Sequence record: PZ402305.1 | Source: a phage | Reading direction: 5' to 3' (one strand) | DNA length: 64,000 nt | Shown here: positions 1 through 64,000 of the stretch, in pieces | Position numbering within the stretch: position 1 is the stretch's first letter | How the letters are laid out: every line of letters starts with the position of its first letter | Translations under genes and position numbers: made by a program | The notes under the pieces: model-generated | Seen by the model: the letters and a program-made list of their open reading frames with translations, nothing else | The model's database searches: none | What the model was told of the DNA's origin: nothing

Positions 1-162
1 GTTGCCGCTATTGCTATTATTGGATCTTATTATGATACCCGTTTCCCGTCGGCTATGCATGAGGTCGCCGCCGTTGCATCAGTTGGCGTACTGTTTTACG
101 TTGGTAAACGCTATTTATCACCAATGATTAACAAGCTGACACCGTGGAAAAATAAAGGTTGA
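1..162 (+). CDS. 3' end of an upstream gene (partial), hydrophobic C-terminus
   Basis: Frame open from window edge to TGA at 160-162 (...VAAIAIIGSYYDTRF...LTPWKNKG). Confidence 0.3.
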   Translation, partial: VAAIAIIGSYYDTRFPSAMHEVAAVASVGVLFYVGKRYLSPMINKLTPWKNKG

Positions 163-214
163 TCCTGTTTTATATTGTGTTATAGTTATCGTGTAGGGCG
201 GCAATGGTGCCGCG
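159..214 (+). promoter_or_regulatory. PeSL-like cassette 1: TTGATC-N16-TATAGT promoter plus GTAGGGCGGCAATGGTGCCGC stem-loop
   Basis: -35/-10 hexamers with 16 nt spacer; hairpin GCGGCA/TGCCGC about 6 nt after -10; precedes ATG at 234. Confidence 0.55.
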
Positions 215-233
215 CCCCTTTGAGGATGCAATC

Positions 234-518
234 ATGAGTAAAGCTAACACCGTGCTAATGTTTTCCCTGATTAATGATCCCGCTTACTTGTCCAACATGA
301 CGCAGGAGGGTAACACATTAACGGCAACATTCACCAATAAGCTTGACCGAGTGATCATCATCTCACTGAAAACAGTTAGTAAAGGCTTTTACTCGTTAGC
401 TTATCATTGGATCACTGATACCGATGAGACAAGCCAGGACTATAGCGCCCCTTTCCCTGAATCAATGGCACGGGAGATCATCGCCGCCGTTGTAAATGAT
501 GGTTTGTTTACTGCATAA
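234..518 (+). CDS. hypothetical protein (94 aa)
   Basis: Track ORF 204..518 trimmed to internal ATG with GAGGA RBS; the track N-terminus lies inside the stem-loop. Confidence 0.5.
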   Translation: MSKANTVLMFSLINDPAYLSNMTQEGNTLTATFTNKLDRVIIISLKTVSKGFYSLAYHWITDTDETSQDYSAPFPESMAREIIAAVVNDGLFTA

Positions 519-533
519 AAATTTAGAAAAGGC

Positions 534-590
534 TTGCAATAATTTTGAGATAGTGTATATTTAATTCATAGGGCGGCGGGAATAGTTCCC
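534..590 (+). promoter_or_regulatory. PeSL-like cassette 2: TTGCAA-N16-TATATT plus TAGGGCGGCGGGAAtagTTCCC hairpin
   Basis: Same layout as cassette 1; precedes small ORF at 614. Confidence 0.45.
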
Positions 591-613
591 AAAGCAAACG
601 AGAGGATTACACG

Positions 614-733
614 ATGAGCAAGTACACAGTAGAATACACGGTAGAGAATCCGGCAGTATCCGAAGGTAAAAAGATGACATTTGCCATCAGTATAATCGCT
701 TTCGTTGTCACTATCTTATCAATCATCTTATAA
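614..733 (+). CDS. small membrane protein (39 aa)
   Basis: GAGAGGA RBS then ATG; single hydrophobic helix (FAISIIAFVVTILSIIL). Below track cutoff; coordinates read by eye. Confidence 0.4.
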   Translation: MSKYTVEYTVENPAVSEGKKMTFAISIIAFVVTILSIIL

Positions 734-743
734 GGTGCACACC

Positions 744-905
744 ATGAAAATAACAGACATTATCAAAGAGATCGCCCTTGCCGCTGGCGTTGAAGTCGAG
801 GAAGTGATCGCGCTCAATCTTACAGAAAACGATCTGCGCAACTATGAAGCGGAAAGCGTGAAAGCAAGCGGCGCGGTCCTGGTATATGATCCGGCTAACA
901 AGTAA
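744..905 (+). CDS. hypothetical protein (53 aa)
   Basis: Internal ATG of track ORF 705..905 preceded by AAGGTG. Confidence 0.4.
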   Translation: MKITDIIKEIALAAGVEVEEVIALNLTENDLRNYEAESVKASGAVLVYDPANK

Positions 906-1026
906 GGGGATAACATGAATCCGAAAGATATGCAAGCATGGAAAGGGTACGACGATCTAAGCGCCTTGCGCAATAAGTCAAGCCGTAACCTTAGACGGTT
1001 GGAAGCAAAGAAAAAGAAAAAATAGT

Positions 1027-1082
1027 TTGACAAGTCCGCGTAGTCTGATAATATGTATCTTGTAGGGCGGCAATGGTGCCGC
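1027..1082 (+). promoter_or_regulatory. PeSL-like cassette 3: TTGACA-N16-TAATAT plus GTAGGGCGGCAATGGTGCCGC
   Basis: Consensus hexamers; stem-loop identical to cassette 1; precedes ATG at 1104. Confidence 0.6.
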
Positions 1083-1103
1083 TCACAAGAAGAGAGAAAA
1101 ATC

Positions 1104-1388
1104 ATGAAAATTACAAAAAGCCTAACTAATTATGCAGCACGTCGCGGATTATGTTTAACCGTTGAAAACTTAGGGAAAGAAGACTTTTTGTGTTTTTGGG
1201 AGCTTGAAAATGATTGCGAGTGGATGTTTTCTTATTCTATCTGCGAAGATCAAAACGGTTGTTTGTTAACCTGGCGCGGTAATATCTATTTACCGGAAGA
1301 AATCAAAGAGGAACTACCAGGCACGATCATGACTGAGAAACAGCTTAAGGAAGTGATCAATTTTGTAGGGCAAAACATTAAAAAATAA
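1104..1388 (+). CDS. hypothetical protein (94 aa, Cys-rich)
   Basis: Track ORF 1053..1388 trimmed to ATG after purine-rich RBS. Confidence 0.5.
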   Translation: MKITKSLTNYAARRGLCLTVENLGKEDFLCFWELENDCEWMFSYSICEDQNGCLLTWRGNIYLPEEIKEELPGTIMTEKQLKEVINFVGQNIKK

Positions 1389-1389
1389 T

Positions 1390-1452
1390 TTGACAGTAGG
1401 CAAACAACGTAGTAAAGTTTATTACATAGAGCGGCGGAATGGTCCACCGCTC
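1390..1452 (+). promoter_or_regulatory. PeSL-like cassette 4: TTGACA-N17-TAAAGT plus GAGCGGCGG/CCACCGCTC hairpin
   Basis: Same promoter then stem-loop layout; precedes ATG at 1474. Confidence 0.5.
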
Positions 1453-1473
1453 ACAACAGAAGAGAAACAAATC

Positions 1474-1644
1474 ATGATCCCGACTATGTTTTATGTATCG
1501 CGCAAAGGTCACAATATTTTTTGGTCTGAAGATTTAAATGAAGCTATGACGTTTGCCCGTAATCGTGTTGCTATCGGTGGCGTTAACATCACCGTAACCG
1601 ATGAAAATGGCATTGAATACTATAACGGCGACGATGAAGAATAA
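1474..1644 (+). CDS. hypothetical protein (56 aa)
   Basis: Internal ATG of track ORF 1390..1644; the track N-terminus overlaps the promoter cassette. Confidence 0.45.
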   Translation: MIPTMFYVSRKGHNIFWSEDLNEAMTFARNRVAIGGVNITVTDENGIEYYNGDDEE

Positions 1645-1837
1645 TTAATGAGGCGGGGGGAGTATTCCCCGCCGTCAATATGGCGGGGCAATAAGGCAAC
1701 GCCCATTAATGAGGGTAAAATCATGTTAGAGAAAATTTTCACGGTTGCAGTGGTTGGCCTGGCGTTATCGGTTGGAGTGGTTGCAACTATGGCTAACATG
1801 ATCCTATCTTCCCACGGTATCGGTTAAGGTGAAACAA

Positions 1838-2053
1838 ATGATCACGAACAAAACAGGCAAAACGGAATTTTTACGCGGCTTACAAGTTGGTAAGCCTGAG
1901 ATCTGGCATTGCACGAAGTCCGCGCATAATGAAATGAAAGATTTCACCGCTACTTTACAACGTGTTAAAATATCTATTACACAGAAAAAAGCCTTGTTAG
2001 TAGTAGAAAACGAGATCCCACAAACTATTATTATTGTCGAGCGTACAGCATGA
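1838..2053 (+). CDS. hypothetical protein (71 aa)
   Basis: ATG 6 nt after AAGGTG; track start is an upstream GTG. Confidence 0.45.
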   Translation: MITNKTGKTEFLRGLQVGKPEIWHCTKSAHNEMKDFTATLQRVKISITQKKALLVVENEIPQTIIIVERTA

Positions 2054-2436
2054 AAACAGAAATCATTATTGAAATCATCAACGGCTATAAAGAAGCTTTT
2101 ATTTTTGCTGAATCAGCAAGGGATCATGAAGGTAATTTTATTGATAACTTAGACGATTATGATTTTTCTCCTAGCGCGGACGAACGGATCGCCCAGGATG
2201 TAACAGCCTTTATTAATGCTAATCTTGCCGCTATCTCTGAGGCAATGAGCGACGGCGCAACAGCCAACCAGATCGGGAATGATTTACATTTTACCCGTAA
2301 CAGTCACGGCGTAGGCTTTTGGGATCGCCCTGAAATATACACCACTAACACGGCGAACCGCCTAACCAATGCAGCTAAGTTTATGCCGAACGTGTCGGCT
2401 TACATTGGTGAAGATAATTTGATTTATATTGAATAA
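2050..2436 (+). CDS. hypothetical protein (128 aa)
   Basis: ATGA start/stop overlap with upstream gene (translational coupling). Confidence 0.5.
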   Translation: MKTEIIIEIINGYKEAFIFAESARDHEGNFIDNLDDYDFSPSADERIAQDVTAFINANLAAISEAMSDGATANQIGNDLHFTRNSHGVGFWDRPEIYTTNTANRLTNAAKFMPNVSAYIGEDNLIYIE

Positions 2437-2442
2437 AAAGTA

Positions 2443-2498
2443 TTGACACAGATCGCCAGTGTGCTAATATTTACCACGTAGGGCGGCAATGGTGCCGC
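2443..2498 (+). promoter_or_regulatory. PeSL-like cassette 5: TTGACA-N16-TAATAT plus GTAGGGCGGCAATGGTGCCGC
   Basis: Identical architecture to cassette 3; precedes ATG at 2520. Confidence 0.6.
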
Positions 2499-2519
2499 TC
2501 CCCGAAAAAGGTAAACATT

Positions 2520-2711
2520 ATGGAAACCATCTCCTACCTGGAATCGAATAACATGTTTTTTGCGCCCGTTGATGAAATCATCGAAGCATTAAACAACGAG
2601 GAAGGGATCAAAGGTTTATCTTATAGCCAACTTTTAGGAATGGTTGCAGCAAATGAAGAGCTTGCTTACTATGTTGAAAATTTTGATGAAGCTGTAATCT
2701 TTACAAAATAA
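2520..2711 (+). CDS. hypothetical protein (63 aa)
   Basis: Track ORF directly downstream of cassette 5. Confidence 0.5.
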   Translation: METISYLESNNMFFAPVDEIIEALNNEEGIKGLSYSQLLGMVAANEELAYYVENFDEAVIFTK

Positions 2712-2714
2712 TCC

Positions 2715-2771
2715 TTGATCTAATCTCTTAGATAACTTATATTTAATGCGTAGGGCGGCAATGGTGCCGCC
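2715..2771 (+). promoter_or_regulatory. PeSL-like cassette 6: TTGATC-N17-TATATT plus GTAGGGCGGCAATGGTGCCGCC
   Basis: Precedes ATG at 2790. Confidence 0.55.
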
Positions 2772-2789
2772 GATAATGAGGAAAGTAAA

Positions 2790-3089
2790 ATGGAAACTAT
2801 CGCTATTGTTACCGTAGAAAAACTGGTTGTTGGTGATGTATTCGCGTTAATGGTGCCTAACAGCAGCAAACTGGGCGCTTATGAAGTAATGGATCATAAA
2901 AATGAATCATTTGGCGACGGTTGCACAATGGCGGTAAAATCTTTAAAGGATGGAATCATCCGCCAGGCTAACTGGCACAAAGGGAATCAAGTCGGTTTAA
3001 TATCAGCTAATTTCTTGCCAGAAGAGCAAACGTTAGACCAACTATCAGGCGGTAAGACGTTAGCCGAGCTACTGGAAACAGCGATCTAA
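2790..3089 (+). CDS. hypothetical protein (99 aa)
   Basis: Track ORF downstream of cassette 6. Confidence 0.5.
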   Translation: METIAIVTVEKLVVGDVFALMVPNSSKLGAYEVMDHKNESFGDGCTMAVKSLKDGIIRQANWHKGNQVGLISANFLPEEQTLDQLSGGKTLAELLETAI

Positions 3090-3097
3090 TCAACAAA

Positions 3098-3113
3098 GGG
3101 GCGGCAACGCCCC
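3098..3113 (+). other. intercistronic RNA stem-loop with GNRA tetraloop (GGGGCG-GCAA-CGCCCC)
   Basis: Perfect 6-bp GC stem, no U-tract; a second similar hairpin (GGGCG-GTAA-CGCCC) sits at about 3383-3396. Confidence 0.4.
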
Positions 3114-3133
3114 ACATCAGAAAGGAAAAGATT

Positions 3134-3370
3134 ATGAGTATTGCAACAGTATTAAACGCCGTTAAAACCGCTGAATCATCCGGCTTGCATGTTGAGCTTA
3201 TAGATCAACCAGGTGGCGATCTCCTTGTCCAGGTTTACCCGCCGAAAGTAGGGGATGATCATTATTGGTGCTATTCTGATACGTTCGAACAAGTAGACAC
3301 GAAAGCGATCACGGCTTTTATTTTAAAAGCTATTGAAGAAAATAACTTTCATTATAACATCAATCAATAA
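3134..3370 (+). CDS. hypothetical protein (78 aa)
   Basis: Track ORF. Confidence 0.45.
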   Translation: MSIATVLNAVKTAESSGLHVELIDQPGGDLLVQVYPPKVGDDHYWCYSDTFEQVDTKAITAFILKAIEENNFHYNINQ

Positions 3371-3427
3371 ACTTTAAGCAGGGGGCGGTAACGCCCTATT
3401 AAACGCAATAGGAAGAGGATAGAAAGC

Positions 3428-3718
3428 ATGAAAAAGATGATCGCAGTAGTTGCCCTGGTTGTTGGTATTAACGCGCCTGTAATGGCTAATGATTTGCCTG
3501 AATCCATCGCGTTAACCGATATCAACGCGGTAAACCGGATCGGCGTTAATTATCGCCTATGCCTTGCCGCTAAAACTTTCCAGGACGGCACGACAGAATA
3601 CCACGGATTCGAGGGTGTCCGGTGCGGTGAGCTTGCACGCGACCTTAAGGAAGATCCAGACCTTGAGGCCATACCGATGACCGTAAACGGTAAAGCTTAC
3701 GTAAACCGCCAACAATGA
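3428..3718 (+). CDS. hypothetical secreted protein (signal peptide)
   Basis: N-terminus MKKMIAVVALVVGINAPVMA resembles a Sec signal peptide. Confidence 0.5.
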   Translation: MKKMIAVVALVVGINAPVMANDLPESIALTDINAVNRIGVNYRLCLAAKTFQDGTTEYHGFEGVRCGELARDLKEDPDLEAIPMTVNGKAYVNRQQ

Positions 3719-3729
3719 GAAAGGTAATC

Positions 3730-3957
3730 ATGACAATGGGGATCATAGTAGCAACGCTGGCGCTGATCCCCTTCCTGGTTGAATATGTGCTGATTAGTGT
3801 TGTCCTGGTAGTCAGTGACTTATTGGAAACGGTTGGCACCTGGGAGCAGGGGAAGATAATCACCGGACGACCCCGCTATATATTGATAGCTAACATCTAT
3901 CAAACAACAAAACATCAAAGAGATAAACTATCAAATCTTTACAATCCTACCTATTGA
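3730..3957 (+). CDS. hypothetical membrane protein (75 aa)
   Basis: Internal ATG after GAAAGG RBS; two hydrophobic segments. Confidence 0.45.
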   Translation: MTMGIIVATLALIPFLVEYVLISVVLVVSDLLETVGTWEQGKIITGRPRYILIANIYQTTKHQRDKLSNLYNPTY

Positions 3958-4012
3958 CACCGGATCACGCTTACATTATCATTTATCACGTAGGGCGGGA
4001 ATGTTTCCCGCC
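3954..4012 (+). promoter_or_regulatory. PeSL-like cassette 7: TTGACA-N16-TTATCA plus GTAGGGCGGGAAtgtTTCCCGCC
   Basis: Precedes ATG at 4031. Confidence 0.5.
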
Positions 4013-4030
4013 TGATTTAGGAGTCATATC

Positions 4031-4264
4031 ATGATCGAACAAATTAAAAGCACTAAACCAAATGTTAACGGTAATGTTTCTCACTTTATCGGGGATAATG
4101 AAAGAGGTACACCGTACGCCGCCGTAACCGTTCAACCGAACGGGGATTATTGGTTTACCGTGTACGGATCTTACTCTTTTGGACGTTCGGCACATGATAA
4201 GATCTTGCAAGTGGTTAAGCCTACTGGGAAGAATATCACAGCAGAAAAATTTTATAAAAAATAA
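4031..4264 (+). CDS. hypothetical protein (77 aa)
   Basis: Track ORF. Confidence 0.5.
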   Translation: MIEQIKSTKPNVNGNVSHFIGDNERGTPYAAVTVQPNGDYWFTVYGSYSFGRSAHDKILQVVKPTGKNITAEKFYKK

Positions 4265-4265
4265 C

Positions 4266-4325
4266 TTGCTTTATAGCTCCTGTTAACTTATAGTTATTGC
4301 GTAGGGCGAGCAATACAGCAAGCCC
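4266..4325 (+). promoter_or_regulatory. PeSL-like cassette 8: TTGCTT-N17-TATAGT plus GTAGGGCG leader
   Basis: -35 region reads TTGCTTTA (MotA-box-like); conserved GTAGGGCG follows -10; precedes ATG at 4343. Confidence 0.45.
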
Positions 4326-4342
4326 ACAAAGAGGAAAAGAAG

Positions 4343-4711
4343 ATGAGCAAATCAGCAATTAAAGCACTTGAAAAAGCACAAGAAGTGATCGCAACGTCAA
4401 CCACTGGCGCAAAGGTTAATCTCGTTGGTTATCTGACAGATGAAACTATCCGTAAAAATTGGCGTAATGCTGATTTACTGGCTTGCTTATTGATTAATAG
4501 TGTCGCTAATGCTTTCCAGTGTGAAACAGCCGAGAGCCTGGAGGAAAACTTGTTTGATAATATGGATCAAGCCATTGAAACCTATATACAATCAAACATG
4601 GATAGCTGGAACAGTAAAACATGGCCCGACAATTTACGCGATACAACTGATCAACTGATCCGCCTTGCCTTGATGGTTGAACGCGATAACGTTCACAACC
4701 GCACAAAGTAA
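4343..4711 (+). CDS. hypothetical protein (122 aa)
   Basis: Track ORF with AAGAGGAAAAG RBS. Confidence 0.5.
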   Translation: MSKSAIKALEKAQEVIATSTTGAKVNLVGYLTDETIRKNWRNADLLACLLINSVANAFQCETAESLEENLFDNMDQAIETYIQSNMDSWNSKTWPDNLRDTTDQLIRLALMVERDNVHNRTK

Positions 4712-4721
4712 GATTATACAA

Positions 4722-4748
4722 GGGGCGCACCAAGCGCCCTTTCTTTTT
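4722..4748 (+). terminator. rho-independent terminator
   Basis: GGGCGC-accaa-GCGCCC stem-loop followed by TTTCTTTTT. Confidence 0.7.
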
Positions 4749-4749
4749 G

Positions 4750-6360
4750 CCCGAATAATGTTGATAGATTCCGCCTATGGAAAACCGACACAGAACAAAA
4801 CTGAATAAATAGCGGTATCGAGCTAATCAACCATTAAACGAATAACCATACCTCCCAGGGTAACAGGCTGTTAGAGAGCCATTTAGAGCGGTTAAAATCG
4901 ATCAACAACCAACAAAAAACCATCAAAAACACCCTTTTACCTCCTTTCTAGTGCAATGATAACCATTATCATCTATCCATGTTTATCTATGCAATATAAG
5001 TGCATAACTATAATGTTGATAATAGTTCGCAACAACTAACTAACCAACAACCTAAAACAATAAGCAAACTAATCATAATCAAAGGAATAATAGCAAGATG
5101 ATTGATAACGACAAACAATCAAACCATGATGAATACTAAGCAAGATAACGATAACACGACAAAACAACCAACTAACGAACAATAACAAACGAAACCATTA
5201 AAATAATAACTATTAGCAAAATAGTGCCTGAATGAAATCATTACAAAACGAATCATTCACAGGATCATCATTAGCACGCTATGCCGGACACATAGCGAGC
5301 TAATAATAAGCCAACTACACCCCAACAATCATAACCATCGGTGATGGTTATTTCTTGTTACTGCGTAGCTTGCAATAATTGCAAGCGTAATACGCTTACA
5401 CTTATTGCGCTGGCTTATTATTAGCATTATATGTAATTACCAAGATCATAACATTAGCGCAATAACAATAATCATTGTGGTAATTACAAGATGAAATAAT
5501 CGCTATCGCTCAAAGATCATTAGCAAGATGAATAATTGCACGTAGCAACATGAGCGAATAGCGACAGGTTGCATAGTGTGCACATAGATGTACACGTAGT
5601 GTATAAACATACAGGAAAATAAAGGCTAATCTTTTGGGGGCGAATACTATCGCGTAGCGATATGTTGAGCACTAAGAGAAGAGATAAACCTTAATCATGG
5701 GGGCGTAAATATCCGCAGGATTGCCAACGGCGATCCGGTAGGATGTTGAGCATCTTCTCTTAAACGTAAATAAAATCAGAAAATTCTTGATTTATTTTAG
5801 TTTTTATGTTAATAAACGTTTAAATAATAATCATTCTCATATGAATAATAGTCTGCTTGTCATGAGCGGGATCAGTTGACAATGTTCCGTCATATGATGA
5901 AGTTGCCAAACCATTGATAAATAAGTGTTTGTGTGATTTATAATCAAGTGGCCCACCTTGTCGCTATGTTGGCATGAGCCTTGCATAAGTCATTGAATAC
6001 GAATGATAATTATTCTCATTCGCATGATATTTGAGAATTGTCGCTGCGTGGACCTGACGGCCCGAAAATTCGCGTTAAGCACTTCTTACGTATGCGCCAT
6101 GATTTTTGCCATATGATATTGATTCTATTAGATATTCTTGCCATGATTGCCATGAAACAGGGTGTCCCGAAATAATCTCTCCCCGTAGATATTTTGGGTT
6201 ACTTTTTATACAAGAGTGGGGTGTCAAAAATAATCGGTATATATGGGATAATTGATAGGAATCCCCTATGATAATTCGATTGTAATTCCCTGAGATTGAT
6301 CGTATGATGTTGGTGATTGATGATTGCCATGAAAGATGGCTAACAATGAGAGGAGATTAT
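4750..6360. other. 1.6 kb ORF-free, repeat-bearing non-coding region
   Basis: No ORF of 60 aa or more on either strand; C+A-rich top strand at 4750-5550; short direct and inverted repeats at 5600-6340. Confidence 0.5.
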
Positions 6361-6361
6361 C

Positions 6362-6706
6362 ATGCAAGAGAGTAAAAATGTTCCGTTGAGTAGTTTACGT
6401 CTAATGAAGTTTTACAAAGCTTGGCTTGCTGGTGAGGTAGAAGGTCACACAACGAGTGGTTTGTGCATATGTTTGATTAAGTATGTAGAGGGAACATATC
6501 CTGATGAACTGTTACCTCGTCTACAACAGGAGATGAAATCACAGTTTATTGGTGCAGGACTGGATTACAATTTCCCGTTTAATGAAGGTGGTTATGAGGA
6601 ATACACCTTCGAACATAAAAAACATATTTGCCATAAAAACAAACATCGTATACAATGGGTGCTAGATAGAATTCAAGATTACGAAGGAGAGAAAAATGAC
6701 AAATAG
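6362..6706 (+). CDS. small Cys-containing protein, paralogous family member 1
   Basis: GAGGAG RBS; shares FYKAWL..GLCxCL..AGLDYNxPFN..RxQWVxDRI motifs with five other ORFs. Confidence 0.6.
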   Translation: MQESKNVPLSSLRLMKFYKAWLAGEVEGHTTSGLCICLIKYVEGTYPDELLPRLQQEMKSQFIGAGLDYNFPFNEGGYEEYTFEHKKHICHKNKHRIQWVLDRIQDYEGEKNDK

Positions 6707-7064
6707 TATTCCGTTGAGCAGTGCAACATTGCTTCGCTTCTATAAAGCATGGATTGCCAACTATCCTGCAATGAATCGCACAACGAGTGGCTTATGTGGT
6801 TGTCTGGTAGATTATGTAAATGATTTTGTTGGTGAGACAACCAGAGAAGAAGATAGAAGATGGCGGGATAGTTTGTTGGACCGTTTGAAATATGAAATGA
6901 GGAAACAATTTACATGTGCAGGGCTGGACTACAATCTTCCGTTCAATACAGATTGCATGGATTACCTTTCAGAGTGTATAAACTTGGCGTGTCATACCAA
7001 CACGTTACGTCTTCAATGGGTGAAAGACAGAATTGAAGATGCAAATAATGCTTGCATTGAATAA
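6696..7064 (+). CDS. small Cys-containing protein, paralogous family member 2
   Basis: Tandem to member 1; LLRFYKAWI, SGLCGCL, AGLDYNLPFN, LQWVKDRIED. Confidence 0.6.
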   Translation: MTNSIPLSSATLLRFYKAWIANYPAMNRTTSGLCGCLVDYVNDFVGETTREEDRRWRDSLLDRLKYEMRKQFTCAGLDYNLPFNTDCMDYLSECINLACHTNTLRLQWVKDRIEDANNACIE

Positions 7065-7795
7065 AGATGTTTGTATAATGGATGACATAACAGATAGCCA
7101 ATGAGGAGATTGAAATGTCAAATATGAAAACTGTATCCTTGTATTTAGCTAACACGGATCGTGTGCACACCCTTGCTAATGCAAGTCGTGTACTCGTGCA
7201 GTTCCGAAACTTTGCACCGTCCGTTGTGACAGGCAGTGAAACGTGTGTTATCGATTTCATTAACGAATACTTCCGAGGGAATCCGGTTGGTCGTTATTTC
7301 ATTAAGGGTCTGAAGGATGCATAATATGAAACGCATGAAAATTCGTATTGAGAATGATGGTGGTTATAAAGGATTGGCACATGCAAAATTTCCACTTGTG
7401 CTGGAAGCTACGGTGGAATACAGTGGGCTTGCTCATGTGCGATTCTCGAAGATGATGGAAGTGCAGGAATGGTTTTGGGACGAGATAGATGCACGAGAAG
7501 GGGAAGATTATGTTTTCTTTCCTCACGAATATGAAATTGTTTATTAAAGGTTGTGTGCAATGATCACACCACAACAGAATGAAGCAGCAATGGATCTTCT
7601 TGACAGTTTGTATTTCGATAATTGGTACTCTGAATGTGAATGGATGAATATGCAAACTCTGAAAGAGAAGACAAAAGCGTTGATTACAGTAGATCAATTT
7701 CTTACAGAGACGGAAAGAATGAATTATGATATGGCATCTCGCGCACGACGCGTTTCCATTTTCAATAAAATGTTAGCATTATGGGGAGGTAGAAA

Positions 7796-8257
7796 ATGAG
7801 ACAACCATCTATACTGGAAGCGCATGTGCAATGTGTTGTAGATTATGTCAAAGAACACTCAAGTTTGTTGAATGTAACCTGTGCAGTGCAAAACGATGTA
7901 GGTATTGTCTGTGTGCAACATATCTTATCTGAAACTCGTTATGAAGTATTTCGTGCCACGTTGTTTGGATGTGATCGAGTGCATGTAAACTTCCTGGACT
8001 CCAATTATCGTTATGCTTTAGAAAATATTGATGATTATCTTCCTTGCTCTCCGACAGGATATGTAATGGTAACAGCAAACGAAGTAACACCGAGCAACAG
8101 TGAACAGGAAGCTTTGTTACGGAAGAAAATACGCCAACTGCAAGTGTTGAATGAACTGAAAGAAGAGATTGAAAAAGAACTAAAAGAAGATTTTGGTATG
8201 CTTCCAAAAGACGCTTTGAAATGGTATGATGAGTTAGGAGGAGAGAACAATGTTTAA
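7796..8257 (+). CDS. hypothetical protein (153 aa)
   Basis: Track ORF, ATGA overlap with upstream gene. Confidence 0.45.
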   Translation: MRQPSILEAHVQCVVDYVKEHSSLLNVTCAVQNDVGIVCVQHILSETRYEVFRATLFGCDRVHVNFLDSNYRYALENIDDYLPCSPTGYVMVTANEVTPSNSEQEALLRKKIRQLQVLNELKEEIEKELKEDFGMLPKDALKWYDELGGENNV

Positions 8258-8708
8258 AGAAGGTCATGTCTACCGTTTCCAGGATGAGGATTATATGCGA
8301 TTATATTCTACCTTTGATAACAGTATTGCTGCTATCATTGGAGAGAATTTTTTCGAGGTGTTGAGCACTGATGCAAATGGTAATATCTTGTCAATGGTTG
8401 TGATAGGTATGAGAGATGGTATTATCACTGCTAGTGATGGGGATCGTTACATAATCAATTCTGCTCATATAGATTATTTTGTTGACGGTGGTATTCGTGG
8501 TGGTCGTGGAAAACCACAAGAAGAACCTGTTGATACAACAAAAGAAGAGTGGTATGTTGTAATGACTGATGACACCTGTATTTCTGGATTTGAAAGTTAT
8601 GAAGAAGCTTTGAAAGAGGCAGCAGAGCATAAAATGTCTAATCCTACAGAAGAGGTTGAAGTTTATAAACGTTTGGTTGTTGCTACCATCGGCGTATCTT
8701 TTGTTTAA
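8250..8708 (+). CDS. hypothetical protein (152 aa)
   Basis: GGAGGAG RBS. Confidence 0.5.
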   Translation: MFKEGHVYRFQDEDYMRLYSTFDNSIAAIIGENFFEVLSTDANGNILSMVVIGMRDGIITASDGDRYIINSAHIDYFVDGGIRGGRGKPQEEPVDTTKEEWYVVMTDDTCISGFESYEEALKEAAEHKMSNPTEEVEVYKRLVVATIGVSFV

Positions 8709-8721
8709 AAAGGGGAATGTT

Positions 8722-9159
8722 ATGTTTAAAGTTAATGCTGTTTATTGTTTCAAAAGTAAAGCTGCCTGTGAAGCTTTCTCTATGATCTCTGATGAAAATT
8801 TCAAAATGGCAGCTTTGATTGAAGGGTCTTGTTTCCGCGTCGAGGATGTTAGTGAATCAGGGTCTGTTTGCTCATTGACTTTATTGGACAGCGGGGATAT
8901 TATTGAAGCTGGACAGTATCCGTTCAGGAGTTGGGAGATATTGTTAGCTCGCGGAGAGCGTAACTTTTTTATGTGCGTGTCTGCGGGGGAAGTTGTGAAA
9001 GAAACTAAGGATGTTTCTGTTTACAATTCTGAATTTATAAGTTATAGTGAGTATCAACATCTGGAAGGCATTGTTGGTCACTTGTTATCTCTGATTGACA
9101 TTGAATGTGACCTGCCTGAATCATTGAAAGAAGAGTTGAAAGCATTAGATCTGCTGTAA
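8722..9159 (+). CDS. hypothetical protein (145 aa)
   Basis: Internal ATG after AAGGGGAA RBS. Confidence 0.45.
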   Translation: MFKVNAVYCFKSKAACEAFSMISDENFKMAALIEGSCFRVEDVSESGSVCSLTLLDSGDIIEAGQYPFRSWEILLARGERNFFMCVSAGEVVKETKDVSVYNSEFISYSEYQHLEGIVGHLLSLIDIECDLPESLKEELKALDLL

Positions 9160-9482
9160 TGTTTCGCACAACGAAAGGAGAATAAGATGAATCTGACCGA
9201 ACAGTTACGCCGTATTGCAAAAGAAGCTTCCTTCAACTTCCCTGTTGAAGAAGTGATCGAGACATGTTTTGCTGAAGCACGAGCGGGAAACTCTTCAAGA
9301 AATTTCACGCCATCTGATTTTGGTCTGAATAATTCTCCCACCCACCCAGAGCAGATCTACAATCAGGTGAAGTGGATGGATGAAGCAGTAGCAATTCTTC
9401 GTGAGCGTGGGCTTATTGTTTATAAAGAAATGGATCTGAACGGGGCATACGAGTGGATCACTATTGATTGGTCCGAGGTGAA

Positions 9483-9719
9483 ATGATGAAAGGTAACAAG
9501 ATGAAAGTTAATCAAGTGCCGAGCGCATACACTTTGTGGCTTGCGCGAGCGTTACACCAGACGATCAAAGACCCTAAGAAGCCAATGAAGAGTGGGAAGA
9601 AGTTTATGTCTAAGGGCAAAACAACCTTTGGCTTCACTCGTATGTCTATCAAGATGAAAAGGCTGGGGTACAAGCCAAACTACGCTCGTTACCCTTCTGA
9701 ATACAACTGGTTTGACTAA
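9483..9719 (+). CDS. small basic protein (78 aa)
   Basis: ATGA-coupled start; Lys/Arg-rich. Confidence 0.4.
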   Translation: MMKGNKMKVNQVPSAYTLWLARALHQTIKDPKKPMKSGKKFMSKGKTTFGFTRMSIKMKRLGYKPNYARYPSEYNWFD

Positions 9720-10211
9720 AGAGGAGAACAAAACATGAAAACATCTATTCGCGTAAAACATGATCCAAACAGCAGTTACCCATACGCGGATGTTGAACGT
9801 CACGAAGGAGACTATTACACCATAAAACGTAAAGTCCCAACTGATACAGGGTTTAACTTTGATGTTATTGCGCTGGATGATCAAGGTGTTGATAATCTGG
9901 TGAATGCATTACTCGCATTGAAGGAAGTACGATATGAAAATCAGACTAAAGGTAAAGTGGCTTTCGATTCTTGTGATCGTTTAGCCGAAGAGATTGCCGA
10001 ATGGCGCGACACTCACTAAAACAGGAGAAAGACTATGGCTACTTTTCAACAATTGAAAGATGTTTCACGTTTAGTAAGAAAAATCCGAGAAGCAGACGCT
10101 GCTGTGCGGAATGCACTAACGCCAGCAGAGCGTGAAGATCTTGAAGAGGAGGTGAAAACAGCCGAGAATGCTTTTGCTGTGTATCTTTCAACCCTGTACA
10201 CAGGAGGTTAA

Positions 10212-10526
10212 ATGTCAGAAGAACTTAAAGAATTTTATCAAGCATATCATAACTGGCTGTTAGCTGGTGCTCCAGATAATAATCCTTTCTGGCATGATAA
10301 AGGATTATGTAGTTGCCTCTACCTTTGGACTGGAGGTTATGATGATCTAAATTATGAAATGCAAATGCAATTCCGTGAGGCAGGATTGTCTGAAGAATAC
10401 CCGTTTGATGACGGAGACTGGTTTAAATATGATTTTGCACAAAGAAACGGGCTATTGCATTTGAATGCTGCCCGTATAAAATGGGTAAAAGACCATGCTA
10501 CACAGGAGGATGTGCAATGCCAATAG
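10212..10526 (+). CDS. small Cys-containing protein, paralogous family member 3
   Basis: FYQAYHNWLL, KGLCSCL, AGLSEEYPF, RIKWVKDH. Confidence 0.55.
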   Translation: MSEELKEFYQAYHNWLLAGAPDNNPFWHDKGLCSCLYLWTGGYDDLNYEMQMQFREAGLSEEYPFDDGDWFKYDFAQRNGLLHLNAARIKWVKDHATQEDVQCQ

Positions 10527-11447
10527 TGTTTAGTTTCTTAGTAATTGTTATGGTTGTTCTTTTCGCGGCATGGCTTTGGGATTTTGACCCAGGAGCAGCG
10601 CAGCAAAGAGCTACAGACTGGAAAGAACAATGTATTGTGCTCAAACATGAACGAAATGCGGAGAAATTTCTTGACCTGGAGTGTGATCGCCTTGTAAGAT
10701 ACAAGCAAGATAAATAACCTTGAGGTGCAAAATGGTAATTGAGATTAAACTTGAATATGCTGGGGCTGTTGCTCTGATCGCACAAACGCTTGGAGCAAAG
10801 ATTGAAGAAGTGTATATCAATGCCTGGAGCGTAGAGATTGATGTTCCTATGGACAACATTGCTAATCGCTTGCTGGTGGCAGAGTGTGAACGCACCAACA
10901 TAATCTACAAAGGAGCATAATATGAAAATTAGAGTTTGTGATGTATTGGGTTATGTTGGTTTTGAGAATGTTCAGATTCCTTTTGTTGTTGAAGCACATC
11001 TTGTTAGCGATGACATGACAACATTCTTTGTTACGATAGAAGAAATGTCCAAAGTTGAGGGATGGGAGTGGTTTGAAGAAGATGTTTGGGAAGGTTGTGA
11101 TTACGTATTTTTCTCTGATGAAGTGAATATTCTTGCGGAGTAGGTATGTCTTGTTTTACAAAAGCAGTGTCCATATGTAAGAAACAGTATGAAAGCGATT
11201 ACGGAATATTTAATATTCCAGCAGATCATACGGAGTATTGTTCATGTGGTGGCAGAATGAAGAAAACAGTGATTTATGCGGATAGTGGAGACGAACTTGT
11301 TCCGGTTATGGTTTGCAAAGCTTGTCATTCTGTTAAAACATTAAAAGCGTAAGGAGTCGGGACACCCGACGATTGGAGCTAAAAATTTTGCGTACAACCC
11401 TTTCCGCCCAACAGGGGCGCGTCGGGTAAATAAAGAGGAGAGTTTAT

Positions 11448-11846
11448 ATGAAAAAGATCATCGTAGGTTTATTGTTACTCATTGCATCACTTGGAACAGC
11501 AAATGCGTCTCAAGTTTATGAGTGTGTGTCAGATGTGGTTGTTAAAAATCTGAAAGGTGAAGTTATTTCTGGTCCTAAGAAAATGGCTTCTGTTGTCATT
11601 AATAAAGATAACTCCTTTATCCTTAAAAATTCAGGTGGTGCTTTGATGAGTGGCATTCTGCAACACACGGGAGAAAAAAGTAAAGATGGTAGTGCTATGT
11701 ACGGTTCACAACAGTTTATTGGCACTACTGAAGTTGTGATGATGCGCACAGAGTATCGAGACACTTTGGCTTGGTTTGCATTTCTAAAAAATGATAAAAC
11801 AATAACGAATGTTCTTACTCTAGAAGCTGATTGTACGCAACGGTAA
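11448..11846 (+). CDS. hypothetical secreted protein
   Basis: Signal-peptide-like MKKIIVGLLLLIASLGTANAS; AGAGGAG RBS. Confidence 0.5.
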   Translation: MKKIIVGLLLLIASLGTANASQVYECVSDVVVKNLKGEVISGPKKMASVVINKDNSFILKNSGGALMSGILQHTGEKSKDGSAMYGSQQFIGTTEVVMMRTEYRDTLAWFAFLKNDKTITNVLTLEADCTQR

Positions 11847-13762
11847 GGGGGATATTATGCTGAATGTTTTTACTGCTGATCGTGTAGGAACACCGATTAC
11901 CGAAGAAGAACGTGCAGAGATTACAAAAGAGTTGGAAGATCTTTACCGTGTTTTCTCTGATGAAGAAAGCATTAAAAAAGATGCTGAAAAGATGACAGAT
12001 CTGTTGGGTTTTACTTGGTCCCCAGAATGGACCGCTGTTGCTCTTAGTGCAGATATTTGGGGGTATGAAGAAACCCTACGCACTGGGGTAGTGGCAGCTT
12101 GGTAATATGATAGAGACTATCATTTTCATTGTTCTGGCTATTATTTTGGGTTTCTTAATATATGAATAGAGGTATTTATGACTAAAATGAGACATTACGC
12201 TGTAAACTGCAACGATGCTTGGCGTTTGTGTCCTGATGATCCGACAGAAGGCACATTTGTAAGATATGAGGATTATAAAGAGTTATCGGATGCTGTAATC
12301 GCATTGTTAACTGATATCCGTTCACGTTATCCAGGACAAGATTTCACTTGCCCTCACATCAAACTTCTTGCTTGCTTGGTAGAAGGTGAGAAAGAAGTGG
12401 AAGATGGCTTCAAGCGTGTAGAGTATCAAGGTGAAACTTTAGATGTTCCTGAATTTGTTAATTATATTGCAACAGATTCAAGTGGCGAGCGTTATGGTTA
12501 CACTCATAAACCGGAGATTCCAGATTTCGCTTATGCGTGGCGTATTCCTTATGAAGTTTTTAATGTTGCAGATTGCTGGTATTTAGGAGAAGGAAACAAC
12601 CTTAATTGGCGTGATTCCTTGGTTCAGGTTTAACAATATGAAAGAGACATTGCCAGCAGCATACCGTTTGAATGATGAACGTATTTGGGAGTGGACCGAC
12701 GTTTCTTGTTTTTACCCTGAAATAGTTCAATATTGGCGAGCAAAAGGGTGTGTTGTAGTTATCAACCCATGTGGACCAGTGGATGAAGATTGCTTGTATC
12801 TCGATGGAAAGTGGCACAGTTATTGTCGCTGGCCTTTTGAGTGGATGTGTAAAGAAGATCTCCCAGAGGGTTGGGAGTATCCAAAAGCAAATAGGAGATA
12901 ATATGTCTAAAGATTTTGTTGAAATGTTTGTCAAAGATGAAGAAACTGGTTTAGGCACAGGTTTCATTTGTGAAGAAACCTTTAAGCGTGAACAAGAAAA
13001 AGCTATTCTTATGCGAAACTATGATCACGCATTAGAACAATGGAAAAATGCAGAACAAAAATGCAAAAACCTTTATGCAGAAAATAGAAAACTACAAGAT
13101 CAAATGGAGTTGTTAGCTATCAGTTTACGATCTCTCATTTTGGCTGTAGAAGATGGTTTTAAAAATCCAGATGGTTTTCCTGTGAGCGATATTGAACATG
13201 ATTTGTATCTTGCTCGTGGTGCTTACTTCTATGTTAAACAGAAGTCTGTAGAAGGAGAGAAGTGATGGAAGAAAAACTGGAACGTATTATCGAGTTAGCT
13301 ATGTCTATTGGCTACGACGATTGTTTTCTCCAAACTATTGGAGAAACAGAGAACGATTACGACTCTTGGGTGAAAGAGTTGGAAGAACTTAAAACTTCCT
13401 TGATTGCTGACTTTGCTGAAGCAGAGGATAAAGCAGATCGTTACAACTATCTGTGTCGATAAGCCTTGACATTTATTTTATGTATGGTATACATACATTA
13501 TCAACGTGAGCAAGGTGGTGTAATATGAATAAAGATCGGTTTCTTTCTTTAGTCGCGGAAGCTCCTTTTGATGTTCTTGGAGTGAGATTATGGAAAGACA
13601 GAAACTATGGGTTAGATGTTCAAACATACTCTCTTTGGTTGGTTGGGGAGCACAGCTTAGATGAAAGCTTGTGCATGGGTAGGGATTCTCGTTCCCTCTG
13701 TTTAAAGTTCAGAAGCTTAGAACGCGCAAACAAAGAGCAAGAAAAACTAACGAGGTGGCTAA

Positions 13763-14089
13763 ATGAAAACAAGCGCAAGGTTGATGGAGTTTTATAAAAT
13801 TTATCTAGCATGGATTGATGTTGGTGCTCCTGATGGTAAACCTTTTCGGCGGGATTGCGGTTTGTGTGCCAACTTATTCGACTATGTGCACAGAGGCAAT
13901 TACAACCCCATTATAACAACCTTATCAGATGAAATGCACGCGCAGTTCCACTATAAAGGGTTGAGTCAAGAACTCCCTTTCAATGAGAACTATGATGCAT
14001 ATGTTTTAGAGTCAGATGCAGATGCCTGTCACCTGAACGTGGACAGGATTAATTGGGTGAAAGATCGTATTGCAGAGGAGAATGAATAG
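13763..14089 (+). CDS. small Cys-containing protein, paralogous family member 4
   Basis: LMEFYKIYLAWI, CGLCANL, KGLSQELPFN, RINWVKDRIAE. Confidence 0.55.
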   Translation: MKTSARLMEFYKIYLAWIDVGAPDGKPFRRDCGLCANLFDYVHRGNYNPIITTLSDEMHAQFHYKGLSQELPFNENYDAYVLESDADACHLNVDRINWVKDRIAEENE

Positions 14090-15979
14090 TGGCTGCTTAT
14101 AATTGGTATGAACTTGAAGCTGTTTGTCAGTTTTATGACTCAATAGTTCTGCGTGATCCAATCTGTCAAGAATTGAGTCGCCGTGCAAGTGCATTGGCAA
14201 TCCGTGTTAAAATAAACGGTTGGAACGCAGATTTGGAAAAAGAGTTGGAATTTCTCTTAGAAAACACGCGGGTCTTCCGCAAAGTGTTCCCTGAATGGTT
14301 TGAGATGGAAGAATGATCATGTGGATTGTGCGTCTTAAGTATGATGGCCCTAATCCTTGGGTGAGAACAGTTTGCGGATGTGATACTAAAGAGTCAGCAG
14401 ATAAAGCTGGAAGAATGATAAGTGCCTTTTATAATAGTAAACCTCTTTGTTTAGAAATGTCTGGTGTGGTTTGTATGAGCATGTTCGAATACTACTCTTA
14501 TGAGATCAAAGAACACCAAGGGGAATGGAAATAAATAGTTGACAGAAGGATCTGTCTTTGTCATAATCATCTCATCGAAACAAAGAGGAGAAAATCATGA
14601 AAAAGTTTATTTGCACCCGTTCCACTAACAGTGATATCCTTGTAGGTAAGGTTATCAAAGGAGAACTCTTCCATGCAAACGGTAAGAAATATATTTTGCT
14701 GAAAGATTCTTTCAACGGGGAATATCCGCGCTGCACTTTCTTCAATTACAACACTCCATTTGCTTTAGAAGGAGATGCTTGGGACTGGGCTGAACTCAAT
14801 CCTTGTTGTGAGGAAGAAGAATCTATGTTCTTGGGTTTAAACGTTTACCGTGTAGATTACACCATGTGCGGAGCGGAACATTCTGTTCGCGTAGAAGCCG
14901 AATCCAAACTACAAGCACCTTTCAAGGCGGGATTGACTTTGGGTCATTGTTTGGCAAACATTGAAGATGTTGTGATCCAAAGGGTTGTTTTAGAGAAAGA
15001 GGCTATTTGAGAGAAGACGGCACAATATTTAAATATAAAGATTAACCACAAAGGAGATAGATATGCAAGTTGAAGACCTGATCAAAATTTTGAATGAAGC
15101 CAAAGAGAAAGGTGCTATCAAAGACTGGAAACGTGAAACAAGTGAAGATCTATCTCACTGTTGCCGAGAATTTTACATCGAAGGTATTGCTGACGATCAT
15201 TATATTATCGAATGGTATATCAACTTAATGACTCTTAAGCACGGTTCGTTTGAGGTTTGGTTTGATGACATTGATGTAAATGGTTTTCATCCTGGCTATA
15301 AAATCGCTATGCAGTTATCTTATCGTAGAGAAGTTGTAGCACATTTAGGTTTACATAACTAAGGAGAAAAGAATGCAAGCAGTTGTTAACGAAGCTATTA
15401 TGAACTTATCCTTCTTGTTAGCTGGTTTAGGAGGTGTTCTCATAGGTTTGGCTCTTATCTGGTGTATTCGTCGATTAATCGGGTACCGACAAAAAGGTGT
15501 TTCATGTTTTGTATCTTACAATTTTACAACTGCTTACAGCAATGAAGTTGGATCTGGCAATGCTCAAGCATTTTTACCAACATATCCTCCTACGGTGGAA
15601 GATATTCGAAACTTGGAAGTAGAACTTATGGGACTAAGTGATAACTATACATCTCTAGTTATTCAAAATATTTTTCGACTAAAACAGGAGGCGTGAATGA
15701 AGGTACATTACCCTCATCCATTTGATCCTAAAAACAAAGCCGTAATTCTTCGTCAGTGGCAACGGGTTTGTCGTACTAAATGTCCAATCAATAGCCCACA
15801 CAATGTAGACAAGGACTATCTTGGGACATTTGTTGAATACACTTACATAGACAAAAACAAGCGTAAACAACATGTCGAGGAATACTGCTTAAGAGTAGAA
15901 TGGCTGTAAATAATAAATACCTTGACAAGTGTTTATTCGTTTTGTAAAGTGAGAATACAGCAATGGTTTAGGAGTGGTT

Positions 15980-16651
15980 ATGAAAAAGTTTGTTGTTTAC
16001 AGTCGTCTTTCTAAACAGAAAAAAGGTGAGGCACAATATGGTATGGAGAGCCAAGAGAATGATATCCGTTACTTCTTAGACTCTGTGCCTGATGCGGAAG
16101 TTATTGGTCAATTTTCTGAATACTATTCGGGTAAGGGCGATTGGAAGCAACGTAAGGAACTGGTTAAAGCGGTTGAAATGTGTAAAGCTACCGGAGCAAC
16201 TTTATTGGTAGCTAAAGTTGACCGCTTGGGTCGTAATAACGCCTCCGTAGCAACTCTTCTAGAAATGATTGATGTTAAGATAGCCATCATGCCAGACGCA
16301 GATAAAATGGTTATACAGCTTCTGTCTGTTCTGGCTGAACAAGAAGTTAGAGGTATTGCTGATCGTATTAAAAAGGGTCTTGCTGTAGCAAAAAGCAAAG
16401 GTGTTTTATTAGGCAGTGCCAATCCTAAAACTGCCGCTGCACGTAGAAAAGGAAAAATGGAATACAACTCTGTTAAAGCAGACGCTTTTGCAGAGACATT
16501 CCGTGAACGCTTGGAGATCCTTAGAGATTTAAATACACCTTACAAAACTATTGCTGAAAAATTCAATAGTAAGAAAATAGCAACAGCACGTGGTGGTAAA
16601 TGGGATGCTAAAACTGTTTCTCGTTTGTGTGCCAGACTGAACATTAAATAG
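15980..16651 (+). CDS. serine recombinase (resolvase/invertase family) with C-terminal HTH
   Basis: VVYSRLSKQ (catalytic Ser motif), LLVAKVDRLGRN, C-terminal TIAEKFN...ARGGKW; TTGACA-N17-TAAAGT promoter upstream. Confidence 0.6.
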   Translation: MKKFVVYSRLSKQKKGEAQYGMESQENDIRYFLDSVPDAEVIGQFSEYYSGKGDWKQRKELVKAVEMCKATGATLLVAKVDRLGRNNASVATLLEMIDVKIAIMPDADKMVIQLLSVLAEQEVRGIADRIKKGLAVAKSKGVLLGSANPKTAAARRKGKMEYNSVKADAFAETFRERLEILRDLNTPYKTIAEKFNSKKIATARGGKWDAKTVSRLCARLNIK

Positions 16652-17059
16652 GAGAGGATATGAAACAAGAAAATGAACCTGTAGATCACTTAATCATGCT
16701 GTCAGCCCTTTTTGCCGGATGGGACGTATTTTTTGAAAATTTGTTCAATTCTGCTACAGATGGTTCCGATTTTATGCGCCAGTTTAAACGACGAACTGTT
16801 GAGGACTATGCTTTCTATTCAGGTCGGATTGAAAAAGGTTACGAAGATACAAATACAACACTCACCATTAAAGTTTTAGATGTGATGTTTAGTGTTATAG
16901 ATGCTATCGACGAAAGTCTTCCGATCCTAGATAATTGTAATACGAAAGTCTATGTTTACAAAATAGCTCGTGCTTATGTGTCTGCAAACAGTTGTCTTCT
17001 TTCCACCCAGATTGCCGTGAACAATCTTGCCAACTTGTTTGATGAAGGAGAAACTTTTT

Positions 17060-17425
17060 ATGACAATCGATTTGAAGTGTAAGAGGATTCTTTTAGATTT
17101 CTATAATAATTGGTTAGAACACCTCCGGCTCTTTCCAAGAGAAAGTGGTTACGCTGATGTTGGCTTATGCCGAGGTCTACGTATGTATATAAGTGATGAA
17201 TTTCGGGCCGAGCATTCTTTAGCATATTCTGTTTATGGTATGCAATTAGCCAGTTTTGAAAACGCTGGCTTAGATACAACTTTCCCATTTAACACAGCAA
17301 AATCTTTTGAGCAAGAGTGTAAGGAAAAACGTTGCATGTTTAATGAAAAACGTGTACAGTGGGTTAAGGATCGAGTTAAACAACTGGAACAAGAGTTGGA
17401 TTTCTTCTATGATGAGGCAGAATAA
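17060..17425 (+). CDS. small Cys-containing protein, paralogous family member 5
   Basis: Internal ATG after GAAGGAG; LLDFYNNWL, VGLCRGL, AGLDTTFPFN, RVQWVKDRV. Confidence 0.5.
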   Translation: MTIDLKCKRILLDFYNNWLEHLRLFPRESGYADVGLCRGLRMYISDEFRAEHSLAYSVYGMQLASFENAGLDTTFPFNTAKSFEQECKEKRCMFNEKRVQWVKDRVKQLEQELDFFYDEAE

Positions 17426-17701
17426 TGGATAGACAAACCTTAAAAACAATGGCAGATGCCACTAATTCCCCGTACTTTGAAAAAGTAAGTAAATTGGTAG
17501 CTCAAGCCGCAGAGGAAGGATATTATAACATAAACATCCACAACCCAAGTCTTATACTAGAAATGCCAAGTGATAAGAAGATACAAGAGAGTATCTGTGA
17601 AGGTATTGTTAGTTACTGGCGCGAGCGTGGGTGTGGTGCAAACATGGCTTTAGACAGTGCAAACATTGTAAGATATATAAATATTTCTTGGGGGTGATTT
17701 T

Positions 17702-18313
17702 ATGATTCAATGCACTCATATCCAAATTACTTGGAGAGATGAACTTTACCATTTGGGACAATTTACTGTAGGGGAAACATACCCTGTCATTAAACATAAT
17801 CCTAACATCGCAAACTTTGATAGGATGGTTCTTGTTGAGGACGATCTGGGTCAAACTTATTCTTTAGATCTAAAATATCCGTTTTCTTACGGCTACGATT
17901 GGATCGTTACTTTTGAAGACGTGGAGGAAAATAAAACAATGAACGAAAAAAATTCTTGGTATTATCGTTGTGAACTGCCGCCAGTAGGTGAAAAGGTTAT
18001 CTTTGTTCCTGATTTGGAAAGATATTCTTGGGACAGTTCTTATTCTGTTCCTAAAGAAGGCACCGAAGTTGAAGTTATTGCACATCGCACGACTTCGCAT
18101 GGTAACGATGTAGCAGTTGTTTTCTGGGATGATGAAGGCGCTGCTTGTGCAGGTGGCTTTGTTGCAGGTAACTTTGAACCCCTGCCAGATCCTTTGAAGG
18201 AGGCAATTTTAGGCGTAGCTTCTTTTGGACTCTCTTACACGTCTGCACAGGAGATCGTAGAAGGTATTTTAAACGGTACTGTTCCAAACGAAATTTTCAA
18301 ACAGATTAAATAA
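17702..18313 (+). CDS. hypothetical protein (203 aa)
   Basis: Track ORF with RBS. Confidence 0.5.
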   Translation: MIQCTHIQITWRDELYHLGQFTVGETYPVIKHNPNIANFDRMVLVEDDLGQTYSLDLKYPFSYGYDWIVTFEDVEENKTMNEKNSWYYRCELPPVGEKVIFVPDLERYSWDSSYSVPKEGTEVEVIAHRTTSHGNDVAVVFWDDEGAACAGGFVAGNFEPLPDPLKEAILGVASFGLSYTSAQEIVEGILNGTVPNEIFKQIK

Positions 18314-18364
18314 CAGTTGCACCCCGTTCTGCGGGGTGTTATTGTATATGTAAAGGAGGCGCTA

Positions 18365-18703
18365 ATGTATTACACTGAAGACTACATATTGTATAACTTT
18401 TTTAAAGGTTGGTTGAAATGGGCGGAACAAGCTCCTGTCGGAGATTGTGTTTTTCCTTGGGATTCTCGTCAAGGCTTGTGTCGTTGTTTGGAAGATTGGC
18501 TTATAACCACAAACTACAATTCAGAAACTAAGAAATCTACATCAAACAGATTAAAAATGTTGTTTGAAGAAGATGGTTTAGATCCAATTTATCCTTTCGG
18601 TGAGGAAAGTTTCCACAATGGTCTTTTCCTTGGCACTCAACATTATGATAAAGATCGTGTAGATTGGGTAAAAGAAAAGGTAGCACAGTATGAATGGGGT
18701 TAA
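18365..18703 (+). CDS. small Cys-containing protein, paralogous family member 6
   Basis: Internal ATG after AAGGAGG; FFKGWLKW, QGLCRCL, DGLDPIYPFG, RVDWVKEKV. Confidence 0.5.
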   Translation: MYYTEDYILYNFFKGWLKWAEQAPVGDCVFPWDSRQGLCRCLEDWLITTNYNSETKKSTSNRLKMLFEEDGLDPIYPFGEESFHNGLFLGTQHYDKDRVDWVKEKVAQYEWG

Positions 18704-19037
18704 GAATTATCACCGCTGGTTAGAAAGCTATCTTAAGAAATGTGAACTTGGTGTTCCAGGTTATACTTACGACACGGATGAGATTCTTGACGAAATGGAA
18801 GTTTGGTTTAAAGAGCCTCGTGAACTATTGGAAAACATTCTAATGGCTTGGGATGGTACGGCACAAAGCATTGAAGGAGGTAGAAATGAGTAAGAAATTG
18901 TTTAATATTCGTGAGAACCGTGATGGATCGTTCTCTGTAGTCAATGAGTTTAACGTTTCGGTTGGGACTTTTATTACTAAACGTCAAGCAGAACAAGTAA
19001 GAGATACTTTAAACAAGTAAATTTTTAAGGGGGACTT

Positions 19038-19457
19038 ATGTTAGGTAAGATCAAAGCTTTTTTCAAACGTATTGTTGAAGGAAGTCCAACAGAAGGTGCA
19101 TTAGGAAGATCTCTAACAGGAGAACCACTTGCCATAATTTCTATCAGTCGGCATGGGGGATATTCCATTCGACAAACACCTTTAGGTATAAAAGGTAGTA
19201 TGCTTTCTTGGACAATATCTCAAGTTGGTGATAACAGACTTGCAGCTATAGCATTGCTTCGTGGGGAGTATGACTATTGTTTATCAGCATCTTGTAAAAA
19301 GCACCTTATAGAGCACATTAAAGACAGAGTAGAAAGAGAAGGCGGATACTTTTTCGAAACTAAGAGAAACGAACAAGGAACTCTTGACTTCACTAAGGTT
19401 TACTGGGACAATCATACTCGTCAAACTGTTGAACAACTTCTGGAGGAAAGATGTTAA
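19038..19457 (+). CDS. hypothetical protein (139 aa)
   Basis: Track ORF, AAGGGGGA RBS. Confidence 0.5.
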   Translation: MLGKIKAFFKRIVEGSPTEGALGRSLTGEPLAIISISRHGGYSIRQTPLGIKGSMLSWTISQVGDNRLAAIALLRGEYDYCLSASCKKHLIEHIKDRVEREGGYFFETKRNEQGTLDFTKVYWDNHTRQTVEQLLEERC

Positions 19458-19953
19458 AAGCTTTTGCTGTATACTCTACTGTAGGATTCTTTTATTGGAT
19501 TATAGTTGTTGTTGGATGTTGGTTGGGTTCTTCTGTTGTGATGGGAGAATGGTTAACATACAATGTATTTGAATGGGATGTAGTTTGTAGATCATTACTT
19601 GTTATATGGACTGCTATTGTTTGTTGGATAACTGTTAGTCTAACATTAGATCTATATTGATTAATAGATGGTAGATAGATGATCATAGTTTATCTACCTT
19701 CACTTACGTTTCATACCTCACTATCGTGAGTAACATGAAACATTATTATATAGAAATCTACTACTCGCTATCGCTCGTAAACATATGTTTAGGGTACCAT
19801 ATTTTTTTGAAAAAGTCAATGCTGACTCACCTATCAATTATCTGTTTAAGATAAGTCTTACCTATCAATCTAACTCTTAACTAGTATTGTACCTATAGTA
19901 AGACTATTCCTATAGTTATTAACCATCTTCTTCTGTAGAATGTAATTAGATCC

Positions 19954-19983
19954 TTGACAAACTCACAAAGCTTGTGTTACATT
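19954..19983 (+). promoter_or_regulatory. sigma70-type promoter with extended -10 (TTGACA-N18-TGt-TACATT)
   Basis: Hexamers read directly; precedes ATG at 20021. Confidence 0.45.
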
Positions 19984-20470
19984 GTGTCTCACAGGTGAAT
20001 AATACCGAACAGGAGGAAGAATGAGTTCCAATTTTCTATACAAAGCAAAAGATTCACGAGATGGAGAGAACCATTGGTGGTTGATCACAGTAGATGGTGT
20101 TATCATCCTACCGTGGGACGGAGAGACGAAAGTTCAAATACTAGAGAAAGTAAAAGGTGTTAGTTTTAATGTTAGTCATGACATAACAACTTTCAAAGCT
20201 TTTGCTATGAATCCTAGTCTTGTTGCTGAATGGTAATCCAGGAGAAAATATGACTAAAATGTATGCAGCCGTTGATAAGCTGGATGGGTCTGATTCTGTT
20301 TTTATTTTGAATAAAATGGGTGTCTTAGTTTATGCCCGAACTTCTCAAAACATAGAGCACCAAGTGGAAGCAGCGCAAATTTTAGAGCAAATAACCCCTC
20401 CATACCTATATTCAAATGTTGAGCGTTTTAACGATGCACTTGGTCTGACATTAATAGCGGAGTGGTAATA

Positions 20471-20668
20471 ATGGCGAAAATGTTAGCAATTGATGATGTT
20501 GTAACAATTACTACGTCCATACCTTGTCCTCCTATGCCTTGCCCCTATTGTGGTGGTGCAGGGTATGTTATGGCGGATGTAGGTCAAATCTACGAGTGTA
20601 ATCCGTGCAAAACCACGGGCTATATCCAAACAGAGTCAGAGGAGAAATACTATGAGCCAAAACGCTAA
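20471..20668 (+). CDS. small zinc-finger protein (CxxCxGxG-type)
   Basis: CPPMPCPYCGGAGY...CNPCKTTGY. Confidence 0.4.
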   Translation: MAKMLAIDDVVTITTSIPCPPMPCPYCGGAGYVMADVGQIYECNPCKTTGYIQTESEEKYYEPKR

Positions 20669-21101
20669 AGAAAGAGAAGTAATCACGGTAATCCGTCAGA
20701 TGGAAGGTGCAGAAAACAATGCATTTGTTACTAAGATTCTTCTTAATATTTTTGAAGATGTTGTTTTAAACAATCCTGGTCATAAAGATTATCAGTATGA
20801 TGTTATGATGGGTGCTTTGCTTGAGATTAACAAAAACACTTTTGCTGAATATGAGCAACACATGCTTTTACCAGAGGAAGATCAGGATTATTTGTTATCT
20901 GGTGCTTTAAGTGCACAAGAAAATTTCTACCACGTTCTTAATATGGCTTATGCAGATGAACTTGCTGTCTCCCTTGAAGAGCGGATTCAAATGGTTCGTG
21001 ACGTAATGAATGAACAAATCCAAGAAGTTGAAGATCTGGTAGCAGAGCCTTTAGCAGAAATTCGTGCAGCTATTGAAAAACAAAAAGGAACTCAATCATG
21101 A
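20652..21101 (+). CDS. hypothetical protein (149 aa)
   Basis: Track ORF, GAGGAG RBS. Confidence 0.5.
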   Translation: MSQNAKEREVITVIRQMEGAENNAFVTKILLNIFEDVVLNNPGHKDYQYDVMMGALLEINKNTFAEYEQHMLLPEEDQDYLLSGALSAQENFYHVLNMAYADELAVSLEERIQMVRDVMNEQIQEVEDLVAEPLAEIRAAIEKQKGTQS

Positions 21102-21533
21102 TGCAAGTAGGTGATGTGGTTTGTCTTAAAGGTGCAAACAAACAAATGACAGTAATAGAAAGTTATGGTGAATCTTGTAAAGTAACTTGGTTTGATGAAA
21201 ACGGGGAGTTGCAACACGCTATATTCGATCAAAAAGCTTTGAGGAAGGTTGAAGAAAAAGAATGAGCCATCCGTCAATATTTTTCTGTTTTGTAGATCTT
21301 GAAAACGAGTCTTTAATCGTTGATAGTGAGGGTTACTTCACTTATTGGGAATCCGAGCACGAAACTATAAGTGTAGTGAAAGAAATTATGCAAACCAATC
21401 CAAACCTACCAGCGCATAAGTACGGTATTGCAAAAGTGTTTGTTACTAAAACAGAGTACACAAAAGAGCGAAGCACTTTGTACCATAATATTGAAGTGAT
21501 TCACTATTTCAAAGATGTTATTTAGGAGGTTAT

Positions 21534-22142
21534 ATGGAAGAGAAGATTTGGGATGGTAAAGATCCTTTAGAAGTTGGACACGTAGCGCGTGTCAAAAAAT
21601 CTACTACAGGTCCTGGTTTTTCTGGTTTGTATCATATACCAGAAGAAGGTCAGCACGTTACAATTTTGGCTCGTGACAAACAAAACGGAGCAACGCCTGT
21701 GTGGATTGTTCGTTGGTATGACAAAGATCTTAACATTTGCTTGTCACCTATTATGGCTCATTTGCTGGAAGCCCCTTGCTCTGAAGAAGCTCTAATTTTT
21801 GTTTCGGCTTTTCAGAAAGCCACAGGTTTAACATTAGATGCAAAAGATGTGCAAAAAGCATTTGACATTATTCAGGAAGACAACGATACTACATCTAACG
21901 ACGAACTGGTTGAAGTTACAATCTTATCTTCAGCAGATATCCGAGAGATTGATAATTGTGATTTTCCAATCACATTTAAAATGTCGCAGAAAGACATGCA
22001 GTCATCTGGAAGTTGTTTTGGTATACCTCGTTGGTTTTTTGATTCTATCGAAAATTCTACTACAGAGGGATCAGACTATGATCAAGATGACATGCTTTGG
22101 TTCTTAAAAAACCGAGAGATTGTTCTCTCACCACTTAAATAA
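21534..22142 (+). CDS. hypothetical protein (202 aa)
   Basis: Track ORF, TAGGAGG RBS. Confidence 0.5.
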   Translation: MEEKIWDGKDPLEVGHVARVKKSTTGPGFSGLYHIPEEGQHVTILARDKQNGATPVWIVRWYDKDLNICLSPIMAHLLEAPCSEEALIFVSAFQKATGLTLDAKDVQKAFDIIQEDNDTTSNDELVEVTILSSADIREIDNCDFPITFKMSQKDMQSSGSCFGIPRWFFDSIENSTTEGSDYDQDDMLWFLKNREIVLSPLK

Positions 22143-22817
22143 GGAGAAATAATGGTTTCATTTATCGTAGGTGTAGTTGTAGGCTATCTTATTAACAAAT
22201 ATCAAGACGTTATCACGGCAAAAGTAAAAGACATTTTAGACTCATCTAAATAATCTATCAAAGCTGCATCTTCAATAGGTGCAGCCTTTTAAAAGGAGAT
22301 ATGGCATGACTAAACGCACTGATTTTAAATGTATGCATTGTGGGAAATCTTTTGGGGATCATCAAGCTCGCACATTCAACTGTCCACGTAAAGGTCGCGG
22401 AAATTTTAAAGGTTTTAATCCCGCACATGTTTATTCTCCAGATTACGATAAGCCAGAAGAAGAAAAATTTGTTATTTAATAAGGAGGTCATATGGAACTC
22501 GTTCAAGAATTGTATAATGCTTTAGGAGCAAAAGGAAAAGATTGGCCCGAACATGCGCTTATTGCTATAAGAGACTCCGATGGTGAGATTAAGTTTTCAA
22601 GTGTAAGTAAAGAGCACATCGTAGAAACAAAACTGGGTATTTACATGCGTGGAACTTATTGCTTATTCAACACCAGAATGGTAGAAGCTCCTGTTATTGA
22701 AGATGGAACAAAAGATTGCCCCACAATCGTAACAAAAGCTGAATATGAGAAGTTTTTCTACGCTAAGGCTTGACACAGAAACAATACTATAGGATAGTGA
22801 TCCTATCGTAGCAATAG

Positions 22818-22839
22818 AACCCGCTTCGGCGGGTTTTTT
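22818..22839 (+). terminator. rho-independent terminator
   Basis: CCCGC-TTCG-GCGGG followed by TTTTTT. Confidence 0.7.
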
Positions 22840-23136
22840 CATATCTGTAGCAATAGGAGGTCGTGTGTTAAATAAAATCGAAGAAGGTTGTATGGCATTT
22901 TTGGTAGATAACCCGTTTCCCTTTATGGTTAAGGTCCATGTAGGAGAGTATTTAGGTTATGACGAATGGGATTGTAGTATCAATAGTGAAATGCACCACT
23001 ACCAACCAACAATACTTAAGACGGATCAAATGGCACGTATTACAGTAGAGGATGAATTGATCATTGAGTTATACGAGAGAGCACTACACAAGTAAGCTAG
23101 AACCCACCTAAATCGAACAGAGACGCTCTAAAATAG

Positions 23137-23166
23137 AAAAGGCACCCACTTGGGTGCCTTTGTTTT
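23137..23166. terminator. bidirectional terminator between the convergent gene blocks
   Basis: GGCACCCA/TGGGTGCC hairpin flanked by AAAA and TTTGTTTT. Confidence 0.6.
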
Positions 23167-23480
23167 ATTCTTCGTTAGATTGCGTTTCAGACGCGTTAAA
23201 TTCGGTTTCAGTACAGCTTGCTAGGTAACTTATGTTTTGCATCACTACAACTACAGGTGTTTGAAGTTTATCTTCTAGCCCAGCAGCCACTTGAGCCAAG
23301 GCGTTATCAATATTTGATTTCCTAACACCTGTTCCATGCCCTGTTGCCAAGTAAAGATTACCTTCCCCTTTTTGCGTAGCATTGGCAAAGTAGTAAACGT
23401 AATGTGCAAGGTAGTAATCACGGATTTCTTCAGTCATTTTATTCTCCTAATAAGAAAGGGGCCGAAGCCCCTTGAGTGGT

Positions 23481-24281
23481 TTATTTGTTTAAGTGGTCTT
23501 CGACCATTTTAATGAAACCTTCATTGCTGAAGGCTGTTGCAGCTTTTTCTCGGTAAACAAAAACTCCACGATCTTCATAGAGAAGTGTTTCTTCGTAATT
23601 AACTCCAGGGTTAACTACAACCATTTTTGTTCCGATGTTAAGAGCAGGAAAAAGCTCCCAGTTAAAATTGATAACTTGATTAGAGCAACCCACTACAATC
23701 ACCATATCTTGAGCCGTCAAGCCGTCTAAGATGTGGTACATATCGTTATACAATGGGGCAGTCTCCCCAAAGAACACTACATTGGGCTTCACATACTTGT
23801 AATCATCTACATCGATAGCAGCATAGCCAACATCTTTGATGATTCTATTGTCTACGATCACTTCAGGCAGGAAGCCGTGAACATGTAGAACATCTTCATG
23901 AACAACACCCGCTTGTTCCAGAAGATCATCTACGTTTGTCGTGATGTTGATAACACGATCACAGCCGTACTCTTGGAACCACTCTGCGATCTTGCAATGC
24001 GCAGCGTTAGGAGACACACTATCCATCTCTACGCGACGTTTATTGTAGAAGTCATGAGTTTTACGGTAGAGGTTGTATCCCTCTGCATCTAATCCACCAA
24101 CAGTGCCAGGAACACACTGTTCTTGCTGGTAGCCAGCACGGAAATTGAAAATATCGCACACTTCAGAAAGGTCGTATTCATCCCACAAAGCTTTCCCACT
24201 ATCTGTATCAGTGCGGAAAGTACGTACACCGCTATCGGCGCTTAGACCCGCGCCGCTGATCACTATTAATCGTCTTGGCAT
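23481..24281 (-). CDS. Sir2-family protein (NAD-dependent deacylase / ADP-ribosyltransferase-like), no Zn ribbon
   Basis: GAGLSADSGVRTFR, TTNVDDLLEQAG, HVHG, PNVVFFGE, VVGCS; no CxxC pairs seen. Confidence 0.7.
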   Translation of the reverse strand: MPRRLIVISGAGLSADSGVRTFRTDTDSGKALWDEYDLSEVCDIFNFRAGYQQEQCVPGTVGGLDAEGYNLYRKTHDFYNKRRVEMDSVSPNAAHCKIAEWFQEYGCDRVINITTNVDDLLEQAGVVHEDVLHVHGFLPEVIVDNRIIKDVGYAAIDVDDYKYVKPNVVFFGETAPLYNDMYHILDGLTAQDMVIVVGCSNQVINFNWELFPALNIGTKMVVVNPGVNYEETLLYEDRGVFVYREKAATAFSNEGFIKMVEDHLNK

Positions 24282-24757
24282 TCTTCCTCCTCATAATCAT
24301 CATAATCTTCGTCATCCAAATCGTACACTTCGTCTTGAGAATAACTCACTTCAAAGTAAATATCAAACTCCGCAAACAAACGTAGAATGTTGGACATGCT
24401 GTAATAATTATCGTAGGCAGATTCAGCTTCATAGTAAACATAAAGCAAATGGTTAGCCTTATCATCTTCCAAATATTTCCCGTCTGCATACGCATAGTCT
24501 GCATATGCTTTACCTGCATCTTCCACAAGAGAACGATCAAGCAGAGTAGGAAATGGTTTCTCTTTTTCTTTTAGTTTGCTCACCAACCAGTGTGCAATAT
24601 CATGCCAATCTGCATCCTCTCCGCTGAAGCAGCTTGCGACTTCGCCAAACTTGGCATCTCCTAAGTCTCCGCTAATAGTGATCATGGTTGAACTATTGTA
24701 ACCACAAGTTTCGCAATTTGAACAACTGTTGTGCACATGAATTTCTACTTGAAACAT
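24266..24757 (-). CDS. hypothetical protein with acidic C-terminal tail
   Basis: Internal ATG after GGAGGA; C-terminus DLDDEDYDDYEEEECQDD. Confidence 0.45.
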   Translation of the reverse strand: MFQVEIHVHNSCSNCETCGYNSSTMITISGDLGDAKFGEVASCFSGEDADWHDIAHWLVSKLKEKEKPFPTLLDRSLVEDAGKAYADYAYADGKYLEDDKANHLLYVYYEAESAYDNYYSMSNILRLFAEFDIYFEVSYSQDEVYDLDDEDYDDYEEEECQDD

Positions 24758-24815
24758 ATTTCCTCCCATAAAAGAAAAGCCCCCTGAAGCAGGAGGCTTT
24801 GTTCAGATATCGGCA

Positions 24816-25469
24816 CTATACCAGACTTTGAAGGTATTTGTCAAGGGCTTCTTGATCACCTTGACAAACATAGCAACGGAAGTCTTGAGCCGAAGGTTGT
24901 TTATTTTCATCCCAGTCCCAATAAACATTACCCTTATAACGTGAACCAGGAAACTCAAAAGAGGCTGTATGTGTAATGTATCCTGGGCCACCAGTGAAAT
25001 CACAGAATGAGAATTGGGGGTATGCCGCCTTTACTGCCTCAATAAACCAAGCTTTACGATCTAAAGCTTCATTGATGCTATACGCATGTCTCTCCATTTC
25101 TTCCCACGTTTTCCAGACACTTCTCTCATCAGGAGAAAAGACAAGCCATTCTGGAAGGTACAGAGTGTCATAGTAATCATCATATTCGATCTCGGAGGCG
25201 CACGAAGCTGACTCCTCCAGTTTTGAGTAATCAAAAGCAGAATATACCCACCAACCATCTTCCAGTAAGGCTTTGATAGGGACGAAGCCTTTATCAGCAT
25301 ATTGATCGAATTGTTTGACACGGTGGCTTGTGCAGTCTTCAAACTCACATTCTAAACGATATGCACCTTTTCGACGAGCCTCAAGACCGTGTGTACTGAA
25401 AATAACAACACTTCCTTCACCATCATTACGATCTACTTGATAAGCAACTACTGGTTTTGAATTTGACAT
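24816..25469 (-). CDS. hypothetical protein (217 aa)
   Basis: Track ORF. Confidence 0.45.
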   Translation of the reverse strand: MSNSKPVVAYQVDRNDGEGSVVIFSTHGLEARRKGAYRLECEFEDCTSHRVKQFDQYADKGFVPIKALLEDGWWVYSAFDYSKLEESASCASEIEYDDYYDTLYLPEWLVFSPDERSVWKTWEEMERHAYSINEALDRKAWFIEAVKAAYPQFSFCDFTGGPGYITHTASFEFPGSRYKGNVYWDWDENKQPSAQDFRCYVCQGDQEALDKYLQSLV

Positions 25470-26152
25470 TATTTCTCCTTATCTAGAAGATTGTTAGACA
25501 AAAACACGGCACGAGCAAAACCACGTGCGGTTAGGGATCTAAGTTGTTTTGTTTTTGCACTAGCTCCACCTAAGCTTTTCCAACCCCAGAAGCAGCCTAT
25601 ATGATCTACTGGTTTCTTCACTGGTTGAACAAAACCATTGCCGTGCCAAATACAAGTTTTCTTTGTATACCCATCACGGGTAGGCATTTTAGGATGAAAG
25701 CTTCCTTCCTCTTCAAACAAATACCCACCATATTCATAAGGATCAAAGTAAAAATCGGGTTTACGCCATAGGGTTGAAAGTTTACCTACTGGGTTCTCAA
25801 TCATCCAAGGAACATTATATTTGTTACCCAAAGCTTCCACTACACGAATATTAGCTAAAGCTTCATCTAATTCCTCTGTGCTACGTTCGTGTTTGCTACC
25901 ACTACCTGCTAACATAGTGCAAGGTGGAAATCCAAAAATAATATCGGGTTTAGGTATCCCATGATCTTCAGGGTTAAATGTAGAATCTATCCAGGCATTC
26001 ACATAGGTTATGTTTGGGTGCTCCATCCTAACCTCGTATTTACCGTGATCCCCTTCATCAGCGTTTACACAAAAACACTTGTGACCTGCTTCGGCATAAC
26101 GTAACACCATGATCCCAGATCCGTCAAACATAGACAAAACTGTTTTACTCAT
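25469..26152 (-). CDS. DNA cytosine-5 methyltransferase-like protein (short form)
   Basis: LSMFDGSGI (FxGxG), GFPPC (Pro-Cys), MIENPVG (ENV-like); start moved to ATG after GGAGG. Confidence 0.45.
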   Translation of the reverse strand: MSKTVLSMFDGSGIMVLRYAEAGHKCFCVNADEGDHGKYEVRMEHPNITYVNAWIDSTFNPEDHGIPKPDIIFGFPPCTMLAGSGSKHERSTEELDEALANIRVVEALGNKYNVPWMIENPVGKLSTLWRKPDFYFDPYEYGGYLFEEEGSFHPKMPTRDGYTKKTCIWHGNGFVQPVKKPVDHIGCFWGWKSLGGASAKTKQLRSLTARGFARAVFLSNNLLDKEK

Positions 26153-26540
26153 TACCCCTCCATTCAAGACAAGCCATAACTTTACGCCAATCACTTTCTG
26201 TAAGAAAAATCTCGTTTGCTTTCTTCCACAAATCTAAATCGTAAAGGGTTGGAATACGATATGTTAGTTCACAGAATCTATGCTCTTCTTCTGTAATATA
26301 ACCAAAATGCAGAGCCACATCGTGAAACCAACACCAACCATGCATCTCTCGAACAACATGGTCATGTTGAGACATTATTTTATGCCGTAAACCTAACCAA
26401 CAAGGAACAGATACTTTAGTAGTCTTTAATCTGTGTTCAACAGTATTAGAGTATTCAATAATAGCTGTCAGTTTCAATCGTGCTTTTTCTAAATCCTCAT
26501 GCGTCACTTTGAAATAACTTTCTGAAAGATATCCACACAT
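26145..26540 (-). CDS. hypothetical protein (131 aa)
   Basis: ATG after GAAGGAGG. Confidence 0.45.
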   Translation of the reverse strand: MCGYLSESYFKVTHEDLEKARLKLTAIIEYSNTVEHRLKTTKVSVPCWLGLRHKIMSQHDHVVREMHGWCWFHDVALHFGYITEEEHRFCELTYRIPTLYDLDLWKKANEIFLTESDWRKVMACLEWRGNE

Positions 26541-26541
26541 A

Positions 26542-27483
26542 TTAATAACCTCCTTCAAAAGGCTTTACTACATGTTGATTAGCTTTAAAACGTTCAACAT
26601 AGTCGTTTTCGCCCATGTTTTCATATAGCTTAATAACAACATAAAAGTTTTCCCAAGCATATTCCCTAAACCAACCACTAGTGATGGATGTGCAGACTTT
26701 AGATAAAGCCATTATAAAACTTTGCTTAGGGGTTGGACCTCCGATCTCTTCACCGAAAGGAATTTGTGAACGTTCCAAAGCCAAAACACACGCTTCTTCA
26801 TAAACACCTAACAGCCGCACATGTTTTGGTTGAGCAAAAAACTTTTCTTTGCTGGTCATAACTTCACTTCCATCTTTCATATAAGATTTATATGCTGGAG
26901 CATCCATTAACGCGATTGCTTCATGGATAGAATCATGATCATAAACATACGGAACCTCGTCACCTTTAAAGAACTCTTTACTTTTTACGTTTAAGTTCGG
27001 ATGAGAGTAAGTGTATGTTTCTTTCTCACGCAACTCATAAATACTCTTAAGATTTTCTGGGATCTTTGCGCCCAGTGACCGCATGAAATGAATATCTTTC
27101 ATAGTTTTAAAGAAGTGAGGACTATCCTTTTTAAAACGATGACTCATTTTAAGAAGGTAGAGCACATCTAAAGGAGCAACAACATGTCCAGCGTAAGTTC
27201 GACGAACATCATCAGAATCTTCACAATAACTAATCAAAGCTTCTGTGCTATCTCCTTGAGAAGCAATATCGTATTCCAAATGTGCACCAGCTATCATTTT
27301 GACATGGCCTTTGTTCCCTTTACGTTCTACAAGTTCAACAAACTCGTCTTGAGAGAACATTTTTGATAATTCTTCCCACTCTTGTTCTGTACACAGGTAA
27401 TCTAAATCTACACAAGGGCGATACAAGTCTTTTCCCATGTCCATAGCATGAATTTGTAATGCACGGCTACCAATTAACACCAT
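26542..27483 (-). CDS. hypothetical protein (313 aa), possible nucleotidyltransferase-like N-terminus
   Basis: LIGSRAL...VDLDYL loosely resembles a GS...DxD motif; own promoter TTGACA-N17-TAAACT at about 27514-27542. Confidence 0.4.
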   Translation of the reverse strand: MVLIGSRALQIHAMDMGKDLYRPCVDLDYLCTEQEWEELSKMFSQDEFVELVERKGNKGHVKMIAGAHLEYDIASQGDSTEALISYCEDSDDVRRTYAGHVVAPLDVLYLLKMSHRFKKDSPHFFKTMKDIHFMRSLGAKIPENLKSIYELREKETYTYSHPNLNVKSKEFFKGDEVPYVYDHDSIHEAIALMDAPAYKSYMKDGSEVMTSKEKFFAQPKHVRLLGVYEEACVLALERSQIPFGEEIGGPTPKQSFIMALSKVCTSITSGWFREYAWENFYVVIKLYENMGENDYVERFKANQHVVKPFEGGY

Positions 27484-27542
27484 AATATTTCTCCTCTATT
27501 GGTTGATAGGTTAAGTTTATCAAGCTTCCAGATTCCTGTCAA

Positions 27543-27566
27543 TAAAAAACCCGCCGAAGCGGGTTA
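27543..27566 (-). terminator. rho-independent terminator (minus strand)
   Basis: CCCGC-UUCG-GCGGG plus T-run on the minus strand; promoter follows immediately. Confidence 0.65.
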
Positions 27567-27573
27567 TTATTTA

Positions 27574-27846
27574 CTAACACATTGAGGAAGAAGAGATCCA
27601 AACACCTCTTGTGGTTAAACCATTTTCATCCAACTCTACACCATAATCTTCACAAATGAAATCAATATAGTGATCTGCGGCTGGCGTTCCTGTAGGGTAA
27701 TAAGTTTCTCCGTTACCGTAGTCACCTATCCAAGCTTGTTCCTGAAACTGTTCACAAAGTTCTTCAATTTCCTTACGAAACTTTCTTTGTGCTTGTTCCA
27801 TCTCTTTAACTTTCTTTTTTATCAGCAGTTCGCCTTCAGACTCCAC
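27574..27846 (-). CDS. small acidic protein, C-terminal VWISSSSMC
   Basis: One of three tandem paralogs sharing helical N-terminus and W-x-S-S-S-x-C end. Confidence 0.5.
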   Translation of the reverse strand: MESEGELLIKKKVKEMEQAQRKFRKEIEELCEQFQEQAWIGDYGNGETYYPTGTPAADHYIDFICEDYGVELDENGLTTRGVWISSSSMC

Positions 27847-27855
27847 AATCTCTCC

Positions 27856-28074
27856 TTAACAGCTACTACTGTGCCAAACGCCTTGAGAATTAACAACGAA
27901 ACCATCATCACCTTCACCATAACAAGAAGAGGATTGCCAATCTTCAAAACAGATTGCGTCATCTTCTAAACTAAGACCAAAACCAGCATCTTCAGCTTCT
28001 TTTGTAAGTTCGTCCACCAAAGCCATAATAGCTTGGGCTTTTTCAGTTAATTCTTCAACATTACGATAACTCAT
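27856..28074 (-). CDS. small acidic protein, C-terminal VWHSSSC
   Basis: Start at internal ATG after AGAGGAG. Confidence 0.5.
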   Translation of the reverse strand: MSYRNVEELTEKAQAIMALVDELTKEAEDAGFGLSLEDDAICFEDWQSSSCYGEGDDGFVVNSQGVWHSSSC

Positions 28075-28354
28075 TAGTATTTCTCCTCTGGTTGGAAAAC
28101 GGAACGACAGGCCCACATAGAAGCTTCTTTCAACTTAGTCTTTGCTATTGAAATTTGGTCAAGGCGGGTGGATATATTGGTAGACTCTTCCAAATCTTCA
28201 CAATCATCCAGTTCAGCCCACAATTCAGACATTAGAGCATCAAAGATTAATCCTAATCGAACTTCAGCATCTTTAATAGCATTCACTTTACCAATTTTGT
28301 CATCGGTATGCGGTTTATAACCTTTGATATCTTCGATTCCCACTTTACCTCCTA

Positions 28355-28552
28355 TTAACAACTTAAAGAAGATGGATGCCAATTTGTTCCAGTATTCTCA
28401 TTTTCATCTTCTGGATCATAATAACCACCCATCCCATATTCAGGGGAGAAACTGAAACCTTCACCAGTCTCGTCTGCTAACTGCTCTGCTTCCGCTAAAG
28501 CCTCATAAGCTGCTTTTACGGCTTCTTCTACTGTTTTAAACTTGGTCGTCAT
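28355..28552 (-). CDS. small acidic protein, C-terminal NWHPSSLSC
   Basis: Third member of the trio. Confidence 0.5.
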   Translation of the reverse strand: MTTKFKTVEEAVKAAYEALAEAEQLADETGEGFSFSPEYGMGGYYDPEDENENTGTNWHPSSLSC

Positions 28553-28804
28553 AAAATTTCTCCTCTCCTAAAGACATGTTGACATGAAATGCGCGGTATG
28601 TAAATTCGTTGTCCGTTGTGTTAGAATAAAACTCAAATTGAACAACACCGTCTTGAGAAGACAAATACATGCCAATTTGAACTGTTCCTTCTGGTACCAG
28701 GTAAGCATACTCTGGGCGTAGTGTTACATTGTAAAAATAAAGTTCCCCAACACCCATTTCATCCCAAGCTTCCCAAGCGGTAACGAAGTTACTTTCAAAA
28801 CTTG

Positions 28805-29317
28805 TTACTGATCCGAACTCTGCCATAAAACCTCCTCAATCTTGTAGTTTGACTCCATCTCCAACACATTTCCACGAACGTCTCTCCGAAGAAAGGCATA
28901 AGCTTTATTAGGTATTGTAGACTCATATTTAACCATATCTGGCACAGCAAAAGATACTACTACTCCTGCTGGGCTTCTGTCAAGAGCCTTATTAATATTT
29001 CTAAGGATATCGTTAGCCAAGATTTCTGCCAATTCTCCAAGAACAGTTTCGGTTATATCTTTATATCCCATTAAATATTTGTTGATATCTTTCATCTCTG
29101 TATTGTTCAGAGTATAGTCCAAAGGATAGAAATTCAAAGCGGAGTCACTTTTATGTGTCCACATGAAATGCACCCGATCCGAGCAGAATCGTAACCCTCT
29201 ACGAAGAATATCTTCTACAACAGGCAGAATTTCTTTTGTCACATCATTAACCATGTTGTAATCTAAGATTTCTGCCAAGTTTGTTCTTTGTTCACCACGT
29301 TTACGTCTAGGAATCAC
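28805..29317 (-). CDS. hypothetical protein (170 aa)
   Basis: Track ORF. Confidence 0.45.
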   Translation of the reverse strand: MIPRRKRGEQRTNLAEILDYNMVNDVTKEILPVVEDILRRGLRFCSDRVHFMWTHKSDSALNFYPLDYTLNNTEMKDINKYLMGYKDITETVLGELAEILANDILRNINKALDRSPAGVVVSFAVPDMVKYESTIPNKAYAFLRRDVRGNVLEMESNYKIEEVLWQSSDQ

Positions 29318-29888
29318 TTGTTATCGCCCTCATTACCAAAGGTCGTAGAAAATCGTAAATCTCTTGTTTTGTTTTCCCACGAATGTTTAAACAAGGAACA
29401 TTATTGGCTTTAGCTATCTTCCAAGCCGTAGCTGTTCCACCTTTTGCATCTCCATGTTTATCAGTATTAGCACAAGCCAACAAGAAACATGATGGAGCAG
29501 GATTCTCCAAATCTCTGCCTAACACTTGATGCACATTACGTTGGTGCAATTTTCTAGCACCCTGCTTAAGCTTTTCATAAGCTGGGTGAACATCTTTGAT
29601 CCATTGCACAGAGATAGCATAGTTCATTGTATCTGGTTTTGCAAGAACAATAACATCACCTGGAATCTGATTACCTTTGAAATTTTCCCAAGGAACATAA
29701 ATCTCCTTGTTAGTAGGATTTTCAGACTCTTGGACACCTGTTTCAAAAGCAGAATCACTACCCTCTGCCTTCCCAGACCGTAATTTAAACCCAAGGTTTG
29801 AAAGCCATTTCCCTATGCCTACCATCAAAGCCCACTCTTCTTCAGATATGTCCCTACTTCCAACTCCCGTATAGAACAGTTCTGCCAT
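29307..29888 (-). CDS. DprA/Smf-like Rossmann-fold (SLOG-type) protein
   Basis: FYTGVGSRDIS ... LRSGKAEGSDSAFETG resembles the DprA GSR / SG.A.G.D core. Confidence 0.45.
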   Translation of the reverse strand: MAELFYTGVGSRDISEEEWALMVGIGKWLSNLGFKLRSGKAEGSDSAFETGVQESENPTNKEIYVPWENFKGNQIPGDVIVLAKPDTMNYAISVQWIKDVHPAYEKLKQGARKLHQRNVHQVLGRDLENPAPSCFLLACANTDKHGDAKGGTATAWKIAKANNVPCLNIRGKTKQEIYDFLRPLVMRAITSDS

Positions 29889-30203
29889 AATCACCTCAAC
29901 AAGTAATTTCAAAAGGTGTATAGGGTTCCGTATTTCTCATGATCCAAGGACTGCTAGGATTGCTGGGATCATAAGGACCAAAAGGTTTTATGGTAGGTTG
30001 TGTTTCTTTCTTCTGAATCTCTTCAAAAATACGACGAAGTTCAGAATATTCTTGATCCACCATAAGATTCGGTGCATCTGATTCTACAGCTTGCAGATTA
30101 TCTTCCTTAAAAAGAATCTCACGAACAAGATTAACATCTTCTGTTTCTAAGATAACTTCTTTACGGATATTGCCTACACTTTGAATAATTGTAATCTTAT
30201 ACA

Positions 30204-30947
30204 TTAATCCTCCTCAAGAGTTGAATAAAATTGAAGACCACCGTCCATATCGAAATAAGCAAATGTTAAGTTATTATTGAACACAGATCCAGTATCCATA
30301 TAAACACGATTCGCATTGATAATAGGTGTTTTTACATAAGAGTGTCCATGAAACACATAATCCACACCCATCACAACAGGAAGTTTCATTCCCTCTTTAG
30401 CACAGTCTACCATATCTCTGTCCCACATAAGTGCTTCAGCAAAACGGTTTTCCTGTGTTTTTGTCATCTTCGAAATGTATTCTGGAATATCTGTTACAGG
30501 GAGATATTCCAAAGAAGATGGATACCCACCATGAATAAACGCAAGTTTCATGCCTCTGTAGTTAACAATGAGAACAACAGGTAAATCTTCTGTCATCATT
30601 GCTAAGGCTGTAGCTCCTTCTTCACCACATTCTTCAAAGACCGTATATCCTCCATTTTGATACCAACACTCGTAGTAGCTACGATCTCCTTCCAGCATAC
30701 CTTTAATCATCATGTCTTCATGATTGCCACGAATAGCGTAGCGATTGTGTTTACGAGTAAATTCTAAAACACAACGAAAGTTTTGCTTTCCACGGTCAGT
30801 AAGATCTCCTAGAGATACAACCACATCTGTATCTCGGATACCTAACTTTGCCTTTCCTTTTTCATACAAATTATAACAACCGTGTAGATCTCCAATTATA
30901 AAAAGATCTTGATCGCTTTTAACAGTAATTTCTCTGTGTATGATCAC
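30204..30947 (-). CDS. Ser/Thr protein phosphatase (calcineurin-like metallophosphatase)
   Basis: GDLHGC, GDLTDRG, GNHE, HGH; GTG start after GAGGAGG. Confidence 0.75.
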   Translation of the reverse strand: MIIHREITVKSDQDLFIIGDLHGCYNLYEKGKAKLGIRDTDVVVSLGDLTDRGKQNFRCVLEFTRKHNRYAIRGNHEDMMIKGMLEGDRSYYECWYQNGGYTVFEECGEEGATALAMMTEDLPVVLIVNYRGMKLAFIHGGYPSSLEYLPVTDIPEYISKMTKTQENRFAEALMWDRDMVDCAKEGMKLPVVMGVDYVFHGHSYVKTPIINANRVYMDTGSVFNNNLTFAYFDMDGGLQFYSTLEED

Positions 30948-31283
30948 TTATCCTCCTCAAAATCTAAGAAAATAAAAATATTCACCTTTCCTTCAATCTC
31001 TTGTTCTAAAACAAGATCGGCAAATTCTGCATAAGCTTTCTCTTCAACTTTTTCAATATGTTCTGCGGCATCTTTAAAAGGCGTATCCCCATCCACCTTT
31101 ACTAATAAGAAAAGAGATCGCATTTCGACGTTTTTACTGTTACGAGGAAGGAAATCTACAGCTTCAACAATTCTCCAACCCAAATAGCCAGGGGTTTTAT
31201 GAATCTCCCCTAAATACTTTTCTAAGATTTTACGACCCTCGTCGATAAGGGCTTGTTCTGTAGTAATTTCCATTCCTTCCTCC

Positions 31284-31856
31284 TCAAATTATTAACGAAA
31301 CCGCATGACTAAATCTTGGTTCAGATATAACCTCTGCTACAGTCACATATGTATCGTGCAGCCAAAAAGATTCTACTCTACAAACACAAATACCGTTGAT
31401 AATGAAATCTACACAGGCTTTATTATTTTCGCACACTTGTTGACTATAAACAACCCCTAAAGAGTCATAAAGTGATCTCACTGTTGCTACCATTTCATCT
31501 GTTTCGTCTTCCTGTGAAACAAAGAAAACGAATACAGACAAGTTATTAGCGAAAGTATTGCTATTCTCTACTTCAACCGACTTACAAGGTAAAAAGGAGT
31601 AATATTTACCGTTAGGTATCAATTTCGCCTCAACCTGGTTAAGTATGCTTTGAGATGGTTTTGTTACATAAAAAAGATTTTCTGTTGGGTTTTCAACATT
31701 GCTCCTTACTATGCAACGAGTGGGGTTCGAAGGATCAAAAACATGATCGAAATCGACACACACAGGTAAGTTAACAACTTTAAACTTTTTGCTAAGAATG
31801 CTTACTGCTGTAAAAATCAAACCAGCATTTATTTTGCCAGTGAAAGTTGAACGCAT
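31284..31856 (-). CDS. hypothetical protein (190 aa)
   Basis: ATG after GAGGAG. Confidence 0.45.
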   Translation of the reverse strand: MRSTFTGKINAGLIFTAVSILSKKFKVVNLPVCVDFDHVFDPSNPTRCIVRSNVENPTENLFYVTKPSQSILNQVEAKLIPNGKYYSFLPCKSVEVENSNTFANNLSVFVFFVSQEDETDEMVATVRSLYDSLGVVYSQQVCENNKACVDFIINGICVCRVESFWLHDTYVTVAEVISEPRFSHAVSLII

Positions 31857-32562
31857 AACTACTCCTCGGATCATTCTACCAAAGAGAATTCCGCCTCTTC
31901 CAGGTAGATTACAGACCTTGTTGCATGATATTTAACGCTCCAGAAATTACCTTCGCGCCGTAAAAGTATCTCATTCACATCAAGATTGCTTAGAAAAACC
32001 ATATAACTTAAAGCTTGTTGACGCGTTGAGAATTGTTTCTCTAAAAGTTCTTCTCCGCTCTGCATAATCCCTCCTTAAAATACTCCCTCCGAAAAGGGAG
32101 TATAAGTATATCACGTAGTTGTTATGTTGTCTTCTTGGATTCTAGAATCCACTTCTGCAAACATATCTTCTGCACTGTAATTATTTCCAGTCCAGCGTGA
32201 TAAAAGGATAGCACCAATCTCTTTTGCATGAGATTCGGACTCCGCATAAACGTTAGTCCCAGTGTCACCTTTTTTCTTTTCATGTGCATAAATGCAGTAA
32301 TAATTGTAAGCCATTAATCTTCCCAGTCATTGCCCTCGGTAGAGTGAACTAAAGCTCGCACGATACCACCGTAATCTACTGCCTGATTTGCAGCATGTTC
32401 GGCATAAACTTCAATGGCTTTTTTGAAGAAAAGAGCAGTAGCTGCTTCAATATTATCCATTTCGCCATCTACGTCAGTAGAAAGTGAAAGGTTGAGGCTT
32501 TCATCTACTTCATCAAAATCAATAGCCACTGTCATAATTAGTTTACCCATAGTTCACACTCC

Positions 32563-33072
32563 TTAAACAAAATAAAATGGTTGAGAGAGGCCCAAACGAT
32601 TCTTTGGGTCGTATACATACCAAGCGTATGCTGTCTTATCTGTTCCACCTGCAACAAACGAAGGCCGTTCTGAAAGGACTATAAGGTTTGTTGGTGGATT
32701 CTTTTGATGGAACTCTCGTCGTTTCTTTGACTCCAAGAAGCCCAACCGAAGAAGATAAATACAAACATCCGCCTCTTTTAAGCTCTTTTCCAAGAACTCC
32801 ATTGCTAACTTAAATGGAGGATTTGTGATTATAATGTCGGGACGATTTTCCCATTCATGACTAAAATAATCTTTACCTTCTTCAAGTTCGCAATATTCTG
32901 AACCTTCAGGAAAATGGCGATAAATCGCTTCAGCTTCACCTCTGCAAGGTTCTGCAAAAACCCAACCTTCTTCCTTTAGATTTTTGAAATCTATAACACT
33001 AAACAAACTATTGATTGCTTTTTGCGGTGTTGGATAATAATCGCTCGTTGGGCGATCATAATCTAATGCCAT
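32563..33072 (-). CDS. phage-type DNA N6-adenine methyltransferase (small Dam-like)
   Basis: DYYPTP and IITNPPF (NPPF catalytic motif); about 170 aa. Confidence 0.55.
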   Translation of the reverse strand: MALDYDRPTSDYYPTPQKAINSLFSVIDFKNLKEEGWVFAEPCRGEAEAIYRHFPEGSEYCELEEGKDYFSHEWENRPDIIITNPPFKLAMEFLEKSLKEADVCIYLLRLGFLESKKRREFHQKNPPTNLIVLSERPSFVAGGTDKTAYAWYVYDPKNRLGLSQPFYFV

Positions 33073-33490
33073 CTAAAATCTCCTCTTTTGTAATATTATC
33101 CAACTCTTTAAAGGATGAAATCTCGTTTAATAATCCTATTTGATCAGCTTCTAGAGGATAAGTGTTTTTATCTGTTTTTCTAGACAGAATATCTTCAACA
33201 AACTTATCAATAGCCAAAGAAGAATCATAAAATTTTAAAAGTTGGTAATCCATAGGAGATATTTTGTCATCTCTTAGAAATATTTCTAACATGTTTTCAG
33301 GAGTATCGTGGTTTAGTTTATGTTCACCAAAAATATTAACTTCGTAAACATCTTTGCCAAACCAACGTTTCTTCTTTTCAACAGTATAGGTTTTTGCCAC
33401 CAGACCATCTAAACAGTTTCTTGCCCTCTTACATGTTTGACGGTAAGAGTGGATAGCGCCTTCAACAAACTTAGCAGGAACTTGTAACAT
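33056..33490 (-). CDS. hypothetical protein (144 aa)
   Basis: Track ORF; AGGAG RBS. Confidence 0.45.
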   Translation of the reverse strand: MLQVPAKFVEGAIHSYRQTCKRARNCLDGLVAKTYTVEKKKRWFGKDVYEVNIFGEHKLNHDTPENMLEIFLRDDKISPMDYQLLKFYDSSLAIDKFVEDILSRKTDKNTYPLEADQIGLLNEISSFKELDNITKEEILDGIRL

Positions 33491-33535
33491 TATTAATCTC
33501 CTATGTTTAAGAAATGCCCCCGAAGGGGCAGTTTG

Positions 33536-34228
33536 TTAAATAGCGGTTCCTTCGAAATCCGCCACATTTACGAGATTAATATTTTCAGATTTAGAAGTCA
33601 AGTTGTTTTCTGCAACAGATTTTTCTTCAGTATCCGCCTCGTTACCTGCCACGTTACGAGGTTCTTCTTCACCGTAGGGATTACCGAATTTCAAAAGATT
33701 GATCAATTCTTCTTTGGAGAAGTTTTCTAAATCATCGTCTGTTAATTCAATAATCTCGTCTTGTTCTTCAATAAATGTTTCACCACCAGAAAAAGCATCT
33801 CGCTTTTTAGCTACTTCCATAGCCTGTTCTGGTGTTGCCCCTGCATCAAGAGCAGCTAAAGCAAAGTCTGACCCACTCCCTACTGCATAATATTCTTCAT
33901 CAATCGGATATGCACGTGTTGGGTTGTTACCCTCGTGCAGGAAAATACGTCCGTCTGGATGAACAACAAGTGCAATAAACTCTTCATCTTCTTTGTCTGG
34001 ATCAGAGTGAATCATCAAACCAGGGACAGCATCACGTGCTGCTTCGCACTGTAGATTTTGTTCAAACCATTGAAAGAAAGAAAGCACGGAGGTCAGACGA
34101 CCAGCACCACCTACAAGGTAATCTCCAATTTTTCGGACCTTTTTGAAATTAATAGAATCTACACGTCCACCAAAAGTTACCTTACCGTCACTCAAAATCT
34201 TATTTTTGGTTGCAATAATTGTCGTCAC
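33536..34228 (-). CDS. hslV: HslV-like (proteasome beta-type Ntn) peptidase with acidic C-terminal extension
   Basis: N-terminal MTTIIATKN...GG..D (Thr2 nucleophile), YAVGSGSDFALAAL; about 75-residue acidic tail. Confidence 0.55.
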   Translation of the reverse strand: MTTIIATKNKILSDGKVTFGGRVDSINFKKVRKIGDYLVGGAGRLTSVLSFFQWFEQNLQCEAARDAVPGLMIHSDPDKEDEEFIALVVHPDGRIFLHEGNNPTRAYPIDEEYYAVGSGSDFALAALDAGATPEQAMEVAKKRDAFSGGETFIEEQDEIIELTDDDLENFSKEELINLLKFGNPYGEEEPRNVAGNEADTEEKSVAENNLTSKSENINLVNVADFEGTAI

Positions 34229-34731
34229 TATTCTTCCTCCTCTGTTAATGTTTTAAGAACCGCTTTCCCGCCATTCACATATTTGCAGATGTATTCTATC
34301 GCACGTAGTGTCTCTTTGTCAACAAAAATTTGATCAGACGTTGCGAGCGGGTTATTAAGAAGATCACTGCAATCACGAACAAGCAGTGCTTTCTTATTAA
34401 ACAAATTACTTAAGAACAGTAACTTCGCCTCTTCTTCTGTTATGTGCAGAAGGCTAGGATCGGAGCCAGCTATTCCTATTATACAATCAAACAAGCTTTC
34501 TTTACTATCAGAAAGTTCTTGAAAATGGTTTAAAAGCCAATCTTCTCCTAGACACCAACATTTAAACATTTCCAGCTTATCTCGGAGGGTCATATTCTCT
34601 AAAGTAAGAGCAATCTCTTTTTCAATATGGTTTACACAAATTTGACGAAATTCGTTAGGTTTTACGAGTCCCGTTTGATAGCACTCATCTATACCGCTTC
34701 TTCCGATAGCTATTGTTGCTACACCCATCAA
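34228..34731 (-). CDS. hypothetical protein (167 aa)
   Basis: Track ORF. Confidence 0.45.
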   Translation of the reverse strand: MMGVATIAIGRSGIDECYQTGLVKPNEFRQICVNHIEKEIALTLENMTLRDKLEMFKCWCLGEDWLLNHFQELSDSKESLFDCIIGIAGSDPSLLHITEEEAKLLFLSNLFNKKALLVRDCSDLLNNPLATSDQIFVDKETLRAIEYICKYVNGGKAVLKTLTEEEE

Positions 34732-34763
34732 TCCTCCTTATAAATGGCTTCCCTGCCATGTTA

Positions 34764-35522
34764 TTAAATAAACACTTCAGTAATCAGTTTAGACAAACGT
34801 CCACGTTTATTATCGTCCGTTGTCAGTTCAACGTATCCAATAAAATCTACAATTGGCTCACGAACACCTTCTTCATTTTCTGGATATAAAAGTTCCAAAA
34901 TTTGATGCAGACCATTGCTACGTTTTTTAATTGCATATGTCTGGCGAACATCGCCTAATACAATAACATGCGTATTAATACCTGCACGTTCAATAAGAAG
35001 TTTAAGTGTTTCTGTTGACATAAGTTGTGCTTCGTCAATAATGACGATTGTATTATCCAGGGTGGCCCCCAACAAATAGTTAGGAATATTCAATTCGATC
35101 TTACCTGATCCAATATCGTTTTCCAATTTGTTGGCTGTCATGAATTGCTGGAAAATACGTTTTGTAGATTCATAGTGTGCTGCTAGTTTATCTGTTTTAT
35201 CTCCAGACAAGAAACCAATCTGGTCATCTCCGACTTCAGTAGGGTTCTTGATAAAAAGTAGTTTACGGAAGTCTCCTGAACGAAGCATCTGCAAAGCTTT
35301 CCATAAAGCAACAGAGGTTTTACCAGTCCCTGCCGGAGCATTTACAACAGTCAGATCATTCCAAATCATGCTTTGAACAATCTTATTTTGGTCCCCTTCA
35401 GGCATAAATTCATCTAAACGGTAATCGTCATTACCTACCGCTTTTGCTGCATAACGGCTTTCAATCTTTGCTGAATTAGCCAGTTTCTGCCGTTGTGTTT
35501 TAGCTGCGGTTTTATTTCCCAT
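34764..35522 (-). CDS. phoH: PhoH-like ATPase
   Basis: Walker A NAPAGTGKTS, Walker B VIIDEAQ; start moved to ATG after AAGGAG. Confidence 0.8.
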   Translation of the reverse strand: MGNKTAAKTQRQKLANSAKIESRYAAKAVGNDDYRLDEFMPEGDQNKIVQSMIWNDLTVVNAPAGTGKTSVALWKALQMLRSGDFRKLLFIKNPTEVGDDQIGFLSGDKTDKLAAHYESTKRIFQQFMTANKLENDIGSGKIELNIPNYLLGATLDNTIVIIDEAQLMSTETLKLLIERAGINTHVIVLGDVRQTYAIKKRSNGLHQILELLYPENEEGVREPIVDFIGYVELTTDDNKRGRLSKLITEVFI

Positions 35523-35559
35523 AGTAGCACTCCTTTTAGAAGGGGCCGAAGCCCCTTTA

Positions 35560-36060
35560 TTAGTTGTAAGCATCTAAAGTTCCAGAAGTCAGAACTTTAA
35601 TTACTCGTTCAGCACGGTTTGGCGTCTGGCTATACCATCGGCTTTTACGCATGTTTTTACCTGCTTGAGTATAATATGCATTGCTGATTAAAGTCAAGCT
35701 ATTTTGAAACCCTTCAGCACCTTTTAATCCCAACTGGAAAACCATGTTGATTATTCCCAATTTACGAGTATCACTAACCTTATCATAGATTGGTGATAAG
35801 ATAGCACTGTTTTTTATGTCTCTCTTCACTTTTGCAACATCGTCAGCAAAGATTTGACGGGCTTCTTTTTCTGTGATAACTCCATTAGTCTTACGACCAA
35901 GAAGATTATCTAAGATTTGAATAGCCTTTGCTTTATCTTTTATTTTAGTCAGAAGGTGTCCTATGCCGACTGTCCAATAACCAAGATGGTCTTGATAAAC
36001 AGTAAGCTTCAGTCCTTCATCGACTCGTAGCATATCGAACTCATCTACTACTTTAGCCAT
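35560..36060 (-). CDS. endolysin, T4 lysozyme-like (GH24 muramidase)
   Basis: MLRVDEGLKLTVYQDHLGYWTVGIGH and RWYSQTPNRAERV align with the T4 lysozyme catalytic region. Confidence 0.85.
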   Translation of the reverse strand: MAKVVDEFDMLRVDEGLKLTVYQDHLGYWTVGIGHLLTKIKDKAKAIQILDNLLGRKTNGVITEKEARQIFADDVAKVKRDIKNSAILSPIYDKVSDTRKLGIINMVFQLGLKGAEGFQNSLTLISNAYYTQAGKNMRKSRWYSQTPNRAERVIKVLTSGTLDAYN

Positions 36061-36222
36061 TTACTTCCTATTCGTCGTCTCCTACTCCGTGATCCAACTC
36101 GTTAAACAACAGATGTTCTGGAGAAGTTTCACGTTTTGGTTTCGTTTTCTTTATGTTGGACTTCAGCTCATTTGCCAAAGCACGAGAAAAGATCTTACGT
36201 TTCTGTTTACTTTTCATAATTG

Positions 36223-36483
36223 TTACTCCGCAATTTGAGCCATGAGATCACGCAGTTCGGTAAAACCGCCTACGTATGTTACCTCCCCGTTCACTTCGGA
36301 CAGAATTTGTGGAAATGTGCGTGGAGGAACTCCGGTAAGATCAACAACTGTTTTAGTCATTGATTCTAAATCATAGTCTTGATCAAGACTTAAATATTCA
36401 AACTGTTTATTGCGCATGGTTAATAGTTGTTTTGACATTTCACAAAATTGACAGTTAGGTTTACCAAAAATTACAAATTCCAT
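36223..36483 (-). CDS. glutaredoxin/thioredoxin-like protein
   Basis: 86 aa with CQFC redox motif; directly precedes rml and nrd genes. Confidence 0.6.
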   Translation of the reverse strand: MEFVIFGKPNCQFCEMSKQLLTMRNKQFEYLSLDQDYDLESMTKTVVDLTGVPPRTFPQILSEVNGEVTYVGGFTELRDLMAQIAE

Positions 36484-37325
36484 TACCTCTCCTTATTAAG
36501 TAATACTGCTAAAGACTGTTCAATACCTTTATTTAAATCTGATTTTGTAAGATAGTGACTGGTTACTAGTTGTGACTTCACCGGACGTGCTGCTGGAGCA
36601 TTATAGGTTGAAGCTGATACCGCCGATATCTTAACAGGTTCTGGCATCTGTGTCAAGATCTTTTCCGCAAACTCCGCCCAAGAAATAAGATGGCTTCCTG
36701 CAAAATGGTAAGTCTTAACAGACCTTGACCAACCTGTTTTTAATACTTCAAAAATAGCTTCTGCTAAATCTGGAGCATATGTTGGACAAGAGAACTGATC
36801 AGCAACAATAATAAAATCACGTTGTCCATCATTATAGCGAGACAACATGGTTTTTAGAAAGTTATTTCCAAATTCGCTATATACCGAGGCTGTTCGAATA
36901 ATATATGCATTTGGGTTAACTCCTCGCACCATTTTTTCACCAAGTTCTTTCGTATACCCATAATTGTTTATTGGGTTAGGTGTAGTATCTTCAAAAATAG
37001 GATGAGAATAATTAAAAATATAGTCTGTAGAAATATGCACAAAATCAATTTTAAGTTTGCTGCACACTGCCGCAATATTTGCAGGTCCATACGCATTAAC
37101 AGCCAAAGCAGTAGCAAAATCATGTTCTGCTTTATCTACAGCCGTATAAGCGGCGCAATTAATAACACCATCTACATAATCTTCAATAATAGCGTTTCGC
37201 ACAGCTTCAAAATTTGTAATATCTACACGTTCTTTAGGATAAATTAAAGATACATTTGAAGGAGCCACTTTACGTAAAGCTTGTCCCAGTTGTCCATTAC
37301 CGCCCAATACCAGATATGTTAGCAT
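36483..37325 (-). CDS. rmlD: dTDP-4-dehydrorhamnose reductase
   Basis: N-terminal VLGGNGQLG Rossmann motif; last gene of the rml set. Confidence 0.75.
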   Translation of the reverse strand: MLTYLVLGGNGQLGQALRKVAPSNVSLIYPKERVDITNFEAVRNAIIEDYVDGVINCAAYTAVDKAEHDFATALAVNAYGPANIAAVCSKLKIDFVHISTDYIFNYSHPIFEDTTPNPINNYGYTKELGEKMVRGVNPNAYIIRTASVYSEFGNNFLKTMLSRYNDGQRDFIIVADQFSCPTYAPDLAEAIFEVLKTGWSRSVKTYHFAGSHLISWAEFAEKILTQMPEPVKISAVSASTYNAPAARPVKSQLVTSHYLTKSDLNKGIEQSLAVLLNKER

Positions 37326-37885
37326 ACACCCTCGCTACGTAACTGTTGAAAAGATTTAGCCATTGCATCTTTTGTTGATAGAATAGGTTTAAAACCTTCG
37401 TCAAAAATCATATCGAAGCCCCAATCGATCCCTATATCAGGATCATCCCAACGTAAACTTTGTTCACTAGAAGGGTCGTATGGAGTTGTGCATTTGTATT
37501 CAAAGATAGCATCCATACTCAAAACTATAAAACCATGAGCCAAACCAGGCGGAAGCCAAAACTGCGTATGGTGTCGTGCACGAAGAACAACACCGTCCCA
37601 AGCACCGTAAGTTGGACTATCTTTACGTAAATCTACAGCGAAATCCAATACTTCCCCACTTACACAACGAACTAGCTTACCTTGCGGGTTATTTGTTTGA
37701 AAGTGCATTCCTCGCAAAACACCGAAGTTTGATTTAGACATGTTATCTTGAACGAAAGTTTGTCTACCAATAATATCTTCGTATTTTTGTTCATTATATG
37801 TTTCTAGAAAGAAACCACGATCATCTTTATAAACGTCTGGTTTGATAATTACCGCACCTTCAATTTTTGTTTTTTCTACTTTCAT
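37319..37885 (-). CDS. rmlC: dTDP-4-dehydrorhamnose 3,5-epimerase
   Basis: [14 protein letters not shown], cupin-like; ATGA overlap with rmlA stop. Confidence 0.8.
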
Positions 37886-38760
37886 TTTCTCTCCGCTAAT
37901 TTGAGTAGGTATTGCCCGTACTCTGTTTTCTTCAGTGAGTTTCCATGATACACCAAAGTCTCTAAAGAAATCCACCCTTTTTTGAAAGCAATTTCTTCCA
38001 GGCACGCAATCTTCAATCCTTGACAGTTCTCAATAGTCTGCACGAATTGACCAGCTTCCATCAGACTGGCGTGTGTTCCTGTGTCAAGCCAAGTAAATCC
38101 TCGTCCGAGAACTTCCACTTGTAACTTCCTGTCTTCTAGGTAGCTGCGATTGATATCAGTGATCTCCAGTTCTCCACGCGCGGAAGGGGTTACTTCTAAT
38201 GCACGTTGAATAACAGAGTTATCATAGAAATACAAACCTGTGACAGCATAATCTGATTTAGGATTTTCAGGTTTCTCTTCAATAGAAATAGCTTGACGAT
38301 TACTCCCAAATTCAACCACACCGAATCGTTCAGGATCTTTCACCAAATACCCGAAAATACAAGCTCCGCCCCAAACATCTACCATCTCACTGGCGTTAAT
38401 CAGTAGTTTACCAAAGCTTTGTCCGAAGAATAGGTTGTCACCTAAAATAAGAGCAACAGAGTCTTCTCCGATAAAATCTTTACCTATGATGAAAGCTTCC
38501 GCAAGACCTCGTGGCTCGGATTGGATTGCGTAAGTGAGTTTTATCCCAAACATAGATCCATCTCCGAGAAGATACTCAAAGTCTTCCTGATCGCCTGGTG
38601 TGGTGATTATTAAAATATCCTTAATGTCAGCCAACATCAATACCGATAAAGGGTAGTAGATCATGGGTTTGTCATACACAGGGAGTAATTGCTTGCTCAC
38701 ACTGCGTGTTACTGGATGAAGGCGGGTTCCACTTCCTCCCGCCAAAATAATACCTTTCAT
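37882..38760 (-). CDS. rmlA: glucose-1-phosphate thymidylyltransferase
   Basis: [18 protein letters not shown]...[16 protein letters not shown]. Confidence 0.9.
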
Positions 38761-38768
38761 AACCCTCC

Positions 38769-39761
38769 TTAAATTTTCTCACTCCACCATTGAGGGTTGT
38801 TTAAGTACCATTCAATCGTTGAGTAGAGATCTTGTTCAAATGTAGAGTTTGCACTCCAACCCAGTTCAGACTCTATTTTAGAAGGATTGATTTCATAACG
38901 CAAGTCATGTCCTTTACGATCTTCAACAAAAGTTATCAAGTTGGAAGAAGGGTAGGTTCCTGCCTCTGGATGTACAGCATCCATGTAGTCACAAACCATA
39001 TAGATGATCTCCATATTGGTTTTGGGATTACGTGTTCCAACATTATACGTTTGACCTGGTTCTCCACCTGTTGCCACTTGAAGAATAGCTCGCGCATGAT
39101 CCTCAACAAAAAGCCAGTCTCGCACCTGATCGCCTTTACCATACACCGGAATCTCTTTATTCGTCAAGATACTTGTGATGATTTTTGGGATCAGCTTTTC
39201 TGGATGTTGATAAGGCCCAAAGTTATTGGAGCAGTTGGTTATCACAACAGGCAAATCGTAGGTACGGTGCCAAGCTTTCACAAGATGGTCAGATGCTGCC
39301 TTAGACGCGCTGTACGGGCTTGAAGGGGCATAAGCTGTCTCTTCAGTAAAGGGAACGCCAGAGTCTGCCATATCGCCGTACACTTCGTCTGTGGAGACGT
39401 GTACGAACATCTTCAGTTTATTTTTTGGGAGGAGCCTTGCAGCTTCCAATAAATTGTATGTACCAATAATATTGGAGTCGATGAAAACTCGTGGATTCTT
39501 GATAGAATTATCCACATGACTTTCTGCCGCTAAGTGAATGATGAAGTCAGGATTGCACTCTACTACTAAACTTTTGACCTGGGTTTCGTTTGCCAAATCT
39601 GTTATGCTTAGTTTAACGTGAGTGATATCGCCTACATTCTCAATGTCTGCTGCATAGCCCATCTTATCAACGACAAAAACTTCGTTATTGGGATCTTGAC
39701 AAAGAGAGCGCACCACGGCACTCCCAATAAAACCAAGACCACCTGTTACCAGATAGCGCAT
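38769..39761 (-). CDS. rmlB: dTDP-glucose 4,6-dehydratase
   Basis: [15 protein letters not shown] and SDR YxxxK-type core; 330 aa. Confidence 0.9.
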
Positions 39762-39770
39762 CAGTTCTCC

Positions 39771-40097
39771 TTACCAAACATGTTGAGAAATAATAGTTTC
39801 CGTTTTAATGTTATATTTTTCAAGTAGCTTTGCATAGGCTTCTTTTGCATTCTCATTCAATTGCTCAAGATCTACAGCTATGCTTCCTTCTCCGCCTTCT
39901 AAATCAAGGCCATATATGCAATAAGACTCATCCGCATCGTAGAAAGGAGAGATGCGGCTTAAGTCAAGACCTTCTTGTAAGAACCAGTTAAAATCTCCGT
40001 CAAATTCTTCTTCAATTCTAGGATCTTCTCCTACAGCCTCTTCCCACTTATTAAAAGGTGCACCCTGTAACATACGCCATTCGATATCAATACCCAT
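39771..40097 (-). CDS. hypothetical acidic protein (108 aa)
   Basis: Track ORF. Confidence 0.45.
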   Translation of the reverse strand: MGIDIEWRMLQGAPFNKWEEAVGEDPRIEEEFDGDFNWFLQEGLDLSRISPFYDADESYCIYGLDLEGGEGSIAVDLEQLNENAKEAYAKLLEKYNIKTETIISQHVW

Positions 40098-40601
40098 TTT
40101 TCATCTCCTCCTCTTCTTGAGCAGCTTTAATAATTGCTTCATAAATATCGTAAGCAATGCCTCCACAACATCTAGCTTCGAAAGCTATTGCTTCTGCAAT
40201 GTGATCTGTTAATTCTCGTGGAATGCGAACATACTCTTTTTCACTCTCCATCTTCTACCTCCAACCCTTCTTTTTCAAAGATTACTACTCGTCCTTCACC
40301 ATGACAATTCAGGCAAGGAAATGTTACCATAATTTCCACTTCCATCTGTCCAGTCCCACCGCACACAGGACAAAAAATAAGTTTTTCAGCCATTATTCCT
40401 CCTTAATTATTTCAAACTTGGCAACACCATTTACAATAATATGACCACAAGACATAACTCCTAGCCAAGGATCGCCGTTTTTCTTCGGGCGTTTACCGAA
40501 TACATCACAAAAACCATTCTTCATTTCGGAGGCTTCATAAGAAGCCTCTTTGTCAAAAACGTCTTTGAATGTGTCGATTATACCAACACATCTCAAAATC
40601 A

Positions 40602-41687
40602 TTAGAAGTCAAGCTCCTCATCATCAGAGAGATCTTTGTTAGCTGAATTCAATTTGTAATTAGTTAACTGAATCTCTTGGGCTGCTGACTGAATCAAATC
40701 AGGATTCAACCATTTTTCCATCCAAGCTAAAGGACTATGTTTAGGTGCTTTAAACTTGGCTTTCATTTTCAATCGACGATAAATAGGAGCAGCATTGAAA
40801 TAAACCCACTGTTTAGACAATTCGGCGTTAAGACCTACAATAAAACGACCTTCACTAAACAGGTAGTCACACCACTGTTCCTCTTGTTCAACAACAGTGT
40901 CGAGGATCAAAGTCAACTCTTCAATATTATCTTCGTAAATTTTACGCCAAATTGGGTCATGCATCAATGCATCAATTACAGCATAGTCCATCTTAACATG
41001 CAAGATTTCATCTAGCATAATTTTCTGGATCAGTTTACAAGCCCCAACAAACAGTTGTTGTTCTGCCATAGCAAAAGTAGCAGAGAAGGAAGATATAAAC
41101 TGAATACCTTCTAATCCAATCAGGGCTACCATCCCTTTAAGAATCAGCAAGCGAAGTTCATCGTTAGCTTCAATCAATCCTAGAGCATACTTATGACCAG
41201 CTTCTTCCAACTGACCCATGATATCAGCAATGATACCCATACGATTGAAAATTTTATCATTAATCATAATCTGATTGATGACTTCAATTGGATCTGGAGT
41301 ACATTGGCGGATTATTTCAGAATACGTTAACGCATGGAGAACTTCCATTTCACTCTGCTTCATCATCATAGCACAGGCTTCATTGTTACTCAAGAATGGA
41401 GAGAACAAAGTGATGATTGATTTTGCAAGAGAATCATTTTCCCATTGGAACGATAAGTTTTTAATCATAACATCATAGTTGTTTTTAGAACAAGCTACGA
41501 AATCTTTACGTGTCTGATCCAGATTAACTTCGTTTTCATCCCAATCTTGTGCTTTTTGAAGTTTGTAGAGTTTGTGCATTTCTGGATAAGTTACGTTAAC
41601 AGAATCAAAGATCCCTAATTGCTCCCCCAAAAATACTGGATATTTTCCTGTTTTGTAAACTTCATTGTGTAAATTAATTGCTGCCAT
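40602..41687 (-). CDS. nrdB: ribonucleotide reductase small subunit (class Ia beta)
   Basis: 361 aa; di-iron ligand-type E..H motifs; C-terminal ...DDEELDF tail. Confidence 0.85.
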   Translation of the reverse strand: MAAINLHNEVYKTGKYPVFLGEQLGIFDSVNVTYPEMHKLYKLQKAQDWDENEVNLDQTRKDFVACSKNNYDVMIKNLSFQWENDSLAKSIITLFSPFLSNNEACAMMMKQSEMEVLHALTYSEIIRQCTPDPIEVINQIMINDKIFNRMGIIADIMGQLEEAGHKYALGLIEANDELRLLILKGMVALIGLEGIQFISSFSATFAMAEQQLFVGACKLIQKIMLDEILHVKMDYAVIDALMHDPIWRKIYEDNIEELTLILDTVVEQEEQWCDYLFSEGRFIVGLNAELSKQWVYFNAAPIYRRLKMKAKFKAPKHSPLAWMEKWLNPDLIQSAAQEIQLTNYKLNSANKDLSDDEELDF

Positions 41688-41702
41688 TTAAAATTCTCCT
41701 CA

Positions 41703-41725
41703 ATAAAAAGGGGCCGAAGCCCCTA
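41703..41725 (-). terminator. terminator-like UUCG hairpin between nrdA and nrdB
   Basis: GGGGC-UUCG-GCCCC followed by TTTTTATT that overlaps the nrdB RBS region. Confidence 0.5.
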
Positions 41726-41731
41726 GTTTCA

Positions 41732-43972
41732 TCACATCTTGCAAGCTTCACAACCACCATCAGAATCTTCTTGTGCTAAAGAATCTGCTGATTTTGTTCT
41801 ACTGTTAAGGTAATACAATGACTTACCACCCAGTCTAGCAAAGTTCAAAATAAATTTCATCTCTTCTTTAACTGATAAACGTCCCCCTACCAATTTAGAA
41901 TAATCTAACCAAGAATCACAAGAAATTCCTTGGTCCGTAAACTTGGTAAAGATACCATACATTTCTGCAAGATCTTTAGCCGGAGTATCCCATGCAGACT
42001 GGTAAAACATTTTCAGTTTTTCGTAGTCTGGAACAATAAATAATACACTACCTTTCTGACTTTGTTTATACATAATAGTATCACGAACAGGATACAGAGA
42101 GTTAGTAGTATTGCTTACCAAACTGCTGGACTCATTAGGTGCAATAGCAGCCAAGACACTGTTACGGATACCACCTTGTTCAATGATTTCAGCACGTAAG
42201 CCTTCCCAATCCATTTTAAGATCAAAATTACCGATACTATCTACTGTTTTAGCATAAGTGTCAATTGGTAGCCAACCTTGAGGCCATTTGGTCTTATCGA
42301 TCCATTCCGCATTACCTTTTTCCTTAGCCAGACGCAGAGAGGCTTTTGCCAACCAAAAGTAATGACGTTCTGCAAGTTCATGCATTAATTTTTTAGCATA
42401 AGCATCTGAATAATTTACAAAATTACTTGCCAAATAATGCGCTAAGTTTGTAATGCCTACACCAATAGATCTACGTGCTTTAGCAGTTATTTCGTTATGT
42501 TTAAATGGATAATCCATTGTTTCAATAACGTTGTCAATTGTCAATACAGTGTAGTATGCAACATCCTCATATTCTTCAGGTAAGACACGACCAGCAACAA
42601 TAGAAGATAAGAAGCATAAAGCCAATTCTTGATCTTCTGTGTTCTCACCAGTAAAGAGATCCGGCATACTGTGGAAAGCTTTAGTTGGTAAGAAGATCTC
42701 TTGACACAGGTTTGATTGATACACCGTATCCAGGAAAGGTGTATGGTTGTTAACGTTGTCAGCAAAGAACATGTAAATACGTCCTGTTTCTGCACGTTGA
42801 ACAATAATCTCTGTCAGAAGATCACGAGCCTTAACAAATTTTTTCTTAATGCGACGACGGCTTACTTTGTCATAAACTGCATCAAACTCTTCTTCACTTT
42901 TATACAAAGCTTCATAAAGTTCTGGAGCATCATCACAACTAACTAACATCCAATCTTCGTTTTTTGCTGCTCGACGCAAGAACGAACGGTTAACAACAAT
43001 AGAATAATCCAGTTTGTCTACTCGTTTATCTATAGGTGTTGTTGGATTCTTCAGTCGAATCAGATCGTCGAAGTCTGGTTCAAGTATGGTAAAGGTAACT
43101 GTAGCACTACCTCCACGGCTTGCTTGCTTCGAAGCTCCAACACTATCTTCCATCCATTTCAGATATGGAAGAAGACCACCATGAATAATACGATTATTCT
43201 TAACACCTTGACCTGTGGCGCGAGTTTGAAGATTAACACCAATACCTGCGTTATTCAACGTATACTCATGAGCTAAGTAATTAGCAATGGCTAAAGACTC
43301 TGCCGTATCGTCTGCACGGAACAAACAACAAGACGCACTTCCTTTGATTGGAGTTCGTAGAGTTGTCAGATACGGCGATGGCAGATTAATCTTAAGATCG
43401 CTAACATAAGTATAAAGTTTTTTAATATCTTCTATACGGCGTTCTTTTGGTTGGATCTCCATAACCTTCATTGCGATACCAATAAAAAGAAACTGTGGAG
43501 ACTCATGCACCACATCGTTTACTGCATCTCGAATAAGATATTTATCTACCATCTGACGTAAAACAGAATAACCATAAGTTAGATTTTTATTATGCTTTAC
43601 AATCTTACCGATTTCTTTGATCTCTTCATCAGTATAATCCATTTTAGCCCAATGTCCACGTTCTACCATATCATGATAAAAGGTATTCAGTGAAGGGATA
43701 CTGTGGTATCCCCCATGAGCCTGTTTGTAAATCATACCCAGAAGAAGTCTTCCTGCCATATCACTGTAAGCTTGTGTTTTCTTGTCAATACACGCTGCAA
43801 TCATTGCTTTATGCAGATCACGTGTAGACACACCGTCATAACACCGCTTCACAGCTTCTAATTCAATTTCAGACCAGTTTAGTTTACCTGCTGCAAATTC
43901 AGACCACTTGCGAAGTTTTTCTGGATTAAACTCCTCTGTCTTACCGTTAGATTTAGTTACAAAACGAATCAA
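41732..43972 (-). CDS. nrdA: ribonucleotide reductase large subunit (class Ia alpha)
   Basis: 746 aa; N-terminal ATP-cone, SNLCQEI active-site motif, C-terminal Cys pair. Confidence 0.9.
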   Translation of the reverse strand: MIRFVTKSNGKTEEFNPEKLRKWSEFAAGKLNWSEIELEAVKRCYDGVSTRDLHKAMIAACIDKKTQAYSDMAGRLLLGMIYKQAHGGYHSIPSLNTFYHDMVERGHWAKMDYTDEEIKEIGKIVKHNKNLTYGYSVLRQMVDKYLIRDAVNDVVHESPQFLFIGIAMKVMEIQPKERRIEDIKKLYTYVSDLKINLPSPYLTTLRTPIKGSASCCLFRADDTAESLAIANYLAHEYTLNNAGIGVNLQTRATGQGVKNNRIIHGGLLPYLKWMEDSVGASKQASRGGSATVTFTILEPDFDDLIRLKNPTTPIDKRVDKLDYSIVVNRSFLRRAAKNEDWMLVSCDDAPELYEALYKSEEEFDAVYDKVSRRRIKKKFVKARDLLTEIIVQRAETGRIYMFFADNVNNHTPFLDTVYQSNLCQEIFLPTKAFHSMPDLFTGENTEDQELALCFLSSIVAGRVLPEEYEDVAYYTVLTIDNVIETMDYPFKHNEITAKARRSIGVGITNLAHYLASNFVNYSDAYAKKLMHELAERHYFWLAKASLRLAKEKGNAEWIDKTKWPQGWLPIDTYAKTVDSIGNFDLKMDWEGLRAEIIEQGGIRNSVLAAIAPNESSSLVSNTTNSLYPVRDTIMYKQSQKGSVLFIVPDYEKLKMFYQSAWDTPAKDLAEMYGIFTKFTDQGISCDSWLDYSKLVGGRLSVKEEMKFILNFARLGGKSLYYLNSRTKSADSLAQEDSDGGCEACKM

Positions 43973-44239
43973 CTTCTCCTCCCTATTATTAATGCATATT
44001 CAAAACATCTACATCATAACCGAACTTCATTTCATTAAAAAGTCCATTAGCATATAGAAAACCTTCAAAATGAGTTATGTCATCAAACCCTTTTGCTTTT
44101 GCTCGGCGGTCTGCTTCTTGTCTTTTAGGAGATAAACGTTTTGAAGTGTCTAGAATTACAGTTACATTACAACCAACAGTTTCATCAAAATAGACTTCGA
44201 TTTCACAGCCTTCATATTTATTATCAGTCATTGTCCCTC

Positions 44240-44683
44240 TCATTGATTAGTATCATCTGCTTTCGCAGGATCATAAGAGTTACCGAAATCATCCATCTTA
44301 ATATGTGACGCACCCCAACCTGTAAATTCTTCATCACCAAAATGAAAAATATCATTTTCTTGATAGATTCGTTTAAAACCACAATTAGGTGAAACAGGGA
44401 AAGTGAAAAGCGTTGTATTTGCAAACACTACTCGCTTATCGTTATTGCTTCTGATATTCACATTACGCTCAACAGAATAGTGTGAATCTTCAGCCATACC
44501 CAGCATTACAAGCGACGCTCTAATAACAGCATTTTGTTTCTCGTGTGGGATATTGCCATTGTGTTTATTTGATTCTAGTTTCCAGATAGGGGTAGACATT
44601 ACAGTAGACATGCTTACGGTAGCCCAAGTTGTAGTATTTACTAATGACATATTTTCTCCTTCGTTTTGAATGGGAGGACTCAC
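44240..44683 (-). CDS. hypothetical protein (147 aa)
   Basis: Track ORF between nrdA and ThyX-like gene. Confidence 0.4.
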   Translation of the reverse strand: MSPPIQNEGENMSLVNTTTWATVSMSTVMSTPIWKLESNKHNGNIPHEKQNAVIRASLVMLGMAEDSHYSVERNVNIRSNNDKRVVFANTTLFTFPVSPNCGFKRIYQENDIFHFGDEEFTGWGASHIKMDDFGNSYDPAKADDTNQ

Positions 44684-44748
44684 CTCCTCCCAGTATTGTG
44701 CTATATTATACTAAAACTAATACTAAAGTCAATAACTATTTAAACAGA

Positions 44749-45747
44749 TCACCATTTAGTATGATTTGTTAAAAGTTGACGATGTTGAATCCAGCCTTTG
44801 AAATTACCAGACCAAAACTTACCATTACGATCTACATGGGTAATACCTGGTTCCCAAGAGTTAAAATCCCAAGGAGCATTGATAAACAAATCTTCAAAAC
44901 AGTTCTCTCCGTATTGTTCGCATGTTTCTTGAATTGGAGTGGCTTGATGTTCAAACGGAGAAGCATGAACCTTGCGCCCAGTCAGCAAGCGACCATAGAT
45001 ATCTAAAGCTTTATCTTTAGTTGCATTTAAACGACGATAGCTAACCTGTGCACAACACGAAGCTGAAATAGCTTTGGCTTCTTCCAAAGTAAGCACAACA
45101 ACTTCTCCAGATTCATCTTGAACGTAGTATCCACCAAAAACAAAATGATCGTCACCTTCTGTGCCAATAGTATCATAGAAATGGTCTACATAAGGTGTGT
45201 GCCATTGCCCTGGTTTCAGCACTTCTGGTGTAGATCCTTCATACTCTTTGTGCATCTCTTTAGCCAAAGCTTCGATAGTAGGATCGGCTTCTTTGTCATC
45301 ACGTAGCCACCAGAAATTTTCATATTCTGTTGCTGTCAGAACTGTTTTAATTCGTTGGAAAGGTTCCAGAAGACGGTTTGCAACTTGTTTGTGGTACCCT
45401 GCCAAAGAGAATTCTTCTGCAAAACGTGCTGCACTAAGCGCGGCAAGATCCCACCACTCTTGAGCAGTATAACCTGCATCAATAAGAGCGTCATGATCAA
45501 CACCTTTATCCTGCATACCAGGTTGGTTAGCCCCAAAACGATAAGGACGAGCAGGTTGATTTCGCACCATTTCAATCAGTGTTTTAACAGGTATAGCACG
45601 GCTAGAAGCAGCATTACGACTAAACAGGCGGTGAGTCATCAATTCTGAATGAATAATACGTGGATATTCTAGTTCAAAAGTTACAATCTCTTTTCCGTCT
45701 TCAGTGATGGAATGCGCAATAATACTAGCCGAAATCTGTTTTGTCAT
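44749..45747 (-). CDS. ThyX-like protein (flavin-dependent thymidylate synthase family, variant motif)
   Basis: THRLFSRNAASSR fits RHR-x7-S-x-R with R to T; HASPFEH motif near C-terminus; 332 aa is longer than typical ThyX. Confidence 0.5.
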   Translation of the reverse strand: MTKQISASIIAHSITEDGKEIVTFELEYPRIIHSELMTHRLFSRNAASSRAIPVKTLIEMVRNQPARPYRFGANQPGMQDKGVDHDALIDAGYTAQEWWDLAALSAARFAEEFSLAGYHKQVANRLLEPFQRIKTVLTATEYENFWWLRDDKEADPTIEALAKEMHKEYEGSTPEVLKPGQWHTPYVDHFYDTIGTEGDDHFVFGGYYVQDESGEVVVLTLEEAKAISASCCAQVSYRRLNATKDKALDIYGRLLTGRKVHASPFEHQATPIQETCEQYGENCFEDLFINAPWDFNSWEPGITHVDRNGKFWSGNFKGWIQHRQLLTNHTKW

Positions 45748-45756
45748 TTTTTCTCC

Positions 45757-46365
45757 TTAGTTTTTAAAATTGTTCAAAGTGTTAAAAACATCCAAACATG
45801 TTAGCCACTGATCTTCTAAACCTGTGATCACAACATTTGGTTTTTTCTTTAGTTCTTCTAGATGGTTATCTTTATAAGGCGTATTAAAATATATTTTAAC
45901 CACTTCATCTGGAAAATATAGTAGGTTATCAGCCCTGTCATCTATTGCTATATCACAAGGCAATAAGTATTTTTCTTTCGTAGCAAAAAAGCCGTTACCA
46001 GATCCTTTGCTAAAATCAATCGTATCTAACGTTCTTAAAACATGCTTATGTTTAGAACTTAAGTGACCACCTTTTGTCACACTTGCGATCAAAAGATTGC
46101 TACCTTTCCTTGAAACATACTTTAAGAAATCTGGCATACCTGGAACAAAACCCATTGTATCATAGAGATGAGGATTATCCAGAAATCCGTAAGGATCTAT
46201 ATTAAACTCCTCCCTGAAACCAGGAAAGTAGTTGGTAAGATCATAGTCTGCATTTTTTGTGAATGTGTCTATCTTAACACCAAGTCCACTAATCTTATTC
46301 AACCATTCTAACCAAGCAACATCTAATGGAGCCACAACTAAATCCCAATCACATACTATCTGCAT
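45757..46365 (-). CDS. HAD-superfamily phosphatase, possible 5'-deoxynucleotidase
   Basis: CDWDLVV (DxD), IASVTKG, DDRADN resemble HAD motifs I, II and IV. Confidence 0.4.
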   Translation of the reverse strand: MQIVCDWDLVVAPLDVAWLEWLNKISGLGVKIDTFTKNADYDLTNYFPGFREEFNIDPYGFLDNPHLYDTMGFVPGMPDFLKYVSRKGSNLLIASVTKGGHLSSKHKHVLRTLDTIDFSKGSGNGFFATKEKYLLPCDIAIDDRADNLLYFPDEVVKIYFNTPYKDNHLEELKKKPNVVITGLEDQWLTCLDVFNTLNNFKN

Positions 46366-46401
46366 AAAACCTCCTCTCTCTTTTAGTATAGTTATCTTAT
46401 A

Positions 46402-46977
46402 CTAACTTTCAATTTCCTGCAATAGGATTTTGACTATTTGTTTACGGCGTTTTGCTACTGTGCTTTCAGGTTCTATTTTACGCTTCTTCAGCCACGCTTT
46501 ATCTTTCTTAGCTCTACACAAAGCTATCGCTTCTTTTTCAGCTTTTGCTTCTTCAAAAGATATGCCTTGCTTGTCTGCATAAGCAAGAATAGAGTTGCAC
46601 AATTTACAAACCATTCGCAAATCTTCTTCTTTCACATAGATCAAACGGAAAACAAAAAGGGGAATATCCTCAAAACATTGAAGTTGTTTTGCTGCGTGAA
46701 TATGATCCACTTGGAAGTCTTTCATTCCTCCTCTGTGTCCACATATTTCGCACTCACAATTCCAAACTTGTTTTGGTTTTCCAGTTTTCTTGTCTATCAT
46801 CACATTGCCGTCTTTATCTACACGATCAACTTTAAAACGCCTTGCATTGATAACCTTAATTTTATTAGGGTGTCTCATCCATGCTTTTCTAAAACATCCC
46901 CTAAGATAAGTATAAAATTCAGCTTGTGTTTTCCAGGGTGTTCCTTCACCCCACATTATTTTTGGTTCACCTGCCAA
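46402..46977 (-). CDS. HNH endonuclease (free-standing)
   Basis: CECEICGH...DHIH. Confidence 0.7.
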   Translation of the reverse strand: MAGEPKIMWGEGTPWKTQAEFYTYLRGCFRKAWMRHPNKIKVINARRFKVDRVDKDGNVMIDKKTGKPKQVWNCECEICGHRGGMKDFQVDHIHAAKQLQCFEDIPLFVFRLIYVKEEDLRMVCKLCNSILAYADKQGISFEEAKAEKEAIALCRAKKDKAWLKKRKIEPESTVAKRRKQIVKILLQEIES

Positions 46978-47538
46978 TATTGCTCACCTTTTTAGCTGTA
47001 TATTCCCCTGGTGGGATATTGTGTTTAAAAAACAAAAGGCGGTCTAACCCCGCCTTGCACATTGTTTCTGGAATAGTCAAAGTTAGTAAAAGTTTATCAC
47101 CTTTTCGGTTGAATATTTTATAAACTTCTCCTGCTCCATATTGTTTAGTATTGCTCGCCACTAATACGTTCCTTAAGTTGTTTAATAGCTTCGATTGCAT
47201 CTACATAAGAAGAGTTATACATGTGTTTCAGTGCTACTCGTACTAAAGGATCTTTTGTGAAGAAATCAATAAGAAGCATAGCTTGATCATGTTTAGCTGC
47301 ATTTGTCATAGATGGATAATTTTCACGAACCATATACGTGTTATTTTGCATAAGGGTTCTTTCTAGTTCAATACAATGAATAGCTTTATCTAGGTTAATC
47401 TGACGTTCACCTTTAATACGTGTTGCGTATTTTGCCAATTTGCAAAAACAAGGTGTGCCACCAACCAAATAAGCTAGTTCAATAGGTTGCATTGCCATTT
47501 TTGTGTAGTGATCACCGTCAACCTGATTATCAAAAGCA

Positions 47539-47766
47539 TTAGACATAATTTTCCTCCTGAATTCCTACTGCGCCTTCTTCTGGGTAGTCTGTATAATAAG
47601 CTACCCTACCTTGATAGATAACATCACCATCATTATTGTAGATTGCTGTATCTTCTTGAATTGTTATTTCAACATCAAGTAAATCTGGGTCTTTCTCGAT
47701 GGTATAGTTCAAACCTAACATTTCAAACAGTTCGAAAATTTCGTTACCTGTTAATGTAATGCTCAT
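47539..47766 (-). CDS. hypothetical protein (75 aa)
   Basis: ATG after AAGGAGG; own promoter TTGACA-N17-TATACT at about 47794-47822 and upstream terminator at about 47823-47847. Confidence 0.5.
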   Translation of the reverse strand: MSITLTGNEIFELFEMLGLNYTIEKDPDLLDVEITIQEDTAIYNNDGDVIYQGRVAYYTDYPEEGAVGIQEENYV

Positions 47767-47852
47767 ATTTCCTCCTTTTATTGTGGTTAGCAGAGTATAC
47801 ACTAATATAAAATTTTTGTCAATAAAAAAGGGAGCAATAAGCTCCCTGATTA

Positions 47853-48812
47853 TTAGATTCCAATGATAGTTGCTGCTCGTTTATCCTTGGATCTAGTGTT
47901 TGCTCTACTACGTGACAAACCGCCGCAAGATTCACAACGAATGATATCGAAAGAACTTACCGCAGTGTGGTATTGTTTACCAGTAACAACGTGAACGTGA
48001 TCACTACCACAACGAGAACAACGGACCTTCTCATCTGGGTAATAAGCGGATAAGTTAGGATGCTGTGGAATCCACGGAAGGATTTTCATATACAAATCAC
48101 GGAGTGAAACAACATCACCATCATTGTAAATCTGCATACGTTCAAAAGCATCACGATCACCTTCACAACATGCTTTCCATAAAGGGAACCCCTCGTTATC
48201 CAGTTTTTCACTTTCTGTTTCGAAATATGCTCCCATTTCTTTAAGGGAGTTGGAAGGAAGTGCAAATTGTTTCTTAGCTGCCTTCAATGTATCAACAACT
48301 ACATAATTAGAAGGAGGAGCCATATCGTGATATGCAAATCGTTGGTTAATGTATGCACGGTCAAACTTATATCCGTTGTGTGCCACAACTACATCTGCCT
48401 CGTTCAGAAGGTTCCAAAGATCTTGGCAAAGCTCCCAATCATCTGTATGATCAATATCAAAAAGAGGATAAGAAGACAAGTTCTTACCTTCCACTTCACC
48501 AGTATACAGGTCAGCAGAAGAGTAGGATAACAAATAACCTCTGCGAATTACCTGGTCTGGAGAAATGAAGGCTTTGAATCGACGGAAAGTATATGCAATC
48601 TCTGGTGCAGTTTCAACATCAATAATTTTAATAACTGGTTGTTTCTTTTTAACTGGCTCTTGTTTACTTGCACCGAAACGTGCAAGGAAATCATTTACTG
48701 TGCTTTTTCTTGTTGGACTACCTAAAACAATTGCTGCAATATTACGAGAAGACATACCCTCTGCACTCATACTAAGGATATCTGCTTTCTGCTCTTCTGT
48801 TAATCTGCTCAC
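47853..48812 (-). CDS. DEDD-family 3'-5' exonuclease with N-terminal HTH-like and C-terminal Cys cluster
   Basis: IIDVETAP (Exo I), VVAHNGYKFD (Exo II), YNDGDV (Exo III); CSRCG...CESCG. Confidence 0.7.
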   Translation of the reverse strand: MSRLTEEQKADILSMSAEGMSSRNIAAIVLGSPTRKSTVNDFLARFGASKQEPVKKKQPVIKIIDVETAPEIAYTFRRFKAFISPDQVIRRGYLLSYSSADLYTGEVEGKNLSSYPLFDIDHTDDWELCQDLWNLLNEADVVVAHNGYKFDRAYINQRFAYHDMAPPSNYVVVDTLKAAKKQFALPSNSLKEMGAYFETESEKLDNEGFPLWKACCEGDRDAFERMQIYNDGDVVSLRDLYMKILPWIPQHPNLSAYYPDEKVRCSRCGSDHVHVVTGKQYHTAVSSFDIIRCESCGGLSRSRANTRSKDKRAATIIGI

Positions 48813-49927
48813 TCTGCCTCCTGTTGTGAGATGTATGACTGAAGCATACTCTCAAATGTTGTATCGTCATTATCCCAGCGTTTCATGTATACCAACTGGA
48901 AAATTGTTTCTATCCATTCATCTGTTGTCATATGGACTTCTTCTCCATCCCAAGAAGTAAAATTAACACCATCTGGGAACCATGAGTAGTAAGTATCTTT
49001 AACTGTTTGGAAAAGTTCTGCTTGAGTTTTACAAGCTGAAAGAAGATTAAAACAAGTAATATCTCCGAACTTAATATCAAAATCTTGATAAGGTCGGATA
49101 CTATCTGTTTTATCTCCCATTAGCATCTGATATGCTAACCAGTAACTGCCCCAACCTTTAACTTCTTTCTTTTTACCTTTATCTACGATCCATATATCGC
49201 CAATAGACTCGTCAATAAGAATTATATCTGGATTTTTAAATACTCCATCCTCTTTGTAGAAATTAAAAAGGATACTAGGAGTATGTAAACTATCTTTATC
49301 TATAGATACTACGATATAAGAAAATTTACCCGTCCTTTTATAATCTTTATAACCTTGGAAACCATACTTCTCTAACTCATCATCAGCTTCTATTACAGTA
49401 ACAACATCACCATTGTGGAACTCCACAAGATAATCTTTGGTTTCTGAAAGCTGAAGTGGTTTGATATCTAATCGTTCAGATTTATATTCTACAGGCATTT
49501 TGAAGGCGTGTCTGAAAGTTTTTCCTACGCCAATAACTCCGCAATATTTTTCTAAACGTAGATGTTTTAGAATACCTAAGACTTTTGTTTTAGCTGCTTG
49601 GAAGGTGTGTCCGATATCTTCTGGCGGGTATTGCTTATCAATGATTTCGAACTCTTCCTTTGTGAAGGGACGTTTGTTTTTGGAGGCTCTTTCTGCATTT
49701 GTATCTCCTAGCCAACCTCCAATTTTAGTCTTGCTTTTACCCCAAAACTCTGTCTTATTTTTAAATTCCTTTTGAGCACCTGAAGGGATGTGCTTCGCAA
49801 TGATTGTTCTTTTCTCTAATGCAGACGCTGCTTGGAAAGCGATCTGATCATAATCAATTGCAGCTATTGTTTCTTCATTGACATATAAATGAAGATCTTC
49901 AGGTTTAATTAAAATATAACCGCTAAT
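48809..49927 (-). CDS. rnh: 5'-3' exonuclease / flap endonuclease (T4 RNase H-like); start codon non-canonical and uncertain
   Basis: EADDELEKYG, SIDKDSLH, GDKTDSIRPY; frame open 147 codons upstream of the first ATG (49498) with a T4 RNase H-like N-terminus (TIAAIDYDQIA). Confidence 0.7.
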   Translation of the reverse strand: MSGYILIKPEDLHLYVNEETIAAIDYDQIAFQAASALEKRTIIAKHIPSGAQKEFKNKTEFWGKSKTKIGGWLGDTNAERASKNKRPFTKEEFEIIDKQYPPEDIGHTFQAAKTKVLGILKHLRLEKYCGVIGVGKTFRHAFKMPVEYKSERLDIKPLQLSETKDYLVEFHNGDVVTVIEADDELEKYGFQGYKDYKRTGKFSYIVVSIDKDSLHTPSILFNFYKEDGVFKNPDIILIDESIGDIWIVDKGKKKEVKGWGSYWLAYQMLMGDKTDSIRPYQDFDIKFGDITCFNLLSACKTQAELFQTVKDTYYSWFPDGVNFTSWDGEEVHMTTDEWIETIFQLVYMKRWDNDDTTFESMLQSYISQQEAE

Positions 49928-49939
49928 ATTTCCCCCTAG

Positions 49940-50149
49940 TTATTCATCGTCATCCTCTGTTGAGAATGTTTTAGTATACGGACATTGACGACTTTTCGGG
50001 ATTGCTATAACTTCATCTTGGTTAGCGTTAGAATAGTAGCAATATTTTGTATTGCCATTAACTTCAGAATCAGACAAGATTAAAGTAATTTGACCTGCTG
50101 CTACTGTGAAACTAAAAGCTAAAAGAACGACTGTCAGAATCTTTTTCAT
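49940..50149 (-). CDS. small secreted protein (signal peptide)
   Basis: MKKILTVVLLAFSFTVAAGQ; TAGGAGG RBS; upstream terminator hairpin at about 50161-50188. Confidence 0.55.
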   Translation of the reverse strand: MKKILTVVLLAFSFTVAAGQITLILSDSEVNGNTKYCYYSNANQDEVIAIPKSRQCPYTKTFSTEDDDE

Positions 50150-50221
50150 AACGCCTCCTAAAAAGCCTACCTCATTAAGTAGGTAGGCATAATATCATAA
50201 CTAATCCCGCAAGTCAAGAAC

Positions 50222-51177
50222 TTATTTAAGGATTGTTGCTTTGGTTAAATCTTCCATCAGACCTCGAATCTCATTGAAGCACAGAAGGACTGAAGCTTCA
50301 ATACTGCCTTCTTCGTCTGCAAAATATTTCGGAAAACGTAGTTTAGAAAGTTTAAACTCTTTATCCACTACGAAATCTACAACACCGTCATATTCAAGAC
50401 CGATTGCAACAACATCTTTACCATCTTCTTTTAGTTCGACAGCTTTAGACTCGTATAGGGATTCTTTACTCCAAACAACAACGCCCTCGCTATCCTCCAT
50501 TTTGATATAATTTCCGAGAGTAATACGATCTGCTTCGTGATTCTCCAGCAATTCACCAAAACCTTTCACAATAGCTTCTTCATGCACACTAAAACCTACC
50601 GAAGGGAAAGTCCCCAGAACGGAACGGAGGAAAGAAGTAATCTCTTCTGCAACCTTTTTACTTCCATTAAGAACATAAAGAAGATTCGTAGTTTTATCCA
50701 AGACAACATAGTTAAAGAAATCTTCAGGTTCTGTTTCAGGCAATAGTGCAAATTCAATATCTTCCTTCATTGCTTTGACTACTTCTTTATCGACATAAAA
50801 CTCTTTACCTTCGCTCTCCATGTCCTGACGCATTTCTTTTCCTTCATTGCTTTGACTACTTCTTTATCGACATAAAACTCTTTACCTTCGCTCTCCATGT
50901 CCTGACGCATTTCTTCTAGCCGTTCATTCAGAATACGTTTAACTTTCTTTTTATCTACCTTCTTCACAGATTGACCTACATTAAGCAGTTCAAGATCTGA
51001 AAACTCTTTTACAAATTTAGAGTCATCTTCGAAACGAACAAGACCGATAGTGTGTGACTGGGAGCCTTCTGCTGTTACAAATTCCAGAGGAATATCTGTA
51101 ATGCTGTTAAGGGATGCTACAGAAGCATTGTCGCCAACAACCATAGGCAGAGCGGATTTAAAAGATTTTACAAACAT
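50222..51177 (-). pseudogene. gene split by a perfect 77-bp tandem duplication (track ORFs 50222..50833 and 50779..51177)
   Basis: Both ORFs encode MRQDMESEGKEFYVDKEVVKAMKE from copies 77 bp apart; removing one copy restores one frame of about 292 aa. Confidence 0.55.
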
Positions 51178-51233
51178 GTTTCCTCCTATTTAATACATCT
51201 CACATTACCGCCCATAAAGGGCGGCTTACAACA

Positions 51234-51959
51234 TTACTTGTTAATAATACCTGCAATATTAGGTTTGACAAAGGTCGATGGTTTCATGATCTTACCTTTA
51301 TCATCAAAGAACACATACACTTTCTGTTTTTCATTATAAACAGCATGAACACCAGTGTATGCCCCTTCTGGACGATTGGCATTTCGTTCTTCAATTGCAG
51401 CGCATTCTTGTGCAATGGCTGAATCGATATCCGAAGTTTTCCAAGTTTTCAGCAACTGTTGTTTAGTTGGATACTTGGAATCATTACTTTTCAATACCTC
51501 TTTAATAACTTTCTTTTCTGGATATTTTGAACGGATTAGAGTGTCACGAGACATACGCATAATACCAGCAGCCATTAGTGCCATTTGAACTGGCTCTGTA
51601 AATGTTTGTTCCAAAGCATCAAAATCAGTATACACAGTTGGAGTAAAAACATCGCCTACAGCATAGTCCAAGAAATTCATCGTATGTTCTTCACCAAAGA
51701 ACATGTAAGTAAGATAACTGGATACTACAAAAATATCCGCTGCTGCATCCAAGAGTTCTACATGATCGTTTACTTTCGCGGCTGTTTCATACTCTTTAAG
51801 CTCTTCACGAACGAACCCGATTTGGGACATAAATAGCTCTTGAGTGAATTCAGGTTGTTCACCACCTCGTGCTTTGGCATTCCAATCAATTACGTGCTTT
51901 GCTGCATTTTTGAAAAATTCAGTATCGAATTTAATATCTTTAAAAAAATTCTCGATCAT
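51234..51959 (-). CDS. MazG-like nucleoside triphosphate pyrophosphohydrolase (putative)
   Basis: REELKEYE...(12 aa)...ELLD fits the ExxE-x12-ExxD signature. Confidence 0.45.
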   Translation of the reverse strand: MIENFFKDIKFDTEFFKNAAKHVIDWNAKARGGEQPEFTQELFMSQIGFVREELKEYETAAKVNDHVELLDAAADIFVVSSYLTYMFFGEEHTMNFLDYAVGDVFTPTVYTDFDALEQTFTEPVQMALMAAGIMRMSRDTLIRSKYPEKKVIKEVLKSNDSKYPTKQQLLKTWKTSDIDSAIAQECAAIEERNANRPEGAYTGVHAVYNEKQKVYVFFDDKGKIMKPSTFVKPNIAGIINK

Positions 51960-52204
51960 TATAACTCCTTATTTAAAATAGCTTTCTAGAAAGTTGCTAA
52001 TATTTACTACAGTCTCACCCATGTAAATTCCTGCGAAACCGAAAACAAACATACGTGGAATATTGAAATACCATTTATCCGCCGGAAAAGATGCCAGAAT
52101 TACAATAGCAATTGCTATCAACATCATAAGAATTGTTGCTAAAATTATCATAAAAATGCCTCCAGGTATTTTGCACAATGATAAGCTAAGAACATTTTTC
52201 CTCC

Positions 52205-53332
52205 TTATTCTGCTGGTTCCCAAGTGCCTGGGATCATTTCTCGAATACGAACACCAACAGGTTTTGTTGGAATACCTTCATCTGAAAATTCTTCATACTC
52301 TATTTCAACGAACTGATTAATCAAGGTAGAAGCATTCTCTGCTTTACGATAATTGATAGTCTCATGAGCATCTTTACGCATTAAGAATTCGACTACTTTA
52401 CCATTTTCCATCTCACCTGTCAACACTCCATCGCCATTTTTATCACTTTTTGAATTTATTACTTTAACTTCAAGCGTATGACGAGGCTTACGTTTAATAA
52501 CATCATAAGAACGTTTATCAAATTCGTAAACTCCGTGAGCATTACGATATACTACACCTTCAGCTTTCTCAAGTAAAGCTTTTTCATAGAAAGCATCAAA
52601 CTGTTCTTGGTTTTGAATATACTCTGTATGAACTACACAAATAAGCTCATCAAGACCATAATCCTCCACTACTGCCTTAAGAGCAGTAAGAACATCAACA
52701 CGTTTTTCAAACGGTAGGTCTGGAACTGGAATATCGTATACGTAATAGTTCAGCAAAGGTGTATTTGCATTATGCTTCTTCCAGGCACTGTTAATTTGTT
52801 GTAGACTAAGGACACCTAACCCAGCAAACACTTCACCATCAAGAGGATGACCAACAACTTCACTAATAAAGTTTGGAATACCTTTCCAATGAGGTGGCAG
52901 GTTATACACTTCCCCAGCTTTTGATAAACACTCCCCTTTCATGTTAATCATAGAACGTAACCCGTTCAGTTTGTATTGTGCATAGCCAGGGAACACAACC
53001 CTTTCAGGATAATCTTTATAATCCTGGCATTTCATTGGTGTAGAAGGAACATGGTTTTCAGCTTCTTCTTTTGTTTTATAATAGCCATTCTTTAACTGTT
53101 TTGTCCATTTGGCAAAAGCTTCAAGTTCAGCTTGTTCTTCTGGTGTTGTTTCATTGGAACGACCGATGTTTTTTGCTTCTGCTGTATAAGATTTTTCTGT
53201 GATTTTTCCACCTACCCTTCCATGAGCTACAGTAACAACTGCACCATCTGTATACACTGTCCACTGTTTAAGTTTTCCTTTTGAATCTTTACCATACAGC
53301 GTTTGATTTGTTTGTTGCATTAGTCCTCCCAT
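52205..53332 (-). CDS. ATP-dependent DNA ligase
   Basis: FPGYAQYKLNGLRS (motif I, compare T4 gp30 FPAFAQLKADGAR), LDGEVF, EGVVYRN, VIKRK. Confidence 0.7.
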   Translation of the reverse strand: MGGLMQQTNQTLYGKDSKGKLKQWTVYTDGAVVTVAHGRVGGKITEKSYTAEAKNIGRSNETTPEEQAELEAFAKWTKQLKNGYYKTKEEAENHVPSTPMKCQDYKDYPERVVFPGYAQYKLNGLRSMINMKGECLSKAGEVYNLPPHWKGIPNFISEVVGHPLDGEVFAGLGVLSLQQINSAWKKHNANTPLLNYYVYDIPVPDLPFEKRVDVLTALKAVVEDYGLDELICVVHTEYIQNQEQFDAFYEKALLEKAEGVVYRNAHGVYEFDKRSYDVIKRKPRHTLEVKVINSKSDKNGDGVLTGEMENGKVVEFLMRKDAHETINYRKAENASTLINQFVEIEYEEFSDEGIPTKPVGVRIREMIPGTWEPAE

Positions 53333-54058
53333 TTAAAAACTGAAATTTTCAATCTGTTACACACTTCATCCAAATCGGCGTCGAGTAACGTTGTAGATGT
53401 TGCCAACATATAATCAATGCTTGTGAAACCTTGCCCTTTGGCATAGTCAAACATATCTTCATACATATCTTCAAGATCACCGTCATCAAAAGTAGCTAGA
53501 AAATCCTCGTCCCCACTACGAACATAAAATGCAGTACTCATTCATCTTCATCCCAAGATTCAAAAACGCAGCAATCATCGGTTTCTATAATACCAACACG
53601 TCCGCAGGTATTGCAAGTGATTTTATCACCGTAGAATAAATAATTTTTATCACCCTCTGTGTTTACAGTTATGTCATTACTACCACAAGGGCAAGTCAGC
53701 CAACCAACAACAACGATATCTTTTTTCATAATCCATCCTTAATGAGTTCGTAAATCTCTTCCTGAAGAGCATCGATCTCTTCCTCCAAACGAGAGATCTC
53801 TTCTTTTAGATATACCATTTCGGATTCTTTCTCTTCTAACTCATTTTCAAATTTTACTTTATTCGCCTCATTTTCATAATGGAGTTCAGCGTAATCATCG
53901 CGCATTTGTTCAATAAGATGAATCAGAGACAAGATGTAATTATCTCCCGTTTCATCACGCCACTCTTCACCGTGGCGGAGAACGGTAATTCGTCCAGTAT
54001 CTTCATCTAAAATTGTCTCATATTTACGATCATCTGTATAAATCTGCATTATTTCTCC

Positions 54059-54463
54059 TTATTGAAGTTTAAGTGAACCACGAAGACGCTTCTCTTGCTG
54101 ATCACGAATATATTGTGGAACCTCGTGAATTGAATCATTACCGTGCCTATTTTCAACAACTAAAGAGATAACTTGATAACCAAACTCTTCAGCAAGAGTT
54201 AAATAAGGTTTAAGTTCTTTCTCTGTGGTTGAAGTGTTAGAAACAATAATCTTGTTAAGATTAGATGCCATAGCATCACGAACAATACTCTGACACCATG
54301 CGTGTGCTTTACCTACATTTTCTGGCTTCCAATCGTAAACACCACTTTCTGTGTAATGATATTGATCTGCCTCACAGATAGGCCAATAACCTTCAGAAAT
54401 AATTTCTGCTACCGTAGATTTACCAGCACCTGAAACGCCACGTAAAATGATAAGTTGTTTCAT
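54059..54463 (-). CDS. P-loop kinase (polynucleotide kinase-like)
   Basis: LIILRGVSGAGKSTVAEII Walker A; 134 aa, kinase domain only. Confidence 0.6.
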   Translation of the reverse strand: MKQLIILRGVSGAGKSTVAEIISEGYWPICEADQYHYTESGVYDWKPENVGKAHAWCQSIVRDAMASNLNKIIVSNTSTTEKELKPYLTLAEEFGYQVISLVVENRHGNDSIHEVPQYIRDQQEKRLRGSLKLQ

Positions 54464-55396
54464 TTATCCTCCAAAGAAGTTTTCGATTTTTTCACGTCGC
54501 TCTTGCTGATTTAAAGCAGCCCATTGAGTCTTCGTAAAGTTATTTCGAATCCATTCTAACAAAGCGTAATATTCTTCGTCAACAATTTGTTTGGCATTTT
54601 GTGGATTATCCCAAATCAGATCCCACTTTTTATCTCCACCGCGCATAAGAAACTTCTTAGTAAGATAGTGTGGTGATTTAATTTTTAAAAGTAAGTTGAA
54701 CGGATAGTTTGTTTCACGAACTACAAACCCTTCGTGTTTACAATGTTTAGACATTTCAACAACATCTGAAAACTTAACCATTGGATGAACTTCAGGACGC
54801 TTAAATTTGGTGACAGAAGCAATTCCATCAAGAGCACCTTCAGGTAACATAAAACTTGTCCCGTCAGGATTTTGAATTCTGGCACCAATTAAGTATGCAC
54901 CTGGTTCTTCTTCGACAATATGCGGATCAGAAGGATCACAGATTTCAAAAAGGAAAGTTGCTTTTGCACTCTCTGTCCATTTGATGAAATGTTCTATGTC
55001 ATCGCACTCTGAAACAATACGATTCTTTGCAATACTTGCAAAATCTGATTCAAGGCTTCCTGTTGTCGATACGATAAGTTGACCTTTATATACACCTACA
55101 GAGGCCATAAAACCATTTACTTTACGAACAACATCTACAAATTCATCCGCTGGTAGATCTGTGCCATTCTCAAAACGATTAAAAATCTTAGTGAAAGGCC
55201 AAATAACAACATTGTCATCAGCGTCAACAACGATTCCGCGACATTCTAGAAGACGAGAATCAATGTTCCATAGGTTATCCCAGAAAACTTTGTTCTTATA
55301 CTTAAGAACAGATAGACCAGAATACTCTCCTTCTTTATATGTTTTCTTATGAACTAAACCTTTTTCAACTAAATCGTCGCAATTAAATTTAGCCAC
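54464..55396 (-). CDS. rnlA: RNA ligase, Rnl1 (T4 RnlA) family
   Basis: RLLECRGIVVD and VRKVNGFMASV match T4 Rnl1 LPDALECRGIMFE and ILTKEDGSLVSTY. Confidence 0.75.
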   Translation of the reverse strand: MAKFNCDDLVEKGLVHKKTYKEGEYSGLSVLKYKNKVFWDNLWNIDSRLLECRGIVVDADDNVVIWPFTKIFNRFENGTDLPADEFVDVVRKVNGFMASVGVYKGQLIVSTTGSLESDFASIAKNRIVSECDDIEHFIKWTESAKATFLFEICDPSDPHIVEEEPGAYLIGARIQNPDGTSFMLPEGALDGIASVTKFKRPEVHPMVKFSDVVEMSKHCKHEGFVVRETNYPFNLLLKIKSPHYLTKKFLMRGGDKKWDLIWDNPQNAKQIVDEEYYALLEWIRNNFTKTQWAALNQQERREKIENFFGG

Positions 55397-55397
55397 A

Positions 55398-55949
55398 TTA
55401 CTCTCCTTTGATTATTTTGTGATGGTCTACAGTTACGATATCTCGTTTACTCATCATAGAAATTATCTCATCAAAATGTAAGATTTTTCCGTGTGCATCC
55501 CAACCCACATCTAACATTTTACCATAAGCTTCATCAGGGAAAGATCCGTGGGAATGCCCGTGTAGCATGATTGATCCACGACCTTGTTTATTCCAGGAGG
55601 CCATAGGGTAATGGCTTAAGACGAAGAACAGCTTCTGATATTTCACTTCGTCATAATACACCACTTCTCCATACTCTGCAAGCACTTCTCGGTGTTTGCT
55701 GTAATCATGGTTCCCAACACAATAAGTGATATCCCCTTGGAGGCGGGAAGCAATCTTACGGGTATCTTCTTCAGTCCCGAAACAGAAGTCACCCAAATGC
55801 CACATCTTGACACCTGGACTCGTAGCGCATTTATTCCATGCTTCGATCAGTGCTTCCGTCATGTGGTCCATATCTTCCCACGGTCGATATTCAGGAGCAA
55901 ACTCTCGTATACGTTTGTGCATAAAATGCAAATCACTTGTAATAAACAT
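55398..55949 (-). CDS. calcineurin-like metallophosphoesterase
   Basis: SDLHFMH, HLGDFCFG, VGNHD, LHGHSHG. Confidence 0.7.
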   Translation of the reverse strand: MFITSDLHFMHKRIREFAPEYRPWEDMDHMTEALIEAWNKCATSPGVKMWHLGDFCFGTEEDTRKIASRLQGDITYCVGNHDYSKHREVLAEYGEVVYYDEVKYQKLFFVLSHYPMASWNKQGRGSIMLHGHSHGSFPDEAYGKMLDVGWDAHGKILHFDEIISMMSKRDIVTVDHHKIIKGE

Positions 55950-57958
55950 TAGTATAATCCCTCGCTAAATAGGTCACGATCATGACCATTACGTTCGTAG
56001 TCAATCTGGTCTGCGTGTTTTGCAATAATGTATGCATCTTCACGACTCCACCAATTGTAGTATTGATCAATAAAACCTTGATTGTTTGGAAGACAATGCA
56101 CTTTATCAAGCACACCTGCTTCTTTCAATGCATTCAATTGTGCAGATAATACAGGATTTGCATGTCGAACACAAGGAATAATTAACTCTTCACCACTATT
56201 CAAAATATACTTATTTGCAGCACAGACGATAATACGTTGCGCATAATGACCCTCACCCATCCAGGTAAGAGGTTGGTAACAAATGTTGTTTTCAATACCA
56301 CTCATTGTTTCCTAATCCTCCTCTCTTAAGTTATCCTCGAAAAAACTAGTATCTGGAAGTAAAAGATCATTACTTGTGTCGAGCCAATCCTCTTCTTCTC
56401 GGTAGATAAAGTAACCTTCGTCCTCTTCTTGTTCCGACCAAACCGAATGATGCATGTTCTCTCCTTAATAGTGCACACGAATCATTTTAATACCATAACG
56501 CAGCATGGATTCTTTTGCAAGCATGAATTTATCCCCAGCGGCGGGATTAGAAGTATGCACGAAAATGGTAGGTGAACCAAAGCAAGGTTTACCAAACGCC
56601 AGAAGTTCTTCCAAGCACAGGAAAACATCATACCCATCTTGGTCAGAATCTTCGCCCAAATCGTTGTCAAAATGCCACTCATCTACAAAACGATAACCCT
56701 TCTGCACCTCATTCATGTAGCGAGAGGCAAGAAGTTCCTGTGATGTTTTAAACCAGATTGCATCTGGACAACCATAATCTTTTGGATCACGTAAATCGTC
56801 AAGCCAAATAATAGTACCCATATAACCTCCTCTAAGCTGGCATGATTAAAAAAGAACTCTCCACTTCAAAATGCCAATCATCTACAAGCCCTGATTCCCA
56901 ATCCTTCTCTTCATGGAAAGAGCAAATCCAACGGTACATACCTGGCGGTGTATTCTCAACATCTTCTGGCAACCCGTAATCCAAAGCTGTCAAACCGTTC
57001 TCTGTAAAACTAGGATGGAGATTAGGAGCTTTCAATACAGAAACCCTGCCTCCAACATCTACAGCCACAATCCACTCTGTCATGTATGGGCTGTCATATT
57101 GAGGTTCATCAGAACCTACCTCAACAGCCTCTGTGCGTAAGATGATAATAGCCTGCTCTGTGATTGGGGCTTTGACAATATACCCGTGATCCTCAAAAAG
57201 ATCGATAACCTCGAACTCATCGCCGTTTTCGACACCATAACTCTTATTCAAAGAGATAAACTTCGGGTTATCATCGTAAGCTTTAGTTACTTTAATTCTC
57301 ATTTTTCCTCCTTCACTTTAACCTCAAATTCTACAGGCTTACCCTCAATGTAAAAACAATGATACTCTGCCTTATCATCCTCATCACGAGGCCAAGTTAC
57401 CAAGGAGTTATAGCAATCTTCTGGTGCTTTGAAGATGGTTTTAGTCTCCACAGTAACATTCCCATTAAGTGTTGCCAATACCACCCACCCAGCTACAGGG
57501 ATCATAGTGCCTCCACTTTCCACGTTTTACCCTTATCAACCAAGGTCTTTGCTACAGCATACTCCTTCCCATTAACAAGGAAATAATAAACGATAAAAGA
57601 TTTCCCGATTGTTACTGTCTTAGTAACCTCTACACGTTTAACACCTTGCATGTATTTTGCCTTACCGGAATAGAGTAAAATCATTTTGCATTCCTCTTGT
57701 TGTTGATAACATCCATAGCAGTATATGGTTTATTAGTGCCATGATACTCCAGAATCATTGGAGAGCCTTCTTGCACTACTTCAAAGATACCATAAACAGA
57801 ACTTTCAGCAAATACCATTTGCTTCGTGCCTTGATCGTTTACAACGAGAGAAAACTTCTTGCCTGTCCCGTTGAGGATCTCGTATTTCTTGCCAGCAGTG
57901 AATAATCCAGAGTACCACTCATTATCTGTTGCTTTTACACACTTCAGGAAAGTCTTGA

Positions 57959-58312
57959 TCATTTCTTTTTGCTCCTCTTTTTAGATTTCTCATACAAACC
58001 TAACACAGCCGCTTCTTTTGCACAAGTAGGAACTGAAGTCATCCTTCTTCTTTTTGCTTCTGGTAGTTGCAAAGTCCATATTCCCCACCAATAAATTTGG
58101 TCTGCCGTGAGTGGTTCAGCCATTGGATCTGCCTCCTGCTCCTCAAGACGTTGCAACGCTTCTTCAATCTTCTCGATTGGTGTGTCAAAGACGAATGCCT
58201 CCGTATCAAATTTATCTTTCTTAGGAACTGATTTGGCTACTTTGAGAACCTCGTTTTTCGGTTTCTTAGTAACGTTCTTTGGCTTTGATAACTTCTTCGG
58301 TGTTTTCGCCAC
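57959..58312 (-). CDS. small basic protein (Lys-rich termini)
   Basis: MAKTPKKLSKPKNVTKKPK... and ...KSKKRSKKK. Confidence 0.45.
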   Translation of the reverse strand: MAKTPKKLSKPKNVTKKPKNEVLKVAKSVPKKDKFDTEAFVFDTPIEKIEEALQRLEEQEADPMAEPLTADQIYWWGIWTLQLPEAKRRRMTSVPTCAKEAAVLGLYEKSKKRSKKK

Positions 58313-58792
58313 TTACTACCTCCATACGATCTAAAAAGTCATTCACAAATCTCCAGTAACGTTGACCTGTTCTAAGATCTTCATAGATAACCACAGGATC
58401 AAACACTTTAGATATTCCGGCAGGTTTTGGAAATTCCACTACTGTATATAAACCACCTTTTGCTACACAAGAATAGGTTACGCCTGTAATTGGATAGTTG
58501 CTCATTTCTTTACGTACTCCATGATTGGGGTATGGTCGCCAGTAAGCGTAACACGGCTGTAGGACACATCTTGTGTCTTCAATGTATCAATCCACTCTAA
58601 GAAGTGTTCTTTCGCTTCTGTGTAGTTCTGTGTGCCTTTAACAACGTGTATACCATCTAATGTTACACGGAATACCATTTGAATAACGTCTTTCATTTCT
58701 TACCTCCTTTGTTGTCAAAGTAGCTTACCAGAACATCGTGAACCACACACATGGCTAAAATCAGAACAATTGTTGCCAGGATTGGGTTCTCA

Positions 58793-59116
58793 CTAATTAG
58801 TGCTATCATCTTTAACCACCTCCAATTGCCTTTCGAGTTTGACTTTGTTTGAGAACTGATAATGACACAACTTACATTGCATGTCAACAATCTGATCGTG
58901 ATTTAACCCTACAATTTTAACTTCCTTTGCACCATCCCACTCCAAATACTCAAAGTCATCCAAATGATTACTCTTGTCCAACAAGAATGCTATCTGCTGC
59001 CATTCGATCTGAATGTCATTTAAATGATATGCTGCACAGAAGATATCTTCATAGTAAAAGACGATCATTGTCATTGCTTCGTCCAGTACAACTACCTCTT
59101 GTCTTGTAAATCTCAT
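58793..59116 (-). CDS. hypothetical protein, first gene of the minus-strand train
   Basis: AGGAGG RBS; upstream is the divergent control region. Confidence 0.5.
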   Translation of the reverse strand: MRFTRQEVVVLDEAMTMIVFYYEDIFCAAYHLNDIQIEWQQIAFLLDKSNHLDDFEYLEWDGAKEVKIVGLNHDQIVDMQCKLCHYQFSNKVKLERQLEVVKDDSTN

Positions 59117-59597
59117 TCTAGCCTCCTAAACGCGTCTCTGACGCACTTTTTATATATAAGATGATAAATCACCTTACCTAGTAAGTAAACTTGCTCTACG
59201 AGCCTCTTATGAAGCTTATGTTATAAGCTATACTATTGCTACCTGTTTAAGCAAGGTTTTGCACACAGAAAATAATTTTTAATAAAACTCTTGACTTTTG
59301 TGTTCGAAGTATGCTACCCTAGAAATCTATTAACGAGCGCAGCGAGTTAAGGTTTTAGGTTGTTGATGTAGTACTCTGTACTCAAGTACTGTACTCCGTA
59401 CTAGATTAATAATTATTAAATATTAATAATAAATAATTACTAGATCTAACAAACAGGTACAGTGTATCAGAACTGGTACGTACAGATCAACTTCTATCGA
59501 TTAAAAAATAAAATAATAAATTATTATAAATAATACTTGATCTATAGATCAGTATGAAGTACAGTACGTAACATCTTAACAAGAATGGAGGTGTGCA
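59117..59597. promoter_or_regulatory. divergent intergenic control region with GTACT repeats and AT-rich palindromes
   Basis: Five GTACT copies at about 59371-59402, palindrome TTAATAATTATTAA, GTACAG repeats; lies between divergent gene trains. Confidence 0.45.
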
Positions 59598-59820
59598 ATG
59601 ATTAGTGAGAATCCGTGCAAATGGCATCATGTGCCTATTAAAGATTGTATGTCTTGTAATCCACGTTCTATTTATAACATTACATCTTATGATGATGACA
59701 ATGTGTTAGACGATGATGAAGGCTGGGAGGATTTGGATTGGACTGGTTATGAAACCAAAAAGGATAAAATTATTCCTAGTTGACTTAAGATATCCTTCGT
59801 GCTAAACTAGAAGTGAGGAG

Positions 59821-60072
59821 ATGCCGATCACTCCCCATTTGGGGTTCGAAGGATATATGCAAAATAGCTTTTATTTTAGGTGCCGTGCTTGTAATAGGCA
59901 TTTGACAAACCACTCCAGACGTGATAAAAATGGAGTCATCAAGGAATCAGACCTCTGTTCTATTTGCACAGGTTTGGCTTTTGATGATAGTCCCGAAAGG
60001 GTTTATCAGCATCAATGTATAACAGACGTTCTCGTGTCAAACTTGGTAGAGGACGAACAACTAACAGATTAG
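59821..60072 (+). CDS. small zinc-ribbon protein
   Basis: CRACNRH...CSICTG. Confidence 0.45.
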   Translation: MPITPHLGFEGYMQNSFYFRCRACNRHLTNHSRRDKNGVIKESDLCSICTGLAFDDSPERVYQHQCITDVLVSNLVEDEQLTD

Positions 60073-60336
60073 GAGGAACAATGTCTCTATTAGAAAAACA
60101 CGTGTTTGAAGATGGTAACGGCAATGCAGTTTTTCTTTTCCATCCAGAAAAATACACATCTGAAAACAATGGTACAACTTCTATTGTAATCACTAAAGAT
60201 GTTAAAGTTATTGATTTCTTGGCTCTGATGCGAGAGATGGATCTTGAAATTAATACTTTTAACGCAGAAGCTTTGGTTGTTGCTCTTCTGGAAAAGAAAG
60301 ATAGTGAAGAAGTAGCAGAATATGCTTAAATAACTA

Positions 60337-60366
60337 TTGACAAACGTATCCTTCATATGTTAGGAT
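60337..60366 (+). promoter_or_regulatory. sigma70-type promoter with extended -10 (TTGACA-N18-TGt-TAGGAT) for the RNA/tRNA cluster
   Basis: Same TTGACA...TGn...TAnnnT class recurs at about 60924, 62657 and 63092; a TTGACA-N18-TATAGT promoter plus GTAGGGCG box sits at about 61891-61934. Confidence 0.45.
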
Positions 60367-60377
60367 ACGTTCATCAA

Positions 60378-60570
60378 GTGTGGTAACAGGGTCGTTGACT
60401 CTTGTTAAGAGGGGCTTGCACTGCGGTAGTGTTAGAGACTACTTCTTCAGAGGTTAGCTACCAAAGAGGAAAAGGAATAGTCTCGGCTCAAGAACTTTTA
60501 CGCTGAAAGTTGGGCTTGGTCTTAGAGAATGTAGCGGTTCTCTACAATCGTCAGCGTCTCTGTTACCACA
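60378..60570 (+). ncRNA. candidate structured RNA (about 190 nt) closed by a 10-12 bp long-range stem
   Basis: GTGGTAACAG at about 60380 pairs with CTGTTACCAC at about 60559; no ORF; directly precedes the first tRNA. Confidence 0.35.
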
Positions 60571-60574
60571 TTTA

Positions 60575-60646
60575 TGGCCCTGTAGCTCAATGGGAGAGCT
60601 GTCGGCTCATAACCGATAGGTAGCTGGATCGAAACCAGCCAGGGCC
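60575..60646 (+). tRNA. tRNA with CAT anticodon, tRNA-Ile2 (lysidine)-like
   Basis: Acceptor GGCCCTG/CAGGGCC, loop CTCATAA, encoded CCA; resembles bacterial tRNA-Ile2. Confidence 0.7.
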
Positions 60647-60651
60647 ACCAA

Positions 60652-60723
60652 CGTCTTTATGGTGTAATGGATAGCACAGGAGTCTTCTAAACTCTTAGTC
60701 AAGGTTCGATTCCTTGTAAAGAC
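60652..60723 (+). tRNA. tRNA-Arg (TCT)
   Basis: Acceptor GTCTTTA/TAAAGAC, loop CTTCTAA, T-loop TTCGATT, CCA. Confidence 0.7.
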
Positions 60724-60775
60724 ACCAGAACATTTTAACATGAATTAGCTCAAGTGATTTGAACCCACTACTGAT

Positions 60776-60896
60776 CATGGTGGCAGAGAATGAGGCAAGT
60801 ATGTCAGACATTATAAACAAAGGCCACGGTTATATTAGAAGACATAAATGCTCGAAGAGCACCGTTCGTGGAGAACGGGGGTTGGTGGAGTCACCA
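60776..60896 (+). ncRNA. second candidate structured RNA (about 120 nt)
   Basis: ATGGTGGC at about 60776 pairs with GTCACCAT at about 60889; track ORF 60759..60950 here is probably spurious. Confidence 0.3.
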
Positions 60897-60961
60897 TTCA
60901 TGGTAAAATGTTTTAAAAAACTATTGACAACAAACCTTATTTTATGTTAGATTATAAGTAT

Positions 60962-61049
60962 GGAAGGGCAAATCGACGTGGCGACGAAAACGGTCTTGAA
61001 AACCGCCGAGCTTGAAAGAGCCTTGGGAGTTCGACTCTCCCTCCTTCCG
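60962..61049 (+). tRNA. tRNA-Ser (TGA), type II
   Basis: Acceptor GGAAGGG/TCCTTCC, loop CTTGAAA, long variable arm, T-arm GGGAG-TTCGACT-CTCCC, G73, CCA. Confidence 0.7.
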
Positions 61050-61056
61050 CCAGATT

Positions 61057-61139
61057 GGTAGATTGGTGAAATGGTAGCCACGACAGTTTGCTAAACTGTA
61101 GTCGGAAACGGCGTGTAGGTTCGAGTCCTACATCTACCG
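61057..61139 (+). tRNA. tRNA-Ser (GCT), type II
   Basis: Acceptor GGTAGAT/ATCTACC, loop TTGCTAA, long variable arm, G73, CCA. Confidence 0.75.
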
Positions 61140-61273
61140 CCAAGTTCTTTTTAATATAGCTTACTTTAATAGAGTAAACTTTCGGCAGATGGCCCCCCAC
61201 CATCTTACCGATAACTCATAGTTAGTGGTGTGAACACTGGCTATCTTAAAAAGAATTTAAATATTAGTATTTA

Positions 61274-61358
61274 GGTGAGTTAATTCCGTAGGGGTAGCGG
61301 GGCAGACTGTAAATCTGTTATCATTGCGATTCGGGTGGTTCGACTCCATCACTCACCA
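61274..61358 (+). tRNA. tRNA-Tyr (GTA), type II
   Basis: GGTGAGT...GCAGACTGTAAATCTGT...ACTCACCACCA; close to the bacterial tRNA-Tyr pattern. Confidence 0.8.
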
Positions 61359-61367
61359 CCAAATTAA

Positions 61368-61450
61368 GATGAGTTGGCTGAATGGTTTAAGCGGCGGACT
61401 GTTAATCCGTGTTCGAAAGAACGATATAGGTTCAAATCCTATACTCATCG
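61368..61450 (+). tRNA. type II (Ser-like, G73) tRNA whose canonical fold gives anticodon GTT (Asn)
   Basis: Acceptor GATGAGT/ACTCATC, 3-bp D-stem, loop CTGTTAA between GCGGA/TCCGT, GNRA-capped variable arm. Confidence 0.45.
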
Positions 61451-61532
61451 CCAGAATTATGGACTTGTAGAGTTAAGGTAAACCCCCAGTCGCCAAGAGG
61501 CTTCTGGAATTGCAGGTATCGAATCCTGCCGA

Positions 61533-61604
61533 GTCCCAGCTTTGCTCCTATAGTATAATGGCTATTACAACGGTTTTGTAATCCGTGGATCTCTGTTCGA
61601 TTCA
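61533..61604 (+). tRNA. tRNA-Thr (TGT)
   Basis: Acceptor GCTCCTA/TGGGAGC, loop TTTGTAA, T-arm CTCTG-TTCGATT-CAGAG, CCA. Confidence 0.7.
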
Positions 61605-61931
61605 GAGTGGGAGCACCAACACAACATTAAGGGCACTGTGATTGATCGTCGTATCCTGTGCACAAGGTCTGTTCGAAAGACAGTGTTCTTAGTATTGTGT
61701 TGATCACAAAAAGAGTCACCTGAAACTTGACCGGAGTAGGGTTGGATGGGGTAAAAGAAGAAGCGGCTCTCCCATCGACAGCAACGAAGAATAATATTTG
61801 ACTTTGGTTTTGTATTATTTTAAGTTAGCTTACCGAACGTAGGGCTAGTCACCCAAAGGGATACTCGTCACTGTCCCACTCAATAAAACTATTGACAACC
61901 AATAGTAAAGTGTAGTATAGTAAAGATGTAG

Positions 61932-62002
61932 GGCGTTCTTGGTGTAGCGGTAGCATTCCGTCCTTCCAAGTCGGCGGCACGAGTTCGATCCTCGTAGAAC
62001 GC
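61932..62002 (+). tRNA. tRNA-Gly (TCC)
   Basis: Acceptor GCGTTCT/AGAACGC, loop CTTCCAA, T-arm ACGAG-TTCGATC-CTCGT; D-arm weak. Confidence 0.55.
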
Positions 62003-62103
62003 TCCAAATTATTTAATAAAGGGTTGCCAGAAAACTTTCTCTTTTACTCATGGTTTTCTCCTTCTCTCACACCTCTTCTGGTTGCCCTTCATTAAATGAT
62101 TTA

Positions 62104-62176
62104 TTGGTTTGTAGTGTAGTTAGGTAGCACACGACACTTTGACTGTCGTAGGTTTGGTTCAAATCCAGACAGACCA
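62104..62176 (+). tRNA. tRNA-Gln (TTG)
   Basis: U1:A72 and G73 (Gln identity), stem CGACA/TGTCG with loop CTTTGAC, CCA. Confidence 0.7.
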
Positions 62177-62184
62177 GCCATATA

Positions 62185-62258
62185 ACGGAATTTAGCTCAG
62201 TTTGGTAGAGTGTACGCTTTGGGAGCGTATTGTCGCAGGTTCGAATCCTGCAATTCCG
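62185..62258 (+). tRNA. tRNA-Pro (TGG)
   Basis: Acceptor CGGAATT/AATTCCG, loop TTTGGGA, T-arm GCAGG-TTCGAAT-CCTGC, A73, CCA. Confidence 0.75.
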
Positions 62259-62267
62259 ACCAATTAA

Positions 62268-62338
62268 ATGTTTCGTAGTTCAATGGTAGAACCCACGACT
62301 GATAATCGTGAGACACAAGTTCGATTCTTGTCGAAACA
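62268..62338 (+). tRNA. tRNA-Ile (GAT)
   Basis: Stem CACGA/TCGTG with loop CTGATAA; T-arm ACAAG-TTCGATT-CTTGT; CCA. Confidence 0.65.
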
Positions 62339-62419
62339 ACCAGTTTCCCGTTAGACTTACAGGATAAGAGTTCCACAGCTTATTGTGATGCTGGTTCGAA
62401 TCCAGCACGGGATACCTAA

Positions 62420-62495
62420 TAGCGGGATAGAGGAGTCTGGTCGTCCTCGCCAGTTTCATATGCTGGAGATCATTGGTTCAAATCCAATTCCCGCC
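62420..62495 (+). tRNA. tRNA-Met (CAT), initiator or elongator undetermined
   Basis: D-stem GAGG/CCTC, stem CCAGT/GCTGG with loop TTCATAT, T-arm ATTGG-TTCAAAT-CCAAT, 1:72 mismatch, CCA. Confidence 0.5.
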
Positions 62496-62613
62496 TCCAA
62501 ATATCGCTTGCCAGCGGTATCTTTGAAGACCTTGCCTGGTTCCTTCTAAGATGGAGGGGTGCGACTCCTTAACGCACAATTATAATAAAGCATTTCAAAT
62601 TAACAGTATTTAT

Positions 62614-62637
62614 TAGCCTCCTTATTGGAGGCTTTTT
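62614..62637 (+). terminator. rho-independent terminator closing the tRNA cluster
   Basis: AGCCTCC-ttatt-GGAGGCT followed by TTTTT. Confidence 0.7.
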
Positions 62638-62706
62638 GCTATCTATTGAATAAAACTTGACTTATTATTTTTTATATGTTAAGATAAAGTTTAGGAGGAT
62701 TTTATT

Positions 62707-63003
62707 ATGCCTAAACTAAAACGTGGTCGTGGAAGACCAACAGCCGAAATGCAACAGATTTACGCAATGGATGCGGCGCAAGCAAGTGTAAAAGAATTAT
62801 TTGCAGAGCATTATTTAGAAGCTATGCGGTATATTGTTGAACTTGTTAATGATAAGGATGCAGCAAAACCTCTCCGCTTCCAAGCAGCTAAAGCTATTAA
62901 AGAGCAAGTAGAAGAATGGTTAGAAGAACATTATGAAGCTATGGAAGAAGAAACCCCTGCCGTGCAGAATACAGATGACGTTCCTAAAAAGATCGTAATC
63001 TAA
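62707..63003 (+). CDS. hypothetical protein with AT-hook-like KRGRGRP
   Basis: AGGAGG RBS; extended -10 promoter at about 62657-62685; terminator hairpins at about 63019-63086. Confidence 0.5.
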   Translation: MPKLKRGRGRPTAEMQQIYAMDAAQASVKELFAEHYLEAMRYIVELVNDKDAAKPLRFQAAKAIKEQVEEWLEEHYEAMEEETPAVQNTDDVPKKIVI

Positions 63004-63363
63004 TCCCTCTCCTCTCTTGGGGCTTTGCCCCTCCTCCTTGTTATTTTTAACACCCCTCTCCGAAAGGTTAGGGGCTTTTTATTTTTAATGCTTGCAATTG
63101 TATATCATTTTATGATAAGATCAGATATGAGGAGGATAAAATATGCGCAATTTTGTAGTTAAAAATGATTTTAACCGTTCTTCTTATCATAAAGATAAAA
63201 AGAATGATTACACACGGGCTTGGAACTTGGAGGAAGAACTTTATGATGACAGAGAAGACTTGGGAAGAGATCCTAGCGGAGGCTCAACCAATGGAAGTGA
63301 AGAAGATAGTTAACAACGCCCCTTCTCTTCCTAAAATAAAATTTTATGAGGAAGTAGAAGATA

Positions 63364-63756
63364 ATGAATCTAAAGACTAAAACTGTATTAAGTTTTGTTT
63401 TAATTGTTGTTCTTATTCTTGCCGGAATGTTTGCTTATAACAAGATACGTGAGTCTGGCTACAAAGATGGTGTTGCCTATCAAACGCAAGTATATCAAGC
63501 AGCCCAAGCAAAAGCAAAACAAGATTTCGATGTTCTTCAAAAAAGAGCGGATGAAGAAAGAGCATTATTAAATACTCAAATAAACAATTTATCTAAAAAC
63601 AATGCACAATTAAAAGCAGATTTAGAGAAGAAGAAACAAACGATCAATGAGGATACAACGAATTATGCAAAAACTAATTCTGGCAGTATGTCTTGCTTTG
63701 CCCCTAATGATGACGGGTTGTTCATCATCAACAAAAGTTTCCCCAGTTCTTATTGA
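63364..63756 (+). CDS. i-spanin (Rz-like): N-terminal TM helix plus coiled-coil
   Basis: VLSFVLIVVLILAGMFAY then heptad-rich periplasmic region; the o-spanin gene is embedded at its 3' end. Confidence 0.5.
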   Translation: MNLKTKTVLSFVLIVVLILAGMFAYNKIRESGYKDGVAYQTQVYQAAQAKAKQDFDVLQKRADEERALLNTQINNLSKNNAQLKADLEKKKQTINEDTTNYAKTNSGSMSCFAPNDDGLFIINKSFPSSY

Positions 63757-63991
63757 TGAGTGTAAGGCTGTAGCCATAGAAAAGGTTAAAGGTCCAGATT
63801 CGGACTTGATGGATAAAGTATCGACACCTGTGCCATACACTAAAAATCAAATTGCAAAAGGGGTTAGTAGATCTGAAGTTGTTAACAACCAAACTCAAAA
63901 CAATGCTCTTTGGGAGCAAGATAGACGAAAGGTTCTAGGTTTACAAACATATATTAAAACACTGCAAGAAAAAGGTATTATTGCTGAATAA
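63665..63991 (+). CDS. o-spanin (Rz1-like outer-membrane lipoprotein), overlapped architecture
   Basis: MQKLILAVCLALPLMMTGC lipobox; begins inside the i-spanin gene in another frame; track start 63647. Confidence 0.45.
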   Translation: MQKLILAVCLALPLMMTGCSSSTKVSPVLIDECKAVAIEKVKGPDSDLMDKVSTPVPYTKNQIAKGVSRSEVVNNQTQNNALWEQDRRKVLGLQTYIKTLQEKGIIAE

Positions 63992-64000
63992 GGAGGGAAT

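Follow-up and report, generated by a model that had tools for sequence, protein, structure and literature searches.

The 332-residue protein encoded at positions 44749..45747 (minus strand) of the phage sequence PZ402305.1 is a divergent member of the ThyX superfamily. Judged from profile comparisons and the order of its secondary-structure elements, it is circularly permuted: the module that makes up the N-terminus of canonical ThyX has been relocated behind the core, with the breakpoint after canonical residue ~60. The most likely reading of the sequence is that this permuted ThyX performs flavin-dependent dTMP synthesis for phage DNA, a role that we regard as probable. The family and its label 'thymidylate synthase' are already known. 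The combination of permutation and altered catalytic residues was not found described in the searchable literature, and the papers searched treat the family as ordinary ThyX; a search for ThyX together with permutation returned the term only in its genome-permutation or statistics senses.

Many Phapecoctavirus (phAPEC8-like) E. coli myophages share >99% identity with the window, which is the whole 64,000-nucleotide stretch of DNA that was analysed. The closest complete relative, the 99%-identical phage ukendt, was used for genome-wide comparison. Residue numbers below refer to the true 332-aa protein unless marked as model numbering, which is 1 lower.

The gene product and its relation to ThyX

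The coding sequence is complete (332 codons and a stop, starting with ATG) and is documented by the ORF list, the translation, a match to phrog_85 and an AF2 model. A Shine-Dalgarno sequence, AAGGAG (45753..45758, minus strand), lies 5 nt before the ATG and overlaps the TAA stop of the upstream gene. Residues 38-51 (45595..45636, minus strand) read T-H-R-L-F-S-R-N-A-A-S-S-R-A, which places T38-H39-R40-x7-S48-x-R50-A51 where ThyX has RHR-x7-S-x-RY; the strict signature is absent. The initial annotation had recognized the THR-x7-S-x-R form, with which the translation agrees, and the Ala that stands for Tyr after R50 can now be added to it. The same annotation put the length of the protein at about 100 residues above that of typical ThyX, and this is borne out by the solved ThyX chains, which have 216-270 residues.

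Profile searches place the protein in the ThyX superfamily. The Pfam Thy1 model (PF02511) matches with 33.3 bits against a gathering cut-off of 24.8 (E 5.4e-8), covering only profile positions 59-190 of 191, and phrog_85, 'thymidylate synthase', matches with an E of 1e-107. The equivalog model TIGR02170 gives 31.1 bits, below its cut-off of 87.9, and aligns only over profile positions 60-207. Both the Pfam and the TIGRFAM model align their last two-thirds to residues 22-176. A single-sequence phmmer search of the PDB found no ThyX match, so that a profile search was needed, and no solved structure closer than canonical ThyX was found in the PDB with HMMER or phmmer. The predicted three-dimensional fold is that of ThyX, and neither a ThyA fold nor ThyA sequence similarity was detected in the protein. 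Profile searches had been named at the outset as a possible refutation of the ThyX assignment; they matched Thy1 above its cut-off. The assignment as a divergent ThyX-type protein stands on Pfam Thy1 and phrog_85, whereas the cause of the extra length had been missed: it consists of the circular permutation and of family-specific additions (see below).

One explanation for the extra length is an artefact: two genes may have been fused, the frame shifted or the start mis-called. Apart from the unusual length itself nothing speaks for this, and it is refuted by the conserved full-length architecture, the ribosome-binding site and the AF2 fold, leaving it a negligible chance. Full-length architecture is the rule in the family: 993 of 1,035 phage records cover >=80% of the query, and the cluster representatives include hundreds of 300-345 aa. 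The ribosome-binding site at the ATG is strong. AF2 folds the whole chain as one compact, confident domain (pLDDT 94.5, pTM 0.92), and the longer homologs are accounted for by inteins.

Circular permutation of the ThyX domain

The C-terminal region of the protein reads ...ISASCCAQVSYRR...DIYGRLLTGRKVHASPFEHQ and is similar to the N-terminal sequence of T. maritima ThyX, ...LSAVRAARVSFD...HLIEYLMKHGHETPFEHI (the TM0449 sequence used is identical to PDB 1kq4). BLASTP correspondingly reports a second, non-collinear HSP between residues 226-266 (model numbering, 1 lower) and residues 21-59 of TM0449. When the protein was spliced in the re-ordered arrangement, the Pfam match grew from profile positions 59-190 to 14-190 (33.3 to 38.4 bits) and the TIGRFAM match from 60-207 to 17-207 (31.1 to 38.1 bits), the latter still below the TIGR02170 cut-off. 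The rejection of the family by equivalog models, and the fact that Pfam sees only two-thirds of the domain, can be attributed to the permutation.

Profile-profile comparisons point in the same direction. With hhalign and a canonical profile built from an alignment of 35 canonical ThyX proteins, family positions 21-174 align to ThyX 61-199 (E 1.3e-6), and the C-terminal part alone, family 227-268, aligns to ThyX 21-60 (E 2.4e-7). After re-ordering, the family profile is collinear with ThyX 20-199 (E 3.2e-12, probability 97.6%). The standard permutation test was also positive. The native family profile yields two non-collinear matches to a single-copy ThyX profile (E 4e-6 each), and it crosses the junction of a tandem-duplicated one over 195 columns (E 8.5e-10), following a path in which family 21-268 corresponds to residues 61-220 of copy 1 and residues 1-60 of copy 2. 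Searched with HMMER against TM0449 from the PDB, the family profile matches as three domains in rotated order.

The rotated order is general in the family. Of 270 family proteins, 241 are matched by an HMM of the canonical N-terminal segment; the significant matches always follow the core, at a median of 0.70 of protein length and never before 0.50. An HMM of the core matches at a median of 0.09 of protein length; core starts beyond this are those of proteins with inteins or of partial matches. The collinear order of canonical ThyX, with the N-terminal module before the signature core, was not found.

Secondary structure gives a parallel result. Canonical ThyX, run through the same predictor, shows the order E,E,H,H,H / E,H,E,H,H,H,E,H,H, and the family AF2 model reads E / E,H,E,H,(E),H,H,E,H,H / (E),E,E,H,H,H / tail. 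The beta-beta-alpha-alpha-alpha module is shifted from the front to a position behind the core. From the profiles and this order, the relocated module is probably equivalent in space to the canonical N-terminus. The chain would begin at canonical strand beta-3, followed by the signature helix and loop and by the helical core; past the Arg that corresponds to R174 it would enter the relocated N-terminal module.

The segments can be assigned along the chain as follows, all on the minus strand. Residues 1-20 (45688..45747) form an N-terminal beta-strand (AF2 DSSP strand 5-13 in model numbering) that lies outside the alignments and has no canonical counterpart. Residues 21-175 (45223..45687) are the ThyX core, equivalent to T. 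maritima ThyX 61-199. The core is interrupted by an insertion at residues 64-93 (45469..45558), seen as an hhalign gap against canonical ThyX and carrying the motif N-Q-x-G-M-Q, in which G77 and M78 are invariant (80/80 each). Toward its end lies N144-F-W-W-L-R149 (45301..45318), equivalent to T. maritima N169...R174, the latter being the uracil-binding Arg. A linker at residues 176-200 (45148..45222), for which no confident canonical counterpart was found, contains the motif G-E/Q-W-H-x-P-Y with invariant H183 and P185 (80/80 each). The relocated module occupies residues 201-268 (44944..45147); hhalign, HMMER and the secondary structure (beta-beta-alpha-alpha-short helix) equate it with T. 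maritima ThyX residues ~1-60. In the alignments its flavin/folate-site motif H261-A-S-P-F-E-H267 (44947..44967) matches T. maritima H53-E-T-P-F-E-H59. The C-terminal tail, residues 269-332 (44752..44943), bears the conserved motif W-S-G-N-F-x-G-W-I-Q-x-R, with N315 in 76 of 80 members, Q321 in 78 and R323 in all 80. The tail has no Pfam or NCBIfam match, and it is absent or different in some shorter family members.

This map explains the length of the protein. The apparent C-terminal 'extension' is not a foreign domain, as it contains the beta-beta-alpha-alpha module with the H-x-S/T-P-F-E-H motif. The parts with canonical equivalents (21-175 and 201-268) add up to ~223 residues, a normal ThyX length, and the surplus of ~108 residues consists of 1-20, 176-200 and 269-332, with loop 64-93 an addition inside the core. 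All four family-specific parts carry invariant residues. The permuted gene probably arose when a ThyX gene was duplicated in tandem and then lost the N-terminal module of its first copy and the core of its second.

Active-site residues and inteins

Conservation was counted in 80 diverse family members, with the hhalign register used to relate positions to the T. maritima (Tm) enzyme. Seven Tm positions are retained in all 80 members: H39 (Tm H79), R50 (R90), R125 (R147), N144 (N169), R149 (R174), S236 (S30) and H261 (H53). Nearly as constant are S48 (Tm S88) and H267 (H59), each in 79, S263 (T55) in 78, and N45 (N85) and E266 (E58) in 76 each; R40 (R80) is kept in 62 of the 80. Roughly two-thirds of the known ThyX ligand contacts are preserved in this way, among them the equivalents of Tm H53 and R174 (H261 and R149), which lie outside the signature. 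The first of these is the His of H-x-S/T-P-F-E-H and the second the uracil-binding Arg on the C-terminal side; Ulmer et al. (2008) reportedly described both as part of an 'extended ThyX motif'.

One specific set of contacts is lost. In comparison with canonical ThyX, the first Arg of RHR (Tm R78) is replaced by Thr (T38) in 76 of 80 members, and the signature Tyr (Y91) by Ala (A51) in all 80; these two replacements are hallmarks of the family and not mutations. Also systematic are the changes of Tm R165 to Thr (T140, 79/80), of R74 to Ser or Ala across the family (S34 here, 71/80) and of Q75 to Glu (E35, 73/80). Canonical ThyX is a homotetramer in which three subunits contribute to each active site. 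In solved ThyX structures the RHR residues contact the FAD phosphates and ribityl, and the first Arg also forms hydrogen bonds to the isoalloxazine and to dUMP; the equivalents of Tm T55 and R165 (Mtb R190) bind FAD from a second subunit, the Arg contacting the phosphates; dUMP is contacted from a third subunit by the equivalent of R74 (Mtb R87) along with S88 and R90; and the Tyr acts as a lid over the reacting atoms (PMC6514825; PMC3498832).

The family has in turn acquired invariant residues of its own, namely G77-M78, K120, H183-x-P185, R238 (75/80) and R323. Some of these, presumably K120, H183, R238 and R323, may take the place of R74, R78, Y91 and R165 in space. The four systematic replacements at FAD- and dUMP-contacting positions, along with the missed TIGR02170 cut-off, count against a role in dTMP synthesis.

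The failure of both the strict signature and the equivalog cut-off, and the disappearance of several canonical Arg residues and the Tyr, could mean that the protein is a ThyX relic, either without catalytic activity or moonlighting. It might, for instance, have been kept in a structural role, as a regulator of the dNTP-synthesis complex that binds nucleotides or flavin. Against this, members that share only 38-52% identity with the query agree at some 25 invariant or almost invariant positions, and these positions cluster in known ligand-binding motifs. A relic is also hard to reconcile with the homing of inteins into four of these motifs, and with the retention of a very large family (1,611 clusters; 1,035 phage records) in lytic phages with compact genomes. 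A relic of this kind seems distinctly improbable.

The inteins were recognized in family members of ~520-680 aa, which are intein-carrying precursors with HNH or LAGLIDADG endonuclease domains. A reading of these long homologs as tandem duplications was rejected, the extra length being that of the inteins. Their exact junctions fall in four motifs: at H33|S34; after R40 or at S48|S49; two residues past R149 (R149+2); and after H261. In enzymes of replication and nucleotide metabolism, inteins are characteristically found within conserved catalytic motifs. At least six representatives carry one directly after H261 of the relocated HASPFEH motif, which shows that functional constraint on the relocated module is as strong as on the signature.

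Gene neighbourhood, distribution and probable function

The nearest functional partners of the gene are those of deoxynucleotide synthesis. Downstream on the same strand lie nrdA (41732-43972, minus strand; Pfam Ribonuc_red_lgC, E 2e-97) and nrdB (40602-41687, minus strand; Pfam Ribonuc_red_sm, E 6e-33), both so annotated in the 99%-identical relative, which together encode a class I ribonucleotide reductase. Two small ORFs separate the ThyX-like gene from nrdA, and several more follow nrdB. The upstream gene (45757-46365, minus strand) encodes an NT5C-like HAD protein, based on a weak Pfam match of 26 bits; it was considered as a conserved partner and rejected, as it has no neighbouring counterpart in the four other lineages examined. 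A tblastn search of the complete phage ukendt genome detected no ThyA, FolA (DHFR), Dut (dUTPase) or canonical ThyX, and the annotation of that genome agrees.

The association with dNTP synthesis recurs in unrelated phages. In Pseudomonas phage K8 (Pakpunavirus) the family gene is one gene away from nrdB and nrdA; in Caulobacter phage Magneto it directly follows a dNMP kinase gene and lies ~1 kb before nrdA; in an N4-type phage it lies ~1 kb after a dCTP deaminase gene; and in ICP1 gp193 is located ~3 kb before nrdA. The same four genera of N4-like roseophages carry both thyX and dcd (dCMP deaminase) (PMC11934525). These dNTP-synthesis neighbours across lineages, the absence of ThyA and DHFR from the complete relative, and the roseophage co-occurrence are the grounds for proposing conversion of dUMP to dTMP as the probable role.

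The family is widespread. Of 50,697 deposited phage records, 1,035 (~2%) contain a member by tblastn, and the carriers include rV5-like phages, ICP1, Pakpunavirus- and VCM-type Pseudomonas phages, N4-type phages and phiCbK-like phages. HMMER searches of 1.84 billion cluster representatives (50% identity clusters) returned 4,980 clusters at E<1e-3, of which 1,611 reached E<1e-30. The ThyX-like protein is 53% identical to ICP1 gp193 and 41% identical to the N4-type protein, in both cases over the full length, and is a member of the group formed by PHROG 85, N4 gp30 and ICP1 gp193 with no difference at the family level. N4 gp30 has been listed as a putative thymidylate synthase and is the family member to which roseophage papers refer (PMC2784036). 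The difference from canonical ThyX (PF02511, TIGR02170; TM0449 1O26, PBCV-1 A674R 4FZB, M. tuberculosis 2AF6) is that those proteins are collinear and this one is permuted, with the substitutions described above and with ~108 additional residues and a core insertion that bring their own invariant motifs.

The initial annotation had raised the possibility of a paralog repurposed for pyrimidine modification, in keeping with methyltransferase and rml genes nearby. The rmlB, rmlA, rmlC, rmlD and glutaredoxin genes (36223-39761, minus strand) do belong to the same strand block, but the rml genes start ~5 kb from the ThyX-like gene and the methyltransferase gene is ~12 kb away, and the direct partners are NrdA and NrdB. 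A link to these genes was rejected on distance and on its non-conservation in four other lineages. Nor is the protein a paralog, as the closest complete genome offers no other candidate for a thymidylate synthase, and its relatives in unrelated phages adjoin genes for ribonucleotide reductase, dCTP deaminase or dNMP kinase.

A broader version of the same idea holds that the protein is a ThyX-derived flavoenzyme with altered chemistry or substrate, such as a dUMP/dCMP hydroxymethylase or methylase that supplies a modified DNA pyrimidine, or a UMP/dUMP methylase like PolB. This survives only because four canonical active-site residues are systematically replaced, and we consider it unlikely. The same replacements are found in N4-, Pakpunavirus-, rV5- and phiCbK-type phages and in ICP1, beside genes that supply dUMP or dNTPs; the complete relative has no other thymidylate synthase candidate; and the rml and methyltransferase genes, 5-12 kb off, are not conserved neighbours in other lineages. 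PolB itself (the polyoxin UMP/dUMP C5-methylase, a ThyX paralog, PDB 4P5A) is collinear with ThyX and belongs to an antibiotic biosynthesis cluster. It scores lower against the family than true ThyX enzymes do, the ThyX-like gene has no nucleoside-antibiotic gene context, and the protein is not of PolB type. In the BASEL study, Vequintavirinae and their relatives, including the phAPEC8 cluster, were reported to be exceptionally susceptible to restriction-modification (RM), seemingly without effective protection, although whether Phapecoctavirus was itself tested is not clear (PMC8594841). Such susceptibility in the phage group argues against a protective hypermodification of pyrimidines, and with it against the modification role first proposed for this gene.

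A related reading concerns the permuted clade as a whole (N4 gp30, ICP1 gp193 and the rV5-, phAPEC8- and Pakpunavirus-type proteins), which might be a mechanistically distinct flavin-dependent pyrimidine C5-transferase. Its basis is that the clade has lost the bridging Arg, the Tyr lid and two more Arg residues and has gained three invariant motifs. The cause may be a rebuilt active site (for example with fewer subunits per site), another form of the flavin, or a substrate and product other than dUMP and dTMP. This too is an unlikely reading.

The preferred reading remains a permuted ThyX that makes dTMP. In the literature searched, no family member turned up with a biochemical or genetic test, and the following scheme is a putative one. 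The flavin would be bound through H39/R40, N144 and S263/E266/H267, and dUMP through S48/R50, R125 and R149. The methylene group of CH2-H4folate would be relayed via flavin N5 to C5 of dUMP, and its reduction, with NAD(P)H as reductant, would yield dTMP and H4folate. DHFR would not be needed, and the enzyme would supply thymidylate during infection jointly with the adjacent ribonucleotide reductase. The phage gene need not be essential, since E. coli has its own ThyA.

ThyX is under study as an antibiotic target and uses an unusual flavin-N5 methylene-relay chemistry. The clade described here, which includes the model phages N4 and ICP1, amounts to a natural experiment that can show which ThyX residues catalysis really requires, in that the fold is kept while the chain has apparently been rotated and signature residues have been lost. 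Its members are annotated as ordinary ThyX, and recognition of the permutation bears on both annotation and ThyX enzymology. For the biology of the phage the putative role is an ordinary one: its own, DHFR-independent supply of dTMP, encoded beside ribonucleotide reductase.

Inteins and other architectures among ThyX-like proteins

The family of phage proteins homologous to the permuted ThyX-like protein commonly includes intein-containing precursors, all of them encoded outside the window, and the ThyX-like gene of the window itself (44749-45747, minus strand) lacks an intein. The family inteins carry homing endonuclease domains of the HNH or LAGLIDADG type. In the residue numbering of the 332-aa window protein, their insertion sites are four: between H33 and S34; after R40 or between S48 and S49; at R149+2; and after H261. 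Each of these sites directly borders invariant residues. The intein-bearing homologs listed are P0129, P0135, P0143, P0150, P0156, P0171, P0203, P0208, P0212, P0217, P0222, P0223, P0233, P0250, P0251 and P0265.

Other long viral ThyX-like proteins were matched in BFVD, for example A0A191VYH8 (508 aa), M4PRP2 (331 aa), and the ThyX proteins of crAss-like and Gordonia phages (300-370 aa). Only about 155-200 columns of these proteins align with the model of the ThyX-like protein, arguing that further, different ThyX architectures exist in viruses.

Rhamnose pathway, tRNA genes and host labels

The dTDP-L-rhamnose pathway is complete in this lytic phage: rmlB, rmlA, rmlC and rmlD, followed by a glutaredoxin gene, together occupy 36223-39761 on the minus strand. 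In the 99%-identical relative, four glycosyltransferase genes lie in a row and adjoin the primase/helicase gene (genome stretch L004, 3546-6690). The glycosylation could be directed at the host surface, the virion or DNA. The plus strand of the window bears a cluster of ten tRNA genes at 60576-62499, namely Met, Arg(tct), Ser(gct), Asn, Thr(tgt), Gly(tcc), Gln(ttg), Pro(tgg), Ile(gat) and Met.

GenBank records named for phages of Acinetobacter (for example OP562383), Campylobacter (for example MG065650, phage B15) or Klebsiella (for example MH252123, phage ZCKP1) share about 99% identity in this region with Phapecoctavirus phages of E. coli, and some of these host labels look doubtful.

Neighboring genes and dNTP supply

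Directly upstream of the ThyX-like gene, on the same minus strand, is a gene for a 202-aa NT5C-like protein (45757-46365), whose stop codon overlaps the ribosome binding site of the ThyX-like gene. Its product belongs to phrog_420 (labeled unknown function in PHROG) and weakly matches NT5C, a 5'-deoxynucleotidase of the HAD type (26.1 bits versus a cut-off of 24.8). Four other phage lineages were checked, and the NT5C-like gene is not a conserved neighbor of the ThyX-like family in them. Two small minus-strand ORFs of 84 and 147 aa (43989-44683) separate the ThyX-like gene from nrdA; they lack a Pfam match and belong to phrog_15807 and phrog_15711, both also labeled unknown function.

Within the same block of nucleotide metabolism and replication genes is a free-standing HNH endonuclease gene (46402-46977, minus strand; phrog_1985). 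Farther upstream of the ThyX-like gene, in the same strand block, lies the gene for a MazG-like nucleotide pyrophosphohydrolase (51234-51959, minus strand; Pfam PRA-PH, phrog_671), which is one more dNTP-pool enzyme. Outside the region corresponding to the window, the relative (NC_052661) encodes the anaerobic ribonucleotide reductase NrdD/NrdG, an additional ORF labeled "ribonucleotide reductase", and a protein of the Sir2 family (stretches L002, 9781-13524, and L005, 6566-7366). Because NrdD/NrdG is also encoded there, both the aerobic and the anaerobic dNTP supply are carried by the phage.

Follow-up and report, generated by a model that had tools for sequence, protein, structure and literature searches.

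The minus strand of phage sequence record PZ402305.1 (64,000 nucleotides, hereafter the window) carries a nuclease gene whose reading frame extends far upstream of its first conventional start codon, which raises the question of where translation of the nuclease begins. The frame is open from position 49939 to a TGA at 48811-48809 and comprises 376 codons, counted from the CTA at 49939. This CTA is the codon next to the TAA (49942-49940) that closes a 69-aa ORF. The first ATG, GTG or TTG in the nuclease frame is codon 148 (ATG 49498-49496), and the 147 codons before it thus contain no canonical start, compared to 7.7 expected from the 5.2% frequency of such codons within the remaining long ORFs of the window (P ~4e-4, simple binomial). 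It is the longest start-less lead in the window, the next one being 55 codons. The elements of the locus are as follows.

50165..50217, minus strand: predicted sigma-70-like promoter TTGACT-17-TATTAT (50217-50189), from a consensus scan, adjoining a terminator-like hairpin (50188-50165); both precede the small ORF
49940..50149, minus strand: upstream 69-aa ORF with a signal peptide, from the ORF list, the signal peptide being annotated on the phi92 homolog
49932..49937, minus strand: Shine-Dalgarno (SD) sequence AGGGGG, with one G.U wobble to the anti-SD, 4 nt before the ATT
49925..49927, minus strand: ATT, putative near-cognate initiation codon with expected fMet decoding, from SD spacing and homologous codons
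48809..49927, minus strand: FEN-type 5'-3' exonuclease gene, 372 aa, proposed full length, from the open frame, homology and fold
49847..49855, minus strand: GAT TAT GAT, encoding D25-Y-D27, the first acidic active-site motif, in the previously unannotated N-terminal part, from alignment
49576..49698, minus strand: spurious 40-aa CDS phAPEC8_00121, in another frame inside the N-terminal region of the nuclease, overlapping the conserved nuclease frame
49496..49498, minus strand: ATG lacking an SD, the start in all examined Phapecoctavirus annotations (deposited records), here internal Met144
47853..48812, minus strand: downstream gene, 3'-5' exonuclease or 'DNA polymerase exonuclease subunit', from Pfam RNase_H_2 on homologs

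Behind the TAA, the AGGGGG (49937-49932) is followed by AAAT and then by ATT 49927-49925, which is the first near-cognate codon behind the SD; further in-frame ATT codons lie at 49915 and 49909. The earlier note on this DNA had described a frame open upstream of Met 49498 to the TAA of a small secreted-protein gene, 147 codons lacking a canonical start, a TIAAIDYDQIA motif in their translation, and a GGGGGA run after the TAA with in-frame ATT codons behind it, and each of these was recovered at the positions given here. The ATT differs from AUG by a single base and stands at a functional distance from the SD, 4 nt being the modal spacing for ordinary genes in the window (22 of 41). Of 62 full SD hexamers in the window, 41 precede a canonical start, and that of the nuclease is the only one to open a long ORF via a near-cognate codon. 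A second near-cognate candidate, an SD at 15429 followed by ATA, was rejected, as it lies inside a normal ATG gene.

Based on the comparisons below, translation of the nuclease very probably starts at the near-cognate AUU 49927-49925 and would yield a 372-residue FEN-type 5'-3' exonuclease; we infer that AUU is the codon actually used and that the protein carries an N-terminal Met, with MSGYILIK as the expected N-terminal peptide. Initiation at ATT or ATA had been suggested previously, and ATT after the G-rich SD is strongly supported by the comparative evidence, while ATA does not apply to phAPEC8, though it is the homologous start in some relatives. Predicted RNA structure around the stop, SD and start was no better than that of shuffled sequences (z -0.33), and a structure-gated mechanism was therefore dropped. 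Literature searches on phAPEC8, on phage ATT/AUU starts and on phage ribosome profiling yielded no report of the ATT start of this nuclease.

Coding character and family of the nuclease

The codons upstream of the annotated ATG are real coding sequence. The extended protein is covered to at least 80% by 901 phage records, and its N-terminal part is under purifying selection (pN 0.06-0.35 vs pS 0.7-0.85). In alignments of 13 and of 49 sequences, D25 never varies and D27 reaches at least 90% conservation; in the larger alignment E180, D182, D183, D210, D212, D272 and D275 are likewise invariant. These putative metal-binding acidic clusters, including that of the first strand, align to the DGD, EGDD, DKD and GDxTD motifs of T7 gp6. 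A product starting at ATG 49498 would lack both D25 and D27 as well as four strands of the predicted fold.

The protein matched PHROG 107 'exonuclease' (E 1e-55), as did the N-terminal part on its own, and hhalign to T7 gp6 gave 94.9% probability (E 4e-8, residues 11-290). Pfam scans of the full, N-terminal and C-terminal proteins returned nothing meaningful, with PF02739 and PF01367 absent even at E <=1 and no Pfam match of the window protein reaching the gathering score; among the homologs, only the more distant ones (P0035, P0073-P0084) have PF02739 on record. Sequence-profile searches of the PDB with the 13- and 49-sequence alignments gave only noise and no matches to FEN or T4 RNase H, and the family placement consequently relies on hhalign to T7 gp6, the PHROGs and the fold search. 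The AF2 model comprises a single domain (pLDDT 96.1, pTM 0.90), and Foldseek with this model retrieved T5 FEN, ExoIX, a plastid exonuclease and the Pol I 5'-nuclease (probability 0.97-1.0, E 7e-5 to 2e-3), with probability ~1.0 to 5hp4, 3zdc and 6vde. The modelled protein thus has a FEN fold, and FEN-type 5'-3' exonuclease activity is predicted from sequence and model. The earlier label 'T4 RNase H-like' is appropriate only at the superfamily level; the closest characterized relative by profile is however T7 gp6, and T4 RNase H was absent among the significant sequence and fold matches.

T7 gene 6 exonuclease is likewise a phage 5'-3' exonuclease of the FEN superfamily, and DxD, E(A/G)DD, DKD and GDxTD are common to both proteins. 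It is shorter (300 aa) and lacks an insertion of ~50 residues (KRTIIAKH...GGWLGD) found after the first helix in the window protein; the alignment spans only ~200 columns at 26% identity, and the annotation of T7 gene 6 is that of an ordinary CDS. The PIN-like/H3TH FEN fold is also that of T5 D15, E. coli ExoIX, the Pol I 5'-nuclease domain and T4 RNase H, whereas identity of the T5 D15/ExoIX/Pol I group to the window protein is only 10-15%, with TM-scores of 0.3-0.6.

Start codons among relatives

The exonuclease region of the window is 100% identical to that of the E. coli phage phAPEC8 (JX561091), in which no canonical start occurs between the upstream in-frame stop and the functionally essential residues. 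The region is matched by ~130 deposited records at 71-100% identity. About 35 distinct start regions were read, and the start-less layout recurs in all of their sources, namely Phapecoctavirus, Justusliebigvirus (including phi92) and metagenomic relatives. Across 29 distinct proteins of the clade, the homologous start codon is ATT in 13, ATC in 11, ATA in 4 and CTG in one, and in none is it ATG, GTG or TTG. It lies 23-25 codons ahead of the invariant Asp in all 29 members, and a complete SD (6/6) at 4-5 nt spacing precedes it in 28. A near-cognate codon was found in all 21 lineages having a mutual pS of at least 0.5, where synonymous sites are saturated. No canonical start precedes the essential residues in 23 of the 29 members; the other six have canonical codons that are poorly served by an SD and located at non-homologous positions.

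In the sister clade, the position homologous to ATT 49927 is occupied by ATG, GTG or TTG, and L178 has a TTG there. These canonical homologous starts (TTG in L178 and rV5-like phages, GTG in KB57-like and ATG in CR3-like phages) have the same SD spacing and alignment position, and the proposed start is thus orthologous to the canonical starts of related genes. In four loci of the near-cognate clade, an in-frame TAA directly abuts the start (ATC). Synonymous drift at an internal Ile/Leu would also be expected to give ATT, ATC, ATA and an occasional CTG, and the codon pattern alone is therefore no proof; the case for a near-cognate start is instead made by the spacing from the SD, by the stops that abut the start and by the canonical codons at the homologous position. 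Internal canonical starts are only modestly depleted in the clade: those in frame behind the weak start amount to 2.3%, compared to 4.3% in the sister clade, and the rest of the gene follows a similar trend. Near-cognate calls outside the clade (L138, L145, L153, L162, L080) were artefacts of the selection rule, an equally well-served ATG being present in each. Judged by these alignments, a weak start of the nuclease gene is conserved throughout the Stephanstirmvirinae-like clade.

The TAA of the 69-aa ORF ends 12 nt before ATT 49927, and 28 of the 29 members of the clade have an upstream stop 8-18 nt ahead of their start; the value of -4 in L018 probably reflects a chance ORF in another frame. 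The sister clade with canonical starts has the same stop-to-start distance, and coupling is thus not special to the near-cognate clade. In phage ASO2A, the same hairpin in front of the small ORF carries a terminator annotation, and at the other end of the nuclease gene its stop overlaps the GTG start of the downstream gene as GTGA.

Competing readings of the open frame

ATG 49498 is the first canonical start codon and is used by all examined Phapecoctavirus annotations, and translation from it would give a protein of 229 aa preceded by an untranslated or decaying remnant. This is very unlikely given that the 143 codons ahead of it are conserved as protein at saturated synonymous sites, are homologous to the N-termini of ~900 phage exonucleases, include the invariant D25 motif that aligns to T7 gp6, and account for four strands of a single domain predicted with confidence. 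The ATG is moreover devoid of an SD, and in relatives the first canonical codon occurs at many different, non-homologous positions. Somewhat less remote, but still improbable, is initiation within the extended frame at ATT 49915 or ATT 49909 rather than at 49927. Both codons are in frame, and an ATH is kept at the 49915 position in many close relatives; they are however 16 and 22 nt from the SD, compared to 3-10 nt for genes of the window, the 49915 position is not ATH in the L017, L018 and L106 lineages, and the canonical-start homologs begin at the 49927 position.

A fusion of the nuclease to the upstream signal-peptide protein, by read-through of TAA 49942-49940 or by frameshifting, would also account for the missing start. 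In phAPEC8 this TAA is in frame with the nuclease, and one database protein (P0005, 444 aa) looks like such a fusion; its DNA nevertheless has a TAG at the junction, and the protein is a gene-caller artefact in which TAG was read as Gln. Relatives differ in the frame of the nuclease start relative to the upstream stop (offset 0, 1 or 2), and depending on the Phapecoctavirus isolate the run between the TAA and AAT ATT contains 5, 6 or 7 G, with a corresponding shift of frames. The four loci with abutting TAA carry it as a second in-frame stop, the upstream gene in L177 is an unrelated methyltransferase, and a signal peptide would serve no sensible function on a DNA nuclease. No conserved frame relation or slippery site joining the upstream ORF to the nuclease was found. 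The earlier note had ranked read-through below ATT/ATA initiation, and with the variable frame offset and G-run length it is now rejected, its probability being next to nil. Just as negligible is a sequencing or assembly error, or a pseudogene in the isolate of the window. The homopolymeric G-run close to the start is prone to errors and differs in length among records, but the same layout is present in all ~35 start regions, drawn from isolates and independent metagenome assemblies (50-100% protein identity) and with ~130 genomes matching the region, and the 372 codons contain no stop or frameshift and are under strong purifying selection. The base-call error that had been raised for exclusion is thus eliminated by the complete match to JX561091 together with the shared layout.

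A weak start and its known counterparts

Under initiation at AUU 49927-49925, the full-strength AGGGGG at its usual 4-nt spacing would position the 30S subunit, and the codon would be read by the ordinary initiator fMet-tRNA. The window encodes a tRNA-Ile(GAT) and two tRNA-Met(CAT). One of the latter is mismatched at 1:72, but its anticodon stem is without the three G:C pairs of an initiator; the ordinary initiator is a simpler account than these phage tRNAs, since relatives also use AUA and CUG. Ribosomes terminating on the 69-aa ORF, 12 nt ahead of the AUU, may be passed on to the nuclease start, which could therefore owe part of its initiation to termination-reinitiation. In E. coli, AUA, AUC, AUU and CUG were measured as a second tier of start codons with 1-2% of the AUG level (bioRxiv 10.1101/063800), and they are exactly the four homologous codons of the clade. 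The weak codon would be expected to keep output at a few percent or less of the AUG level. Dependence on IF3 level or fidelity is established for AUU starts (PMC5499595, PMC9723500), and synthesis of the nuclease would by extension be expected to be IF3-sensitive.

Most likely, we infer, the weak start serves to keep a potentially harmful nuclease low relative to its co-transcribed neighbours, a role that may be adaptive. A further-reaching proposal, which we consider possible but doubtful, is that it is an actively maintained translational rheostat, with selection for AUU, AUC, AUA or CUG behind a maximal SD, and with IF3 stringency and termination of the upstream ORF setting nuclease synthesis. 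If so, the dose or timing of a DNA-degrading enzyme would be tied to how translation is faring in the infected cell. This would be a natural counterpart, in a phage, to infC-type control, and would allow all four near-cognate codons to be compared in native context. The comparative setting is unusually clean, in that 21 lineages have diverged independently, SD and spacing are fixed, and a canonical-start sister clade acts as built-in control. It is testable in easily grown coliphages, and could reveal whether weak starts serve in dosing toxic nucleases or in sensing IF3 activity during infection.

For annotation, the consequence is that this replication/recombination nuclease is truncated in all examined Stephanstirmvirinae records (including phAPEC8 and the well-studied phi92), missing its first catalytic motif, presumably inactive in that form, and sometimes having a spurious small CDS in the gap. 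The annotators of phi92 commented on their downstream GTG call: 'No RBS identified; weak Prodigal statistics'. Gene callers limited to ATG, GTG and TTG will go on spreading this truncation, ~130 deposited genomes already matching the region.

The only confirmed non-canonical starts in E. coli are those of infC, encoding IF3, and pcnB (bioRxiv 10.1101/063800), and sequence comparison strongly supports the nuclease start as a new natural case of this kind. As in infC and pcnB, a near-cognate AUU would be served by an SD, and as in infC it lies a few nucleotides behind the stop of the preceding gene. In infC the AUU comes 3 nt after that stop (UAA GGU AUU), and reinitiation and de novo initiation have about equal shares (PMC3592434). 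In contrast, infC and pcnB encode host translation and RNA-metabolism factors rather than a phage nuclease, their AUU is fixed whereas the phage clade alternates between AUU, AUC, AUA and CUG, and no autoregulatory loop is evident for the nuclease. Streptomyces sigR, whose GTC start was shown experimentally to be repressed by IF3 (PMC5472188), offers a further parallel, in that a conserved non-canonical start serves as a translational control point on a dose-sensitive gene, as may be the case here; it differs in codon and organism, and IF3 control of the phage nuclease would be by analogy.

The nuclease frame and its upstream codons

The 1551 bases of the nuclease region are 100% identical to Escherichia phage phAPEC8 (JX561091; Stephanstirmvirinae, Phapecoctavirus), and 64 more records match the region at 95–100% identity. 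A frame staying open upstream of Met 49498 to TAA 49942-49940, without a canonical start, had been described in the earlier note and was confirmed by reading the minus strand, where the relevant features are:

49942-49940, minus strand: TAA, stop of a 69-aa signal-peptide ORF (49940..50149)
49939 to 48809, minus strand: nuclease open frame of 376 codons, from the first codon at 49939 to TGA 48811-48809
49937-49932, minus strand: Shine-Dalgarno (SD) sequence AGGGGG, full anti-SD pairing possible with one G.U wobble
49576-49698, minus strand: phAPEC8_00121, a 40-aa CDS in another frame within the nuclease N-terminal coding region

The first ATG, GTG or TTG of the frame is codon 148 (ATG 49498, minus strand), which is the start chosen in every Phapecoctavirus annotation examined. 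As these three codons account for 5.2% of all codons in the window's remaining long ORFs, about 7.7 would be expected among the 147 lead codons, where none is found (P ~4e-4). This start-less lead is the largest among ORFs in the window, the runner-up being 55 codons. phAPEC8_00121 is almost certainly a spurious call filling the apparent annotation gap.

The 147 upstream codons are part of the enzyme, and their proposed role as the nuclease N-terminus was borne out by homology, low non-synonymous divergence, a conserved Asp motif and an AlphaFold2 model. Using the extended protein as tblastn query, 1213 phage records were matched, 901 of them with at least 80% coverage, and the N-terminal 147 residues on their own match PHROG 107 'exonuclease'. 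Synonymous sites are saturated between lineages (0.7–0.85 differences per site, pS) and N-terminal non-synonymous change (pN) is low, as for the N-terminal parts of the relatives L017 and L018 (pN 0.058, pS 0.74). In alignments of 13 and 49 sequences D25 is invariant and D27 nearly so, alongside the conserved E180, D182, D183, D210, D212, D272 and D275. The N-terminal strands are integrated in the 372-residue model (mean pLDDT 96.1, pTM 0.90). Begun at Met 49498, the product would be missing four of the fold's strands as well as its first acidic motif.

The significant PDB matches of the model were FEN-type nucleases without exception: T5 D15 flap endonuclease, E. coli ExoIX, a plastid exonuclease and the M. 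smegmatis Pol I 5'-nuclease. Profile comparison also matched T7 gene 6 exonuclease (probability 94.9%, E 4e-8), with the aligned pairs (nuclease/T7) IAAIDYDQIAFQAASALE/ILVMDGDWLVFQAMSAAE, EADD/EGDD, IDKD/CDKD and GDKTD/GDITD. The window nuclease was not recognised by Pfam. The label 'T4 RNase H-like' holds at the superfamily level, but T4 RNase H itself was absent from the significant sequence and fold matches.

The probable start site in phAPEC8 and its relatives

Downstream of TAA 49942-49940 the sequence reads CTAGGGGGAAAT ATT AGC GGT, and the G-rich SD with a following in-frame ATT noticed earlier corresponds to AGGGGG and, 4 nt past it, ATT 49927-49925 (minus strand). Full SD hexamers number 62 in the window, and 41 have an ORF opening at 3–10 nt, all 41 of these ordinary starts being ATG or GTG; their modal spacing is 4 nt (22/41). 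Having a full SD at this modal spacing, the nuclease site is a typical ribosome-binding site for phAPEC8, start codon excepted, and it is the sole full SD in the window opening a long ORF via a near-cognate codon. A gating RNA structure around the start received no support (z -0.33).

For comparison, 185 loci were gathered from deposited phages, IMG/VR, metagenomes and Logan assemblies, and the invariant Asp was located in each. A neighbour-joining tree placed 29 distinct proteins, with 50–100% identity to phAPEC8, in one clade.

Table. Start-site features in the clade (n = 29)
Codon 23–25 codons ahead of the invariant Asp: ATT 13, ATC 11, ATA 4, CTG 1
SD match: 6/6 in 28/29
SD-to-start spacing: 4 nt in 17, 5 nt in 12

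None of the 29 members has ATG, GTG or TTG at the homologous start position. Clustering of the coding sequences at pS <0.5 gave 21 lineages, effectively independent at synonymous sites, and the codon at that position is near-cognate in 21/21. Since the same ATT/ATC/ATA variation with one CTG would also be expected of an Ile or Leu codon inside a gene, the case for a start codon rests on abutting stops, SD spacing and orthologous canonical starts. Four members (L016, L099, L100 and L102) have an in-frame TAA immediately 5' of their ATC, and the start can therefore be no further upstream. A canonical codon lies between the start site and the Asp motif in just 6/29 members, in every case with a poor SD and at a non-homologous position. 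At exactly the homologous start position, the relative L178 (47% identity) has a canonical TTG (AGGAGGA-TAG-TTG), and the sister clade Vequintavirinae has TTG in rV5-like, GTG in KB57-like and ATG in CR3-like phages; the sister-clade N-termini (MGYP.., VGYP..) line up with I-(S)GYILI of the nuclease. These three lines of sequence evidence support the initiation at ATT put forward in the earlier note, and translation very probably starts at ATT 49927-49925.

In the single CTG-start relative (L018, around 601) the start reads CTGA, a TGA in another frame overlapping it as in ATGA/GTGA junctions; the frame closed by this TGA may be open by chance.

Alternative explanations

Fusion of the nuclease to the upstream secreted protein by read-through or frameshifting, with read-through previously ranked as less likely, is now effectively excluded. 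The frame offset between upstream stop and start is 0, 1 or 2 across relatives, and in L177 the nuclease is preceded by an unrelated methyltransferase gene with its TAG within TAGGAGGA. Furthermore, the G-run between TAA and AAT ATT, which forms the nuclease SD (window 49932-49936), has 5 G in phAPEC8, 6 in PNJ1809-36 and ETEC-TG and 7 in BI-EHEC (loci L179, L180, L181), and both ORFs are unharmed. These differences are either real polymorphism or homopolymer sequencing error; whichever their origin, SD-to-stop geometry changes with them, as does the frame of the nuclease relative to the upstream ORF. P0005 (locus L174), the single database protein that looked like such a fusion, was rejected, as its DNA has a TAG that the caller used as Gln. 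The Logan caller apparently picked genetic code 15 for this short contig, and seems to have been led to the wrong code by the lack of a canonical start.

That a sequencing error or pseudogene explains the missing start is extremely improbable given the many independent genomes with the same layout and the purifying selection. Initiation at the in-frame ATT 49915 or ATT 49909 is unlikely, given their SD distances of 16 and 22 nt; nor are these codons kept as ATH in all lineages.

Gene context and comparison with known near-cognate starts

A gap of 12 nt separates the stop of the upstream 69-aa ORF from the AUU, and the corresponding distance in the clade is 8–18 nt. As the canonical-start sister clade has the same short distance, any coupling would be ancestral and no adaptation to the weak codon. 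Downstream, the GTG start of a 3'-5' exonuclease gene overlaps the nuclease stop as GTGA (window 48809-48812); together with the short upstream gap this makes the three genes a tightly packed unit, and the overlap suggests translational coupling along the block. In the Vequintavirinae loci L006 (CR3), L009 (KB57) and L010 (phiTE), an HNH endonuclease gene directly upstream of the homologous exonuclease occupies the place of the small signal-peptide ORF of Stephanstirmvirinae.

Just upstream of the signal-peptide ORF (window 50165-50217, minus strand), a near-consensus sigma-70 promoter (TTGACT, 17 nt, TG-TATTAT) directly adjoins a terminator-like hairpin and its T-run. The pair could be a promoter overlapped by the terminator of the RdgC-like gene, or could be arranged like an attenuator. 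The minus-strand, 292-aa RdgC-like gene carries a 77-nt perfect tandem duplication (2.0 copies, 100% match, window 50762-50915) that splits it into overlapping ORFs (50222..50833 and 50779..51177), both encoding MRQDMESEGKEFYVDKEVVKAMKE. The deposited phAPEC8 record has one copy and an intact gene, and a few substitutions also separate the two sequences in this region. A 79-nt tRNA-Met(CAT) (window 62421-62499) has an initiator-like A1.C72 mismatch atop the acceptor stem; its D-arm is unusually large, and its anticodon stem is without the run of three G:C pairs typical of initiators. A second tRNA-Met(CAT) (60576-60650) resembles the tRNA-Ile2 type. Also present is:

62269-62342: tRNA-Ile(GAT)

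Most likely, the SD would place a 30S subunit, or a ribosome just terminated upstream, on the nuclease start, where fMet-tRNA would pair with AUU via a third-position mismatch, giving a low initiation rate. The weak start is plausibly retained because it would hold a DNA-degrading enzyme at low dose.

In the literature searched, no account of an ATT start for this nuclease was found; the phi92 annotators remarked on their GTG call, which falls downstream of the IDYDQ motif, 'No RBS identified; weak Prodigal statistics'. Near-cognate initiation is already known and the nuclease start is a further natural case, unusually well supported and clade-wide in tractable coliphages. The codon set of the clade is exactly the second tier of measured E. 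coli start codons (AUA, AUC, AUU, CUG), whose output relative to AUG was 1–2% with GFP and 0.02–3% with NanoLuc (bioRxiv 10.1101/063800). Reinitiation requires initiator tRNA and IF2 and is lowered by excess IF3 (PMC2268962). The AUU of infC stands 3 nt past the thrS stop, with reinitiation and de novo initiation sharing about equally (PMC3592434), and the nuclease AUU likewise follows shortly after the stop of its upstream ORF.

Follow-up and report, generated by a model that had tools for sequence, protein, structure and literature searches.

An untrimmed assembly overlap as the most likely origin of a perfect 77-bp tandem duplication that splits an rdgC-like gene in a Phapecoctavirus sequence

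The k values in common use with the assembler SPAdes are 55, 77, 99 and 127. Identical 77-bp contig ends are described in a study in which phage genomes were assembled by SPAdes 3.14.1 with default parameters (PMC9409062). Another paper gives the same SPAdes overlap as 127 bp at a larger k, and mentions that contigs are rearranged automatically by PhageTerm (PMC5923482). In the Phage Annotation Guide, circularisation is treated as an assembly artefact, genomes are to be made co-linear with their relatives, and terminal redundancies are said to land in some cases inside a contig (PMC8785237).

Phages of the genus Phapecoctavirus are commonly assembled with SPAdes according to their published descriptions, one of which names 150-nt reads. 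In Escherichia phage iGC_PHA_EC001 (OR437326.1), a member of this genus, the prefix of the record equals its suffix over exactly 127 bp (positions 1-127 and 148319-148445), and its genome announcement gives SPAdes with k up to 127. Since the end identity has the length of the largest SPAdes k, it is read as an untrimmed overlap; the true length of this genome is probably 148,318 bp, and if the record were rotated, an internal duplication like the one described below would arise. When record ends were checked in eight relatives as a positive control, seven of the eight sampled had no untrimmed overlap there, and a 77-bp overlap was found in none of the eight. Untrimmed overlaps reach deposited Phapecoctavirus genomes, but only occasionally. 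The 40 listed relatives start at scattered positions and on both strands, as is expected for circular assemblies. In another record, OL739525.1 (phage dw-ec), positions 297-400 are the same as 151426-151529 and positions 1-38 the same as 151669-151706; its ends are redundant or repetitive with inconsistent offsets, and either an end overlap with imperfections or a repeat about 540 bp long could account for this.

The sequence analysed here, hereafter the window, is a stretch of 64,000 nt from phage record PZ402305.1. It is Phapecoctavirus DNA and comes from an E. coli myovirus similar to phAPEC8, with a genome of about 150 kb. At the rdgC locus, its identity to the best GenBank records is 99-99.8%, and the top GenBank relative is 99.3% identical across the 24-kb neighbourhood, so that the source genome itself is missing from the phage collection. 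Position 1 of the window aligns to position 364 of phAPEC8, in the middle of a gene, and such an arbitrary cut says nothing about the orientation of the record. Two GenBank records, MG065650.1 ('Campylobacter phage B15') and OP562383.1 ('Acinetobacter phage vB_AbaM_ABPW7'), reach 99.0-99.4% identity with E. coli Phapecoctavirus genomes at the locus, and by this similarity their host labels look doubtful. Elsewhere in the genome, two co-linear Logan/ENA relatives have four adjacent genes that match a dTDP-sugar pathway, namely an epimerase/dehydratase (PF01370), NTP_transferase (PF00483), dTDP_sugar_isom (PF00908) and RmlD_sub_bind (PF04321). The matching ORFs of the window lie on the minus strand at 38769-39761, 37882-38760, 37319-38005 and 36483-37325, and the minus-strand region at about 36480-39760 is predicted to form, in this lytic phage, a module for sugar nucleotides of the rhamnose type.

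A tandem repeat of a 77-bp unit is found in the window at 50762..50915, for which Tandem Repeats Finder returned a period of 77, 2.0 copies, 100% matches, 0 indels and a score of 308. By direct comparison, the period-77 identity is confined exactly to 50762-50915 and makes two full copies. The first-pass annotation, made from the letters of the sequence, had already described two adjacent identical copies, which both methods confirm; it had placed them at 50764-50917, which is 2 nt too far to the right. The copies and their junction are features without an assigned strand. Copy 1 (50762..50838), which is promoter-distal in the orientation of the gene and exactly identical to copy 2, contains the stop codon of the upstream ORF (ORF1, below) and the start codon of the downstream one (ORF2), and copy 2 (50839..50915) is promoter-proximal and carries codons 88-113 in the native rdgC frame. 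In a 40-mer scan, this pair was the sole perfect direct repeat of at least 40 bp within the 64-kb window, so that a chance origin of the pair is unrealistic.

The only new sequence arising from the duplication is at the boundary of the copies (50838/50839; short form CGCATTTCTTTTCCTTCATTG), where the junction 35-mer (50822..50856) reads GTCCTGACGCATTTCTT/TTCCTTCATTGCTTTGAC and the coding strand reads ...AATGAAGGAA/AAGAAATG. Through the junction, an AAGGA motif comes to stand 6 nt before the start codon (ATG) of ORF2. At the outer edges of the unit, the flank comparison found 0 bp of microhomology: the identity ends at the unit boundaries, and the 12-nt flanks match at 3/12 and 2/12 positions, which is the chance level.

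The repeat lies within an rdgC-like gene on the minus strand (50222..51177), in which the unit corresponds to CDS nt 263-339, that is, codons 88-113. As 77 mod 3 is 2, reading from one copy into the next shifts the frame, and two ORFs on the minus strand now occupy the gene. ORF1 (50779..51177; 132 aa) encodes RdgC residues 1-113 and, after these, a tail of 19 aa that is out of frame (KKCVRTWRAKVKSFMSIKK), and ORF2 (50222..50833; 203 aa) encodes residues 90-292 in the native frame. The overlap of the two ORFs is 55 nt long, and the peptide MRQDMESEGKEFYVDKEVVKAMKE occurs in both. When one of the copies is deleted, a single ORF of 879 nt and 292 aa is obtained. The overlap, the shared peptide and the restoration of a gene of about 292 aa on removal of one copy had all been claimed in the first-pass annotation, and all are reproduced here. 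Upstream, an AGGAGG Shine-Dalgarno sequence (51182..51187, minus strand; TAAATAGGAGGAAACATG) stands 4 nt before the rdgC ATG and is predicted to be a strong ribosome-binding site. Downstream, an intrinsic-terminator-like hairpin with a T-run (50165..50188, minus strand) follows the rdgC stop codon at 34 nt, with an 8-bp stem, 5 GC pairs and the tail TTTTT.

RdgC binds dsDNA as a ring-shaped dimer and modulates recombination of the RecA type. Over nearly its whole length (model positions 31-294 of 298), the Pfam RdgC model PF04381 is matched by the repaired 292-aa protein, with 78.4 bits and thus well above the curated cut-off of 25. It also matches phrog_724, 'exonuclease recombination-associated', at 1e-60, and by sequence the PDB structures of RdgC 2OWY (E 7e-6) and 2OWL (E 6e-5). 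ORF2 by itself retains a Pfam RdgC match (6e-19, model positions 93-294), and ORF1 by itself has no RdgC Pfam match. The cut-offs of the six NCBIfam RdgC models, equivalog and subfamily, were not reached, the best score being 74.4 bits versus 227. Scores so far under all six cut-offs point to a distant phage homologue and not an equivalog, and the repaired protein is accordingly classed, clearly by its Pfam, PHROG and PDB matches, as a distant phage member of the RdgC family. Compared with the bacterial proteins of E. coli (2OWL) and P. aeruginosa (2OWY), the phage protein is alike by the Pfam model and the PDB matches; it is distant, however, and DNA binding or modulation of RecA is putative for it. 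The word 'exonuclease' in phage annotations is a historical name, and the activity is putative.

The comparison with related phage genomes, which had been proposed in the first-pass annotation, gave a single copy throughout. In all of the best 40 GenBank records listed, the locus spans 2012-2026 bp (2024 bp in 36 of the 40) against 2101 bp in the window. When 101 bp spanning the junction were used as the query, the match fell into two pieces over the same 77-bp stretch in 59 of the 60 listed records, which means that these 59 hold one copy; the remaining record matches the right half of the query only, and all 60 are counted here as single-copy. The closest independent assemblies were fetched by means of the rare ThyX allele of the window, and five of the Logan/ENA contigs obtained cover rdgC. 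All five encode an intact 292-aa RdgC, and each aligns to the window in two parts that separate exactly at 50838/50839 and overlap by 77 nt on the contig. Over the aligned flanks they are 98.6-99.5% identical to the window and are not the same strain. One of them, from SRR9943764, has an extra 212-aa ORF at contig positions 3997-4635, between a pyrophosphohydrolase gene and rdgC; this ORF has a weak AP2-domain match, is present neither in the window nor in the other relatives, and is probably a mobile insertion of the homing-endonuclease type.

An exact search for the junction 35-mer in IMG/VR, JGI metagenome contigs and GTDB genomes found nothing, no counterpart of the rdgC locus was present among E. 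coli complete genomes and plasmids, and the exact proteins of ORF1 and ORF2 are absent from a collection of 15 billion proteins. In that collection, the repaired 292-aa protein is the exact allele (100%) on 288 public contigs, beside which no frameshifted rdgC variant is on record. The exact allele of the ATP-dependent DNA ligase of the window (52205-53332, minus strand; 371 aa, starting MQQTN) is absent from the same collection, in which the exact alleles of nine neighbouring proteins are present; the source strain therefore seems to be missing from public protein sets.

These results bear directly on the idea of a slippage-prone site, raised in the first-pass annotation, or of a phase-variable one, at which the 77-bp unit would expand and contract and thereby switch rdgC on and off. 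The one point in its favour is the presence, within a gene, of a tandem repeat with a unit length not divisible by three. Each of the 60 listed GenBank relatives and the five metagenome/SRA assemblies has exactly one copy and none has two or three, the intact allele stands on 288 contigs with no frameshifted variant on record, and in the single-copy version of the stretch there is neither a repeat within it nor microhomology beside it to favour slippage. We consider this reading to have next to no probability. Programmed frameshifting or phase variation was likewise rejected, as the copy number is invariant in all genomes compared.

With one copy removed, the resulting 1324-bp locus aligns without gaps to six relatives, from which the window differs in rdgC by 7-11 nt and by 0-1 amino acids. 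Four substitutions are private to the window with respect to these six (CDS nt 45, 258, 729 and 795), and all four are synonymous. The synonymous private changes and the few amino-acid differences indicate purifying selection on rdgC in the lineage of the window, and apart from the duplication the gene is free of decay in these comparisons.

Such conservation weighs against a tandem duplication of 77 bp that is genuine and very recent, in which rdgC would have been inactivated by the frameshift or left as two fragments, the loss being tolerated on the premise that RdgC is dispensable in the laboratory host. This explanation takes the sequence as given, and the duplication is indeed present in it. 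Furthermore, that the gene has not decayed further and that no other genome has the repeat fits a very recent real duplication and an artefact equally well. Slipped-strand and illegitimate-recombination duplications usually arise between short direct repeats, which is typical and not obligatory; here, however, the boundaries have 0 bp of microhomology. In addition, the length coincides exactly with the default SPAdes overlap, rdgC is intact in every other genome examined, and the 4/4 synonymous private changes suggest that the gene was under selection. A real duplication of 77 bp is physically possible but is held to be unlikely, although it keeps more weight than any other alternative to an artefact. 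The AAGGA created by the junction could allow translation of the 203-aa fragment, which contains most of the RdgC domain, and a real split of the gene, with an N-terminal product of 132 aa and a C-terminal one of 203 aa that is translated from this motif, is given the same small chance. If true, it would be a natural rdgC knock-out or a two-piece variant in an E. coli myovirus of the therapeutic type; a real duplication would otherwise be an ordinary and very young loss-of-function mutation.

The explanation that we prefer, with a probability of about 85%, is that the 77-bp duplication is a k-mer overlap that was retained when the ends of a contig, or two contigs, were joined. The unit length of 77 bp is the reported default SPAdes overlap length, and this match to an assembler k, which the first-pass annotation had missed, is the decisive clue. 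The artefact is favoured by this length together with the perfect identity of the copies, the 0 bp of microhomology, the single copy in relatives and the overlap found in the same genus. The duplication is thus most likely a flaw of data quality and not biology. Of the three causes that had been offered unranked in the first-pass annotation, the assembly artefact is upheld, a pseudogenising duplication is less likely but possible, and the slippage-prone site finds no support.

From phage genomes that are circularly permuted or terminally redundant, SPAdes produces 'circular' contigs whose last k bases repeat the first k, and contigs adjacent in the assembly graph likewise have k bases in common. 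If the ends of one contig, or two contigs, were joined head to tail and neither copy was trimmed, two adjoining identical copies of length k would result. Such an untrimmed join might occur on rotation to a chosen start or on reordering by a termini tool; its position would be arbitrary and without microhomology, and in the present case would fall inside rdgC. The true genome would then have one copy and an intact 292-aa gene of the RdgC family. We infer for the source genome a SPAdes assembly at k=77, followed by joining or rotation in which the overlap was not trimmed; the common use of SPAdes in the genus and the 127-bp overlap kept by one member give this indirect support. The internal position of the overlap requires an additional step, rotation or concatenation, which must be assumed.

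An internal position would also be expected if the two copies were the physical terminal repeat of the phage, set internally by the assembler, and the Phage Annotation Guide notes that terminal redundancies can end up inside contigs (PMC8785237). The unit, however, occupies codons 88-113, well within a conserved coding sequence, none of the 40 listed related records starts or ends in rdgC, and 77 bp is the reported SPAdes overlap length. Even then, the internal tandem layout would be an artefact of representation. The physical terminal repeat is regarded as very improbable, slightly less so than the slippage-prone site.

If the overlap was indeed left untrimmed, any deposit or reference use of this sequence carries 77 bp too many, and a conserved recombination gene would be annotated as two hypothetical fragments or as a pseudogene. 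The false split of rdgC would be carried into pangenome, gene-presence and pseudogene statistics. A screen is suggested in which perfect tandem duplications of assembler-k length without microhomology are regarded as untrimmed overlaps until reads show otherwise.

Compared with genuine frameshifting duplications in phage genes, the rdgC repeat is alike in its head-to-tail copies, in a length that is not a multiple of three, in the truncated overlapping ORFs and in the restoration of the gene by deletion. Genuine duplications, in contrast, usually have short homology at the junction and have no reason to match an assembler k, whereas the present repeat has 0 bp of homology and a unit of exactly 77 bp. 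The terminal k-mer overlaps of SPAdes (77 bp, PMC9409062; 127 bp, PMC5923482) resemble the rdgC repeat in identity, in the length of 77 and in arbitrary position. Neither needs microhomology, and the rdgC repeat is absent from the other near-identical assemblies. The rdgC repeat is internal and tandem, whereas the SPAdes overlap stands at the two ends of a record, and an untrimmed join would connect the two situations. In OR437326.1, the overlap is at the termini of the record, breaks no gene and corresponds to a k of 127 and not 77; like the window, this phage belongs to Phapecoctavirus, and its overlap, equal in length to the largest k, reached a deposited 'complete genome'.

Follow-up and report, generated by a model that had tools for sequence, protein, structure and literature searches.

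A compact kinase, ligase and phosphoesterase locus in a phAPEC8-like coliphage probably encodes a heal-and-seal RNA repair module

Defences that cleave RNA or tRNA, among them PrrC, RloC, PARIS, retrons, Cas13 and Schlafens, are now seen as common. To our knowledge, Pnkp (PseT) together with Rnl1 (gp63) of phage T4 is essentially the sole phage counter-measure of the RNA-repair kind to have been examined by experiment. The phosphatase of T4 Pnkp has a HAD-type fold. Bacterial Pnkp, as found in Clostridium thermocellum (CthPnkp), holds a kinase, a calcineurin-type phosphoesterase and a ligase as domains, so a combination of these three is not unprecedented. For phages beyond T4, an RNA-repair neighbourhood that includes cREC, MazG and a sirtuin was described in rV5 (Iyer et al. 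2022, Viruses 14:1977, section 3.7.3, Fig. 5f; PMC9503650), and the concept of such a module is therefore not new: comparative genomics had predicted it. Our literature search found no biochemical or genetic work on any member of the module. Two papers considered as evidence on it were set aside: a PAK_P3 transcriptome study that concerns host RtcB rather than phage genes, and a Schlafen study that only cites the T4 literature.

Here we describe a 64,000-nucleotide stretch of DNA (record PZ402305.1; hereafter the window) from a Phapecoctavirus, a phAPEC8-like E. coli myovirus. Three of its genes probably constitute a phage heal-and-seal RNA repair module, an analogue of T4 Pnkp plus Rnl1. These genes and the surrounding features are as follows.

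54059..54463, minus strand: stand-alone P-loop kinase of the polynucleotide-kinase clade, 134 aa (Pfam, PHROG, hhalign, AF2)
54464..55396, minus strand: ATP-dependent RNA ligase of the Rnl1 clade, 310 aa, GTG start (Pfam, family profile, AF2)
55398..55949, minus strand: binuclear metallophosphoesterase (MPE) of the aq_1665-like branch, 183 aa (Pfam, PHROG, family profile)
55949..56305, minus strand: neighbouring, uncharacterised ORF of the T4_Y16D family (PF26092), 118 aa (PHROG 839, function unknown)
56465..56821, minus strand: cREC ('cyclic-phosphate processing receiver'), 118 aa (Pfam PF20274, 1.6e-13)
51234..51959, minus strand: MazG-like nucleotide pyrophosphohydrolase (Pfam PRA-PH, 2.7e-6; PHROG 671)
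52205..53332, minus strand: ATP-dependent DNA ligase, 1.1 kb from the kinase (Pfam DNA_ligase_A_M, 1e-9; PHROG 114, 4e-74)
23481..24281, minus strand: Sir2 (sirtuin), orthologue of rV5 gp080 (phmmer 2.8e-81 against rV5 Sir2; Pfam SIR2, 2.3e-19)
53466..53472, no strand: TATCTTC, left 7-bp direct repeat of the phAPEC8 deletion (blastn against phAPEC8, junction inspection)
55763..55769, no strand: TATCTTC, right 7-bp repeat, inside the MPE gene (blastn against phAPEC8, junction inspection)
60576..62499, plus strand: 10 phage tRNA genes (ARAGORN)

The MPE, ligase and kinase genes lie back to back on the minus strand, tightly packed into 54059-55949, and are exactly the three contiguous reading frames that an initial annotation of this DNA had reported. 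The TAA stop of the ligase abuts the kinase ATG, one base separates the MPE stop from the ligase GTG, and the MPE ATG is overlapped by the stop of the upstream ORF (55949-56305). This packing is operon-like, made for co-expression. A scan for sigma-70 promoters and terminators returned 36 matches, not above the shuffled background of 29.4 ± 5.3, and we therefore claim neither element. The tRNA cluster, which had been placed 4.5 kb away, begins at 60576, 4.6 kb from the cassette; ARAGORN reads it as Met, Arg-TCT, Ser-GCT, Asn, Thr-TGT, Gly-TCC, Gln-TTG, Pro-TGG, Ile-GAT and Met, with no tRNA-Lys among the ten.

The locus shares with rV5 an orthologous ligase (47% identity to rV5 gp078), a kinase, a calcineurin-like phosphoesterase, cREC, a MazG-like protein and Sir2, and here the ligase, cREC, kinase and MazG genes all fall within 51234-56821. 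The arrangement differs. MPE, ligase and kinase are co-directional and tight here, whereas in rV5 the MPE and kinase genes are divergent from the ligase; cREC (gp079) directly follows the rV5 ligase but is separated from it by three genes here; and Sir2, which adjoins ligase and cREC in rV5, is 30 kb off. The cREC gene, two ORFs upstream of the cassette, encodes a homologue of rV5 gp079 with invariant REC-like residues (D8, D9, D52, N53, D54, T90, S91 and K98); its role is a prediction (PMC7824862, PMC9503650), and it is probably an accessory component. This gene and the MazG-like gene, both part of the published rV5 neighbourhood, had been missed by the initial annotation. We also weighed the ORF at 55949-56305 as a fourth or core component and rejected it, as its distant homologues are not consistently found beside repair genes; its family profile has no PDB match, and it has no match in NCBIfam.

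Each of the three family assignments scores well beyond what chance would give. The kinase matches Pfam AAA_33 (4e-10) and the polynucleotide kinases of PHROG 505 (1.7e-8), and hhalign aligns it with T4 Pnkp across the whole kinase domain (T4 residues 1-148; probability 97.4%, E 1.2e-11), three results that agree with its earlier description as a stand-alone P-loop kinase. Its P-loop, G9-V-S-G-A-G-K15-S16, fits GxxGxGK[ST], with G14 and K15 invariant in 34 homologues and K15 and S16 aligned with K15 and S16 of T4 Pnkp. D33, invariant in the same set, aligns with T4 D35, the catalytic general base, so that both the P-loop lysine and the catalytic aspartate of T4 are conserved. T4 Arg38, which follows that aspartate by three residues and contacts the substrate, is not: His36 takes its place here, and homologues have Phe, Tyr or His. 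R106 (in 'ENRHG') comes within two positions of the T4 lid residue R126, the two loops differing in length; it is kept in close relatives and missing from some distant family members, and the lid arginine is thus not invariant. The best PDB folds for the AF2 model (pLDDT 92) are the CthPnkp kinase domain and T4 Pnk, at TM 0.79. Foldseek ranks CthPnkp kinase, T4 Pnk, bacterial Pnkp1, Mucorales Trl1-type kinases and PSTK above PFK2, gluconokinase and adenylate kinase, and a family-profile search of the PDB likewise places kinases that act on polynucleotides or tRNA above those that act on small molecules. We propose that the protein is a 5'-OH RNA kinase. Pfam finds no HAD (DxDxT) 3'-phosphatase domain in it, and it ends at residue 134.

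The ligase has RNA_lig_T4_1 (PF09511, 5e-15) as its sole Pfam match. Motif I, K92-V-N-G95 (KxxG), is invariant in 36 diverse homologues and aligns with 'tKeDG' of T4 Rnl1; F150-E151, E222-G223 and K238-x-K240 (motifs III, IV and V) are also invariant and align with T4 FEf, EGyv and fKiKs. Family profiles were needed to reach known structures, a single-sequence search of the PDB giving nothing at E <= 1; with the profile, T4 Rnl1 (2c5u) scored 8e-17 against 2.6e-4 for Rnl3 (2vug). For the AF2 model (pLDDT 93), Foldseek returned T4 Rnl1 and fungal Trl1-LIG at about 1e-13 to 1e-11, ahead of Rnl3 (1e-9), Rnl2 (1e-6) and Rnl5 (6e-6), with TM 0.60-0.68 to Trl1-LIG structures. Profile and predicted fold place the enzyme in the Rnl1 clade, closer to Rnl1 than to Rnl2, Rnl3 or Rnl5, and we propose that it seals RNA 3'-OH and 5'-phosphate ends. 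The claim of an Rnl1-family ligase with clear T4 RnlA motifs thus stands for the nucleotidyltransferase domain only. The tRNA-binding domain of T4 Rnl1 spans residues about 255-374, and the profile alignment ends at T4 residue 249; the present ligase is 64 residues shorter, and its C-terminal domain, modelled as six short helices (242-307), is about half as long as that of T4 and all-helical like it, without sequence similarity. Because no T4-type tRNA-binding domain is recognisable, tRNA specificity of this ligase is unsupported. Many GenBank records carry a 'tail fibre attachment' label in the style of T4 gp63, inherited from T4 and with no evidence in these phages.

The MPE, in agreement with the earlier reading of a calcineurin-like metallophosphoesterase, matches Pfam Metallophos above the cut-off (2e-5) and PHROG 547 (9e-56). 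It contains all five metal-binding motifs of the superfamily (DxH, GD, GNH[D/E], H and GHxH), as D6-x-H8, G53-D54, G79-N80-H81, H113 and G131-H132-x-H134, and these are invariant in 35 homologues. Its family profile finds aq_1665 (1xm7, 2e-23) and, much more weakly, GpdQ (1e-4) and others in the PDB, and no lambda-phosphatase or CthPnkp phosphatase chain at E <= 1. The nearest solved relative, aq_1665, is an uncharacterised 'hypothetical protein' of Aquifex. The lambda-phosphatase/CthPnkp branch, the one known to act on RNA 2',3' ends, is thus not the branch of this protein. We propose that the phage protein is a 2',3'-cyclic phosphodiesterase and 3'-phosphatase.

Set against T4, the same three chemical steps are expected, starting from an Rnl1-type nucleotidyltransferase domain and a kinase of the Pnk type. 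As had been claimed, however, kinase and phosphatase are separate proteins and the phosphatase is of a different fold, a binuclear MPE in place of a HAD domain; the genes are also contiguous here. The triad of chemistries is likewise that of the bacterial Pnkp/Hen1 and Pnkp1-Rnl-Hen1 systems (Clostridium thermocellum, Capnocytophaga gingivalis), but it is carried by three proteins rather than one polypeptide, with an aq_1665-like instead of a lambda-phosphatase-like MPE and an Rnl1-clade ligase instead of the Pnkp ligase domain, and a scan of 17 ORFs, all but one of them at 50.8-58.3 kb, found no methyltransferase domain that could be Hen1. Fungal and plant Trl1 (ligase-kinase-CPD) also joins an Rnl1-clade ligase to a PNK-type kinase. 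Its 2H cyclic phosphodiesterase, though, leaves a 2'-phosphate that needs Tpt1, whereas the third component here is an MPE.

That the three genes form one RNA-repair unit, as initially suggested, is strongly backed by their linkage across phages. We collapsed 80 ligase-seeded viral contigs and seven annotated loci into 19 ligase clusters at 50% identity. A kinase lies within 3 kb of the ligase in 16 of the 19, an MPE in 15 and both in 13, in at least five gene orders, and in Vibrio phage VnaP the triad stands alone between portal and terminase genes. Whereas Iyer et al. call the phosphoesterase 'occasional' (PMC9503650), it accompanies the ligase more often in these lineages than cREC (2/19), Sir2 (2/19) or MazG does. 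Some phages encode kinase-ligase fusion proteins of about 430 aa, with Pfam AAA_33 and RNA_lig_T4_1 in one protein, suggesting a physical complex; the domain order, kinase then ligase, is the opposite of that in Trl1. A substitute for the MPE was sought beside the fusion genes (L028), and no recognisable phosphoesterase was found close to them. The reciprocal test used 80 kinase-seeded and 80 MPE-seeded loci with 6-kb flanks. Where kinase and MPE occur together, an RNA ligase is also present in 39 of 48 kinase-seeded and 27 of 32 MPE-seeded loci, belonging either to the Rnl1 type or to PF09414, in the latter case with an N-terminal OB fold; when the Rnl1-type enzyme is missing, a different RNA ligase family is the commonest neighbour of the pair. 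Overall, RNA ligases occur in 49/80 kinase-seeded and 41/80 MPE-seeded loci, and ATP-dependent DNA ligases in 14/80 of each. No RNA ligase lies within 6 kb in the remaining 31/80 and 39/80, respectively, many of these loci being truncated. IMG/VR holds at least 500 relatives of the kinase and at least 500 of the MPE.

The type phage phAPEC8 is a natural knock-out of the cassette. Aligning the window by blastn and inspecting the junction revealed a 2,297-bp deletion between the 7-bp repeats, which takes out kinase and ligase along with most of the MPE; in the chimeric gp137 of phAPEC8, MPE residues 1-62 run on in frame into the C-terminus of the ORF at 53320-53541. The phage keeps cREC, the homologue of the 55949-56305 ORF and the DNA ligase. 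Among 118 related records the junction occurs in phAPEC8 only, and the cassette is kept in about 116 of the 118 genomes. The cassette is thus dispensable, and its retention in nearly all relatives together with its clean loss from one fits an accessory, counter-defence function.

In the mechanism we favour, host ribotoxins such as anticodon nucleases and toxin RNases would break tRNA or other RNA so that one end carries a 2',3'-cyclic phosphate and the other a 5'-OH. The MPE, perhaps helped by the upstream cREC, would produce a 3'-OH by opening and removing the phosphate, whether cyclic or 3', and the PNK-like kinase would move a phosphate from an NTP onto the 5'-OH. The ligase, adenylylated on Lys92, would then pass AMP to the 5'-phosphate and seal the break. 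RNA rather than DNA is the presumed substrate of these putative activities, tRNA the presumed target and counter-defence the presumed role. Counting against this reading are the branch to which the MPE belongs, the loss of T4 Arg38 and the variable lid arginine in the kinase, the absence of a recognisable T4-type C-domain from the ligase, the many kinase- and MPE-seeded loci with no RNA ligase within 6 kb, and the fusion loci with no recognisable phosphoesterase close by.

Three other explanations deserve consideration, the least improbable of which, though we still consider it unlikely, is the NAD-dependent, Trl1-like pathway that Iyer et al. proposed for rV5 (PMC9503650). In that published scheme, the MPE, cREC or both would open the cyclic phosphate to a 2'-phosphate, the kinase and ligase would join the ends, the sirtuin would strip the 2'-phosphate by ADP-ribosyl transfer, like KptA/Tpt1, and MazG, Nudix or cREC would process the by-product. 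Ligase, cREC, kinase, MazG, MPE and an rV5-type Sir2 are all encoded in the window, and ligase, cREC and Sir2 genes are contiguous in rV5 and KB57-like phages. The ligase model also resembles T4 Rnl1 and fungal Trl1-LIG, a ligase that depends on a 2'-phosphate, equally well. Yet the Sir2 gene sits 30 kb away among unrelated genes here, and the rarity of both Sir2 and cREC beside a nearly universal kinase and MPE implies that in most phages the core operates with no sirtuin. A binuclear MPE can, moreover, in principle take the phosphate off outright, which would make 2'-phosphate chemistry unnecessary.

The remaining two alternatives are less probable still. Were the kinase and MPE to clean 5'-OH/3'-phosphate nicks for the nearby DNA ligase in the manner of PNKP, leaving the Rnl1-type ligase a separate role, one could explain why a DNA ligase gene lies just downstream in the same gene array and within about 8 kb in 44/80 ligase-seeded loci; DNA, alongside RNA, is a substrate of T4 Pnk and CthPnkp, and the MPE has a weak NCBIfam match to the ligase-associated PdeM (0.0044, far below the cut-off). 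We regard this as improbable, given that kinase- and MPE-seeded loci carry RNA ligases far more often than DNA ligases, that the kinase is fused to RNA ligase and never to DNA ligase, that the DNA ligase lies on the opposite strand and 4-7 kb off in several lineages, and that the phAPEC8 deletion removes the triad and spares the DNA ligase. Marginally less probable again is a role in nucleotide or signal metabolism, in which the kinase would act on small molecules (nucleosides or nucleotides) and the MPE as a nucleotidase or a cyclic-nucleotide phosphodiesterase. Both would sit beside the ligase simply because they share an accessory-gene region with it, and would function in nucleotide salvage or in destroying host immune signals. 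Depositors have labelled the kinase 'ATPase', 'dephospho-CoA kinase' or 'nucleotide kinase', it has weak, P-loop-only matches to nicotinamide riboside, gluconate and adenylate kinases, and in Pakpuna- and Otago-like phages the genes adjoin PRPP-synthetase-like and NAMPT-like NAD-salvage genes; the MPE has as its closest relatives uncharacterised proteins and diesterases, GpdQ among them. However, PSTK, CthPnkp and T4 Pnk outrank small-molecule kinases by profile, hhalign and fold over most or all of the kinase, and co-location hardly explains an RNA ligase fusion or the exchange of ligase families beside the same pair.

Returning to the heal-and-seal reading, the linkage data raise a bolder possibility, to which we give slightly less than even chances: that the aq_1665-type MPE and the 134-aa mini-kinase are an unrecognised, ligase-agnostic RNA end-healing pair, a 'split Pnkp', widespread in phages and able to plug into interchangeable ligases of the Rnl1 type or the OB-fold/PF09414 type.

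The three enzymes of the module are small, soluble and intact at their active sites, which makes them testable, and work on the module would give a function to an uncharacterised MPE branch. The phAPEC8 deletion, a detail that is new, makes it possible to set this phage against near-identical phages that have the cassette, on hosts equipped with defences. The module is apparently a much more widespread alternative to the T4 pathway, carried by large virulent phages that infect Escherichia, Salmonella, Klebsiella, Pseudomonas, Vibrio and Acinetobacter; several of these phages are in therapeutic use. If the 'split Pnkp' proposal is true, this branch of MPEs would add a new family of RNA 2',3'-phosphoesterases, and the healing pair would be a common phage answer to defence nucleases that generate cyclic phosphates.

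The window belongs to the genome of a phAPEC8-like myovirus of E. coli (Phapecoctavirus, Stephanstirmvirinae), and the 3.9-kb stretch around its cassette is 98.5% identical to OZ035771, with matches in 122 phage records. The three minus-strand ORFs that the initial annotation had read as an RNA-repair cassette are present exactly as it described and form an operon-like array (listed with one gene that lies further upstream):

54059-54463, minus strand: kinase, 134 aa
54464-55396, minus strand: ligase, 310 aa, GTG start
55398-55949, minus strand: binuclear metallophosphoesterase (MPE), 183 aa
56465-56821: 'cyclic-phosphate processing receiver' (cREC) protein, two ORFs upstream of MPE, Pfam 1.6e-13

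The MPE ATG overlaps the stop of the upstream ORF (TAATG), a single base separates the MPE stop from the ligase GTG, which is preceded by AAGGAG, and the kinase ATG directly abuts the ligase TAA, with GGAGGA lying within the 3' end of the ligase gene. Gaps of just 6-9 nt separate the genes that lie beyond, namely cREC, a 47-aa ORF and the ORF at 55949-56305. A simple scan for promoters and terminators gave no informative result. The ORF at 55949-56305 (minus strand, 118 aa) overlaps the MPE start with its stop codon and is a member of T4_Y16D (PF26092), an uncharacterised family in Pfam. Its invariant motifs are IVCAAN, RH and QGFID, together with LFSExLY at the C-terminus; searches for structural or functional relatives gave no match. 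Ten tRNA genes start 4.6 kb from the cassette, on the opposite strand:

60576-62499, plus strand: phage tRNA cluster (Met, Arg-TCT, Ser-GCT, Asn, Thr, Gly-TCC, Gln, Pro, Ile, Met)

This cluster lacks tRNA-Lys, the classic target of PrrC and PARIS, so attack by these systems could not be covered by tRNA replacement, though it could be by repair.

The ligase matches Pfam RNA_lig_T4_1 at 5e-15. A single-sequence search found no solved relative; a profile of 36 diverse homologues matches T4 Rnl1 at 8e-17 across the nucleotidyltransferase domain. Motif I, which holds the lysine nucleophile (K92-V-N-G), and motifs III, IV and V are invariant and align with T4 Rnl1, bearing out, for this domain, the proposed Rnl1 type with T4 RnlA motifs. 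The confident AlphaFold model (pLDDT 93) lies closest to T4 Rnl1 and to the tRNA ligase Trl1 of fungi (ligase domain), followed by Rnl3, Rnl2 and Rnl5. Its last 65 residues form six short helices, whereas the tRNA-binding domain of T4 Rnl1 is about twice as long as this C-terminal part and shares no sequence similarity with it; because no T4-type C-domain is recognisable, specificity for tRNA is unsupported.

The kinase likewise stands as a stand-alone P-loop protein. It matches Pfam AAA_33 (4e-10) and a PHROG 'polynucleotide kinase' family (1.7e-8), and its family profile aligns along its entire length with PSTK and the kinase domain of C. thermocellum Pnkp, and along part of it with Pnkp1, T4 Pnk and mammalian PNKP. 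Alignment with genuine T4 Pnkp by hhalign (probability 97.4%, E 1.2e-11, T4 residues 1-148) pairs K15 with T4 K15, and D33, which is invariant in the family, with D35, the general base of the T4 enzyme; T4 Arg38 is unconserved (His36 in the window protein) and the lid arginine is only partially conserved. The structures nearest to its model (pLDDT 92) are the CthPnkp kinase and T4 Pnk, at TM 0.79.

Across 35 MPE homologues, none of the five motifs of binuclear metallophosphoesterases varies, in line with the calcineurin-like assignment. The nearest solved relative is the uncharacterised Aquifex aq_1665 (2e-23), and the MPE profile gave no match to the lambda-phosphatase/Pnkp branch. Judged by sequence, the MPE lies in an uncharacterised branch distinct from that one, an assignment new here. 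The gene labelled 'Nudix' in Otagovirus is an MPE homologue, and the 'phosphohydrolase (MutT/nudix family)' label on phiPsa300 QGX20_gp035 (locus L006, 2702-3271; phmmer 1e-29 to MPE) is a mis-annotation in the public record.

A second metallophosphoesterase, at ~30.1-30.9 kb (minus strand), was placed by homology to gp150 of phage ukendt (L089, 30133-30876), which is labelled 'NinI-like Ser/Thr phosphatase' (lambda-phosphatase type). Since the RNA-repair phosphatase of bacterial Pnkp belongs to this same branch, the NinI-like enzyme could be an alternative or additional end-healer. Homology to ukendt also places a 190-aa ORF labelled 'histidyl tRNA synthetase' (~31.2-31.8 kb) and a four-gene dTDP-rhamnose biosynthesis block (~36.4-39.7 kb) in one minus-strand array; the plus strand of 1-23000 holds a long run of ~65 small uncharacterised ORFs, several of which are paralogues from a single family (VOG7392 as annotated in ukendt).

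We scanned 80 viral contigs encoding ligase relatives with profile HMMs and de-replicated the loci at 50% ligase identity. Within 3 kb of the ligase, 16 of the resulting 19 clusters encode the kinase, 15 the MPE and 13 both. Orders include MPE-ligase-kinase, kinase-ligase-MPE, ligase-MPE-kinase and ligase-kinase-MPE, with a divergent arrangement in rV5, and this constant membership in varying order argues that the linkage is functional and not historical. The triad of Vibrio phage VnaP stands alone, flanked by portal and terminase genes, and one lineage carries a kinase-ligase fusion of ~430 aa, with AAA_33 and RNA_lig_T4_1 (Pfam) on one polypeptide.

To remove ascertainment bias, loci were also seeded with the other two genes. 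The 80 kinase-seeded loci include MPE in 48, Rnl1-type ligase in 32, PF09414-type in 20, any RNA ligase in 49 and DNA ligase in 14; for the 80 MPE-seeded loci, the counts are kinase 32, Rnl1-type 35, PF09414-type 7, any RNA ligase 41 and DNA ligase 14. Where kinase and MPE co-occur, 39/48 kinase-seeded and 27/32 MPE-seeded loci also encode an RNA ligase of one type or the other. Among the 32 pooled loci with MPE and kinase that lack the Rnl1-type ligase, the commonest neighbour (14/32) is a PF09414 RNA ligase bearing an N-terminal PHA02142 OB fold; in locus L170, such a ligase (7950-9110) adjoins the MPE-kinase pair instead. The occurrence of one healing pair beside either of two interchangeable RNA ligases is a strong argument from context that it readies RNA ends for sealing. 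Linkage, fusions and ligase replacement support the triad as a putative functional unit, and the initial reading of an RNA-repair unit was essentially right.

The triad of Pakpuna- and Otago-like Pseudomonas phages (loci L004, 4846-7672; L006, 5410-7861; L251, 1-645) has PRPP-synthetase-like and NAMPT-like genes as neighbours, which resemble a phage NAD+-reconstitution pair. An HD phosphohydrolase is also there, and taken together these genes suggest an anti-defence gene island.

We infer all three activities, and the triad probably performs heal-and-seal RNA repair. The MPE, perhaps aided by cREC, would convert a 2',3'-cyclic phosphate to 3'-OH, the kinase would phosphorylate the 5'-OH end and the Rnl1-type ligase would seal the break. 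That these enzymes instead process DNA nicks for the neighbouring DNA ligase is quite improbable, since linkage to DNA ligase is far weaker and the fusions join the kinase to an RNA ligase. A role in nucleotide or signal metabolism, with the genes merely co-located, is very improbable: the kinase fold is PNK-type, and kinase-ligase fusions and ligase replacement speak against it.

Iyer et al. 2022 (section 3.7.3, PMC9503650) described a neighbourhood 'prototyped by Escherichia phage V5 and Proteus phage Mydo' and proposed that it cleans up 2',3'-cyclic phosphate ends in an NAD-dependent way. All its genes occur in the window, including cREC (defined in PMC7824862), which retains its REC-like acidic, Thr/Ser and Lys residues and is the orthologue of rV5 gp079, directly after the rV5 ligase, together with:

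23481-24281, minus strand: rV5-type Sir2 (sirtuin), closing the minus-strand gene block
51234-51959: MazG-like gene

Such a sirtuin-dependent, Trl1-like pathway is plausible for rV5, where the Sir2 orthologue is contiguous with ligase-cREC, but it is not general and, in the window, a relocated Sir2 lies 30 kb away; we consider this pathway unlikely here. Sir2, cREC and MazG each occur in 2 of the 19 ligase clusters; the conserved core is kinase plus MPE, and these three are lineage-specific additions.

Kinase, metallophosphoesterase and ligase are a known RNA-repair 'syntax', all three being domains of bacterial Pnkp. As this exact phage neighbourhood is also already predicted in print and some GenBank depositors label 'RNA ligase/RNA repair', the system is not new in kind; our literature search found no experimental study of any member. 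New here, besides the fusions and the swap of ligases, is the quantitative support for MPE and kinase as conserved core.

Also new is a ready-made control: the type phage phAPEC8 lacks the cassette. In the alignment, phAPEC8 is short of 2,297 bp between two direct repeats of 7 bp (TATCTTC; window 53466-53472 and 55763-55769; phAPEC8, L088, 7353-7359). This deletion removed the kinase, the ligase, two-thirds of MPE and two small genes, spared cREC, the T4_Y16D-family ORF and DNA ligase, and left gp137, in which MPE residues 1-62 are fused in frame to the C-terminus of ORF 53320-53541 (73 aa). The junction is confined to phAPEC8 among 118 related records, and the cassette is therefore ancestral and nearly always kept, yet not needed for growth. 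Such retention and dispensability fit an accessory counter-defence function.
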